A stretch of DNA of 64,000 nucleotides from Salpingoeca rosetta (Eukaryota > Protista > Choanoflagellata), in contig JAWQFM010000003.1 in the NCBI GenBank assembly GCA_033442325.1, forward strand, positions 643,825 through 707,824, in the 5' to 3' direction. Both the position numbers and the translations under genes were made by a program. This document shows positions 1 through 64,000 of this stretch, piece after piece. Each line of letters starts with the position of its first letter. Position 1 is the first letter of the stretch. The notes under the pieces were generated by a model that saw nothing but the letters and a program-made list of their open reading frames with translations, was not told the DNA's origin and made no database searches.

Positions 1-42
<42 letters not shown>

Positions 43-47
43 ACAGA

Positions 48-83
<36 letters not shown>

Positions 84-109
84 CGTTTACAGCATGTGTG
101 GTTTCCAAC

Positions 110-1845
110 CTTTGACTTCTCAGCGTCGTGCTGCAAGCGGCGAAGCGACTTGAGGATGCGCACGGTGGTGTCTTGCGCAATGACGTGGCACGCATTGGTG
201 ATGAACAGGCTCTGGCGATAATAGGACAGCTCAATCGCCTGCAACATACGATCACATGTGGTGTGAGGAGATGGGGCGGATGACTTGAGCGAAACACACA
301 CACACACACACACACAATGTTCGCTGCTCTGCAATGGCAGCAGATGACACAGCGAGCCGGTGGGTTGGGCATGGGTGCACCAATTGAAATGCACATGTGT
401 CACACCTTGAGCAGTTCGACAATGCGGAAGAGAGCAGTGACGTGCGCCTTCTTAATGGGTTCGCCGAGCATCGTGTGCAAGTTGATGAACGTTGCCCCGA
501 GATGACGCAATCGGAACGCAAGCATGACGCCCTGCAGCCAACGCCAGTGGCAATCGAAGCGAGACACGCACACCACGACTGTGAATAGGCGACTTGGGAC
601 AGGAAAACGAATCAAAGAACAACAGCACCCAAACACACACACACACACACAAAAAAACCACAAACAGCCAGCCCACATGATTATCAGAGGGCACAACCGC
701 CACCACCACGGCAGCAATATCCTGCTCGCCCCATGTCACATTACCGCCAGCACGACCATCGCATGAGAGGCGGCTTACGCGTTCAATGTACTGGCGCTGC
801 GCCGCAAGCCGCTGACCGTCGCTCGCCTGCGGGCGGAATCCAGAGTCGAGCCCCGTCATCCACACGCACGTGTGCAGATACAGCGACTGCACTGTTGACG
901 AGAGTGTGGCGTCCATGTGTGTCATAAACGCGCGGCGCATCGCTTCCTCATTCAGCGTCTGCTTGGAGCGAGCGAGCGAGTGAGTGAGTGAGCGTGAGTG
1001 AGTGAGTGAGTGAGTGAGTGAGTGAGTGAGTGAGTGAGTGAGCGCGAGTGAGTGAGTGAGGGAGTGTGGAAGCAGTACACGGGCAAACGTGGGAAATCAG
1101 GGCATGAAAGGCAGAGGGGTGACCAGGGTACAGACCTTCTTGTCAAGAAAGGCCTGGATGGCGGGCAGCTTGCGCAGGAGGAAGTCGCCGGGCGCAATGG
1201 TGATGGTGCCAAAGACGTGCACGGCTGGGACGCGCTTGTTGATGGCCCACATCTGGCGCACGAGCCGCTTGTCCACGCTGTGGAAGACAGACGCAAACAG
1301 CGTCATCTGGCAGCAGAAGCCGAGGTAGTGCATGCGGTGAAACTTCTCCTTGGACGTCCCAAGCACTTGGTCTGTAGCGGCGTGCGTGTGCGCGAGTGAG
1401 TGGGTGGGCGAGTGAGTGAGCGAGCACGTGTTGATGTGAATGAGGGATTGTGCATCAATATGGAACGTGAGTGGATTGTGTTTGCACTCTGTGGCGCAAG
1501 TTCGCAGCCCACAAAGCGCAAAAGCGCCGCCATTTACCACGACCACCGCGACCACCGCTGTTCAGCGTACCGAGCTCGTGGAGTTGGGTGCTGAGGCTGT
1601 GTTCAAAGTGGGCCTTGAACATGGCGTTGCCGCTGACCTTCACGGTCATGTCATCAAAGGGCTGGTCGATGCAGTTCTGGAACAACATGTTCTCAAACAA
1701 CTGGCCCTTTAGCTTCGAAAACAGGCGCTCAAACGGCTAAACACCGCGCGTTGTGTGTGTGTGTGTGTGTGTGTGGCGTGTGTTGTGGATGTGTGATGTG
1801 AAATGTGAGGGTGAAGTGTGGAGAGGATAAGGTTGGTGATGTCGC

Positions 1846-1892
<47 letters not shown>

Positions 1893-3130
1893 CACACACA
1901 CACAGCCACATACACACAGACACCCACCCACACAGACATAGACCCCCCCCCACATCTCCACATGCGTACCAGGAGCTGGTCCTTTGTGAGGGTGAAGAGT
2001 TCAGGCTTTGCGTGGACCGTGCGCAGCATACGGCGGTACTGGTCAAGGTGGTCGTTGAGTACGGCGTTCTCGGAGATGATCTCATCAAGCATGACGAGGG
2101 AGAGGAGGGCCTGCCCAAGGTGCTTGAACACGGGGTCGAGGCTCACGTGCTTCATGTCCATGCTCTGCTGGTGCTGCGGACTGTAGATCATGGCCAGCTG
2201 CTGCACGCCGTTCTTGACGACCTGCGTGATGCGGTCAACATACACGGAGATGCGCTGCAGCAGCGGGATCATGCGCCCAAACAGCAGCTGCAGGTCGCCC
2301 TCCTGCAGCGGGGTGTGCACGCACGAGTGGCCGTACAAGTGCAGCGGGGCATAGTAGTCGCGGGCGCCTTCCTCGTGCAGCATGCGCAGCTCATTGCACA
2401 GCGTCACAAACACGGCCATCACTTTGCTCAGCACCTATGTGTTGTCGTGAAAGAGCGCAAAAGCAGTGTGACAATGGGTGCAGGGTGATGTAAGGTGCGT
2501 GTGTGTTGGGTGAGAGGGGGGGGGGGTGGTGGGGCAAGGAGTTGTGGCATTGCATGTGGAACGAAGGACAGGGAGGAGGGAAAAAAGCATTGGGGTTGGT
2601 TGGTTGGTTGGTTGGAAGGGTGGTTGGATGGTGCGATCAAGGCATGCGGGCAGGGGGATGTTGCTTGGCAAAGGGGTTGACAGCGCACCTTGTTGTCTGT
2701 GCTGACCAGCTCCAGCACAGATGTGCTTTCGTGTGGTCCAAGCTGTTGGAAGTGGAAGCGGAAGCGGATGAAAGGCGGATGGAGGGTTGGGTGTGTTGGG
2801 TGTGTGTGGGTGGTGGAGGGTGGGATGAGAGTGTCGGTGAGTTGTGTACAAAGAGGGCGTGGAGCATGCTCAGGGGTGGCAGGGTGCAACGCATCAAACA
2901 GAGTTCACATTCACGACATGCACGCGCACAAGAACACACTCACACACCAACATCAACGAGCACACACTCATACATATAGAAGGACAGACAAGCAGACAGA
3001 CAAGAGAGGCAGGCCGACAGAAGACGGACGGGCTCATAGAGACAGGACACTAAACACACAAAATGAAACACAGCCACACAATCACACCCACACCCACACA
3101 GACACTCACACACAGACAGACAGACATGCA

Positions 3131-3166
<36 letters not shown>

Positions 3167-3746
3167 CACAGATACAGACACACACACAGACACTCACACA
3201 CAGACACACACGGACACAGATACAGACACACACACAGATACAGACACACACACACAGACAGACAGACATGCAGACACACGTACGTCGAGGGAGACGGGGT
3301 TCTTGAAAAAGTCCCAGTGGGCGCCGAGGGATTCGTCCAGGGCATCTTCCACGTCCAACAGTTGGCGTGCATGGCCTGCGAGGAAGGACCGAAACTCCGA
3401 CACCTGCTTGTTCTTCAAGCGCTCTGTTGTTTTGGTTGGGTGCAATCGGGATGACACATATGTTTGTGAGGTGTGGGGATCAGCCGCTAACCAGCCAAGG
3501 ACAGCAAGCAAAGCAAGCAAAAGCAAGCAAAAGCAAGCAAAAGCAAGCAAAGCAAGCAAAGCAAGCAAAGCAAGCGAAGCAACCACACACGCACACGCAC
3601 ACACACACGCACACACACACACACACGCACACACACACATACAAACACGCACGCACACACATACAAACACACACACACACAAACTCACTCTTGGCTGCAT
3701 CGTCAAAGGCCTCAAACTCCCATCCGCTGTCGTCGAGGCTGGTCAT
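110..3746 (-). CDS. WASHC4: WASH complex subunit 4 (SWIP/KIAA1033), multi-exon; the 3' part continues beyond the left edge
   Basis: ATG at 3746 (MTSLDDSGWEFEAFDDAAK). Spliced exons read QLLDVEDALDESLGAHWDF, LELVSTDNK|VLSKVMAVFVTLCNE, EGDLQLLFGRMIPLLQ, LVMLDEIISEN, PFERLFSKLKGQLFENMLFQNCIDQPFD, ALFRIVELLK and AIELSYYRQS. These are collinear with the animal WASHC4 N-terminus as I recall it. Boundaries are GT-AG. The last visible exon is 238-110. Confidence 0.9.
3503..3580. repeat. (GCAAAGCAA)-type tandem repeat in WASHC4 intron 1
   Basis: Degenerate 9-10-nt units gcaagcaaa/gcaagcaaaa are directly visible. Confidence 0.85.
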
Positions 3747-5582
3747 GGTGAGAGCGCTCTCGCTCACAAGTCACCACTCACTCTTTCCTCTGCAAGCACA
3801 CACCACACACCACTGCTTGTTGCTTGTTTGTCTTCTGCTCTCCTCCAACCAGCCAACTCGGCGATCTCCCCTTATTTCTGCTTGTCGCTGTCGTGGCGTG
3901 GATGATTGCTGACTCAGCAAGAAAACGAAACGGCTGGCAGCAGCAGACACCACAAAAGGCACGCACAGGCACCAGGCTCAGTTGATAATTTGCTGAAAAT
4001 TTCGCACATTTATCGATGTTTGGGTTTTGGATGTGCGAGGCGAAGCGAAGGTGGCGAAAGTGTGGAAGTCCAAGTGGGACATGAGCATTCTTGCCCGGTT
4101 TCGATGCACCGACTGCGCAGGTTCGTTTCGCTTGCTTGCTTGCTGGCTGGTCAGGCAACGTGCACTCACTTTCTGTCTGTTTGTCCAAGCACAGCAACGC
4201 AGCCAGTTGACGTTGTGACGTATCTCGCTGCTCTTGTTGTGCTTGTGTGAGTGTTTTGGTTGGGATCGCCTTCTTCCTCCTTCGTTTGTGCCCCTTTGCG
4301 TTGTCGTTGGGTCGTTGTGCATGAGCAACCAAGCAAAAGACACACAAGAAGCACAAGAAGCGCCTCGCTCGCACACACTTGTTTTCGTCTTTCCTCTTCC
4401 CCCTCTCTGCCTCTTTTGCTGCGCATACATCTTCCCTCTTTTGTGCTCTTGCGCTGCCTTCTTTCCTTCTTGCTTCTTGCTTGCCTTCCTTCTCGCATTC
4501 CGGGTTGCACAAACGCACACAACAGCAACAACTTGCGCCCATCCGCGCACATGCAGCCACCAGCCCTCAAATAGCTCGGCTTCTCCTCTCTCTTTTGCTC
4601 TCTCACTCTCACTCGTTCTCTCATACGCACAGTCCACCCAACCCCACACGCACCCCAAACTATTGCATTGCAGCTTCCCACAAGCACACACACGCACACA
4701 CCAACCAGCCAGCAGAGCCAACAGCTGTGCTGCGAAGACAACCAGCTCGCTCGCTCGCCTGTGATCGCCGTGTGCTGGTTGCGGTGCCATCTGCCCCTTT
4801 GACCGTTTTCATTGGCTGCCTCGAAGCACATTCCGATTTGGTGAGTGTGGGTGTGTAGAAAGAAGGAGGACGAATGTGTTTGTTTGCCTGTACGCGGACG
4901 TTACATGGAGGTGTGCAGTATGTGTGCATGAATGCGTGCGTGTGTGCGTGTGCATGACTCTATTCGTATCCGCACCACCACGCATTGCATGCATCTCTGC
5001 CGTGCGTTCGTTCCTCCCTGCTGCTCTCTGTTTCCTCTCTGTTGCTCTGTTTTTCTTCTTCTCTCCTCTCTCCTCTCCTCTCTCTCGACCTGCCACACAC
5101 GCAGGGTTGTGTGTGCAACCAACTATTCAAGCCAACCCACACAGCCACACACACCACGCGCACAACGTCGTTGGGTGCATTGCGTGATCCTACCTTGTGT
5201 GTTTGCGTGTGTGTCACTTCATCCCCACACACACACATACATCGAGCGTCATCACGCTCATGCACAAGCTCAGCCTGCTGACCTTTCTGTTCTTCCTGTC
5301 TCTTCTTCTTCTTCTGTTTCTTCCTTGGCGTGTGACTTATCCCTTTGCAACACATGTGTCACACTTTGACTTTCGTCATTCAAACAAACCAACAAACAAC
5401 ACCATCACCATCATCAACACCACCACCACCAGCATCAACTCCAACACCAACACACGCACTACCTTGCATCGGCACCAGCTCCCTCCCCTTCTCCCCCAAA
5501 ACACCCCATTGACATTTCCCCCCTTCCTCCCCCCCCCCCCCAACTCTCTCTTCCGTCTTCCCTTGTTCTTCAAGCACTCGCT

Positions 5583-5652
<70 letters not shown>

Positions 5653-6214
5653 CACACACTCGCTCACCGTCGTCAACCCTTGCTCCGCGTCCTTGTCTCC
5701 CTCCCCCCCCTCTTTTCTCTCGCCTTTATTGTGCGCGCGGATGTTGCGATACACCACAACCGCCACCGTGTCGTCCCACAGGTCGCCAGATCCCCTTTGT
5801 GGCCACGCACACGCCGCCACCACAGCCACACCACCACCAGCGCGAGGAACAACCCTCTCCTCGCCTGTCACACCGGCACCCAGAACCGGCCAAGACCACC
5901 AACAAGACCACCAACAAGACCATTACTTTGAAGGCCACAGCCACGCCGACAACAGCCACAGCCACGACCAGCACCACAACCACCAAGCCTGGCGAGGGTG
6001 TTTGCATGAGGAGCGCCACTGCGAGCGCGTGAATCAGTGCGCCCCGCACACGGCTGTCCCCGTCTCCACATCACCGACCACATTATCTGTACCGTCGTGC
6101 AAACAGAAACGGCACACCCTCCACTCGCTCCACGCCATCCACACGCAGCCAACCGGCAGCAACGGCAACCCGGCCCGCCACAACTCATCCAACAAACCAC
6201 ACAACCACCGCGCC

Positions 6215-7224
6215 ATGCTGGGCCAGAACAACGGCGGCGGCACTGCCCCCGCCACCCCACAGGGCTTTGTCGGCATGTACGACTTTCTCGGCAACCTGGG
6301 CAAGGGCCACTTCGCCGTGGTGAAGCTTGCGCAGCACGTGCTCTCCAAGCAGCGCGTGGCCGTCAAGGTGATTGAGAAGGGCAAGCTCAAGCCCGACGAG
6401 GAGGCGCACATGCAGCACGAGATCCAGGTGATGAAGCTGCTGCGCCACCCGCACGTCATCCGCCTGTACCAGGTCTGCAACACCAACTCGCGCATCTACC
6501 TCATTCTCGAGCTTGGCGATGGCGGCGACCTGTACGAGCGCATCAAGAAGTCCGGCGCCTTTCCCGAAGAAAAGGCCCGCCGCTTCTTCCGCCAGATTGC
6601 AGAGGCCGTCTCATATTGCCACAAAAACCACGTCGCCCACCGCGACCTCAAGCCAGAGAACGTCGTCTTTCGCACAAACAAACACGGCGATGAAGTCGCA
6701 AAGGTCAGATAGGCAGCACACGCGTTGGGGGTGGGAATGTGTGTGTGTGTGTTGAGGGGGGGGGGGGTGATGTATGTAGAACAAACACTGCTTTGTTCTG
6801 GGTGTTCTGGGTTTGTTGTTAGGTTGCTTGCTTGTTTGCTTGCTTGCTTCCCTGTTGCATTCTTGTTGCATCCCTGTTGCTTCCTGGCTTGTTTTTGTAC
6901 CTGTGCACTCCGCTCATCATCAGCGCTTGTGGGTGGTGCAGGTGACTGACTTTGGCCTGAGCAACAGCTTCTCCCCCGGCGAGAAGCTCAAGACCGCGTG
7001 CGGGTCTGTCAGCTATTCCAGCCCAGAGATCCTCCTTGGAGAGCCGTACGACGGCCCGCTCGCAGACATGTGGAGCCTCGGTGCGTGGCGTGCGTGCCCT
7101 TGTTGGCCTAGGTTGTTTGTCTGAGTGGGGTTGTCTGTTTGTCTGAGTTTTGTTATTTGTTTGCCTGTATGTATGTTTGTTTCTTGCGTTGGTTGATCGT
7201 GTATTGAAGGTGGACCACACACAC

Positions 7225-7288
<64 letters not shown>

Positions 7289-10200
7289 TGAGCCTTTCAC
7301 CCTTCTTCACTACATCTTCTGTTGCTCACGGCCCCCCGTTCTTTGTGTTCACAATTATTTCGCATTCTGTGCAGGCGTGATCTTGTACATGATGCTGACC
7401 GGGGAGCTGCCGTTCCAGGGCCACGACGACTACACCACCGTGATGAAGATCATGGACACGTCATACAAGCAGCCCGAGGGCGTCAGCGAGCAAGGCCTCG
7501 ACCTCCTCTCAAAGCTGCTCAGCAAAGAGTGCGAAGACCGCATCAGCATGGACAGCGTGCTCAAGCACCAGTGGCTCGCCGGAAACAAGGACCGCGCCGC
7601 CGCCACAGCGTCCACAGCAGAGACAGAGCCCGGGACCGGCCGCCCCAAGCTCACGCCGGACGAACACGAGCGCATCATGCGCATCATGGAGGAAGCCGGC
7701 ATTGCGCGCGACGCCATTGCGTCAAGCATCAGCGCCAACTCGTACGATTACATTGCGTCGACGTACTTTCTGCTCGCCGACAAGGAGGTGCGGCGGCGGG
7801 CGCGGGGCCAGGCGAAGAAGAAGTCCATGGATCAGGCAGCGCGCGACTCGGCAAAGAAGGACGAGACCGTTCGCCTCCGCCGCGCAATGACGCTCAGAGC
7901 ATCCCCAACGGTGAGCCTGACACGCTGCAACATGCACCCGTGTTTTGATCATCACCGCTCAAAGCAAGCATGCGCACACATCCAACACACGCATACATGC
8001 ACGCACCCACTCACTGTCTCTCTCACTCTCACTCACTGTCTCTCACCCTCACCCCCTCCCCCTCCCCCCCCAAATCACTTCACCCACCATTCAACCCCCC
8101 CCCCCCTCTATCCATCCCCATCCCCCCTCAAAAACAACAAAACAACAAACACACAGCACCGCCGCAAGAACCAGGGCAAGCCGCCGCGTCTTGGCACCAA
8201 GGCCGTGCCGCGCCGCCCGCGTGCCCGCCCAGAGCCCCTGCCAGACTACCTGCGCGATCCGGAGCCCTGCTCCTCCGGCGATGAGGACGGTGCCACAACG
8301 CCCAAGAGCGCATGCCTCGTCACCCGCCGTGTGCACACCACCTCCGAGCGCAGCGTGCCCCGCACCTACCTGGACCTGGACTCTGCCAGCAACAGCAGCA
8401 GCAGCGTGTCGCCAAAGCGCGGCTCGCACGAAACAGTCTCTGCCACCCACGCGGGGGCGCCGTCGTTTGACTTCTCCACCCCGCAGCGCCCTACAACCGC
8501 CAGTCCCGGGCTGCGCCGGGCCGTGCCGCGCGTCGAGGCGTGCCCACCCAGCTCCGGCGATGAGGATGACGCCGACAGCAGGCGCACCAGCGCAGGCTTC
8601 CGCTACCGTGACAACGACGCTGACGATGACATGGATGACGACGAGGATGGCATGTCCACGCCCGACAGGCGCGGTGTGCCCCCGCACATGCAGCACCAGC
8701 AGACGGGCTCGCTCAAGCACCCGCGCAAGCGCGATTCCCGACGCGTCAGCTCCACCTTCCACGACTCGTATGGCCTGTCGCCGCGCTACTCAGCGTCGTG
8801 CCGCTTCAACCTGCCCATGTACATGGACGGCAGCGACTCGCCGCTGCACAAGTCCGTGTCGTCGAGCACGCTCAACACCTCGTCCCAGCGCACGTCCATC
8901 GCCTCTGTGGAGAGCGGTGACACCTCACGCAAGTCGTCGTACGGCCTGGACGACATGGACATGATGCGCACAAAGTCCACCACGCCAAAGTTCTTCCTGT
9001 GCGAGGAGGACGAGGACGAGGCGGAGGACCTTGAGCTGCGCGATGGCCGCGTGTACACGGGCGGGGACGCGCGCCGCACTGCGCTCTCGCCCCAGCTCGG
9101 CCGGCACCACAACAGCAGCACGCCCTCGCGGGGAACGCGGCGGCCACACCCGCTGCAGCGGCTGGAGTCGCGTGAGGAGCTCCTGCCGCGCCACAACTCG
9201 GAGAGCGGGCTGCTGCAGATGCGCACCAAGAGCATGCGCTCAATTGCCGAGGACAGCACACTCAACTTTGACGAAGAGGATGAGGAGGACCTTGATGAAG
9301 CTGACGAGATGGCTGCGATGGAGGTGGAGGCCGACGCCGGATACGGCGTGCGCGGCACTGACGACGAAGATGATGGCGATGGCGATGATGAGGGCGGATT
9401 TGGGTTTGGTGATGATGACATCAACGACACGGATGTGCAGCGGCTCAGGGCGTCCACCCTGCCCATTCTCGACCTTGGTCCAGAGCATGAGCCACACAGC
9501 AACACCAGCAGCCCCCTGCACACCGTGTCGGGCGTATCACGCGGTGCAACCACTGTGGACGCCGACGGCAGCTTCACATCTCCCGCCACTGCCACTGCAA
9601 CCGGTGTTCACAAGCACATCGACGGTGGCCAACACCACCACAATCACCACCAGCAGTGGCCGCATATGCAGCAGCCAGCCACGGGCACACTGTCGCCAAT
9701 TCCCCGGCGCGATGGGCTTGAGCGTGGCTCGCTGTCGCTGCGCGTGCTGAAGCGCGAGTCTGCGTCGTCGTCGTGCGCGACCATCAGGGCGGCGTCCGGC
9801 ATGAACTCGCCCGACGTCGGCGGCACGAGCGAGGACGAGCGCGACGAGCCCGTGATGATGCGCGGCGCCAGCGACAGCAGCATCGACGACTACGACAACG
9901 TGCGCCGCAAGTTCTCTGGCATGGAGGTTGGCGGCGAGACGATGGCGGACCAGGATGACGACCAGAACCAGTGGAGGGGCGATGTGCACGATGACACGAG
10001 CGCACCCACCGCAGCCAACAGCAGCGGTAAACCTGACGATGCCGCCGCAAATGATCACCATTGCCAAGACCGTGACCAAGGCAACAACAGCAGTGACGAT
10101 GGTGATGGCGATGATGACGAGGAGGATGGTGCTGAGGATGAAGGCCGGCTTGGGGAGCTGTCTGTGCCATACGGGCGACACGCGTTCTTTGGCATGCGCG

Positions 10201-10628
10201 CTGCATCTGTTGCGTGCGACATGAACACGAGCCGGTACGCTGGCAAGGAGTGTAATGTGATCATGGAGGAAGAAGAAGAGGAGGAGGAAGAAGAGGATGA
10301 AGGCGAGGGCGAGGCTGAATCGCGTGATATTCTCTGCGAGAGCTTGCCTGCTGCTGCGCACCGCCGCCTGGCGCAGGCGTACGCGCGAGCCGACACGCAG
10401 GCACTCACACCGCCAGCGGTGGGCCATGGTACCGCGACCACGCCCGCGCTGCCTGGTCACCCTCCGCCACCGGCTCCATCCTCGAAACAACAACTCCACT
10501 CCCACCATCACCATCACCACCACCCACACCATGTCGGGAGCGAGAGCGGACACCACTCGTCTGAAGACGACAGTGCCGCGTCTCCCCGCACGTCGCGCTC
10601 ACAGCTGCAGATTGCAGTCAACAACTAA
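6215..10628 (+). CDS. SNRK: SNF-related (AMPK-family) Ser/Thr kinase with a UBA-like segment and a long disordered tail; exons 6215-6703, 6942-7080, 7375-7910, 8157-10628
   Basis: Motifs LGKGHFAVVKLAQHV, VAVKVIEK, YLILELGDGGDL, HRDLKPENVVF, VTDFGLSN, KLKTACGSVSYSSPEILLG and DMWSLG, plus the UBA-like EHERIMRIM...YDYIASTYFLLADK. GHFAVVKLA, LELGDGGD and TYFLLA are SNRK-typical. The T-loop LxT (LKB1-type site) is present. Confidence 0.9.
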
Positions 10629-11855
10629 TGGCGCCCGAAACGAATCGGGCTGCTTACCATCTTTGAAATTTCACCTTAATTCACATAACCTTTTTCACTC
10701 AACAAGGTCTCCTCTGCTCTCCCATTATTGGTCTTTCGTAGTGTTCGCACACGGGTTGATGCTTGAGAGTGGTGGCTGTGCCGTTTAGTCTTCTTGTCCA
10801 TTTTACATTTGAGTTGTGTGTGTGTGTGTGTTTTATGTTGTTGTTGATGTGTTGTTGTTGATGTTCTTACACTAATTCATCATCTGCGTGTTGGTGATGA
10901 TCCCTGTACTATTCTGGTTGGTGTATGATGTGATGTGGTGGCACTTTATGCAAGCCCTGTACTAAGCATGAGTGCGTGCGGATGGATGTGTTCCTATTTG
11001 AAGCCGTCGAGGGCGACTTGATTGTTGGTTTGTCCATTTTTACGAATTGCGCTGTGGTGTGTTTGGAAGGACATTGTTGTTCCAGCACACACGCACGCTC
11101 TTCTCCAGCCGCTGTCTGTGTTTTGTGCTGTGCAATTGATCGATTGGCTGGGGAAAAGGCTGTTAGCTACCACTTGAATTGTCGTCACTCTTGAACTCGT
11201 TGTTGTCTCCTGTTATTGGCTCTTGGCACACACACGCGCGCGCACGCCTTTGCTCGCTTGTTCTTCGCCCCCCCCCCCCGTGGCGCAGCGTGTGTTTGAA
11301 CTGTACATATCCCCCTCCCCATGTTGTTGGTCCAGCCAGCCTTTTAGTTGTTGGTTGATAAGGAAGGGTCAACAGTGCACCCCGACTTGTGTGTTGCTCG
11401 TTTGTCTTGGCCTTATTTCTCGCGCTCGCTCCTTCCAAGCTGTGGTTTTCGATTGATTTTAACTGCACCACCAAGGCTGGCTTCCCGTCTTCAGTTTATG
11501 TTGCTCGTCTCGTGCTCCGTGGTTATGTTGGCGTGCGTTTGTTGCCCCCCCCCTCCTGTAGTGTGACCTAACTGCTTTCTGCGTTGTAGGGATTGGCAGC
11601 TGTGTGGCTGTGATCTCTGACAACTTCCAATGCGTTTGTTGTGTGTGTGCGTGCGTGTGTGTGCTCTGAATGTGGCTCTAATTGGCAACTTTTGTTAGCA
11701 TCTTGTTCCTACGACTGCTTGTTGACTTGATGGATGTGTGAACGCACAAAACACGTGCGGGCTTTACTGTCTTTGCACACAACGCTGCACGTTGTGACAT
11801 GACGTTTTTCAACTCTCAATTCATCAATTAAAACACAAGCATGAAGCAACCAAGT

Positions 11856-11998
<143 letters not shown>

Positions 11999-12045
11999 TG
12001 CGCCGCAACAGCATGTTGTGCGTTTCCCTCTTTTGTTGCGGCCAC

Positions 12046-14176
12046 CTATGCGGACGATGAGGACTGCTGGTGCGACGGAAAGAGTGACGTCTTTGACGTG
12101 ACGGCAGTGACAGATCCAACGGACGCATATCGCATCGGGTTGCCCGCCCTGGTTCACGTGTGTGTATGTGTGTGTATGGGTGTGAACAAACAAGCGCGGT
12201 TGAGCTGTCATATGTGTGTGTGTATGAATGAATGACTGCGTTGGCTGCAGACGGTTGCAGATGGCTGGGTGACGCCATGAACGTACTGGAACGGGGAGAA
12301 CGGTTGGTGCTGCTGTTTTGCTCCGTGCGCCTTTGGTGGCTTCTCCAAGACAAGCGATGCCTGGCGTGCGGTACATCACACGAGAGTCCGTTTGCAGGAT
12401 GAGCGGTCGCATGCGCATCGATGAAACAGGGCGGGAGATGCAAGGGGTTAGGGAGAGACGGAGGAGGGCAACAGGGAGAGAGGGAATCAAGAGAGGGGAT
12501 GGAGAACGACAGAGGCAGACACAGACACACAGACACAGAACACGCACAGACACGCACAGACACACACAGACACACAGACACACAGACACACACACAGACA
12601 CAGACACAGACACAGACACACAGACACAGAACACACACAGACACACAGACACACAGACACACACACAGACACACACACACACACACAGCACGCATGTACG
12701 TTTGATCGATGAACGAGGACAAAGACGAGGGCTACGACAAGCAGCACGCCAATGACCGATCCAAAGAACACGCCGACGCCTTGGCCAACCGTGTACCCAG
12801 AACCCCCTTCATCCTGAACCGTTTCCGCCAAATCAGCAGACAGCGCATCTGCAGCAGCAGCAGCCATGCGAGCGCGCGAGTGTGAAAGTGAGTGAGTGAG
12901 CATCGTTGTGCGCACAGGTTCATCTGCAAGGGCGGAGCACAGAGAGCACGGTGCCCGTCGTTCCTTACCACGCCGGCTGCTGAAGACAAAGGATGCTGCA
13001 TCTGCGTGGAACAGCATCGACGTGCCGTCGCTGCGGCGTGTATTGAAGGCGCATGTTATGTTACACAGGTGAGTTGTGGCAGACATGACCACGTACATGT
13101 GTGCATAATGTGTGTGTGTGTGCATGTGCGTGTGCGTGTGTGCACAAGTGTGCGTGTGTGCACAAGTGTGTGTGTGCATGTGCGTGTGCGTGTGTGCACA
13201 AGTGTGTGTGTGTGCATGTGTGTGGGGTTGGTGAGCTTGATCCACGCACGTGCAAGCAAGCGAAGGTGCTGTGCTGGCGAAACGAGCGCCGTGGCCATAC
13301 CGTGTTTGATGGAAGATGAGAATGTCGCCAGTCTCCAGATCGGATTGAAGCGGCTGCGCATCATCCCGAGTGACATTGGACAGAATCACCAGCAGCACCT
13401 CGCGTTGCGGTTTCTCCACCGCAACGCCGGCGTTCTCAAGCGTCTGAACAGTGCACACGCAACATCAAACATACCACACACAGGAAACAGCGCACCAGCG
13501 TCACATCACACCTCGTTGAGCTGAACAGGCAAGGAAGGGAAGGGAAGAGAAGGGAAGAGAAGGGAAGAGAAGAGAAGGAAGCAGCCGTCGCCAAGTACAC
13601 TACATGGTCGCGCTGTTCGTACCGGGTACGTTGTTTGGATGTGTTGTGCGATGTCTTCCTGAAGCGGTACCAGCAGGGTCGCATCCTCGGCGCCGTACAC
13701 GGACCGAACCACAAACCGGGCAACTGAGGACGACGCGGTTGCAGTGCGCGGATGCATGTGGGCGTGAGTGGTGGTCGAGGGGAATGGGAGCAAAGGACAA
13801 AGGAGATAAAAAACGTAAATGGGATCACAGCATGACAATCGCAGGTGTGCACGAGCACACATGTGTACATGTCACACACACACACGAAGCGTGCGAAAAG
13901 AGACTCAGACATACACAGACAGAGACTCAGACACACAGAGACAGAGACTCAGACGCACACGCACACGCACACGCACACGCACACGCACACGCACACACAC
14001 ACACACACTCACACACACACACACTCACACTCACACACACTCACTCACACACACATACACACACAGTGCTCACATTGTCGTTGCTCATTCCCGTCTTCCC
14101 TCGCCAAAGTCGAGGAGGACATTAGCACAACAACAAACACGACTGCAAACAACACTCGCAGCACCATCATCATCAT
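12046..14176 (-). CDS. Uncharacterised type I single-pass membrane protein, about 247 aa; exons 14176-14074, 13723-13623, 13520-13512, 13443-13301, 13030-12969, 12848-12700, 12360-12287, 12148-12046
   Basis: Signal peptide [25 protein letters not shown] and TM helix [23 protein letters not shown]. All junctions are GT-AG and the exon phases sum to an open 744-nt frame. The last two exons and the 9-nt exon are less certain. Confidence 0.65.
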
Positions 14177-14246
14177 CGTTGTCCTTCTGCCGCGACAGCG
14201 ACACTCAAAAATACACAAGCACAGCACCAACAACACAGCACACACG

Positions 14247-14789
14247 ATGCCAAAGGAAGGTGGTGGAGCGAGCAGGCATGACTACGGCGTGATCCGTGAA
14301 GGACCACAGCCTGCGCTGAAGCAGACCATGTCCGCAGAGGAAGGGTCCTTGCTATCCACTCGTTGGTTGAAATGGACGCGTCGCTTTCAAGTCGCAGCCA
14401 TGCTCGGTGAGTTCGATGTCTGTTTCTGCTGCTTTGCGCGGGCACATGCGTCTGTTCTGCGCGCATGGGGTGTAGTCACTCGTGGTTCTCGTGTGCTGGA
14501 ACATCGTAATGCGCTGTGGTGGTGCACTGTGGCGCGGGAACACGTTATTGTACGTGTCACTGACTGCACCTCGTATTTAGGGCTTATCATGTATCCATGT
14601 ACTCACATGCTCTTACGTCATGTGTGTGTGTGTTGCGTGTGTGCGTGCGTGCGTGCGTGTGTGCGTGCGTGCGTGTGTGCGTGCGTGCGTGTGCGTGCGT
14701 GCGTGTGTGTGTTTGTGTGTGCGTGTGTGTTTGTGCGTGCGTGCGTGTGTGTGTTTGTGTGTGCGTGTGTGTTTGTGCGTGCGTGCGTG

Positions 14790-14837
<48 letters not shown>

Positions 14838-15214
14838 AGGGACAACGGCATACCTTGTGTTCTTCCATGACTTTGGCCAGCAAGACCATTGCTTCAAACC
14901 GGTGCGTGCTTTGCCCCATCTCTGTCCGTGTGCTAGCAGCTACGAACGGGACAAGCACCTCGCTGCTCGTTCACATACCCATGTGCCTTGGTGGTGCATC
15001 GTTTTCACACGCGCGCGCACACACACACACACACATGATGCTGCTGCAGATTCGGAAGTTCGTGAAGGACAAGTATGACAGTTTCTTGACACCCACACCT
15101 GCAGAACTGGCGGAGATTGAGCAACTCAAGCAAACCCAAACAGCGCAGGCAGCAACAGCAACAGCGGCTGCGCAACACGCATCAACACAATCATCAGCCA
15201 CATCACAACAGTAG
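14247..15214 (+). CDS. Small (128 aa) putative single-pass membrane protein, possibly mitochondrial; exons 14247-14406, 14840-14901, 15050-15214
   Basis: Spliced frame MPKEGGG...[12 protein letters not shown]|[20 protein letters not shown]|[16 protein letters not shown]... with GTGAGT and GTGCGT donors and consistent phases. It has one hydrophobic segment followed by a DFG..H.F.P.R motif. Confidence 0.65.
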
Positions 15215-15654
15215 CTACATCCACGTGATGCGCGCGCGTGTGCGAGTTTGTGTTTTTGTATCCGTATGTGTGTCCCTGTTTGTTTGTGTGTGTGTGCATG
15301 TCCCCGTTTGTTTGTGTGAAAGCCTCGCGTGCCTTCATGTCGTTGATTTGTTCGTCCCATCTTTACGGCTCGTCTCCATCATCCTTTCGAGTAATTGTAC
15401 ACAAGCTTGTTTTAGTAGTGCTGCACAGACAACCCTCGCTCGCCCTCTGGCTTGAGTGGCTTGCCTGTTTGCCATCAATACACAGACATTGAACCTTCAC
15501 ACGAAGAGAAGGGAAGAGCGTGTTGAGTCAACTGGGGGAAGGCAGGCGAGCAAGGCAGGAGGCAAGAAAGCACGCAATGGAACACCACGCAGCTATCATC
15601 GACACAACACCACCACCTCAAGCATCACGCACTGCGGCACATGTCCTCCTGCAA

Positions 15655-16901
15655 CTACCCTCCGTACAGCACCGTCGAGTTGCCGTGCGTGACACACAAC
15701 ATGGGCGAACACGTGAAGGGGATATCATTCATGGCTGGCGCTTCTGCCCAGCGTCCACGGCTTTGAAGAAGTACGGTTGGCTCTTGTACAGTGTATCTCC
15801 TTGTGCGTCCTCCAAGAACACGTGTGCAGTCATATCCACACTCCCCTAAAACACAAAACATAAGGCCCGCACATATGAGAAAGCAACGTGTGCGCGATTC
15901 CGTGCAACGCACAAGTCACACTGACACAGACAGACAGACAGACACAGACAGACAGACAGACAGACACACGCACACACACACCCCAGAAACTTGTCATGCC
16001 AACTGACTCTGAACGGAATGTGGAGCTGTGTCTCGAAGAAATGGCTGCTGGTTACATCCATCAGGGCCTCGTGCACAGCTGTTGACAACGACGATGACGA
16101 TGATGACGGTGCTCCTGGTTTGCTGGTGCTGGGCTGCTTTGTTGACTGGCAGGAGACGCGCAGGCGTGCACACGTGATGGCGCTCCCTGCACACAGTAAT
16201 CACGCATGCACAGCAGTGGTCAACAAATCAATTTGGAGGTGGAGGGGAGCATGTGTGGCATGAGCAGCGCCCATGCGTTTTACACGTGTGCACGAAATAA
16301 TGGTCATGTGCATACGTGTGTGTCAGCACAATCACAGCCACAACCATGACAGTCGCCGGGCGTACGTTTCCTGCGGTTGACGGGCGGCGGTCTGAAGACG
16401 CCCTGCATGCGCAGCATGAGGCTGTCGCGGTGGAGCACCCGGATCACGTTGCCCGCGTCGCACCGCGGCGTGAAGTACAACTGGACAGCAGCAGCAGCAG
16501 CAAACAGGCAGTCAATGTGTGTGTGTGTGTGCGTGTGTGGTGAGTTGCGTGAGTGAGTAGCCAACTGCGGCATCAAGGGACTTAAAGGCGTGTCATCATT
16601 ATGTGAGTGAGTGAGTGAGTGAGTGAGTGAGTGAGTGAAAGTTCATCTCCATCCCCACCTCGAGGGAGAGATCTGGCTCTGCGCGGAAGAACGAAGGCGG
16701 GTACGGGAACGGTACACATACGCAGAAGCGAACAATACGTCGCATCGCCTGTGGCGCATTCGAGACGTGGTGGGGGCGGCGAGTGTGGGCAAAATGGTGA
16801 TGTGTGTGTGTGTATGGAAGGGGGGGGCAGTCGAAGGGAAGGCGTGAGGACCTGCGCACGGAAAAGGCACAAGTAGCGGATGCACAACGCACCACAACGG
16901 C

Positions 16902-16970
<69 letters not shown>

Positions 16971-17250
16971 CTGGGGCGGGGAGGCGGTGCAGGGAGGAGA
17001 TGAAGTGTGCAATGGCTGCGGCGGACGGAAGCGGGTGAATGAGGGCGAGGCATCCCTCAAGCGCACGCGCGTCAAAAACACACGTACCGCTGCCGTCACC
17101 GCGCTGACGCCTGCATGCGAGAGGCATAGCACGTGCGGCGGCGATTGGTGAGAACCTTGGTACTGCCGTCCAACAAGGAAGTAATGACTTCACACGCATA
17201 CAAGCAGCCGCCCGTTGTCCACTCCTCATACACGGACACCATTCCAGAAC

Positions 17251-17307
<57 letters not shown>

Positions 17308-20300
17308 GCAGCAGCAGCAGCAGCAGTTAGTGTACGTGCGTACGTTGCGAGGGCGTGAATTGCCATGTCGAGCAAGAGCTTGCTGTAGTGCAGGACGGCC
17401 TGTGATGTCGGATCAAGGTTGAAGGTGGCTTCTGCCAATGCAACCACCTGTCGTCGCAGCTCCTGCGCATCCTCGTCCAGCACGCACAGCTCCTGCTGTG
17501 CAGCGTCTGATATGTTCACACACACACACAGCCACACACCCACCAAGTATGTAGGAGCGAGTGGTGGTGTCACAGAGCAGTGAGAATTGTGCGAAGAGGT
17601 GTACCATGAGCAGCAGTGGAGAGGTGAAGATGAGTTTGGGGCAGTAACAGCAGAACAGCAGCAGTGTTGTGGTCTACCTTCGTGTAGCGTGCACAGCTGT
17701 GATGAAAACTCCAAGAACCCTGTCGCAGACACTCCGTGTGAGTTGCAAGAACACATCACACAAGACGCAGACACAAACAAACAAACCAACAAACAAACAA
17801 ACCAACAAACAAACAAAGAAACAAACAAACAAAGAAACAAACAAACAAAGCGACGCACCTCTGCGAAAGCCGAGGAAGCCGCGGAGAAAAGAGCCCGCAT
17901 GCGGGTGGAGCGCTGTTGGCAAGAGACTGCTGCATGTGTTGAGACGCGTTGCTGCAAGCTGCAGCGATGCCGCCTGCTCCGCCGACACCCGCTGGGCGTG
18001 GGTGCTCGTCGCATTGGCAACCTGGGCCTGTGCTTCGGCTTCAAACACGGCGGAAAGAAACGACAGCCAGCCGTCGTAGGTGGTGTTTGTGTCGCGCACA
18101 CCGCCATCGTCCAAGCTTACCCTCTTGTCAGCGGCAACTTCACGTGCCGCCGTGGTAGCCTCTTTGTTCTCCTGCTGCTGTTGTTGTTCTGGTTGGTCGT
18201 CAACGCCAGCAGCAGCATCGTCGTCGTCGTCGTTGTCATTTTCATCATCGTTGTCATCGCTGTACCTGTTGCAGTGCAGCAAATGCATCCGCACGCGTTG
18301 GAAGAGGGCGTGCGCGGTAGCATGCTGGCCCTGCACCGCTGCTTGTCTCGCGCACACGTACAGGGACCAGGAAGAGTTCAGAACAAAGTGCGGCAATGGT
18401 GGTGGCGGCGAGGGTGCCAATGATGACTGCTGTGATGGCGACACGGTTGACAGGTGTATCGCGGGTGTTTCTGACAGCGACGAAGCAGTTGATGCCACCC
18501 AGGGTGTGGCCACTGTTGCTGCAATTCTGCGTTGTATTCTCTCCTGTAGCTGTGTGAGGGCCGGCGTTGGGTCGTGGTCGCTGCTGGTGCCAGCGCTACA
18601 CAGCACCTTGACAGTTGCCGTTGTGCCCGCGAGCGCATGCACACGGATGAGCGACGAAAGCACGTCACAAGACACCGCCGTCACGCTGTTGTCCTGTCCT
18701 TTGTCATCTGACGGCAGAAGCGCGCTCAGGTGCGTCAGCGTTGCTTGCTCCAAGCGCACGTGAGGCACGCCTGCAGCAAACCGAAGGAGAGACAACCACA
18801 GGGAGGCAAACAGTCGCGTGTGCCGCTGCTGTCGGTGCCGCTGTCGCTCATCCTTGGAATGGCCCCGTCTGCTCGCTCGTGCGTGTTCTGTTGCACTGTG
18901 CACCCGACACGCGTCGCTGAACCACCCAGCGGTGGCGCTGGCCAGAGAGACCAAGTCCACCACACCTGTGCCCTGTGCATCACACATTGCGGTCGCTTGT
19001 GTTGCAGCGGGAGCGGCAGTATCGGTCACATCCTCGCACAGCTGACAAACAACAGCAATGGCGCCCCGAAGCGCTCGCTCCGTCCCTTCCTCATGGTCGT
19101 CGTCCCTGTCACCCATACGGGCATCGTCATTGTCATCGCTGTTGCCGGTGATGTTGCTGTTGCTGTTACAGCTGTTGTTGGTGGTGGTGACACTGCACTG
19201 CCGTTGACGTGTGTACGCACGAATGGCGTCGACAGTGAGCGCTGTGCTCTCGACCGCCAGCTGCTGCAGCTCCAGCCGTGACGGCAGCACCGCACCACCT
19301 CCATTTGCATCTGCACGTGTGTCCATCGCGACGTCATCATCGCCGTCAGCATCAGCATCAGCATCAGCATCAGCATGGCGCAGGTCTTGGAGTTGTGCAA
19401 TGGCGAGCAGCACGCGCGCTGCTGCCAGCGGTGTGTGTACATCAGACGCACACAGGGACATGGCTATGACCTGATCCAATGCGCGCAGCTGTAAGCTGGT
19501 GGGAACGTCAAACGCAGCTGCATTCATCACGTCTGCAAATACATCCAGCGCTGGGCCGGCCCTGCTGCCTCGCATCATCAATGACAAACCTTCACCAGCC
19601 CCTTCATCACCCTCACTACCATCACCCCTATCAGCGCCGTCCCTGCTGCCATCATCATCGCCCACTCGCGGCACAAGGTCGAGCACGCGTGCTGCTGCGT
19701 CCAAGTCAAAGGTGTGGCCCAGCGCAGGCGAAATTCGCTGCAGCGCCCGCAGTGCACGCGCTGCCACCGCTGCCGTGTGGTGGTGGTGGTGGTGGTCGTC
19801 GTCGTCGTTGGAGTCGTCGTCGTTGGAGTGGTGGACATTGTCGTCAGTGTGCTTGCTGCTGCTGGTGCCGTCGTTGGGGCTGCATGCGATCGAGAGGAGG
19901 CGATGGATGTGCGCGTGCGTGTCGTTGCTGGCGCGAAGCACCAGATGCTCAATGGTCGTGAAGAGCGGCTCAATCAGATTCCTTCATTGCAGAGCAAGGG
20001 GGAATATGGATGGTGAGCGACGTGGCACACAAAACAGCGAGCAACATCTAAATTATATGTGGATACAGACACAAAGGCACAAACACAGCTGCGTACACTG
20101 AACTGCTACCTACGGCGAAAAACAACCAACGAACCAACGAACCAACGAACCAACCAAACAAACAAAACAAAGGTGGCAACGGACGTTGGGAGGGCCGAGT
20201 GGATGCAGTGCCAGCAGACGTCGAGGCTGGCGGGGACAAGATCGGCGACAGTTGCGGTGGAGCGAAGCAGAGCCAGTGCCGCAACCCGCACGGCAGGCGT

Positions 20301-21344
20301 TGCACCAAGGTCGTCCATCGTCTCGGCAGCCTGCGCACAGGGAGGAAGACAGTCACAAGAGATGCGTGTGAATCATGTTGAGCAGCAGCGTATGGGGCAC
20401 GGCAAGGGGGTGGGATGCACGTCACACATATAGCGGGCAAGCAAGCTGAATCATGTGTGTCCAGGCATTATGTGGAAGGCGCAGGCAACGTCAGGGGAAG
20501 AGATGAGTGGTGGTTGACATGCCGGAGGGGGTGCACGCACCGCAGCGAACGCCTCTCGACAAAAGTGCGGGCTGTATCGGCAGTAGATGGCGGCTGTCTT
20601 TGCTGCTGCCAGGGCCTCTGTCTCCTCCTCACTGCCGAGTGCACGCGTGATGTGGGCGTGCAGTTCCGTGAACTCCGCAAACTGCGGAGCCAGCAGCGCA
20701 AACAGCCTGCAGCAGCAGACGTGTGGTGGCGGTGGGGGGAAAGAGGAAGACAGCATAGTTGAGAGAGAAAGTGTGTGTGTGCATGCGTTGTACGTGTGTG
20801 TGTGTGTGCGCGCGCAAGTTGTGTGCGTGCATAGATTGACACAAAGGGCGACATTGGTGGTGGCTCATCAGGGTTGTCTGGGTGTTGCTGGATATGAGCG
20901 CAACGAGGGCTGCTGGGTTTGCCATACCGCAGGGTGATGATGCGATCTGTTGTGTCGTTGCTGAGAAACGCGCGCTGCAGCCTGCCAAGCAAGTGTGTGT
21001 GTGTGAAAAGATGAGGTTCGCGATGGCGCGATTGCTGACAAGCGAGCCAGTGCATGGGCCAGTGCACGGGGTGGGATAGCAGAGGTCGAGGGCGAGTGCA
21101 TGCGATGCTTCCTAGCTCAGCACATGCAATGTACAACGACTGACATACCGCTGGAAGATCTCTTTCTTTGATCGGAGATGATCAAAGGCAGCGCGGCAGC
21201 GCTTCAACATCTGATACAGCTCCCACTTGAGGACAACGTCCCCTCTGTCAGCGGCCGGAAAGCACAGAACAACAACACAGAACGGCGACACGCGCAAGAT
21301 GAGAGGAAAGAAAGCTTGTGGCAGCCGCCAAGGCAAGCGCATGC

Positions 21345-21417
<73 letters not shown>

Positions 21418-22168
21418 AGAAGGGTCGAACCACCAATCTACATACAGATACACACGTGAGTGGTGACGGCGTGTGTTTTCACACAGACAATAGGAACTTG
21501 ATCACGGCAGTAACAACTGCGCCTTGCTTACGTGCGAGGGTAAAAGTCGGCGATGCGAAGCATGAAGGTGGTGATGACTGCTGGGGAAGGGTACTCGTTG
21601 ATGATTTGTTGCATGTTGCCCAGCGACTCCAGCTTGGCGAGTGGGCCCGCCCTCGCAAACGCTGTCAAAAAAAAAAAAAGAACCGTGACAAGTGCGCACA
21701 CCGGTGAGGTTGGGTGGGAGGCAATCGGGGTACTTCTGCCAGAGGGAGGGGGGTTAGGGGCAATTGACAGACGCATAGAGCGATCGGAGGAGGGGGTTGG
21801 GGTGGGGGTGGGGGTTCGGCGCAGGCACACACGCAGCAACAAGCAGACATAGTGACAGAGAGAGAGAGGCAGAGAGATAGAGAAGCAGAGAAGCAAAGAG
21901 ACAGAGAAGCAAAGAAGCAAAGAGACAGAGAATCAAAGAGGCAGAGGCAGAGGCACAGACAGACAGACAGACACACACACACACACACACAGACACACAG
22001 ACACACAGACACACAGACACACAGACACACAGACACACAGACACAAGTCAACTCACCCTCCCATTCCGTGGTGATGCGTCGCAGTGCAGTGTGTGGTGCG
22101 CCGGCGAGTGCTGGTGCTGCTGTTGTTGGTGGTCCTTGAGGCTGCTGCCTCACTCTTCGCCCCGCCAT
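15655..22168 (-). CDS. INTS7: Integrator complex subunit 7-like, multi-exon, with low-complexity insertions
   Basis: N-terminal exons IINEYPSPAVITTFMLRIADFY, LQRAFLSNDTTDRIITLR and LHAHITRALGSEEETEALAAAKTAAIY match INTS7 (YPFPILINSAFLKLAD; SNDPVARAITLR; HHSIRQSLDSHDNVEVEAA). C-terminal PYPPSFFR, LMLRMQGVF and HFFETQLHIPF match the INTS7 C-terminal domain. ATG 22168; the stop at 15655 is less certain. Confidence 0.8.
17251..17325. repeat. (AAC)n(AGC)n trinucleotide repeat in an INTS7 intron
   Basis: A compound trinucleotide run is directly visible. Confidence 0.9.
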
Positions 22169-22612
22169 CCTTCTGTCCTTTGCCACTGTCGTTTGTGTCA
22201 GCAGAAAATAGTGCTGATGCGGATGATTGAGCGATGATTTTCGCCAATGCTCATTTCACCCCGCGAACGCCTTTGTGACGGCAGACAGCAGACAGCGAGC
22301 GGAGTGGAGTTTGTGTTGACTGAGCAGCAGCAGCGACAGACAGGAGACAGACAGACAAGCAGACAGGGGAGAGGCAGACGACTGTCGCTGCTACTGCTGC
22401 TGGTTGTAGTTTGTCTTCCTCAACCGCACAGTGGCGCTGTGTTTGCTGGTGGGACGGAAAAGCAAGCACACGTACTTTGCGTTGGACGCTGCGACAGCAT
22501 CAACATCACTAGCACCAGCAACGACAACACCAGATACCAGACAACACAACAGCACCAGGCTCTTCTTGCTTTGATTGATTGATCCCCCCTCTCCTCCCAC
22601 ACGCACACAGCC

Positions 22613-25600
22613 ATGGAGTGGGCTGAAGATCCTCGTGAGTTGCCCGTTTATGATGGGAGTGTTGGGTGGTGTGTTGGGTGGTGTGTTGGGTGTTGGGAGT
22701 GAGTGGGGTGTATTTGCTCGTGTGGTGTGCTGGTGATGATGCGCGTACACTCACACACACACACACATGCACACACGTACACATGCACACACGTACACAT
22801 GTATACACGTACACATGTGCACACACACACATGCACATACGTACACATGTACGCACTCGTACACATGCACACACTCGTACTCATGCACACATGCACACAT
22901 TGTACTGCAACTGCGTTCACATTCGTCGGCATTCATGCAACCACATGTACCCAACCACAAATACACTCACATCATCAACGCATCAGAATATGTCGGAGAC
23001 ATCTCGTCTCAGGAGTGGCCGCAGGGATGCTGGGACGTGATCAACGCATACTTCAACGAGAAAGGTCTTGTGCGGCAGCAGCTTGACTCGTTCGACCACT
23101 TTATCCAGTACGGCATCCAGGACGCCGTGGAGAAGAGCCCTGCTTTGGAGATTGAGGCAAAACCCCAGTACACAACCAACGAGTTTGAAGAGCCGGTGCG
23201 TGCGTGTGTGTATATGTGTGTGTATATGTGTGTGTGTGTATGTGTATATGTGTGTGCGTGTGCGTGTGCGAGGTTTGTGCGTTTGAACAATACATGTGCC
23301 CGTGCTCTTATGCTTGCGTGCATTCGTCTGCACGTCTCTGAGTGCGCCAGCACATCTTTGGTAGTGTGAGATACACACACACACACACACGCACGCACGC
23401 ACGCACACACACACACACGCACAGACACACACGCACGCACGCACGCACAGACACACACGCACGCACGCACGCACAGACACACACGCACACACGTACACTT
23501 GCTCACACTACCTCTCATGGTATTGTTTTTTGTCTCACACACTTTTTTCTTCAACGTGCACCTCTGATGTTAATACCATGCAGCCGAGCTACAGCGTCAA
23601 GTTCTGCGAAGTGTCTCTCAGCAAGCCCACACATTACGAGGAGGTGAGCAAATGTGTCTGCGTGGAACACAGCCTGCTCTCGCGTTGTCTTGTTCTGTGT
23701 GGCCACACTTCAACCCTGCCACCGAAACTATGATGAAGTTTTGTTCTTGGTGCACACCTGGCTCTCAACCTGCGTTGCTTCCACCCATCAGGACGGCACG
23801 AGCCATTTCCTGTACCCCAACGACGCGCGCTTGCGCAACTTGACGTACTGGTCGGAGATGTTTGTCGAGGCCGAGGAGACCTATCGCGAGACACAGGTGC
23901 GCCCGTCACCCTGTGCTGTGCTATTCCGTGCTGTGCCGTGTTGCGTGACGCAATTGCTTTCCACCAACTAGCGGTTCGGCCTTGCACCCTCCCCCCCCAC
24001 ACACACTCTCTCCCTCCTCACTCTTTCCCTCGCTTTCCTCTCCCCACTTCCCCACCACTATGCTTTCTTTCGTGCACGAGCAGGACAGCGAGCCAGAGAC
24101 GACCACGACGTCTGTGCATCTCGGCAAGATCCCGATTATGCTGCGCTCCAAGTTCTGTCTTCTCAACGGCAAGCTAAACGACGACCTGTACAACCTCAAC
24201 GAGTGCCCGCTCGACCCCGGTGGCTACTTCATCATCAACGGCTCAGAGAAGGTGCGCAGACACGAGCACTTGACGGGGGTGGCTGATGGGTGATGGGTGA
24301 TGGCTGGTGGCTGTGCACGTTTGCGTTGTGCACATTGCATGTTGTGTGTGCTTGTCTTGCGATGGCCCTCTCCAACACGCTACCACCGCACGTTTACACC
24401 CCACATTTCCTTCGCTGGTGCGTTTGTCTTCGCTCCCCTCCCCACAGGTGCTGCTGGCACAGGAGAAGATGGCGCCAAACACCGTCTTCGTCTTTGAGAA
24501 GAAGGATCCAAAGTATCTCTTTGTGACGGAAATCAAGTCCGTGCTCGAGCGCAGCCCGCGCCCGCCAAGGTTCGTCTGCCACTTGATCAGTTTTATGTCT
24601 GGGAGTGGAGAGAGACAGAAAGAAAGGAGGAGGGGTGTTGCCATCGTAAAGCACATGTGATGTGCATCTACCTCCAGCTCGCCCACTTTTCCTCGTGCTC
24701 TCGCCTATTTGACTTTGACTGTGTTCTTTTCGCTTGCTTCTGCGCCTCTGAACTTGCTCATCACACACCTCATTTGGGTCTTGGTTCTTCTGACACGCAT
24801 TGTGCCACGATGCACTGCAGTTCGTTGCTTGTGAAACTGCTGCGGGGATCACAGAGCGCTGCCCGGAGCGGCCCCGTAAGTCGACAGCTTTGTGTATTTT
24901 TCCTGTGAACACCCACACACACACACACGCACACGCACACACACACCCAAACACACAAGCAGATACACACACACAAGCATTCACACCCAAACACACACAA
25001 GCATACGCACACAAGCACACACACACACAAGCATACACACAAGCATACACACAAGCATACACACGCATCCAAGTACCGGTATACAGCTCCAGCTGACTGT
25101 CATTCAAACTTCCGTTCCCCCCTTCTCTCTCTGTCTCTGTTTGTCTCTGCGTGTCTGTGCCAGGTGCTGCACGTGACACTGCCGTATGTGCGGCAGGATG
25201 TACCGGTGGTCGTTGTGTTCCGCGCGCTCGGATTTGAGGACGACAGGTCCATTTTGGAGCACATCATCTACGACTTCAATGACATGGAGATGATGGAGAT
25301 GCTCAAGCCGTCGCTGGACGAGGCGTTTGTCATCCAGAACAGGGACGTTGCTCTGGACTGGATTGGCAAGCGCGCTGTGCAGAGCCCGGCCATCTCCAAG
25401 GAGCGCCGTATCCACTACGCAAAGGACATTCTGCAGAAGGAGCTCCTGCCCCACATTGGCCTCGGCCCACACTGCGAGACGAAGAAGGCGTTTTTCCTCG
25501 GCTACATGGTGCACCGCACGCTGCAGGCTGCCCTGCGCCGCCGCCAGCTCGATGACAGAGACCACTATGGCAACAAGCGTCTTGACATGTCTGGCCCGCT

Positions 25601-27930
25601 CACGGGCTTTCTCTTCCGCACTCTTTTCCGCAACGTCACAAAGGAGGTGCGCCTGGTGTGCGTGTGTGTGTATGTGTATGTGTGTGTGTGTGCACGTGTG
25701 CGTGTGTGCGTGCGTGCGTGTGTGTATGTGTGTGTATGTGCGTGCGTGCGTGCGTGTGTATGTGTGTGTATGTGTGCGTGTGTGGGCTTTTCTCTGGGCG
25801 CTTTCATGTCGGTGGTTATTGTCGATGTCTGTCGTCCACAACGGGCGTCAAACAGTTGCTGTACGCACAGGCTTACATGTACACATTTTCCACCTTCTCC
25901 CCCCGCACACACACACACACACACACCTTTTCCCTCGCTTGTCGACTGCAGCTGAGAAGCTACATCCAGAAGAAACTCAACCGGAGCGAGGAGATTAAGC
26001 TCAGTGCCGGCCTCAACGTACGTTGCGTGTATGCCTTACTTGCTTGCACATCTGCATCGCTCGTCACACACACGCACTTCGAGCTCGCATGCCAAAAAAA
26101 GGCCAACGTTTATCTTTCACACACAGACGCGCACACACAGACACTTGCTTCATGTGCTCACATGTTCATGCCTGCGCCCAATGCACACGCGTTTGCTCGA
26201 CCCACACGACAGTCAAAGCAGATTGAGAGTGGGCTTCGGTACTCGTTTGCGACGGGTAACTGGGGCACGCAAGCCAAGGCCTTTGAGGCACGCGCTGGCG
26301 TGTCGCAGGTGCTGAACAGGCTCACGTTTGCCTCCACGCTCTCGCACCTCCGCCGCCTCAACTCGCCCATTGAGCGCACGGGCAAGATTGCCAAGCCACG
26401 GCAGCTGCACAACACCCACTGGGGATACATCTGCCCTGCAGAGACACCGGAGGGCCACGCTGTTGGGCTGGTGAAGAACCTTGCGCTGATGGCGTCGGTG
26501 ACGGTTGGCGGCGACGCAACACCTGTGCTTGAGCTGCTCAACTCCATTGGCATGGAGAGCCTTGATGACCTCGCATCAAGATCCGTCATCAGGGAGTAAG
26601 TCCAATGCAGAATAGGATTGATGAAGGGAGCGGTTGTTTGATTGGTTGGTTGGTTGGGGCAAGAGGGGGGGGAGGCGTGTGCGTCATGTCGTTTCCACTT
26701 TGCCAGCGGTGTGGTTGATGTGATATTTTGACCTGAAGCATTTTCATTTAGAGCACAGCCTTTTGTTCCAACACACACACACACACGTGCATGCACTTGC
26801 TCCGCCCCCCCTTCCGTCTCTCACCACCCTCCCTCCTTCCACCAATCTGTCCCTACGCTGCTTGATGTGGTGATGTGCAGTACGACGAAGATCTTTGTGA
26901 ACGGCGCGTGGGTTGGCATCCACATGGAGCCCGAGGAAGTGGTGCGGAACCTGCACCTCTGCCGCCGCACACAGGCCGACATGATTCAGAGCGAGGTCTC
27001 CATCTTCAGGGACATCCGCGAGCGCGAAATCCACGTCTACTCAGGTCTTCATCCCATGTCTCTCGTCTTGGTGTTGCTGTGTTGGTGTTTGCAGGTGGTT
27101 AAGAGTGCGTCTGTCGCTTTTATATGTTGGTATTTTTGGTGCCCAGTCAGTAATCCTGCGTGTGTGTGTGAACGTGACGGCTGTACGCCAATTACCCCTG
27201 GCATGGACACACGCTCACACGCTCACACGCTCACACGCTCACACGCTCACACGCTCACACGCTCACACGCTCACACGCTCGCGCGCTCACAGACTCTGGG
27301 CGGTTGACGCGGCCGCTGCTGATTGTGGAGAAACCCGAGTTGGATGACACGTTTCACGATGGCACACAGCAGCAGCAGACACTCGCCCTCAAGAAACAGC
27401 ACCTTGAGAAGCTGCAGAGCGTAAGAGTCGCCTCCATCCCTGCCTAACGCCAACGCCGCATTGCATGGAATGTTTGCGTGCATGCGTGCATGAGTGTGCG
27501 TATGTATGTGCCCTTGAGCTGCTTGTTGCTGTCACCTGAATGTATGTTAGCCTGCAAGGGGCCTTTGTTTCCAACAGGGACACCTATGCGAGCGCATCAT
27601 CTCACATTCACACACGCTCTCATGCCAACCACAACGACTTTTTTTTATCGCCAACGGCATGTTACAGGCTGCGATGCAGAATGCGTTTGAGGCGACATAC
27701 TCTTGGAGCGATCTCGTGCGCGAGGGGCTGGTCGAGTACATTGACGTCAACGAAGAAGACACCACCATGATTGCAATGTACGCACCCCGCCCAGTCGCCA
27801 CTTTCTTTCTCTGTGCGCGGTGGTGATGCTGGATTGCCATGCATACCTCGGCCACACTTGCTTTGTTCGGTCCTGCTCAGGCCATCTCTAATCCTTGTTC
27901 GTTTCACACACACACACAACATACACACAC

Positions 27931-27972
<42 letters not shown>

Positions 27973-27973
27973 A

Positions 27974-28004
<31 letters not shown>

Positions 28005-29567
28005 CCACATCCGTGCTTTGCTGACAGGACGCCGGACGATTTCGAGATGAGCGATGAGCAGGACCTGTACTGCACGACGTACACGCACTGCGAGATCCAC
28101 CCGAGCATGATTCTCGGCATCTGCGCGTCCATCATCCCCTTCCCCGACCACAATCAGAGTCCCCGTAACACGTACCAATCTGCCATGGGCAAGCAGGCCA
28201 TGGGCATCTACACCACAAACTTCCACATCCGCCTCGACACGCTCGCCCACGTCCTTTACTATCCACAGCAGCCGCTCGTCAAGACCAGGTGCGCCCACAT
28301 GCGTGTGTGTGTGTGTGAGTTAGTTGCGTGCCTGCATCGTTGGCACGTGTCTGGGTCATTTGCACGTGCATGGGTCATTGGCACGTGCTCGTGTGCACAT
28401 GTGCAGATGCATGTGCGGCTCAGTTCGTGCACAATGGCACGCACCAAAGCCTTTACCTTTCATGTGCTCGTCACAACTCATCCCACCCCCACCTCGTTCT
28501 TCTCCTTCTTGTCGGTTGTGTTCAGGTCAATGGACTACATGTACTTCAAAGATTTGCCTGCAGGCATCAATGCCATTGTTGCCATCATGTGCTACACGGG
28601 CTACAACCAAGAGGATTCCGTCATCATGAACAAGTGCGCCGTCGACCGCGGCCTCTTCAGGTACTGTCGAAGGCTCGAATGCGTGTGCGAGATTCGTGTG
28701 CGAGATTCATGTGCATGATTTGTGCGTCTGCATGCGCATGCGTATATGCTGGAGCGGTGCTGTCGAAACAGTGCCCTGCACGTTTCACGTCACGATATTG
28801 CGCACCTGTGACATGCCACACGCCTCTTCCCTCTGCTCTTTGTTCACGTTGCCTGTCCATGTTGTTGCCCCCACCCCTTGTGCTGCCGTGCCAGGTCTGT
28901 CTTCTACCGCTCGTACGCGTCATCGGAGGAGAACACGGGCCGCGAAGTCATCAAGTTTGAGAAGCCCTCCCGGGAGACGTGCGCAGGCATGCGCAACTCA
29001 AACTACGGCAAGGTGCGGTTCTTCTTGTGTGTGTGCGATTGCCTTTGCGTTTGTTGTGGGGTTTGCGATTGTGCTTGTGCTTGTGCTTGCGCTTGTGCTT
29101 GTGCTTGTGCTTGTGCTTGTGCTTGTGCTTGTGCTTGTGCTTGTGCTTGTGCTTGTGCTTGTGAATGGATGCATTTTCATGCGTGGCAAGAGCGTGGTGT
29201 TTGTCCTCACCAGTAGCACGCCCCTTCCCTCCCCACACAGCTTGAGGACGACGGGCTGATTGCGCCGGGGACGAGCGTGACTGGCGACGATGCCATCATC
29301 GGCCGCACCATGGAGCTCCCGCCCAACGCAGAGGCGCGCGACAGCCGCCTTGCCCGCTTTGAGAAGCTCGACAAGAGCGTGTTCCTGCGCGCGAGCGAGA
29401 ACGGCATCATTGACCAGGTCATGGTTGCCATGGGACCAAAGGGGACCCGCTTTGTCAAGATTCGTGTCCGCTCCATCCGCGTGCCACAGGTGCGTCTCCC
29501 ATGTTGTTTTCTGTCTGCATGGTTGTGTGCCCGTCGATGTGCGCACACACCGTCGCGCCGCTGCGTT

Positions 29568-29607
<40 letters not shown>

Positions 29608-31301
29608 CATGCGTGCGTGCGCGCGTGCGTGTGTGCGCGTGCGTGTGTCTCCAAGTTCATGGCCGAAAATTTTTGTTGAAAGCACCCATCCTTCTAGCCC
29701 CATTTCAACACATGCTTGCTGTCTCTGCTCCCTCCTTGAGCTATGTGCGTGCGTGTGTGTATTTTTGCTGTTCACAGCATCAGCTCACCGGTCACATGAC
29801 TGTCCTGTTGTGTTTTGCCACTCAACCACCTCGGTAGATTGGTGACAAATTTGCCAGTCGCCACGGACAGAAGGGTACCTGCGGAATGCAATACAGCCAG
29901 GAGGACATGCCGTTCACCTGCCAGGTTTGGTAGTTGTTGATTGTGAGCGTCGTTAGTGTTGTTTCACTCAAAGTACATCTCTTGATAACCCTTTGCTTTC
30001 TTGCTCCCAACTCACGCGAATCACGCCTTCTCACCATCACCACCACCACCACCACCACCACCTTGCCCCATCCTGACGTGACATCATATTGCAGGGCATT
30101 ACGCCTGACATCATTGTGAACCCGCACGCCATTCCGAGCCGTATGACCATCGGGCACTTGATTGAATGTCTGCTGGGCAAGGTTGGCTGCCTGGAGGGTG
30201 CATTTGGCGACGCAACGCCCTTCATCGAAGTCACCGTCAACGAAGTCGCCAGCGCTCTCGGTGCGTTGACCGGCTTGCTGCTGCTGGCTGTTTCGTCTTT
30301 GTACTTGGTGTTGGTGGTCTTACCATTTGGAGACTGTTATGCGATATTGGTTCGCGTTCTTGCCGCGAAACAACGAGCTCGACTTGAGGCCTTTTCTCGT
30401 CATTCTACAGACGTTGGCGCATTGTGTTTTTCCTTCTTCTTCGCCCTTCTGTCTTGTTCCTGTCTTGTTTCTGTCTTGTTTTCTCATGCAACACCCCGTG
30501 TTTACTGTTCACGTGCACCACCAATGCAGAGGCACACAACTTTCACAAGTACGGCAACGAGGTGCTGTACAATGGCTTTACGGGGCGCAAGATGCAGGCG
30601 CAGGTGTTCTTTGGGCCCACGTACTACCAGCGCCTCAAGCACATGGTCGATGACAAGATTCACGCCCGCGCCCGCGGTCCGCTGCAGATTCTGACAAAGC
30701 AGCCCGTCGAGGTGCGGTATCTCGTGCCTGCATGCACGTGCCGTTGAAGTCTGTGACGCTTGAAAGCAACGCAGGGAGGGGGCGGAGGCTTGTGGTAGTT
30801 GCTGTTTGTCCTTTTTCTGCCTGTTTGCTAGCTGGTGTGGTTGGCGCTGCTATTCGCAAGAGCAGAAACATCAAGCGTTTTGATGAGTTACCCTTGTGCT
30901 GCTGTTGGTTTGGCTTTGGACTCACGCTCACGTCGTGCCTGCTTGTCTTGGACCAGGGTCGGTCGCGTGATGGTGGCCTTCGCTTTGGTGAAATGGAGCG
31001 TGACTGCATGATTGCGCACGGGTCTGCCCAGTTCCTTCGGGAGCGCCTGTTTGAGGTGTCGGACCCGTACCGCATCCACGTCTGCGACATCTGCGGCCTC
31101 ATCTGCATCGCCAACCTCAACAAGAATGAGCTGGAGTGCAAGGCCTGCAGCAACACCACCAGGGTATGTTGTTGATTGTCTGTGCGTGTGTGTTTGTGTT
31201 TGCGTGTTGTGTTTGCGGTTGATTTTGCTCTCTCCCTAGCCCCTTGAATTTCCTTCTCACAGTCTGTTTCCATCACCCACACAATGCCACAATTGTCCCC
31301 C

Positions 31302-31337
<36 letters not shown>

Positions 31338-31439
31338 GTGTCACAAGTGCGCATCCCATACGCGTGCAAGCTGCTGTTCCAGGAGCTCATGTCCATGTGC
31401 ATTGCACCTCGCATTATGACAGACAACTCCCATGCTTAG
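22613..31439 (+). CDS. POLR2B: DNA-directed RNA polymerase II second-largest subunit, about 22 exons
   Basis: Motifs [158 protein letters not shown], the C-terminal Zn finger and [11 protein letters not shown]. Confidence 0.98.
27208..27290. repeat. (ACACGCTC)n octamer repeat abutting an RPB2 3' splice site
   Basis: About ten tandem octamers end immediately before the AG at 27291-27292. Confidence 0.9.
29070..29163. repeat. (TGTGCT)n hexamer repeat in an RPB2 intron
   Basis: Tandem tgtgct units are directly visible. Confidence 0.9.
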
Positions 31440-31788
31440 GCTTTCTCTCTTTGTGTGTATCGGCGTTTGTACGTGTTCATGTGCGCTCGCGTGTTCGTCC
31501 ATCTGTGTGTGTGTGTGTGTGTGTGCGTGTGCGTTGGCGTTTCTCATCCTGCTCTCAACCAAAGAAAGAATGCGTCATGTGCGCCCGTGTGGGTGTAGTT
31601 CCTGTGACACTTGTGCTTGGTTGTGTGTTGTGTTTGTAACGACGGTTGCCCTTGCTCGTGCATGTATCGGTTAATGAAACCTTGCCAAAACCAAAACCAA
31701 AGCCACATCGTCACGATCACGCAAGCGCATGAGCGAGCCAACCAAACACACCCACACACACCCACACACACCCACACACACCCACACA

Positions 31789-31855
<67 letters not shown>

Positions 31856-32152
31856 GGAGAGAAACGAACCAGCACGCATCAACACAATGACAAGTGAGTG
31901 TTTCTTGTACGGGCATAGCAGGTGCACATGCGGCGAGCAATTTCAGCGCAGCCCGAGCCAGCGGGCAGGGCAAGGAAGCATCAACACCAGCAGGATGGTT
32001 TTGTACATGTCAATTAAGCATCGCAGGTTCTGTGTCGCATGTGTGTGTTGTGTGCCACATCAAGAAGAACAAGAAGAAACAAGCTGGAAAGAGCACTAAC
32101 GACGACGACGACGACGACGACGACGACCACCACCACCACCACCACAATGGTG

Positions 32153-32523
32153 TCAGGAAGGTTGCTTGGCTTGCAACTTCTCTGTTGCGCGCTTGTGGAT
32201 ATGAAGCAGGTTCTCCTTCCTGTCCAGTAAAGACCCGCCAAGGTTCGAGTTTGGCGTGGACTTGTCTGCTGGGTTGAATGGGTTTGGTCTGTGCACGGGA
32301 CCGTCGTTCCACACCAGATCAAATCCTCCGACACGAACCTCGTCTCCAACGCGCCTAGCGGTGTGTGTTGGGTTGGGGGATGGTGAAGGAATAAGTTTCG
32401 CGCAACCGGCTCGTGATAACTCAAAACAGAGACATGGGCAAAACACCAATTTGCAGAGCATACAGCAAGCAGTGATCTCAAACACCCATCCACACACCCA
32501 TCCACACACGCACACGCACACAC

Positions 32524-32556
<33 letters not shown>

Positions 32557-33729
32557 TACACACACACACCTGTCGTCGATGTTGATGACGGTGAACATGT
32601 CCTCGAGCATGCCGTACTTGAAGCGATAGTCTGAAGCGGTGTCTGCGGTGAGGGATGGGGAGGCGTTCACCTCAATCAGCCAGGGCTTGAGATCTGCGTC
32701 AATGAGAATGTCAAAGCCGTACAGCTCAAAGCAGTGCTTGTCAGAGAACATGACCGGTTGCACGGCCTCTAAAGATGTCAGGATGATGTTGTCGACGTCG
32801 CGCAGGAACTTCTGCACGGCGGCGCGGCCGTGTCGTGCCTGCAGGTACCGCTTCACCTGTGACATGAGCCACTTGCACCCTTTGGACTTGTCGTAGTCTG
32901 CGGCCTGCTTCTGGATGGCGACGTTGGTCAGGTGCACAAAGGCGTTGCTCAGGTCCTCCATGGAGAAGGGCGCACCGGAGAAGCGGGCAAACCCTTCCCG
33001 GTAGAGCCAGAAGCAAAGCGGGTTGTACGAGGTTACAAGGATGTAGATGCGCAGGTCAAACTTCTTGCCGCCGATGAGGTATGGCCTCTGCAGGTAGCGC
33101 TGCACAATGTACGCCTGTTGGCGCTCGTCGTCGCGCTGCTGGTGGTCGAAGCGCGTGTCCCGCTTGAACTCCATGAGCTCCGACAGCTTCGAGACAAGGA
33201 AGATGCCTTTGCCTTGCGCAGAGCCAACGGGCTTCATGATCCACACGGTACCCGGCTTGCGCTTGAACTCCTCCACAAACATGCGGTAGTCGTGTGGAAG
33301 CCAGAACGTTTCTGGCATAAAGTCGCAGCGCTTGGCGGCGGCCTTTCCTTCCTCGCGCTCCAGCTTGCGCTTCATCTTCTTGACGTTCTTCGCCATGTGG
33401 TCCTTTCGCGTGAGCTCGTAGTGTGTTGGGAAGTGCGGCACGCGCGCGTGGTCTGGTAGCTGGCGGCCATCAAAGGCCTCCCGCACCCAGCCTACATCAC
33501 ACCAGTTCATGTCCCATTCCTCCTGCCCTTGCACCTGCTGCCACCCCAAGTGCGTCATGACATCCACCACCGTGTTGACAAAATGCGTTCTGAAGCGAAT
33601 CACCCTCCGTTCTCCAGGCAAGCTGCTGCGCGGCAGCACCACCTGCGTTCCCGAAGACCCGCGCTTCTCATCAGCACCACCTCCACTATCGCCACCACCG
33701 CTGCCGCTGCCGCTGGTGCGATCTGTCAT
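32153..33729 (-). CDS. TTLL9: Tubulin polyglutamylase TTLL9; exons 33729-32570 and 32354-32153
   Basis: Motifs WDMNWCDVGWVRE, HYELTRKDHMAKN, WIMKPVGSAQGKGIFL, YLIGGKKFDLRIY, VHLTNVAIQK, KGCKW, DKHCFELYGFDILID, KPWLIEVNASPSLTA and RVGGFDLVWNDGPV, collinear with TTLL9. Confidence 0.93.
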
Positions 33730-33749
33730 CGTCGTCGTTGTCGTCGTTT

Positions 33750-33816
33750 GTTGCCAACAGAGTTTGGTTTGGTTTGTGTGCATTCATTTTATGCTGTGGT
33801 TTGCTGCTTTGCCAAC
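33750..33816. promoter_or_regulatory. Candidate RFX (X-box half-site) motifs in the TTLL9/ZC2HC1 bidirectional promoter
   Basis: GTTGCCAAC at 33750-33758 and TTTGCCAAC at 33808-33816 lie in the 140-nt gap between two divergent start codons. GTTGCC is the RFX half-site. Confidence 0.45.
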
Positions 33817-33869
33817 GAACCGCTACCAACCAAACAACTGCAACCACCACACAGCCACACACGGCGAAG

Positions 33870-34932
33870 ATGAGCGCTCATCGTGGCAAGTCGCGGCTGG
33901 AGCAGATACAGGTCCGGCTGAGGCAGCAGATCACAAGCGCACAGCAAGGCCAGTTGTCTGCACTACAAGAGCGCAAGCGCGTCCTCGAGCAGGAGGTACG
34001 TGTGTGTCTATATATGTGTGTATGTGTGTTTGGAACAATGCCCATTGTTGTTTTGTCGCACTGTGTTATGGTGATGTGATGGCGCATGTGTTGTGTGTGC
34101 GTGTGTGTTGTGTGTGTATGTATGTGTGTGATGTGTGTGTGTGTGTGGTAGCACTTACATATGCACTCACATACACCCAATACTCTCTCACATACACACA
34201 CAACATGCGCGCACACACACGCACACAGCGACAAAAAGTGAATGAGCAACGCCGGGCCATCGAGGCGTTGAGAAACAAGTCTGTGCGGTCGCGCGAACAA
34301 TCGTACACGCTTGCCGGTGGTTTGGACAGACAACGCTCGGCATCAGAGAAGCTGCTGAAGCCCAACATTCGATACCGAAGCCGACGCGTGGCACCGCTGA
34401 CGGAAGAGCGGCGCTCGGCGCCACTGAACGAGCGACCGCGCCCGCCCGTCGAGCCGGAGGCCCGCTCCTCAAGCGCAAGCAAAGTCCATGATCGCCAGGT
34501 TGCCAAGAAGAAGGTCAAGCACCCTCTTGCCAAGGGCAACAGTGCAACAACCAGCCAGCCTTCCAAGGTACAGCGCATACCCAAACACACACATACACAC
34601 ACAGCAGAGTGTTGCGCTGGCGTGCTGGGCGACCGGTTTGCCATCATCATTCAGTCTGTGTTTTGTTGTATTGAGACAACCGACGCTCACAATTCCCTTT
34701 CATGCTTCATGTTATCACCAGCCACGTGCAACCAAGCCCGACACGGCGAAGCCGCAGAGCGACACCAGCAGCCCGCCCGGCCCGCTTCGGGACAGCGCTG
34801 AGGACGCGTTTTCGCAGTTTGAGGCGCACGCTGAGCAGCAGCGCCGGCGTGCACAGGAAGAGGCCGAGGCAGAAGAGAGGGAGCAAGAGCACCAGCGTGC
34901 CATCGAAGCAAAGCACCGCCGCAAGAAACTCG

Positions 34933-34997
<65 letters not shown>

Positions 34998-36891
34998 GCG
35001 AACATGCCCCCTGATAATTTTTGTGTTCGTGTTGCGAGCATGCATACTTACATTGTTTGTGCTCAATTGTACTTGTGCTTTGTATGTGTATCGCACACGT
35101 GCACCAGGCGCTGAAGAAGCGGCAGGAGGAACGGCAGCAGCGCATGAAGGAGAGGGCAAAGGCCAAGGACGAGGAGCGACTGCGGAAGAAGCAGGAAGCA
35201 GAGGCGGCAGAGACCACCAGCCAGCACAGCAACGACAATGTCCAGGCAGCATCCCCTGAGCGGCCACTGCCGACAACTGGGGCGCAGAAACGCAGTCAGC
35301 ACGCAACCCCACGCAAGACACCAGCACGCAAGCCCGCGCCAGCGGAACACACACAAGCTGAGGCGCCACGCGGCGATGATCGTACTGATGTGGCCACACC
35401 AGCGCCCACACACTCCCACAACAGCGACACCAGCGATAAGAGCAGCAGCAGCAGTAGTAGTTCACAGCGGGCGCCGCGGCCGCCACCAACACAGCAGCCG
35501 GCAGCGCGCGGGCGACGACAGGTGCGATCGGGTGCAAGGGCAAAGGGCACCAGCGCTACCAGCAGCGCCAGTGGCCGTGGTGGTGGTGGTGGTGGTGGTG
35601 GCAGTGGCAGTGGTGGACGGCAGCAGGAAGCGGAGAGGGCGCGACCCAAAGCGCCGGCGGGCGAACCGATCCGGCAGATGGTGGAGGAGCTCATGCCCGA
35701 TGGCAGCGTGCAGATGATTGAGCTTGTTCTCTACCCGTGCCCAATCTGCGGCCGCAACTTCAAGCAGGAGAGGTGTGGTCGTGTGGTCGTGCTTGCGTGT
35801 GGCTGATGATCAAGTGTTGATTCGAGTTGTGGTGTGGCTGTCCTGGTCTCCCTCAGTGAAATTTTGTGTTGTGCGTACGTGCACTCATGCGTGCGCGAGG
35901 ATGTTGTCTATTGTCATGTGCATGCTTTCGCCACACATCTGCGTTGTCGTTCACTCACGGTGACACCGGGGGTCGCCACCTCTCCTCTCCTCTTGGTCCT
36001 GCTGACACAGACTTGACGCCCACAAGCGCGCATGCGAGGCGAACAGCAAGAAAAAGAGAAAGAAGTTTGACATGACAAAGCAGCGGCTGAATGACCTGGG
36101 CCAGGACGCAATCAGAATGGCCAAAAACGCAAGCAAGACCGAAGTGAAATACAAGAAGAAGGCAAAGAAGGTGCGTGCATGCCCTGTTGGCGTCGGGCTG
36201 AACGTGCTTGCGCGCGCGAGCGTGTGCGTATGCATGTATGTATGTATGTACATGTGTGCAAGAGTGCATGCACACATGTGAGGATGGCTACATTACCTGG
36301 ATGTGACGCTGGTGATGCTACGACACTTCTTGCTTTTTCCCCGTGTGCTCCCCAAACGCCTCGCACTTTGCTTACACCATCTTCATGTTGACGTGCAATC
36401 GTGTCTGCTGCCGCTGTCTCCGCGCGCGTGTGCAGAGCAACTGGCGGGCGAAACACCAGCAGTTCATTGCGGCGATCCAGTCGGCCAAAGGCGCGGACGT
36501 GGACGTGCCTGTCGTGGAGGACCCAGACCTCGTCAAGGTCCGCTGCTGATGGTGGCGGTGGCGGCGGCGGCGGCGATGTGGTGGTGCATTGTGGGTGGGT
36601 TGGTCGGTTGATGGGTGTGCTGTGTCTTCCACCTCCATCAAGTTGTTGACATACAACATCTTGCCGGCTGTTCTCACCTTCGCGCTGCGTGACTTCCTCC
36701 TTCATCTCATCTTGCCGCTGTATGTGTTACGTATGCAACCACCCATCACGCAGTGCAAGTTCTGTGGGCGCACGTTCAACGAGGATGCTGCGAATCGCCA
36801 CATCCCCGTGTGCGAGCGCAACGCCAAGAAGAAGGCGATGGCGCAGGGCGGAAACTCCAAAGGCAGCAAGGGGACGCGCCGCCGCAGATAA
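33870..36891 (+). CDS. Zinc finger C2HC domain protein (ZC2HC1/FAM164 family, ZC2HC1C-like), multi-exon
   Basis: Coiled-coil and low-complexity N-terminus, then CPICGRNFKQER|LDAHKRAC...KRKKFD, SNWRAKHQQFIAAIQSAK and EDPDLVK|CKFCGRTFNEDAANRHIPVC. Two C2HC fingers flank the family's NWRxKH motif. Confidence 0.85.
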
Positions 36892-36901
36892 ACACACACA
36901 C

Positions 36902-36961
<60 letters not shown>

Positions 36962-36966
36962 TGCGT

Positions 36967-37010
<44 letters not shown>

Positions 37011-37252
37011 TGCGTATGCGCGCACATCGTGCATGCGGGCCATGCACAGATAACCTGTGGACTCGTGAGTGGTGCCTTCGTTTGATTATTCGTTTTCTTT
37101 CCTCTTTGTGTCGTCATCGTGGCTATTGTAGTGCTCTCGGATGTATGTATGAGCGCACGGATGCATGTTTTGGCTGCAGGTGTCGGTGAATGCACCCACA
37201 GCAGCAGGAACAAATAGACAAAGACAACTGTGCGTGTATGAGAACGTGCGAT

Positions 37253-37305
<53 letters not shown>

Positions 37306-37308
37306 AAG

Positions 37309-39811
37309 TTATGCGACCAAGTTGATGCGCACGACGTGATCCAGGCCGCACGACGCCAAGTAGAGACCCTGCACTCCACCAAGCGATCAAACAAGCATGC
37401 AGGTGGTGGTGAGCCCGAACACGAACGAGACGTAGGCTGGTGATGGTTTTACGAAACAAGCAGATGCGCAAACAGAAAGAAACAACCAACAAAACGAGCA
37501 CACAAACACAGACACAAGCACCAATACTTAACAATCGCACACACACACACAACACAAACGCACACACACACACACAGACACATCCACACACAGAGACACA
37601 CAGACACATACAGACACATCCACACACACAACACAAACGCACACACACAGACACACCACCACACACACACACACACCTGCTGGTGTGCGGCGTCGTCGGA
37701 GCTGTTGGGGCGCCACTTGAGGCGGCGGACGGTTGCGCGGTGTGCCATGCCATCGTCAAGCACATGCACCTGCGCCCACGTGCTGCCGTTGTCTGCAGAG
37801 CGGTGGAGATGAACCGCCCCTTTGTCCAGCCCAACAGCCAGCATCAACGCTGACGATGAGGATGATGACGACGATGGTGACGATGAGGAGGGGCGGGTGT
37901 CGGCTGTAACGGCGAGGGCAGTGACGCTGTCTGGGAACTTGGGCAGCGTGCACGTGCACGTGGCCTCACCCGAGTCAGCAACGGCCCACACCTTCACGTG
38001 CTTGTCGCGCGCACCAGTGATGAAGTGCTTGCTGTCAGGCACCCATGCCACATCCCTGCATGTGTGCGTGTGTGTATGTGTCAGTGAACGTTTGGGGCGA
38101 TGCAAGCGGTCTGGCAACAACAGTACAAGTGTGCGTATGTGTGTGTGTGTGTGCGTGTGTGTGTGTGTCAGCTCACCAGATGATGCGATCGTGTGCTTTC
38201 GCATGTGTAAATCGGAGTTCGTACGAAGGACCTGGTGTCACAGAAGCAGAAAAAGGTCAGACATTGTCGGATATGGATGGGCTGAGTCAATTGAAGTGAA
38301 CAGGTGTGCGCGAGTCACAGCGGGAGTCAGCGGATGCGGGGTCAACGCATGATGAGTTCACCCCAGACAAACGCATGCACTGGCACTGGTGATACCTGCT
38401 TCTGTCTCGACGCGTTCGTACACGCAGAAGGCACGATCACGCGAAACGGACACGAGCCAGCGGTCGTCCGGAGAAAAGGAAACTTTCACCACCGTCAGCT
38501 TGTGGCCTGGAAGTTGTGCAACCTGCGAGCAAGCAAAGGCAAGAAGGAATCAAAACGCAGCACCATGAGTGCGGGGGGTCAACAACGTGATTAATTTCAC
38601 GCAGTGCAGGCAGACGCAGACAGACATGCGCACATGCGCTTGCATACAGGCATGCACACGCGCATGTGCAGAATACCGAAGCAAACAACAACACACAGCC
38701 AAACACAACAAGCCCAGCAAGAGCGACACCAGCCCACAACGCACGCACCTCGAGGCCCGACTGAATGCTCCAGAGGCGAAGGGCGGCGTGTTCCGGTTTC
38801 GTGGCCTTGCACGCAGACACGAGAACGGTGCGCTGGTGGTCGCACGCCACGCACATGAGCTCATAACCGTGGCCGTACAGCTTGCGCGTCTCCGGCCACA
38901 GCGTGTTCTGCACCAGCTGCGCCTCAAACGGCGGCTCTGTCACCAACAGCGCGCACAACACAGCAAACGTGCAATGTGCGTGAGATACAGTATGGGGGAA
39001 GGGCGCTCCCTATGGCTCAAACTCGAAACACGGTCTTGTTCGAGTTACACATGGGTAAATGTGTGTGAGAGACACCATTTGTGTGTGTGTGTGTGTGTAA
39101 ATGTTTTGCAGATGTGTGTGTGCGTGACAAGACGGACGTTGGAGCTGTTCGGATTCAAAGGGGAACACGGCGTCATCTGTTGTCGATCGAAAGTATTGTG
39201 TGTGGCTGTCGGTGTCCTTGTTGGCATGTGTCGTATCCCCTTCATACACGGGCTGCAGTCAACACCACACATGAAACCGCACACGCGCACGCGTTGTATC
39301 AGTTGACACACAAGCGCGATGGTGCTTGCTTCACAAGACACGGGACCAACAACAGAGGGACTCACTTGTAGCTAACAATTCCACGAGAGGAAACACATCC
39401 ACGCACTCATCGGCTGGATCACGACGTACGAGCACACATAGACACACCCACACCCACAAACACACAAACACACACACACACACTACCACGCACGCACCTT
39501 GTTTGAGAGGCCGAGGGCAGGGACGCTGGCGCCAAGTGCGCGGCCCTTAACAGCGACAGACTGCCCGAGCTGCGTGAGGGAGGTGCCTGTGATAGTCTGG
39601 AACGACGTGAAGAAACTCTGTGGCGCTTCGAAGACGCGAAGAACCTTCTCATCGGCGCCGCTGGCAAAGGAGGAATCGTCAATCACAGCGAGGCAGCGCA
39701 GGTCGTAGCCGTGCACCTGGCATTGGTAAGAGTGGGCAGGGGTCGGCGTCGGGTGAGGTGGAAGGCTGACGACAAGGCAGTGGAAACGGGAGCTCATCAC
39801 GCATGCGCACG

Positions 39812-39892
<81 letters not shown>

Positions 39893-40250
39893 CTTTCAAG
39901 AAGCAGAACTAGCCAAACACACAATCAAATACACACACACACACACCTGTGGGCGCCCAAGCTCGTGCCACGCATCAGTGGTGCGGGCATGCTGCCAGGG
40001 GGCGAAGAGGCGGGTGGTCTGGTCGTCGGAGCAGGTGAGCAGATAGTCGCCGCTGGGGCTCCAGTCAAGGTCGTACACGCCCTAAGGAGAGGAGAAGAGA
40101 GAACGAGAGAGAGAACGAGAACGAGGAAGAATGGAAAGGCACATGGGCGAATACCGTTGGATGGGTGGACATGTGTCAGTGGTTGAATGGCGATAGTTGA
40201 CAACGACGGAGATCACGCGTCACGATGCGTACACACACGCACACACATAC

Positions 40251-40319
<69 letters not shown>

Positions 40320-40524
40320 GTACACCTTGAAGTGGCCGCTGACGACGACGCGCGGGGTCCAGGAGGAAGAGGACGAGCCGGCTTCCCAGTGATGCAGTGC
40401 TCCGTGGAAACTGTGTCCAAGCACATGCTGTGCACGCGGGCCAAACACGGCGCCAAAGAACCCAAGCGTGTTGCCGCCAACCTCCCCCATACGCGCCCCG
40501 TCGAGCCACATCCCAGACTGGCGC

Positions 40525-40556
<32 letters not shown>

Positions 40557-41749
40557 GTGAAAAACAAGTGAGCAACGGAGAGCAATGATGGATGCAGATG
40601 ACTGCAGTGTGTTGCATGCGTGCGTGTGTGCATGTATGAAGTGTGGTGGTGGTCACATCACCTTGTTTTCGTGGCCAGCCAGCAGCGCATCCAGGCTTGA
40701 GCAAAACCTGCACATCAACACAAAGAGGCCATGAGGGCATACAGACGCACACGCTGGAAATGAAGTGTGCTGGTGCGCCACAACGGGTGGCATGGAGCCC
40801 GAACGTGTGCGCGCGAACATGTGCAAACGAGACATTGTGCAGCCGGATTGGTTTGTGGACAACAACACGCGAAAACAGTACGTACGTGAGGCCATCCACG
40901 TGGAAGATGCGCTCCGATGTCTGCAGCATCGCCTCAAACTTGTCTGCACCGTCACAGCAAATGGCAACACTCTTGTCAGACACCACACAACGCAACGCAA
41001 CGCGCATAGAGGTACTTGCACAGAAGCACTTGCACATGCACACGCGCACACGCACACACACACACACGCACGCACACACACACACGCATGCACGCACGCA
41101 CACATTCACATGCACACACACACGCACGCACACACCTTGTTTCTGCTGCTGCTGTGCGGCCAGTGGCGTTTGTTGGGCAATCTTCCAGAGGCGGATGAAG
41201 CAGTCCTGCGCCCCACTCGCCAAGAGCAGCGCTATATAGGCAGAGGACACCCACCATTGCATCAGGACGACCGTATGGAGAGTACATACATGATTGTGGT
41301 GTGTGTGTGTGTGTGCGTGTGTGTGCGTGTGTGTGCGTGCGTTCAAATGCGTTCGCACGTTCATGTTGTGGAGTGTGAAATGAGCAGTGCAGCATTGTGC
41401 AACAACCAGAAGCGGGAGGGTGTCAGTCAACGCGAAATAAAGAGCACAACAAGCAACCGAGCAAGGGACTGTTGCACAGTCGCACCGCACCTTTCGATCC
41501 GTCGGCAGTGTGTATGGTGGTAAAGTCGAGGCTGCGAACCCAATCTTCGTGGCCAGGAAGTGAGTCCTGGTGCACGAGGCCATCAGACGCCGTCTCGGCA
41601 TACACATGCACGCGCATGTCGTCACCACCACAGGCCAGCACCAACCCTGCCATCCCAACAACAGCAACGATGCCGTCAGCGCGGGAGACAAGCGCAAGCA
41701 CGGGCTCAAGCTACCAGAACTCTCCCCCTTGGATACATCATCATCATCG

Positions 41750-41799
<50 letters not shown>

Positions 41800-42549
41800 A
41801 GCAGCAAGAAGGGGGCATGCAGTGCTTACGGTCTGTGGAGGGAAGCAGGGCTAGGCTCAGGGCCATCATGTAGTGCCGTGGCGTGGCAATGACTTGCAAC
41901 AGCTCAAACGGCTCTATAACACACACACACAGACACACACACACACAGACACACAGACACACAGACACACAGACACACACACAAGGATAGGAGCAGAGGC
42001 AGGTGCATATCAGTTTGAATGGTGATTTGTTAAACCCATTACAGCAGCGGGCATCCTCGGGATTTGCAATGAGCATCGTTCTTGTCACTGACCTGAAGGC
42101 TTGTGGCTCTGCCATAGCCTGACCGTCTCATCACCGGCACTGGAGGCAATGATGGCGCGACCAGAGGAGAAGGAGCGCGCCTCCACGTCCGTGACAGACT
42201 CGGCGTGTTCCTTGAGAACTTGAACCGTGCTCCATGTGTGAGGCACGTCTGCACTCTTCCTCCACAGCCTGAGCGTCTTGTCTGATGAGCCCGTGACAAG
42301 CAAACTTGGTGCGAAGGAGACGCTGCCGGCATCGTCCACATGCCTCATCCACCGCACGCAGTTGACGCGGGCCGAATGGCCCGTACATGTCTGCTGCACC
42401 TTCTGCGGCACATCAGCGCTCGCCTTTGGAGACACCGCCCAACCAACGAATGAACCATGAATGCAATGCAACAGGACACAGGATGAATCGCATGATTCCG
42501 AGCAGGGACGCACACTCACACACGCACACACACGCACACGCACACACAC

Positions 42550-42585
<36 letters not shown>

Positions 42586-42964
42586 GCACGCACACACACG
42601 CACACGCACACACGCACACGCACACACACACGCACACACGCACACACACACACACACACACGCACACGCTCACACACACACACGCGCGCACACGCTCACA
42701 CACACACACGCGCGCACACACGCACACATGCGCACACGCTCACACACACACACGCGCGCGCGCACACAACACACACGCAACACGCACACAGCCTTCCTCA
42801 GAGCGGTATTGAGAGCGCACCGAGTTGTGGTTGATAAAGACGAAGCAGGAAGCAGCATATGCGACCACGTCGCTGTCCGTGTTCCAATCCAAGCAGCCCG
42901 TATCGCTGTTCACCCCAGCGCTCGCCAGCACATGCTGCACACGCACGTTGTCGTCCTCCGCCAT
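37309..42964 (-). CDS. ELP2: Elongator complex protein 2 (WD40 repeats), multi-exon
   Basis: Motifs [57 protein letters not shown]|[48 protein letters not shown] and HDRIIW. The last exon reads [19 protein letters not shown]-stop. Confidence 0.95.
41736..41806. repeat. (CAT)n(CAG)n trinucleotide repeat in an ELP2 intron
   Basis: A compound trinucleotide run is directly visible. Confidence 0.9.
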
Positions 42965-43413
42965 CGTCTCCGCTGCCGTGCTTGTGTTATGTCTGCAAGG
43001 GCAAAAATGACTTGTTAAACAAGTCAACTTTTACTTTGCCCCAACAGATACAGCAGCCACAGCGGTTGTTGATTTGAACAGCAGTTGTGTTAACTTTTGT
43101 TTGGTGGCCCTGCTGGCTGTGCGATCGCGTTGAGCTTCTTGTCTGCCTCCCTGCGGCTTGTGTGCGTGCGTGTGCGTCTGGCTGAGTGTGGAGTGGACGC
43201 TCGCCTCATGGGTTTGAGCAAGAGGGGCGTGAATTGGGTTTGAGTTGCTTGTTTGTTCTCAGTAGCCAGCCGACGGCTGATTGTCGTTATATTGTTATCA
43301 GCACTTTGGCATTGTTACAACTGCCGCGTCTCGTCGCTGCCACCACTGTGAAGCGACATCATCTCGGATTAACAGCAGCGTGAGCACTGGGTGGCACCGC
43401 CACAGCCGCCGCC

Positions 43414-44206
43414 ATGTTCCAAAGCAAACAGGCCACGCCCGAAGCCTTGCAGGCCAAGGTCTTGGACACAAAGCGCGTGCCGCTCAAGCGCCTCAAATCT
43501 CTCAAGGAGCTCGTCGACCACGGTGCGTGTGAATGTAGACATGTGTGTTCACATGTTTGTATTTGTGTGTATTTGTGTGTGTGTGTGTGTACCTGTGGTA
43601 GTGGCTGCAGTGCCGTCTTTGCATCAGCCACGAAGGATATGTTCGCGCAGCTCCATCGTCCAATTGTCACACACACACATGCACACACACACACATACAC
43701 ACATGTGCACACATCTTGACGCTTGACAGCTGGCATCACACCAAATGGGTTGGACGACTTTGTACGAGAGAACAGCTTGGCCATCTACTGGGCCATCCAG
43801 CAGGCCTATGAGAAACTCAAGCAGGACCTGCTGGCCAAGAGTGCGTTCCCTCAAACTGCAGATGTTGCTGTTGCTGTTGGTTGATGGTGAAGGTTGTTGA
43901 ATACGGCCTGTCTCGGTCATGTGCCTTACATGTGCTGTGGCACATGTGGTACATGTGCTCTGGCACTGCGACTGCTGTCTCACGAAGCACACACAACGCA
44001 CACCATTCCATAGGCGCACGATCAAAGGCAGCACCAGACTCACTCCGCTCACAGCTCTTCGACTATGTTCTCCCGTCCCTCTCTGTACGATGAAAATGCA
44101 TGCGGTTGTGGCCCTCATGGTGATGGTCATAATGCTGATGGTGTTCGTGTTCGTCCACTGTGCTCCGTGCATTGAATGCCTTTGTCTCCCGCGAGCGTGC
44201 AGCTCG

Positions 44207-44248
<42 letters not shown>

Positions 44249-47200
44249 CACACACACACACACACCCTCATCTGAACAATTGCACATTTCACACGTGCGC
44301 AGATCATGTTTGAGGCGATACCTGACCAATTCTACCGTAAGTGGCAGTTCCGCAGCATCTCCATCGTGCTTCCAGACCTCCTCGCCGAAGGAAACCAGCT
44401 CAGGTGCGTGGTGTTCACACACACACACATACACACACACACACACTTGTGGCTGCATCACCACACATCCATCCACATGTGGCTGCGTTGCTGGTCCTGT
44501 GTGGCCAGCACACGCTGAGTGCTGGTGTCATCTCACCTCAGCCTTACTCTTCTTCGTCTTCGCCTTTTTGTTGTGGTTGTGACTGTGACTGTGGTTGTGG
44601 GTGCAGTCTGCGCAAGGAAGGCATTCGCCTCTGCGTTCACTGGATTTCTCTTCTCAGAGAGAACTTAACGGTACGCACGTGCGACAACACCACACCCACA
44701 ATGCCAGAAAGCAGCCGTCATGCATTCCTGCACATCCATCCGTGCCCTCCCATGTGCCCTCACCGCTGCTGCCTGTTCCATCACCAATTTATCACCACCA
44801 CCAACAGACGACAGCGCTTGACATTTTCTCCAGCGTCTACGCCGCCCCAAGCGAGGTGCTACGCTGTGCCCTTTGCAGCTTGTGTGTGAATGTGTGTATG
44901 TGTATGTGCGCAGTTGTGTGTGAATGTGTGTATATGTATGCGTGTGTGTGTGTGTGCGTGTGTGTGCAGTTGTGTGTGCGCGCGCGCTGTGTTGTGTGTG
45001 TGTGTGCGTGTGCGTGTGTTTGTTTGTGTGTACAAGCCCTAAGGCGCACAATGCAACACAACATCTTTTCTGCTCCCTTCACACCTTCCAATTCCTTCCT
45101 TTCCTTCACACACACACACATATTTCACCTGCGTGCGTGCAGCAAAACTCGCGTTCAGGCCTCCTCCTGCCTGAACTCGGCAGCGCGCAGGCGATGGTGG
45201 CCGCCCCAGAGCACCTCCAGTACCAGCTGCTTGAGTTGCACCACCACCCGCTCGCTGAACTCATCGACTTCATGCTCGGCTGCATCACCAGCCTAACACG
45301 TGTCGGTGAGCCGCACTCTGTGGTGTGCGTGTGTGTCCGTGTGTGTATGTGAACGCGTATGGTTGTCAGGTTTTGTCTCGGCTCGTGTGTTTCTCCGTGG
45401 TTGTGACTGTATTCGTCCCCCCCCCCCAAGAGTGAAGACAGCACAATCAACTGCTTGTTTGCTGACGTGGCTTCAGCGCACATTCAGCCTCTGTCCTCAT
45501 TCAGCCTTCGCCCCCTCATACCGATGTGCCCACTCGCCGCTTCTGGCCACAATGCCTCTCGACCAGTGCACACAAACGGAACGCAGAAGACATACGACAC
45601 CACGTCGTTCCTGTTTGTGTTCCGGCTGTGGCTGCACCAGTACTTCTGCCGCCTATGCCCTGCTGCTGCCATTCGCGCTGGCCTGTCCCCGCTTCAGCCA
45701 ACCGTGCTCGAGCGCAGCAACAGCCCATCGCCGCGGTCCGCCCGCGCAGCAGCGCCCTCGGCAGCGCGAGCACCACAGACCACACAATCCACGCAGTCCA
45801 CACAATCCACACAGTCCACACACGGTGCACATGCACAGCAGGCTGGCAGCGGCAGCAGCGGCAACAGCAGCAACAGCAGCAGCAGGAACGACACGATCAG
45901 CAGCAGGAGCGCGACGTCCACGGTTGTGGGTGCGTCCCCACCGCTCCAGAGGCGGTCGGTTGAGGCGCTCCAGGCCCCGGAGGTCACGTGCTCCATGCGC
46001 GTACACGAGGTGATCACACGCTGGTTTGTGCACTGGTTCACGTCGCCGGACCCAAGGTGCGAGGCCATCCGCAAGTCCATCCAGAACGACACCACCATCA
46101 TGAAAGTGGCGGACGAGGTGTTCAAGCTTACCCTTGCGGCTGCGCAGCCAACGGCGCCCGTCACCACGGCAGCGACCGGAAAGGCGGCCCAGCGACGCCA
46201 GGCCAAGCTGGGGTCGTCATCCCCGTCATCGCGACGCGGCGCAACCGGGCCCTCCATCCCGCGGCTTGCTGAGCAGAGCCTGTTTGACCGCACGTCTCTG
46301 CAGGACGACTCGCAGCTGCCGCACCAGGTGCTCGCTGTCTACCGCCGCTGGCTCGGACGTCCACCGGCATCACAGGCCTTCTTTCCCTCGTCTGCGCTAT
46401 CACCTGGCGGCGGCGGCGGTGGTGGTGGTGGTTACTCGCGGCGCGTGTCGACTGTTGGTGTTGGCGTCACTGTTGCACAGCACAGGTCCTCCTCCAGCGT
46501 TGGTGCCGGGACAGCGGCCACGTCGGGCTCATCGTCGTCGTCGCTGTCGTCTGTGACCGGTGCGGTAGTCCCAGGTGGTGGGTCGGCGTCCAATGTGCAC
46601 AGCACCGCGGGCACCGCGTCTGCTCGTCACCAACATCGACAGTCATCACGACAGCAGCAACAACAGCAGCAACAACAACATCTGCAACAGCCTCCGCAGC
46701 AGCGTGTGTTGTCATCGTCGTCGTTTGTGCCACAGGGTGCACCGATCCCCGAGGAGCCCGAGGCAGAGCCGCCTCTCATCAAGGCACCGGCTAGTGCCGA
46801 TAGCACTGCAGACAACAAACCCAGCACTGAGGATGACGATGGCGACCTTGATTCAACACGTGCACAGCTTGGCAGCAGCACATCTGCTGCAGCGAGCGAG
46901 AGCACAAGCGCAAGTGCAAGCACAACATCGAGTGCACGCGTGCATGTGTCCATGAGTCCGACAGCAGCGCGCAAGAACATCCCACAGCCGCAGTCTGGTG
47001 GAAGGGGGAGCCCAATTACGACCGCTGTTGAACTGCAGACAACACTGCAGCCGCAACTGTCGAAGCTGTTGACCCAGAGCGTGCATTGCATTGACTCAAA
47101 GGTCAAGGATGTGATGCAGCTGAATTCTGTCACAGACCTTCGTCGCATCATTGCTTCCATCTACACCAACGTTGCGCAGGTGTTCCGGCAACCGACAGCA

Positions 47201-47474
47201 CCGCTGTTTGACACGCAGGCGCGGCGCAGCTTTGTTCTGCTCTGTCAGACGGCGCTCACCATATTCCGGCGCATTTGCCTCTGCCACGTGCAGAGCCTGA
47301 CTCCAATCATGTGTGCCGATGTGCTCGAGGTGTGCGTCACATTGATTGATCGCTTGTGTCTGTGTGTGTGTGTGCATGTGTGTGTTTTGTATGTACATGT
47401 TTGTGTTTTGTATGTGCGTGTGTGCGTGCGTGTGTGCGTACGTGTGTGTGTGTGTGTGTGTGTGTGCGTGTGTG

Positions 47475-47520
<46 letters not shown>

Positions 47521-48391
47521 CTGAGCAGGATGCGCGACCCTGTTGCAGTTTGTTTTTGTTGTTGGTGAAATTGGTTCACTTGCTGCGTATCTGTCGCGTG
47601 CTCGACTTTCTGGCGCCGAATCACAGCAACCCCCTTTCCTATTCTAGCTCATCCTCCGTCAACGCCCATGATTGCGTGCCTTCAACCTGCTGCAATTACA
47701 GATCTTGCGGGAGACGCCTGGCCGCCTGCTGAAGAACGTGACCCCTTCCTCCCCCATTGGCCGCGCCCTTCCCGGCCCAATCTTCGAGACAGTGCTGGTT
47801 GCACACGTGCGAGTTGCCGCAGAGTACCCCGAGTGGATGGACGACCAGTGGCCCAACCTTGCTGCCTGCTTGCACCCGTTCACATCCTGGGCTGAGCTTG
47901 GCCGCAGCTGGGCAGCGTGCACGCTCTGTGTGACGCGCTGCATCCAGCAAGGGATGGTGGATGCAGCCATGGCGCTTGAAGAGCACGACAAAGCTGCCGC
48001 CACGACCGTGTCATCCTCGCGGTCATCCCCTGCTTCCACGTCGGCATTTCCCGGGGCAACGGAGGGCAGCGCGCCGCGGCGAAGGCGGCGCACGGGCACG
48101 GGCGACTCCGTGTTTCGTGGTGAGAGCCAAGGCGGCGGTGGTAACGATGGCCGCGACAATGGCGACGTTGGTGATGTTGGTGGTGGTGGTGATGGTGGTG
48201 GCGATGGGGAAAATAAGCGTGGACAAGAGAAGCGAGAACATGACACGCGCAGGGCTGACGATGATGGCGAGCAGCACACAACAACGGAGAGGTTAACCCC
48301 GCCTTTGGAGGCTGCGGCGCAAGACAACAGCAGTGACGCCAAAGGTATGGACGGGACTGGAACGGGCACGTCTTCTTCCCCACCCCCTCCA

Positions 48392-48472
<81 letters not shown>

Positions 48473-50710
48473 GAGTCATCTTCTGTGAGTACGCCGGTGT
48501 CGCGGCAGTCGAGCCATAACGCCAGCCCACCCGACCACCATGCCACCGCCACCGCAGCTACAACTACAAGTGAGCGTCGCCCCCGCTTTGGGTCAAACTC
48601 GAGTGCCACCGGCCCGCATCCACGCCGCGGCCACCCCCGTCTCTCCCTGCGCTCCACCACCTCTGCGTCGGGCCGCAGCGCCGGTTACGGCGACAGCAGT
48701 GGCCCACACCATCACCACCACCAACAGCATCACCAACAGCAGCACGCCGCGCCACCGTCGCCTTTTCGCAGCCCAGGTGGACCGCTCTCTGGCTCGCCTG
48801 GCGGTTCCCAGCGCGCATCGGGGGCGGCCATCCCTGGGCGGTTGTGCAGGGGCGCAAGTCACCTCTCGCTCAGCTCAGCAGCGCCAGACGGGAATGAGCA
48901 GCGGTTCTCTGACCTGGTGCAGCCGCTCTGCTCGCTCGACGCCAACACGCAGCTGCGCATTTGGCGGCACCTTGCGCTGTTCTTTGGCGATTTCAACGCC
49001 ATTGATATTCCCCGCACGCACTGCCTGATTGTGCGCACGTACGGCAGCGTGTTCAAGCTGCTGCACGCAGGCTTCCTCCATGCCGATGACGGCTACCTCG
49101 GCGATTGGGTGCCGCCATTCATGCCGTGGCTGTTTGAGGCCATGGTGCTGAGCCCACGCTTTGCCGAGAGCAAGTATCGCTGCAATCAGCTGGTGTGCGA
49201 GGTGCTGGTGGCCACGGTGGCTGCTCGCCCGGCCCCGCCCAAGGACGTGCTGCACGCCTTTCTCTCCCACCTTGCCCGCGTGCTGCTGCATGCCGACACG
49301 GCCATGGTGTACACGGCGCTGCGCACGTGCTGGGCCCTCGTCGGTCTCAACCTCCCAGGCGCCACGCTGCTCTACCCGCGGCTCGTCGATGTGTGCACGC
49401 TGTGCCTCAACTCACTCCCCGTTGGCTTCCACCAGCAACTGCAGCATCCTGCGACCGCGGGCGTTGGTGCCGATGCGGTGCGCGGTGTCAGGTGGTCACG
49501 GACACAAGGGCCTGCGTCCGCCACCAGCAGCCTTCGCCAAGGCCTGACGGCGCCAAGCCGTGCGCTCTCCCCTAGCCCTGCTCACGCTGCTGCCCATGCA
49601 TCATCTTCCACGCGCTCCTCGCACACATCAACGCCACAGCCGCCGTCGTCCTCGTCATCGGGACGTTCCCCTAAACAACCGCGCCGCTCAAAGATCTCCA
49701 TCTTCCCAGACTCGCCAAAGCAGCAGCGACACCAGCCCGCTTCACAACAGCAGCAACAACAGCAACAACAACAGCAACAACAACAGCAACAACAACAGCA
49801 ACAGCCACAACACTCTGTCCGAGGTGCCATCTCCACATCCCCTCCCCCAGTGCAGCAGCAGCAGCAGCCGCAGCAACCGCCCATGCTCGGGTCTGTGCCC
49901 GGTTCAGCTGCTGGCAGCCAGCATTCGCTCATTCTCCCACGCATTGTTGGAGGCGCAGCGAGTACGACTGCCGTGGCCTCGCGCCGGCCGCCAGCCTCTG
50001 CAGACCAGCACACGGGCCCGCTGGAAGGCAGCGAGGATCTTCCCTTGATGGCTCTACTTGGAATTGCGCCACACGACCTGCTCACCTCGCACGATGACGC
50101 GGCAAGCTTCAGCCCGCATGACATCGGTGTGTCGCCCCACCCGAGCGTGTCCAGCTTGTCCATGCACGCACAGGGTGCCGCTGCAGGTGCTGGCAGTGGC
50201 ATGAGTAAGTTTTCTGCCGCACGGCCTGTGGTCGAGGTCGCCGTGCTGCTTGCGTCCATGGCGTGCTTGCCGGTTGCGTATGACGGCATGAGCATCCCTC
50301 GCATGGAAGTGCAGGTAGCACAGGCATGTGCGCAGCAGCGACAGCAACTACAACAACAATCCCAGGGCGCAACAACCACAGCAACACCAAGCACCAACGA
50401 GGACGTGAACGCTGACATGGAGGAGGCCAAGGCCCGCAATGGTCGGAGCTCGCGAACTGTCGCCGAGCGTGGCCGCTCACGCAGCAGCAGTAACGCTTCC
50501 ATCACCTCCACACATTCGCACGCAGGATCAAGAGAGGATGACGAATTTCGGACAGCGCCCGCCCCAGTCCCGCCTGTTCGGCACAAGCGCAAAAGCAAAG
50601 CAAACCGGGGTCGGAAAACGTCGTCGCCGCCAGATGTGGGCAAGAGTCTGCACGCACCAAAGCTCACCCGTCCACGCTCGGGCAGCTTGGGCATGTTCCG
50701 CGCCCAACAA

Positions 50711-50748
<38 letters not shown>

Positions 50749-53391
50749 GCAGCAGCAGCAGCAGGGAGGTGGACAAGGCGATGATTGTGGTCGCGACAGG
50801 ACGCCGAGCTCAACGTCCCCTGCCCGTTTGCTCCGGCGTGACTCTGCACTGCCGTATGCGCCCACGTCACATTTGCAATCGCCAGGTGGTGGAAGTAACC
50901 TGCTTGCGCAGGACTCTCGCTCGCACGGCGATCTGCGGTCCATCACGGACTCCACGCCGTCGTCGCCCTCACACCAGCAGGGCGCCGCGTCTTCGTTCCG
51001 CCAGGGCCAGCGACGCGTTGCAACGCCATCCAGTCTCAGCCCTCTTTCCAAGCAGCCGACCACGGCAGCAGCCGCGGCTGAACAGCAAATGCCACGACGC
51101 CGCGGCAGCAGCCAGGCCGTTGCAGCGAGCGCGTCACCACCTGCCACCCGCTCACCAGTGGCACTGCTGCTGACGCCAGAGCGAATGTCCTCACAGCAGC
51201 AGCAGCAGCAGCCGCAGCAGCAGCAGCAAGACCGGCCACGTTCGCACAGCAACCACGAGCGCCGTGCCTCCCCGCCAGCGCTGCAGCTAACTCCCGGCCG
51301 TCGAGCGGCGGGCGCTGGGCAGCAAGACCCCGACGAGGGACACAACGACGCACTGCTGCTGGAAGAGGAGGCAATCACAAGCATGCAGACACTGCAAGCG
51401 TCTGTGCAGCGAGGATTGAGGCAGGTGGTGCTGTGCGAAACCCACGTGCAAGCGCAACGCATCAGCCTGCAAGGTTTGTACATCCTGGGTCTCAGTGCCC
51501 TGCTGAACAGGAGCAGCAGCAGCAGCAGCAGCAATAATGACAACGGTCATAACAACAGCGGCATTGATCCACTGGATCACGCTGTCAGCACGACTCACCG
51601 ATGCGTGCAAGTGCTGATCGCGTGCCTGTCGCACCCATCGCTGGAGCTATCGATGACGGCCGTGTCTCTGCTGCACGCACTACATGAGCACGCAGGTGCG
51701 CTGGTCACTGCGAGCCCAGCTGTGGTATCGGAGGTCTTGCTCGGCTTGAGCGTTGCACTTGTGCGCGAAACGCAGACAGACGACACAGACGATGGTGGCG
51801 ACGGCGGTGGTGATGACGGTGACAGTTGTGGCGACATGCCTCCCCCGACCGAGCTGGTGATCCCACTTGTGCTGGCACTGCGCGACTGGCTGTTGCGCTT
51901 ACCGCAGTCGTTTTCAGAGCAGCACGATGGCGTGGTTGGCGGGTGCATCCGCGCCCTGCTGCAGGCCGCCGGTGTGGAACATGCCGAGGAAAGCGAGTTG
52001 CTTGCTGCTGCAGTTACCACTTCTGCCGCTACCACTGCTGCTGCTGCTGCTGCTGGCACAACCACGGCCACGTCTGCGTGTGCTTCTCCCAAGTCGGGAT
52101 CAAAGGAGGACGGCACTATTGACGCCGGTGGCCGCGCCGTCCATGCTGACGTGCTGGCAACTCGGCCAGGGGAGCACGCGTCACAGCTGTTGCATGACCC
52201 TGCATCTGCTCCCAGCACGGCTGACCTCGAGCCAGGGTCTGACGCAAGCGCTGCCTCGCCCACGTCTGCACAACAGCAGGCACTCGCATCGCCCGCCGCC
52301 CGCCGCCCACGCAGTGCACGTGCCAGCTGGCAGGCAGATGCGACTCTGGGATCCAAGCACCGAGACATGTCTGCCTCCCCAGCACTTCAACAACAGCAAC
52401 AACGCCACCACCACCAGCAGCACCAGCAGCAAGGAGGGGCCGCGCCTAATGCTGCGAATACGACCAGTCTCGCCACCACCACCACCACCGCCACCAACGT
52501 CAACACCAGCGGCAGCACCATAGCTGGCGACGCCGAAGACCTGCTGGCGTGGAACACAGACGACATGATCGCCCTGTTCACGCATGCAGCCGCGCCCCAG
52601 CCTGTTTCCGCGCTGCCGTTGCGCAACACCAGTCTTGTTGAGGCGCTTGATCGCGGTACACGTAGCGGGTCGATGCTGCGCCGCCGTCGCCTGCGCAAGG
52701 ACCGCAGCCCGTCCACGTCCGGCAACAAGCACGGGCCGGCGCAGCAGGAGGCATCACCAGACACCCGCAAGCCCGGCGTTGGCGCTCAGCCAGGCACTGG
52801 CGTCGGAACAGCAGGCTTTGGCGGCGGTGGAGGGCGTGCAAGGCTATTGTCTGCACGAAGTGACAACAATGGCACAGCGTGCACAGCGATACCCTCGCCA
52901 ACGACGCCTGGTGGCCCTGTGTTCGTGGCTGCGAAAGACGTGCGCGATGCTGCGGAGTGTGCGCTGTCGTATGTGCTGCACTACACGGGCTGCTTCCCCG
53001 GCCCCGCTGGCGCGGCGCTGCTCGACTCGACCGTGACAGAGACAGCGACGGGCGAGCCGCTGTCCCCGGCAGCCCTCGGGCACCCGGGCCTGCAGTTCTT
53101 CTCCTGCAACGATGTCCTGGTGTCGTTCCAGGAAACGCATGGCAGCTGCCACGTGGTTGTGCGCAACATTGCGGGCAAGTTTGTGTGGGACCTGGGACCT
53201 GCCGTTGGCGCGGGCGGTCGGCAGCGCAAGCTCATGCCGCGGCGGCCAACTCTCGACCTGCACAAGCACGGTGTGGAGAAGGGCAAGCGCGGCAGCGGCC
53301 TGCTTGGCGTGCATGGCGACGACCTTCGGCGCAGCGCCAGCTTGAGCATGGCCGCATCTGCAGTGCGAAAGCGCCGTGAGCGTGCGAGACA

Positions 53392-53430
<39 letters not shown>

Positions 53431-55435
53431 TGAGACACGTGCACAAGCAGACACGGACGATGGCGAAGGGGTGAATGTGCCCTCGTTGCCAGCGACACGC
53501 GCATCAGGCACAGGATCTCAGGACAGTGGCGCCACCAGCACTGGCGGTGATGGTGACGGGAGCGTTCGTCCGCGGTCGCGTGTGAGTGCAGCGGCGCGAG
53601 CAGCGGCAGCAAAGGTGCGCGGGCGCATCAGCAGCAGGGCAGAGCGAGAGGAGGGCACGACGTCGCCTGGGGAACCGCAACAGTTCACTTCACGGCCCCA
53701 GTCTCGCAACCACGCGTCATCAGCAACGGCCGTCGATGAAGGCACACCTCGACAGGATGGGCAGGCACATGAATCACGGACGCCTGGGACTGACCCGGAC
53801 GAGGATGGTCATGGCAACAACAATGACGGCCGTGCAGACGTGGCAGAAACTGCAAGTGGGGCTGGCAGGCGGCCACTGCGCCGGTATGGCAGCGTGTATT
53901 CTGGTGAGAGCGTGAGCGGGAACGCACACCATGCCAATGACGGTGACAGCGGTGATGGAGACGATGGGCAGGATGAGGATGAGGATGAGAATGAGAATGG
54001 GGATGAGAATGAGGATGAGGATCCAACAATGGTGTGGCAGTCGCTCCTGTCTGGAGAACAAAAGGTTCCGTGCCGGGTGCTCGCTGCACACGAGGACAGC
54101 ACGACGTCCGTGGCGCTGCCATCGTTTGGTGATCCCGGCGACATTCACACGGTGGTGCCAGCGGAGGCGCGGGTGAGCTTTCTCCTGCACTACTTGGACG
54201 CAACCGCTGGTGATAAAGGCTTGCACCCGACGGTGTTTGATGGCCAGGGTGGACAGCTGGTGCAGGCACCGGCGTCGGTGCTGAGGGCTGCCGATGCAGC
54301 CCGTGCGTGCCATGAGACGCTGCAAGAGCGGACGGCGACCACGGCCGCGCGGGCGGCCATCTCGCCCGCGTTTGTGGGCGACGAGAGCGCATTTGCACCC
54401 CTGTTTGACACGAGCACAGGGTCAACCACACCACCCGGAGCAGCGACGGCAGGTACGACAGGCAGCTCAAGGCAAATGCGTGCGCTGGCGGCTGGCGGGG
54501 CTGCAAGCGGCGTCGACCTTGACACCACGGGCGCGCGGCTGCGGCGGGACGCGTTTGCCATGTGCCGCTCGCTGCTGATGGAGGTTGGCCTGCTGTCGTG
54601 GGGATCGGACGCGTCGCTGTTTGCGCTGAACAAAGGCAACAAGCTGCTGCGTGAGCTCAAGCACCTGGATACGGCTGGCGGGGTGCGGGAGCAGCACAAG
54701 GTCGCTGTCATCTATGCGGGCCCGCAGCACCGCACCAAGGAGGAGATCATCACGGGCGTGCGCACGAGCGTGGAGTTTGAGGAGTTTCTGGCGCAGCTCG
54801 GGTGGCAGGTGAACATTGACGAGCATCGCGGGTACGCGGGCAAAGTGTCGTCGGCGGAGTTTCCCGGGTGCCTGCTGCCCTATTACGCCACCCCCACGCT
54901 GGAGGTGCTGTTTCACGTGACCACGCGCATGTGTCCCTTGGGGCCTGGGCAGGCTGCGCGCAGTGGCAGGGCGGTGGTGACCGAGGACGGGGCGCTGCTG
55001 TCGGCGGAGGTGCGCAAGCATGTGTACAAGTCGCGCTGGGTGCACGTTGGCAACGATTCTGTGCACATTGTGTGGTGCGAGCAGGCGCGGGAGTTTCAGC
55101 CGGAAATCTTCCAGACGCGGTTTGGGGAGGTCACGATTGCCGTGTACCCGATGACCAATGGCCTTTTCCGCATCCACGTGTTCAACAAGTCCTCGGTGGC
55201 TGTTGGGCCCCTGTTCCATGGGGCGGTGGTGGACATGGCGTGCCTGCCGAGCCTTGTGCGGGAGACGGCGGTCAATGCGGGGCGTGCGCTGCGGCAGAGC
55301 GCCACGAGCAAGCAGTTTATCAGCACGCGGCTGGAGAGCATCCGCAAGATTACGCGCTCCCTCCGCGTTGACCAGTCGTTTGAGGACCTCAACGCGTCCA
55401 TCATCTTCCCCACAAAGCCGCAAACGCCAACTTGA
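43414..55435 (+). CDS. RALGAPA: Ral GTPase-activating protein alpha subunit-like (C-terminal Rap-GAP domain), very large and rich in polyQ and low-complexity sequence; last exons 45567-47329 and 47702-55435
   Basis: N-terminal KVLDTKRVPLKRLKSL, PDQFYRKWQFRSISIVL and LRKEGIRL match the RALGAPA1/2 N-terminus. C-terminal LLRELKHLD, HKVAVIY, LGWQVNIDEHRGYAG, PYYATPTLEVLFHVTTRM, HVGNDSVHIVWCE, FGEVTIAVYP and GPLFHGAVV form a Rap-GAP fold with the Asn thumb. Confidence 0.9.
48395..48472 (+). repeat. Pure (CAA)26 coding repeat (polyQ) in RALGAPA
   Basis: 78 nt of uninterrupted in-frame CAA. Confidence 0.95.
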
Positions 55436-55561
55436 CACGTGCTTGAGAGAAGGCGAGAAAGTAGTAGTCGTAGGAGGAGGAGGAGGAGGATGTGTGTGTA
55501 TGTGCTGCTCGAAGGAGTGGGTGGGCGTTGCCGTGGCACTCTGCTTTTGTCGTGTATCTTT

Positions 55562-55567
55562 AATAAA
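55562..55567 (+). terminator. Candidate polyadenylation signal (AATAAA) of the RalGAP gene
   Basis: AATAAA lies 127 nt after the RALGAPA stop codon. Confidence 0.3.
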
Positions 55568-55630
55568 TTTCGTCACAAGAAGTGATCTGGCCTGCTGGTC
55601 AAACAACAAACGGGAGACGCAGCATCGGCC

Positions 55631-58600
55631 ATGTCGTATGCACCAAGCCGTGCCAAGAAGAAGGTCAGGGCTGCGATCGCTGTGTATGCTTGCTGTGTGC
55701 GTGTGCGTGTGCTGGGTGTGTGCGTGTGCTGGGTGTGTGTGCTGGGTGTTTGCTTGAGTGTCGATGCTTCCGTGATCGTGGAACACAAGCGTCGATTTGC
55801 TTTGGGGTCACTGACGATCGATCCCATGTCACCATGCCCACACTGTGCACGCCGCATCCTCATTGCCTTTGGTTCATCGTCTGCTGCCTCTGCTTCTTCT
55901 TGTGTTTTCAGGCGCCCAAGTCCTCGGGCTTCTTCTCCAAAAGTGCCTTTGGCTCGGATGATGAGAGCGACTTTGTGCCATCAAGAGCACAGGTGCGCAA
56001 AACACTGCTGTTTGTTGCGCATGGTGCACTTGCAAAGTGCCTTGCCATCTCTCACACTCACACCCAACACATGCACACACCCAACACACACACACACACT
56101 CTCACTCACTCACTCACTCACTCATTCACTCACTCACTCACTCACTCACTCATTCACTCACTCATTCACTCACTCACTCACTCACTCACTCTCACTCACT
56201 CACTCACTCATTCACTCTCTCACTCTCACTCACTCACTCACTCTCACTCACTCACTCTCTCTTTCATGATGCCCCAACAGAAGAAGAAGAAAGGAAAGAA
56301 GAAGGCTGCTCCCTCAAAGGCACGAAGCCCTTCGCCTATTTCAAAGGGTGAGTAACGCCATGCAATGCCCCATGCACTCTTGCTTGCCTTGCGCGCTCAA
56401 GATTAGTGTGAGAAGATGAACTGCTGCCACTGATGCTCATGCCCATGTTCGATCACACCCTAAAAAACAAACACACACACACACACACACACACGATCAC
56501 AACGCTTGTTTGTTTGTGCAAACAGCTGACTTTGACCTTGGCGGAGCAAGTAAGTGTATGTGACAGCTTAATCCCTTCGCTTGAAGTGTTGCTCCAGCCT
56601 ACCCTGCGAATGCGTGGATTCTTTTGTCATCCCTGCTCTGCTTCGCTTGTGTCTGCTCCTTTCTTGGTAATTGTCTCACGTCCTTGTCTCCGTTGCTGCT
56701 GCGTCATCTCTGTGCCTGCTCAGAGAAATCTGCTGGGCCACCTCCCCCGCCGCCGGGCCCGCCACCTCCACCAGCACCGCCGCCACCAGGCAAAAGTGCG
56801 TGCCCCTTAAAACCCCTTGTTTCCCCGTGTGTCAAGCGTGTCAAACCTCCTGCGTATTGTTCGACAATTCACACCATCATGGCTTGCCCTTTAACAACCA
56901 ACCCCCTGTGCGCTCTGACAGAGAAACCAGCTGGCGCACCTCCCCCGCCAGCGCCCCCGCCACCAGGCAAACGTGCGTATGCCTGGCGCGTGTGTCCTCG
57001 CTTCTGTGAGTGTAGTGTCAAGCATCGCCATTCTGCAGCTAACACGTGCTGCTGCACCCCTTGATCCCCGTGTGTTCTTGCAGAGAAAACTTCGGCCCCG
57101 CCTCCCCCACCGCCCGGCCCACCACCACCTCCTGACGCATCCCCACTGGGGAAATCAAGTACGACCGGATACACGCGTTGCGTCCCTACATGCGCCCCTA
57201 AAACTGTCTGGAATGCATGCACTCCTGTTAGTTTGAGCACGCCACTCCTTCAACTCTGTTGTTGCATGTTGTCGTTTGTGTTGCCGTTGCAGAGAAAACC
57301 GCTGCGCCACCGCGAAAGAAAGGTGTACCACCGCCTGCGTCTGTGCAATGCTGTCATCCCATCAGCACAACAACAGTGAACACATACACGCACGTGTGCA
57401 GTGGGCGCACGTGCACGTGCAAATCCAGAAGAGCTTTCGATGGCTTCATTTGATATTCTTGTTATGTTTGCATCGTCTAATGCACATGGTCACGAGCCGC
57501 GCTTCCCACCACTCACCCGTCCACACCATGACAACAACAGCGCCGGCCAAAGACAATGTGCCTCCTCCACCGCCACCACCACCACCTGCTTCCCACACGG
57601 CTGAAGGTGTGCATGCTCGGCACTCTTCGTTGTGTTGTCCACTACCTTACATGCTCGACATCACAACAGTAATCGCTTGCACTCACACAACGGGGTGTTT
57701 ATCTCCCTCCCCTCCCCCTTCCTCTTCCTGCTCCCTGCCTCCCTTCCCTTCCTTCCCTTCTGTCTCCTTCCTGGCTCATGAATACAGACAAGTCAGCCAA
57801 GCTGATGAAGCGCGTCAACGCCGCCATTGCTGCGGGCGCCAGCGACCTGTTCGGGCGCGGCAAGCTCATGCTTGTTGGGCAGGGCCGCGCTGGCAAGACG
57901 ACAACGCTGCGCTCTCTGCTTGCCAAGCCGTTTGAAAAGGACCAGCAGTCCACGGTCGGCGCAGCGACGAGCGACATGGCCGTCACCGTCGACACCCAGG
58001 ACGTTCGCTCCTGGCAGGTGTGTGTTGTGTTGTGTGTTGTGTGCGTGTGTGTGCATGTGTGTGCGCGCATGTGTGTGTGTGCGGGTGCATGATAAGTGTG
58101 TGTGTGTGCACGAATTGTGTGTGCATATTATATTGATCCTACCAATGTGGATGGTGCTGTTTCCCTGCTGCGAATGGCAATCCCACCCACCCCCATCCCA
58201 CCTTCCATCGCGCGGTTTGTCTTGTCTTACAAACACCTTGTGCGCACAATCACGCTGCCCACAGGAGACGAAAGGCGAAGAGTCGGAGATGGCGCGTGCG
58301 CTGCGCTCTGGCGCCATGGTCGACGATGACGACAGCAGCGGCGACGGCGCAGGCAAGCACGCCTTCCGCTCCCCGACGGAGGAGAAGAAGAAGCGCAAGA
58401 AGGCGATGAAGGAGCAGCACAACGGCCGCCAGAGCGAGGCCGTGCTAGCGGATGAGGGCGACGACGACGCCGACGACGCCACTGCCAACGGTGATGACGG
58501 CGCAGATACATCTGCCGCCGCCTCTGAGCTGGAGAAGGCCGTGACCGACCTGAACCTGGAGGCAAACATTGGCACCATCGAGGACGATGGCTTCCGCGTC

Positions 58601-58678
58601 ACGTTCAAGATCTTCGACCTGGGCGGCCAGCCCACCTTCTACATCTTCCATCCGTTCTTCCTCACCAAGTCAGTCTGC

Positions 58679-58721
<43 letters not shown>

Positions 58722-61700
58722 ATTTCTGCACACTTGTGCGCTTTTCTCCCCGTGTGCTTGTGTGTCTGCACGTGCATGCATGCGCACAAATTGTTGTCGT
58801 CGGTTATGGTCGCCACAAGTCCTCCAGCCCCCCCCCCCATATGCGCTATTGCCATCGCGCACTGCGTTCATTCAATTCACTTTGACGCCAACCCGTTCCC
58901 TCCCTCTCCTCTCTTTGTCATGCAGGTATGCGGTGTACGTCGTCGTGTTCTCGATGGCGGACGTCATGAGCAAGGACGAGATGGTGAGCGCGGAGACGTG
59001 GGAGTTTATCGACCACTGGCTCGGCTCCATCTTCCTCTACGCGCGCGGGGCGCCCGTGTTCATGGTGGGCACCTTTGGCGACGAGGTCAATCAGCGCAAG
59101 CAGCACGAGCGCATCTCCCAGCAGATCTTCGAGCGCTTCAGTGCCCACGCCGCCTTCCCGCAGCTCGTGTACAACAAGACGGCCAACATGTGGTTCTGGC
59201 CCGTGGACAACACCCAGTCCATCAAGGACCCGATGATTGCCAACCTGCAGCGCTGCATCTCGGACGAGGCCGGCAAGCAGGAGCACGTGCGCATGCGGGT
59301 CCCCCTGCCGTTTCTGGCGCTGTATGACAAGCTCATGTCGCTGCACAAGGAGGAAGACCGCCCCGTCGTGCGCCTGCCGGAGATTGAGGCGCTTGCCCAC
59401 AAGTTTGGGCTGGATCACCAGGCCACCATCGACTGCCTGCGCTTCTGGCACGAGTACTCCATGCTGCTGTACTTTGACACCGTGCCCGGCATGGAGGAGG
59501 TGGTGATCCTCAGCCCGCAATGGGCGGTCGACGTCATGTGCAAGGTCATCCGGAACTTTGACCTGCACACGGTGCTGCAGGACCGCGAGGCGCGCCACTT
59601 CAACCGCCAGTGGCAGGAGCTCACCCGCCGCGGCATCCTGCACCGTGAAATGCTTGATCTGCTCTGGAGCGACATGGCCAAGGACCTCGTCGACCCGTTC
59701 CTCGACCTCATGATGCGCTTTGGCCTCTGCGTGACGTACCGCGAGCCCACGCGCAACCAGGGCATGACGGCTGGCCTGTCTCTCGACGACGGCACCATCA
59801 CCCACGCCGAAATGGCGGGCGCGCTCTCCTCCTCGCAGAAGCAGCAGCTGCTGCAGCAAGGCGGTGGTGGCGGCGATGACGGCGACGCCGTGGATGCTGC
59901 GGCCAGGGCGTACCTGGTGCCGGCCATTCTGCCGCTCACGCTGGACGGCAGCAAGTTGCCATCCACGACGCTGAGCAGCTTTGCCGGTGGCCAGCTCAAC
60001 CGCTACGACTACCACGACAGGACCGCCGTGTACATATCTTTCTTCCTGGACGACTTTGCCAGCACGGACCCCGTTGTGCTGGTGAATGACCTTGTGCGCA
60101 CGAGCTTCCTGCCGGAGGGCCTCTTCTCGCGCGTCGTCGCCCACCTGATTGGCAGCTCCCAGTTCACCATGGTGACCAAGCCGCGCCTGAGCCGCACGCA
60201 GGCGGACGTGTACTTCCACGACTGCAAGGTGCAGCTGCGCCTTGTGCCCGAGGTTGGCGGCGTGAAGGTGCTCATTGAGGCCGCACAGCCACGCCCGCTG
60301 CTGCGCATGGTGCAGGACACCATCATCCACAGTGTGCAGAAGCACTACGAAGAGCTGCGCGTGTACACGCTGCTGCCGTTTTCCCCCAAGGCACTGCTGT
60401 TCCTCGACGACGTCATTGAACACCACCGCCAGCGCCACTCCATGTGGGTTGAAGGCGCCCAGATCAAGCCAGCAGAGCTTGAGGAGCGCTACGGCACCTG
60501 GCTCCCCACCACGGGCCTGCGTACCTTCTACGACAGCTTCCTCAGCTACAGGTTGGTTGGTGGGCGACGCTCCGACCCTTTGCTGCCCTTTCTCGTGGCA
60601 TATGCAATATCGTCCATGAGATTGCGAACACGTGACACCGGCCTTTCTATTTTCTCACCATTGTGCGCAAACACACACACACACACACACACACGCGCGC
60701 ACGCACGCACGCACGCACACGCACGCAACCGCATATGCGCAAACACACACACACAAACACACACTCTCTCTCACACACTCTCTCTCACTCACACTCACAC
60801 TCACATAATCACACTCACACAAACACCTGCAGGCAAGGCGCCAACAGCAGCTTTGTTGTGAACCTGCATGTTGTTCTGGAGGAGAACCAGCTCATCTCGT
60901 TCCTGGACGCGAACAACCTGGAGACGGGCGTCAACTTCAAGATGGCGTTTATGGAGGCCATCAGCCGCAGCCTTGTGGCGTGCCCCGTCGTCTCTGCGGG
61001 CGCTGTCGAACGCATGTTCCAGATCCGCCACGGCGACTACTGCGACAACGTGCTGCTGGAGTGGATGACCATGCTTGCTTTGCTGGATTACGTCATGGAG
61101 TGCGAGCATGCTGGCCAGGACGTCGTGGCTGACAGCGCCACCAACGGCGACCACGCCACCGCCACGCCCGTGTTCCTGCGCCGCATTGCCCCGCTCGTTG
61201 TCAGCAAGGCCTGGCACAACTCGGAGCTCTCGTCAAACAAGGTCTTCACAGACACGTTTGCCGACCTGCGCACGCTGTGCAACAGCCTGCCGGATGTGGT
61301 GAGCGAGCAGACGACGCGCCCACTGGAGGCGTTCTTCAAGGACCGCCTGCACCTGCGAGCTCCCAAGCGCCGCACGGTTCGCCAGGCAGTGCAGGAGCTG
61401 CTGGACATGGACGCCATCTTCTGCTGGGAGAGCGCAGACGCCACAGACAGCCGCGCGCACCAGGCTGTCGGCGTGGCCGTCACCACGGAAGCGCACAAGG
61501 TGCACCGTCTTCGCGGGTACGCCAACGAGGTGCGCCAGGTTGTGCTGCGCGCCAAGCAGCTGGCAGACGACGATGAGGCGCTCAAGCTTGCCATGCAGGC
61601 TGGCATGGAGCGGTCCGGCGCCCACCTCCTCTCGTCCTCCGCTGCACGCCATGCCACGATGAGCGCATCCCACGACTCCTCCAAGCCGACGCCACCGAAG

Positions 61701-62293
61701 GACGAGCCCGCGCCGGCCCCGCCAGCAGCAGTGGCGGCCTCCACCCTTACTGCACGCGCCATGTCAGACAGGCCTGTTGAGCAGTGGAGCGAGGACGACG
61801 TTGTGGCATGGCTTGCGCAGGAGAAGTTTGACGCAATGGTGCCTGCGTTTCAGCGCGAGCACGTTGACGGCACTCTGCTCATGGCCCTTTCCGATGACAT
61901 GCTCGCCAACGAAATGGTTGGTTTGGCTTGGGTCGAAGAGGGAAAGGGGTGTTGGGGGCATGTACTAACACATTTCTGCTCGCCTCGGTTGGTTGCTTGT
62001 GTCTTCTTTGGTTGACACTTCATGAAGCTTCTACTGTTGTGTTAACACTCACTCACTCACTCACTCACTCACTCACTCACTCACTCACTCACTCACTCAC
62101 TCACTCACTCACTCACTCACCATGGCAGGGTGTCGCCAATCGCGTGCAGCGGATTCGCTTTGAACAGCGCCGTGCCCTGCTGATGGGTACCACGACCCCC
62201 TCCGGCACCACTCCCTCGGCTTCGGCTGCGTCCTCCCGCCCTGCCAGTGCCCGTTCCCGCAGACGCAAGCCCCGTGTCTGCGTCATTGCTTGA
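55631..62293 (+). CDS. Roco-family protein: polyproline N-terminus, ROC GTPase, COR, TIR, SAM, polybasic CaaX (about 1335 aa); exons 55631-55663, 55912-55992, 56281-56347, 56526-56549, 56724-56795, 56922-56972, 57084-57158, 57293-57322, 57541-57606, 57788-58017, 58265-58668, 58926-60551, 60833-61916, 62129-62293
   Basis: ROC: KLMLVGQGRAGKTT, QSTVG, FKIFDLGGQPTFYIFHPFFLT, PVFMVGTFGD. COR: LRFWHEYSMLLYF, VILSPQW, LPEGLFSRVV. TIR: YDSFLSYR...FLDANNLETG...PVVS...DNVLLEW. SAM: VEQWSEDDVVAWL...FQREHVDGTLLMAL. C-terminus RRRKPRVCVIA-stop. Exon phases sum to 4008 nt. The 5' mini-exons are less certain than the core. Confidence 0.85.
56098..56260. repeat. (CACT)n tetranucleotide repeat in a Roco intron; similar tracts at about 975-1060, 16603-16637 and 62046-62120
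   Basis: Tandem cact/gagt units are directly visible. Confidence 0.9.
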
Positions 62294-63563
62294 AAAGGCC
62301 AGCGCACTCGCGCAATGTGACAGCTTCACGCGTGACGTGTCGTGCCAAACCCCCTCTTGCTGATGTCGGGCGCTTTTCATCGTTCCTCCTTGTATGTTTG
62401 CTTGCATGATGGCTGTTTGTTTCGTTGTGGCGCTCGCGTCTTGCTGTCATGCAGCTGAACAATCCACTTTCCAGCACTTGCTTTGTTGCCTGTTTGCTTC
62501 GTTCTGACATGCTTTCGTGTTCTTGCTTCCTTCTTTCGTTCCTCCCTTTGCTGCTTGATCCTTGCTTGCGTTCTCATGCGTGATTGTGCCCCCCCCCCTA
62601 GCTAGCCTGCTCTTTCGTGCCTCTCAACATCTCTCGCACGCACACGTTCATGCACATGCACACATGCCCTGACAAAACCCCCCAACAGAAACATAGCCAA
62701 TCAGAAAAAAATCCCAAACCCCAACCCCAAAGCCGCGCACACTGTCCCACGCCATCGCCAGGTTTTGCTTGACCTTCCTGCTTGCTGCAATCAATCGTGT
62801 ATGGACGAATTGTCAAACGGAAATGGCGCTACGGGAACAACCACGACTTAAAAACAGCGACAACAAACACACAGGACAAGAACGATGCATGCTCGGCCAG
62901 CCAAACACGCACAATGCTCATCACCGCCACTGACACGCCTTGCAAGCAGGCATGGTCGGGTTGGCGGTGCAACATAAAGCAACGCGCAAAGCAACAACAA
63001 AATCACACACCAGCAAACACTATGAGGAGTAACAGGGATGTGTGAACTTGACAGCCACAACGAAAGACCACAAGGAAAGGCGGTGGGCGGACAGAACAGT
63101 TCAAGTAAAAGAGAGAACACGTCAGTGCAAGCATGTGATGCAACACCGGTACGCTACACGCCAAACAAAGAGGCGAACAAACACACAAAAAGAGACACAC
63201 AAAGAGCGCCCATGTACGTGCGCACAGATGATGGCGAAAATGCACACAAAAAGACACAGCAACAACGAACCAAGCAAACAACTCAAACACAACACCAAGA
63301 CAACGACTACACATGGACAATGTACAAGGATCTGCCTCGCGTCTGCTGCGCCATGACAACAGCAACACTGACACGCGTTTGATGCCAAGCGACGCGGCGC
63401 CCACAAAGGACACAAAAGAACACCAAAACACAAACATACACACAAGGAGGGCTCTCAGGTTAAGGGAGAGATGTGTGTGGGGGGGGGCTTGTCAAGGAGC
63501 AGCAGAGAGCGGCAGAGAGGACCACATGAATGTGCCTCGGTTTAGCTCAGGTGATGCTGCTGC

Positions 63564-64000
63564 TCAAATGTTGTCAGCGATGGAGAGCATAAACTTGCGG
63601 TACTTGTTTGGCCCCCATTGCCGCACGCGCTGCCACTTGTCGGGGTGCTGACGGAAGTACACGGCGCAGCCCACAATGACGAGGGCGAGGATGATGCAGG
63701 AGATGGTGACGCTGACAATGAGCGGAAGGTTGCTGCCGCCGCTCACCTGGTAGTAGCCGCCAGCCGGAGCGGCTGCGGACCCACCCACCTGGAACACGGC
63801 CTCCCCGTTGCGGATGCGTGCGTTGGGGATCTTGCGCCGAATCTGATGGCAGCTGGTGCCGTTGTACACACACGCGCGGCCGGCGGGCGTGTCTGGGAAG
63901 TAGTACACGTCACCGTAGGAGATGGCCACTGTCACGGGCATGCGCACGGTGATGGGCTTGCCAGACTCTGGGTCGCGCTCGGGCAGAGCCGTGTACTCCG
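63564..64000 (-). CDS. 3' end of a type I membrane protein, possibly DD3-3-like; continues beyond the right edge
   Basis: Open frame from the window edge with strong GC3 codon bias, a TM helix LIVSVTISCIILALVIVGCAVYF and a short basic tail RQHPDKWQRV...SIADNI-stop. The YFRxHPxKW juxtamembrane motif recalls DD3-3-like proteins (from memory, unverified). Confidence 0.6.
   Translation of the reverse strand, partial: EYTALPERDPESGKPITVRMPVTVAISYGDVYYFPDTPAGRACVYNGTSCHQIRRKIPNARIRNGEAVFQVGGSAAAPAGGYYQVSGGSNLPLIVSVTISCIILALVIVGCAVYFRQHPDKWQRVRQWGPNKYRKFMLSIADNI

What the first reader, a model, noticed from the sequence alone, without database searches (positions are those of the whole stretch)
60529..61210. 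TIR domain aligns with the SARM1 TIR and keeps the catalytic glutamate
The spliced sequence YDSFLSYR|QGANSSFVVNLHVVLEENQLISFLDANNLETGVNFKMAFMEAISRSLVACPVVSAGAVERM...CDNVLLEW...RIAPLVV parallels SARM1 as I recall it (DVFISYRR...VFIDVEKLEAG.F...VLSPGALD...KDWVHKE...IVPII). The GAG at 61059-61061 sits at the E642-equivalent position needed for NADase activity. The Trp four residues upstream is replaced by Asn, which could alter activity or product (ADPR versus cADPR isomers). An intron splits the first strand, so the domain is easy to miss in an ORF scan.
Basis: partly seen in the sequence, partly recalled or inferred. Interest (0 to 1): 0.75.

Follow-up and report, generated by a model that had tools for sequence, protein, structure and literature searches.

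The report
Catalytic-type TIR domain in choanoflagellate Roco
This stretch encodes a genuine TIR domain with the NAD-cleaving glutamate intact, inside an already annotated Roco GTPase gene of the choanoflagellate Salpingoeca rosetta, and a sister copy of the same domain has already been shown to make cyclic ADP-ribose, so the finding is correct but largely known.

Summary
The intron 60552-60832 (GT..AG, inside an Arg codon) splits FYDSFLSYR from QGANSS..., and GAG 61059-61061 encodes the Glu of CDNVLLEW. The genome is Salpingoeca rosetta. The gene is the annotated PTSG_11865 (XP_004996783.1, F2U1S7, 1335 aa), and the public model uses exactly this junction.

The architecture is polybasic/polyproline N-terminus, Roc, COR-A/COR-B, TIR, SAM, polybasic CVIA tail. 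A family profile hits SARM1 TIR best among solved structures (E 1.2e-8), with this Glu on E642 and Asn on W638. An AlphaFold model (pTM 0.80) matches only TIR domains (Z 11-12.4).

The gene is one of at least 43 paralogous TIR exons. All 26 family copies inspected share the intron position, and 36 of 40 keep the Glu.

A 2026 preprint from the Sorek laboratory showed that the TIR of paralogue F2UB80 (43% identical) makes cADPR. It assigns that paralogue's catalytic residue to the same Glu, and reports that mutating the catalytic Glu abolished cADPR production in all its active TIRs. So the Trp-to-Asn change does not prevent catalysis.

This copy's TIR falls below Pfam's cut-off and is not in the precomputed Pfam list. 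An orthologue in another organism keeps the motif and the intron. The scan reported a paralogue of this family earlier on other DNA of this genome.

Verdict: new member of a known kind, with modest interest.

The parts
57787..58017 (+). Roc GTPase exon with the P-loop (GQGRAGKTT)
   Evidence: Pfam Roc 31.6 bits on this exon. The public protein P0029 continues ...VRSWQ|ETKGE, so the exon ends at 58017, followed by GT.
58262..58680 (+). Roc exon with a long acidic insert and the DLGGQ switch II motif (boundaries approximate)
   Evidence: tblastn of P0029 residues 243-385 onto the window. FKIFDLGGQPTFYIFHPFFLTK is seen in the ORF list.
58924..60551 (+). Exon with the end of Roc, COR-A, COR-B and TIR strand beta-A (FYDSFLSYR, 60526-60551); the 5' boundary is approximate
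   Evidence: Pfam COR-A 57.5 bits and COR-B 20.4 bits. tblastn of P0029 residues 378-920 at 99.8% identity.
60552..60832 (+). Intron, 281 nt, GT..AG, phase 2 within an Arg codon, rich in microsatellite
   Evidence: Sequence read. The position is conserved in all 26 family copies inspected and in orthologue L043.
60833..61478 (+). TIR domain after beta-A, P0029 residues 920-1135, including the extended helical C-terminal part that corresponds to the construct tested for the paralogue
   Evidence: Family profile against SARM1 TIR at E 1.2e-8. AlphaFold pTM 0.80. Foldseek and VIA hits are TIR domains.
61059..61061 (+). GAG, Glu996 of PTSG_11865, at the catalytic position equivalent to SARM1 E642 and F2UB80 E1118
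   Evidence: and Table S4 of doi 10.64898/2026.04.20.719644.
61047..61049 (+). AAC, Asn992, at the position of SARM1 Trp638
   Evidence: HMMER alignments. The residue is nearly invariant in the family.
61776..61916 (+). N-terminal half of the SAM domain
   Evidence: Pfam SAM_2 at 29.6 bits (cut-off 20.5) on P0029 residues 1235-1289.
61917..62128 (+). Intron, 212 nt, GT..AG, phase 0, with a (CTCA)n repeat
62129..62293 (+). Last exon: C-terminal half of SAM, a Ser/Thr-rich linker, the polybasic RRRKPRV stretch and CVIA followed by the stop codon
   Evidence: tblastn of P0029 residues 1282-1335 at 100% identity. The C-terminus is printed.

Best explanation
The region encodes the TIR domain (residues 912-1135) of the S. 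rosetta Roco protein PTSG_11865. It is most likely a working NAD+-cleaving TIR enzyme whose main product is cyclic ADP-ribose, with Glu996 on helix alpha-C as the catalytic residue. By analogy with other TIR enzymes, activity should need TIR self-association. In this protein that could come from dimerisation through the Roc-COR module, from the C-terminal SAM domain, and from clustering at a membrane through the polybasic-CVIA prenylation tail, with the Roc GTPase state as the likely gate. Shown here: the gene structure, the TIR fold, the Glu at the SARM1 E642 position, conservation of that Glu across paralogues and in an orthologue, and 43% identity to a paralogue whose TIR makes cADPR; the preprint states that in all its active TIRs mutating the catalytic Glu abolished cADPR production. 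Inferred: activity of this particular copy, its product, GTP gating, membrane anchoring, and any immune or death role.
For: The junction and Glu codon were read directly and match the public protein. Pfam on P0029 finds Roc 54.9, COR-A 55.1 and SAM_2 29.6 bits, and TIR_2 at 24.3 bits, E 4.8e-5. The family profile A2 hits SARM1 TIR at E 1.2e-8, then plant and bacterial NADase TIRs, with Glu on E642. SYR, FxD, LExG and F of the BB-loop region are shared with SARM1. The AlphaFold model has pTM 0.80, with Glu92 in helix 88-108 at pLDDT about 94. The Foldseek top 49 are all TIR. VIA gives Z 12.4 for RUN1 and 11.0 for SARM1. 36 of 40 genomic TIR exons keep the Glu. Orthologue L043 keeps DYCDNVLLEW, at about 76% identity in the TIR core against 52% over the whole exon. 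F2UB80 is P0026, with E1118 in DNVLLEW, and is listed as active with cADPR detected. Identity to it is 43% over 214 residues.
Against: No assay exists for this copy. It is one of the most divergent members, at 43-49% identity to the others. It carries a roughly 20-residue insertion after alpha-C that is modelled with low confidence. Pfam TIR_2 stays below its curated cut-off. The Trp four residues before the Glu, which my own knowledge says is widely kept in SARM1, plant and AbTir-type NADases, is replaced by Asn. Some paralogues have lost the Glu (K, Q or M), so decay does occur in the family. Expression could not be checked. I could not superpose coordinates to see the Glu in the pocket.
Confidence: 0.7

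Rival explanations
1. The TIR is a non-enzymatic assembly module. Like TLR or MyD88 TIRs, it would only recruit other TIR proteins, such as the many paralogues or the TLR-like PTSG_06613, and the Glu would be retained for structural reasons.
For: S. rosetta has many TIR proteins that could be partners, including an LRR-EGF-TM-TIR receptor with the same DNVLLEY motif. This copy is divergent and has a large insertion after alpha-C. The Trp at -4 is absent.
Against: The DNVLLEW block is invariant or nearly so in intact copies and in the orthologue. The paralogue with the same motif is active and makes cADPR, and its catalytic residue is assigned to that Glu. According to the same preprint, scaffold-type animal TIRs mostly lack this Glu.
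Confidence: 0.15
2. The TIR is an NAD+-depleting executioner like SARM1, driving cell death by NAD+ loss, rather than a producer of a cADPR signal.
For: SARM1 TIR is the best sequence match among solved structures. A SAM domain is attached, as in SARM1. Some eukaryotic TIRs in the preprint did deplete NAD+.
Against: In Table S4 the row for paralogue F2UB80 records cADPR, and no entry follows in the columns after it in the held text. The preprint states that most of the TIRs it studied did not deplete NAD+ even after overnight expression. The architecture lacks the ARM autoinhibitory domain and the tandem SAM ring of SARM1.
Confidence: 0.12
3. This copy is a decaying or unexpressed paralogue of a large, fast-turning-over family.
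For: There are at least 43 copies. Several have lost the Glu or parts of the domain: L024, L026, L040, L041 and P0030. One copy has an in-frame TGA.
Against: All exons are open and match a public 1335-residue model. An orthologue in another organism keeps the same exon structure, TIR motifs and SAM domain, with the TIR core being the best conserved part.
Confidence: 0.03

Closest known systems
S. rosetta Roco-TIR paralogue PTSG_12359 (UniProt F2UB80), TIR tested in Hurieva et al. 2026, bioRxiv 10.64898/2026.04.20.719644
   Same: It has the same Roc-COR-TIR backbone, the same intron after YDxFxSYR, and the same FxDANNLETGxNFK and CDNVLLEW motifs. The catalytic Glu is in the same alignment column (E1118 against E996). 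Identity is 43% over 214 residues.
   Different: F2UB80 has LRR_6 and ankyrin repeats at the N-terminus; this protein instead has a polybasic, polyproline N-terminus. This copy has a clear Pfam SAM_2 match and a CVIA prenylation tail. It carries a roughly 20-residue insertion after alpha-C. Its TIR is below the Pfam cut-off, and F2U1S7 was not found in the held supplement text, one file of which is truncated.
Human SARM1 TIR domain (E642 NADase)
   Same: It is the best-scoring solved structure for the family profile (E 1.2e-8). Glu aligns to E642, and the SYR, FxD, LExG and F motifs are shared. The model aligns over all 139 residues at Z about 11 and 22-23% identity. A SAM domain is present in the same protein.
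   Different: There is no ARM domain. There is one SAM after the TIR instead of two before it, and a Roc-COR GTPase sits upstream. Asn replaces Trp638. Plant TIRs match the model equally well. No tree was built, so membership of the SARM1 clade is untested.
Roco proteins with TIR in other lineages (for example TPR-ROCO-TIR of Chondrus crispus, PMC11378527) and Roco proteins in general (LRRK2, DAPK1)
   Same: A Roc-COR tandem is joined to an output domain, and TIR is a reported Roco partner domain.
   Different: The output here is TIR plus SAM instead of a kinase or death domain. Most S. rosetta paralogues have LRR/Ank sensor repeats, which this copy lacks.
Bacterial ThsB-type TIRs of Thoeris
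   Same: A DNVLLE(Y) block around the catalytic Glu, with Asn at -4, also occurs in bacterial Thoeris TIRs listed with a catalytic Glu in the preprint's supplement.
   Different: Those are short stand-alone bacterial proteins. No overall homology beyond the TIR fold was tested here.

Membership tests
TIR domain (Pfam TIR_2 PF13676 / TIR PF01582) | Profile match at the curated threshold | tested here: inconclusive
   P0029:905-1060 scores TIR_2 24.3 bits, E 4.8e-5, against a cut-off of 28. Exon 2 alone scores 16.6 bits. Relatives pass: P0026 33.3, P0032 29.8, L014 exon 29.4 and L023 37.7 bits. The family profile hits SARM1 TIR chains at E 1.2e-8.
TIR domain (Pfam TIR_2 PF13676 / TIR PF01582) | Flavodoxin-like alpha/beta TIR fold | tested here: met
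   The AlphaFold model of P0029:905-1135 has pTM 0.80 and alternating beta/alpha elements. The Foldseek top 49 hits are all TIR domains at probability 1.00. VIA gives Z 12.4 for RUN1 (rmsd 3.5 over 152 residues) and Z 11.0 for SARM1 (rmsd 3.0 over 138 of 139).
Catalytic (NADase/cyclase) TIRs | Glutamate on helix alpha-C at the SARM1 E642 position | tested here: met
   HMMER aligns the Glu to E642. It lies at residue 92 of model helix 88-108. It is in the same column as E1118 of F2UB80, which the preprint assigns as catalytic from structural alignment.
Catalytic (NADase/cyclase) TIRs | NAD+ cleavage or cADPR production abolished by mutating the Glu | not testable with these tools
   cADPR production is recorded only for paralogue F2UB80 in E. 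coli lysates, and the Glu dependence is stated for the preprint's active TIRs as a group. This copy has not been assayed.
Catalytic (NADase/cyclase) TIRs | Trp four residues before the Glu (WxxxE, as in SARM1 W638) | tested here: not met
   Asn992 occupies this position. The same Asn is present in the active paralogue and in Thoeris TIR sequences, so it is not required for activity.
SARM1 orthologues (ARM-SAM-SAM-TIR) | N-terminal ARM domain and tandem SAM domains preceding the TIR | tested here: not met
   Pfam on P0029 finds Roc, COR-A, COR-B, TIR_2 and a single SAM after the TIR, with no ARM domain.
SARM1 orthologues (ARM-SAM-SAM-TIR) | The TIR branches with SARM1 TIRs in a phylogeny | not tested
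   Only score ranking is available: SARM1 38 bits against plant TIRs 34-35 bits. No reference set was available by reference to build a tree.
Roco proteins | Roc GTPase followed by a COR domain | tested here: met
   Roc 54.9 bits, COR-A 55.1 bits, COR-B 18.6 bits (below cut-off) on P0029. The P-loop GQGRAGKT and the DLGGQ motif are seen.
S. rosetta Roco-TIR paralogue family (cluster of F2UPN6/F2UB80) | Homologous TIR exon with a shared intron position and the DNVLLEW motif | tested here: met
   There are 43 genomic hits at E down to 2e-36. The intron position is shared in all 26 family copies inspected. Identity to other members is 44-49%.

The most novel reading that the evidence does not exclude
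PTSG_11865 and its orthologue would form a distinct, sensor-less branch of the Roco-TIR family. In this reading, a proline-rich, prenyl-anchored Roc GTPase directly gates a TIR-SAM cADPR synthase at a membrane. That would be the first G-protein-switched TIR enzyme, and a pre-animal counterpart of the SAM-TIR engine of SARM1 that links GTPase state to NAD-derived second messengers.
Probability: 0.15. Interest if true: 0.65.

Novelty: new member of a known kind. Interest (0 to 1): 0.3.

Why it matters
The result places one more, rather divergent, catalytic-type TIR in the closest unicellular relatives of animals. It shows that a TIR can escape domain annotation here: the intron splits the first strand and the Pfam score stays under its cut-off. 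Counts of TIR enzymes in choanoflagellates may therefore be too low. The combination of a Roc-COR switch, a TIR enzyme, a SAM domain and a prenylation tail gives a tractable protein for asking how TIR NADase or cyclase activity is switched on outside animals, plants and bacteria. The central claim, a TIR with the catalytic Glu that is probably an NAD+-processing enzyme, is already established for the family by a published assay of a paralogue.

Tried and rejected
1. An AlphaFold model of exon 2 alone, without strand beta-A and with 14 sequences, gave pLDDT 69 and pTM 0.59. Foldseek found no match at E <= 0.001, only NSF and other noise. I replaced it with the public spliced protein.

2. phmmer of exon 2 against PDB sequences found nothing. 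The exon-2 profile gave only E 0.1-1.4.

The spliced sequence I used is the public protein P0029, which a search tool returned.

5. A word search seeded from the TLR-like TIR (L023) returned only that protein itself. The search with the 725-residue ORF missed the window's own protein because of the length window.

7. I considered the reading that this gene is a SARM1 orthologue and rejected it on architecture.

8. I considered the idea that Trp-to-Asn marks an unusual chemistry specific to this copy and rejected it. The change is family-wide and present in the cADPR-producing paralogue.

Full report
**What is in the sequence.** Reading 59800-62200 shows the codons TAC GAC AGC TTC CTC AGC TAC AG followed by GTTGGT at 60552. 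After a 281-nt stretch of CA/CTCA microsatellite comes CTGCAG|G CAA GGC GCC at 60832|60833. GAG at 61059-61061 is in that frame and encodes the Glu of CDNVLLEW. A second intron, 61917-62128 (ATG|GTTGGT ... GGCAG|GGT), interrupts a SAM domain. The last exon ends ...SRRRKPRVCVIA with its stop at 62291-62293.

**Identity of the genome and the gene.** A TIR-bearing ORF elsewhere in the same assembly is 100% identical to PTSG_06613 of Salpingoeca rosetta. A word search seeded with a paralogue returned P0029, 1335 residues: PTSG_11865, XP_004996783.1, UniRef100_F2U1S7. P0029 is 100% identical to window exon 2 over 361 residues. It contains FYDSFLSYRQGANSS and ends in CVIA.

**Architecture.** Pfam on P0029 gives Roc 54.9 bits, Ras 36.3, COR-A 55.1, COR-B 18.6 (below cut-off), TIR_2 20.0 (24.3 bits, E 4.8e-5, when the domain is scanned alone; cut-off 28) and SAM_2 29.6 (cut-off 20.5).
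- The first roughly 170 residues are polybasic and polyproline.
- Most paralogues instead carry LRR_6 and ankyrin repeats in front of Roc.
- The precomputed Pfam list for P0029 has no TIR entry. The domain is therefore easy to miss, both in an ORF scan (exon 2 alone scores 16.6 bits) and in routine annotation.

**Is it a TIR?** Yes.
- A profile of 22 complete TIR regions of the family (A2) finds SARM1 TIR chains first among all PDB sequences, at E 1.2e-8 and 38 bits.
- Next come plant TIRs (AT1G72930, Roq1, L6), bacterial TIRs (BtpA, AbTir), C. elegans TIR-1 and, much more weakly, TLR TIRs.
- An AlphaFold model of P0029:905-1135 built on that alignment has pTM 0.80.
- The 49 best Foldseek hits in the PDB are all TIR domains at probability 1.00.
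- VIA-align gives Z 12.4 for RUN1 (rmsd 3.5 over 152 residues). It gives Z 10.9-11.0 for SARM1 TIR (rmsd about 3.0, 136-139 of 137-139 residues, 21-23% identity, the highest identity in the list).
- Structurally, SARM1 and plant TIRs are tied. By sequence score SARM1 is first, by a small margin.
- An earlier model of exon 2 alone, lacking strand beta-A, folded poorly and matched nothing.

**The glutamate.**
- HMMER's alignment to SARM1 places the family's ...D-c-d-n-v-l-L-E-w... on ...D-C-K-D-W-V-H-K-E-I....
- The SYR after strand A, the FxD of strand B, and the LExG and Phe of the BB-loop region are also shared.
- In the model the Glu is residue 92, in the first turns of helix 88-108. This is the most confident part of the model, with pLDDT about 94.

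**The family.**
- Searching the window's TIR exon against its own genome finds 43 places.
- I fetched 42 loci. All 26 family copies examined for it have the same intron immediately after YDxFxSYR.
- Of 40 hits covering the position, 36 keep Glu. Three have Lys (a tandem pair in L040, plus L041) and one has Gln (L024). L026 has Met and has lost other motifs.
- CDNVLLEW is otherwise invariant.
- The window's copy is among the most divergent, at 44-49% identity to the others. Its nearest relative in the genome is L014.
- It has a roughly 20-residue insertion after helix alpha-C.

**An orthologue elsewhere.** Protein P0002, 61% identical in the COR exon, comes from Logan assemblies of two SRA runs of an unnamed organism with AT-rich introns.
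- Its contig L043 shows ...KYYDTFLSYR|gtcgtt, an intron at the same codon position. A downstream exon is 52% identical to window exon 2.
- Identity is about 76% over the first 83 residues of the TIR, and DYCDNVLLEW is intact.
- The SAM start (W.EDDVVAWL) is also conserved.
- The TIR core is thus the best-conserved part of this exon, which argues for function in this specific lineage.
- A more distant protein from another run (P0032) has the same order: Roc, COR-A, COR-B, TIR_2 (29.8 bits), SAM_1 (39 bits), again with DNVLLEW.

**What is already known.**
- Richter et al. 2018 (PMC6040629) described choanoflagellate TLRs, kinase-TIRs and SARM1 homologues with the conserved Glu, but did not mention Roco-TIRs.
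- Hurieva et al. 2026 (bioRxiv 10.64898/2026.04.20.719644) surveyed about 16,000 eukaryotic TIR domains and tested representatives in E. coli.
- Their Table S4, row 33, is S. rosetta F2UB80: 1352 residues, TIR 1034-1255, catalytic residue 1118, marked Active yes and cADPR yes.
- The text states that in all cases activity depended on the catalytic glutamate.
- F2UB80 is P0026/PTSG_12359, and its residue 1118 is the Glu of DNVLLEW.
- Its TIR is 43% identical to the window's over 214 residues, E 3e-55.
- F2U1S7 itself does not occur in the held supplement text, although one file was truncated when stored.
- The same supplement lists bacterial Thoeris TIRs with a DNVLLEY block around their catalytic Glu.
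- Asn at -4 is therefore a recurrent feature of active TIRs, not something peculiar to this gene.
- TIR has also been reported as a Roco partner domain in a red alga (PMC11378527).
- An earlier follow-up of this scan, on another piece of the genome (s1-435900), reached the same reading for a paralogue. I found the paper and the paralogue link independently, before that look-up.

**Most likely mechanism.** The TIR is probably a Glu996-dependent enzyme that converts NAD+ mainly to cADPR, as its paralogue does. TIR enzymes generally act as assemblies; this is established for SARM1, plant TIRs and AbTir, and I state it from my own knowledge. This protein has three plausible assembly devices: the Roc-COR module, the SAM domain, and a polybasic CVIA tail that should be farnesylated and hold it on a membrane. 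A reasonable model is a GTP-state-controlled, membrane-bound cADPR synthase. Only the sequence, the fold and the paralogue's chemistry are shown; the gating, the localisation and the biological role are inferred. I put about 0.95 on it being a real TIR with the catalytic-position Glu, and about 0.7 on this copy being enzymatically active.

**Rivals.**
- A purely scaffolding TIR (0.15).
- A SARM1-style NAD+-depleting executioner rather than a signal producer (0.12). The paralogue's row records cADPR only, and the preprint states that most tested TIRs did not deplete NAD+.
- A decaying copy (0.03), contradicted by the open frames and the conserved orthologue.

**Comparison and verdict.**
- It works like SARM1's TIR in the sense of sharing the catalytic-type active site. 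It is not a SARM1 orthologue: no ARM domain, a single SAM placed after the TIR, and Roc-COR upstream.
- It is a member of the S. rosetta Roco-TIR family, one member of which has been characterised.
The novelty is limited to recognising the domain in this particular, divergent, sensor-less and prenyl-tailed copy, which routine Pfam annotation misses.
- Class: new member of a known kind. Interest about 0.3.

Noticed in passing
L023:987-4706 (G000:C17, about 943987-947706): A single 1240-codon open frame encodes LRR repeats, an EGF-like module, a transmembrane helix and a TIR_2 domain (37.7 bits) with the motif PDNVLLEY. It is PTSG_06613, a choanoflagellate TLR-like receptor that keeps the catalytic-position Glu and, unlike the Roco copies, has no intron in the TIR.
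   Followed up: partly
L040 (G000:C25:1024938-1027105), L041 (G000:C31), L024 (G000:C32), L026 (G000:C4:1056000-1061000): These paralogous TIR exons have lost the catalytic-position Glu: Lys in a tandem pair and one other copy, Gln in L024, Met in L026. L024 and L026 have also lost the NNLETG motif. One further copy (G000:C5:856678-856977) has an in-frame TGA.
   Followed up: partly
window 55631-57700 (P0029 residues 1-170): The N-terminus of the protein is built from short exons that encode lysine-rich and long polyproline runs (PPPPPPGPPPPPAPPPPGK repeated). This resembles an FH1-type profilin or SH3-binding region and replaces the LRR/ankyrin repeats of the paralogues.
   Followed up: no
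window 62254-62293; also the C-termini of P0013 and P0014: The protein ends in RRRKPRVCVIA, a polybasic stretch followed by a CaaX box. Two paralogues end in CCCLLM and GGGCCALM, so lipid anchoring may recur in the family, whereas most members end in ...AKKC(D/E)V....
   Followed up: no
window 47672-55435, + strand: An uninterrupted 2587-codon open frame lies immediately upstream. It is rich in polyglutamine and low-complexity runs and has a conserved-looking C-terminal domain. It was not analysed.
   Followed up: no
window 60640-60830 and 62040-62120: Both introns of this part of the gene consist largely of (CA)n, (CGCA)n and (CTCA)n microsatellites, and both donors read GTTGGT.
   Followed up: no
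L043 (Logan SRR14727191 contig, 4463 nt) and L045 (Logan SRR28428057 contig, 7132 nt): These are homologues from unnamed organisms. L043 is a likely orthologue with AT-rich introns and the same intron position in the TIR. L045 carries an intron-free 1452-codon Roc-COR-TIR-SAM gene.
   Followed up: partly
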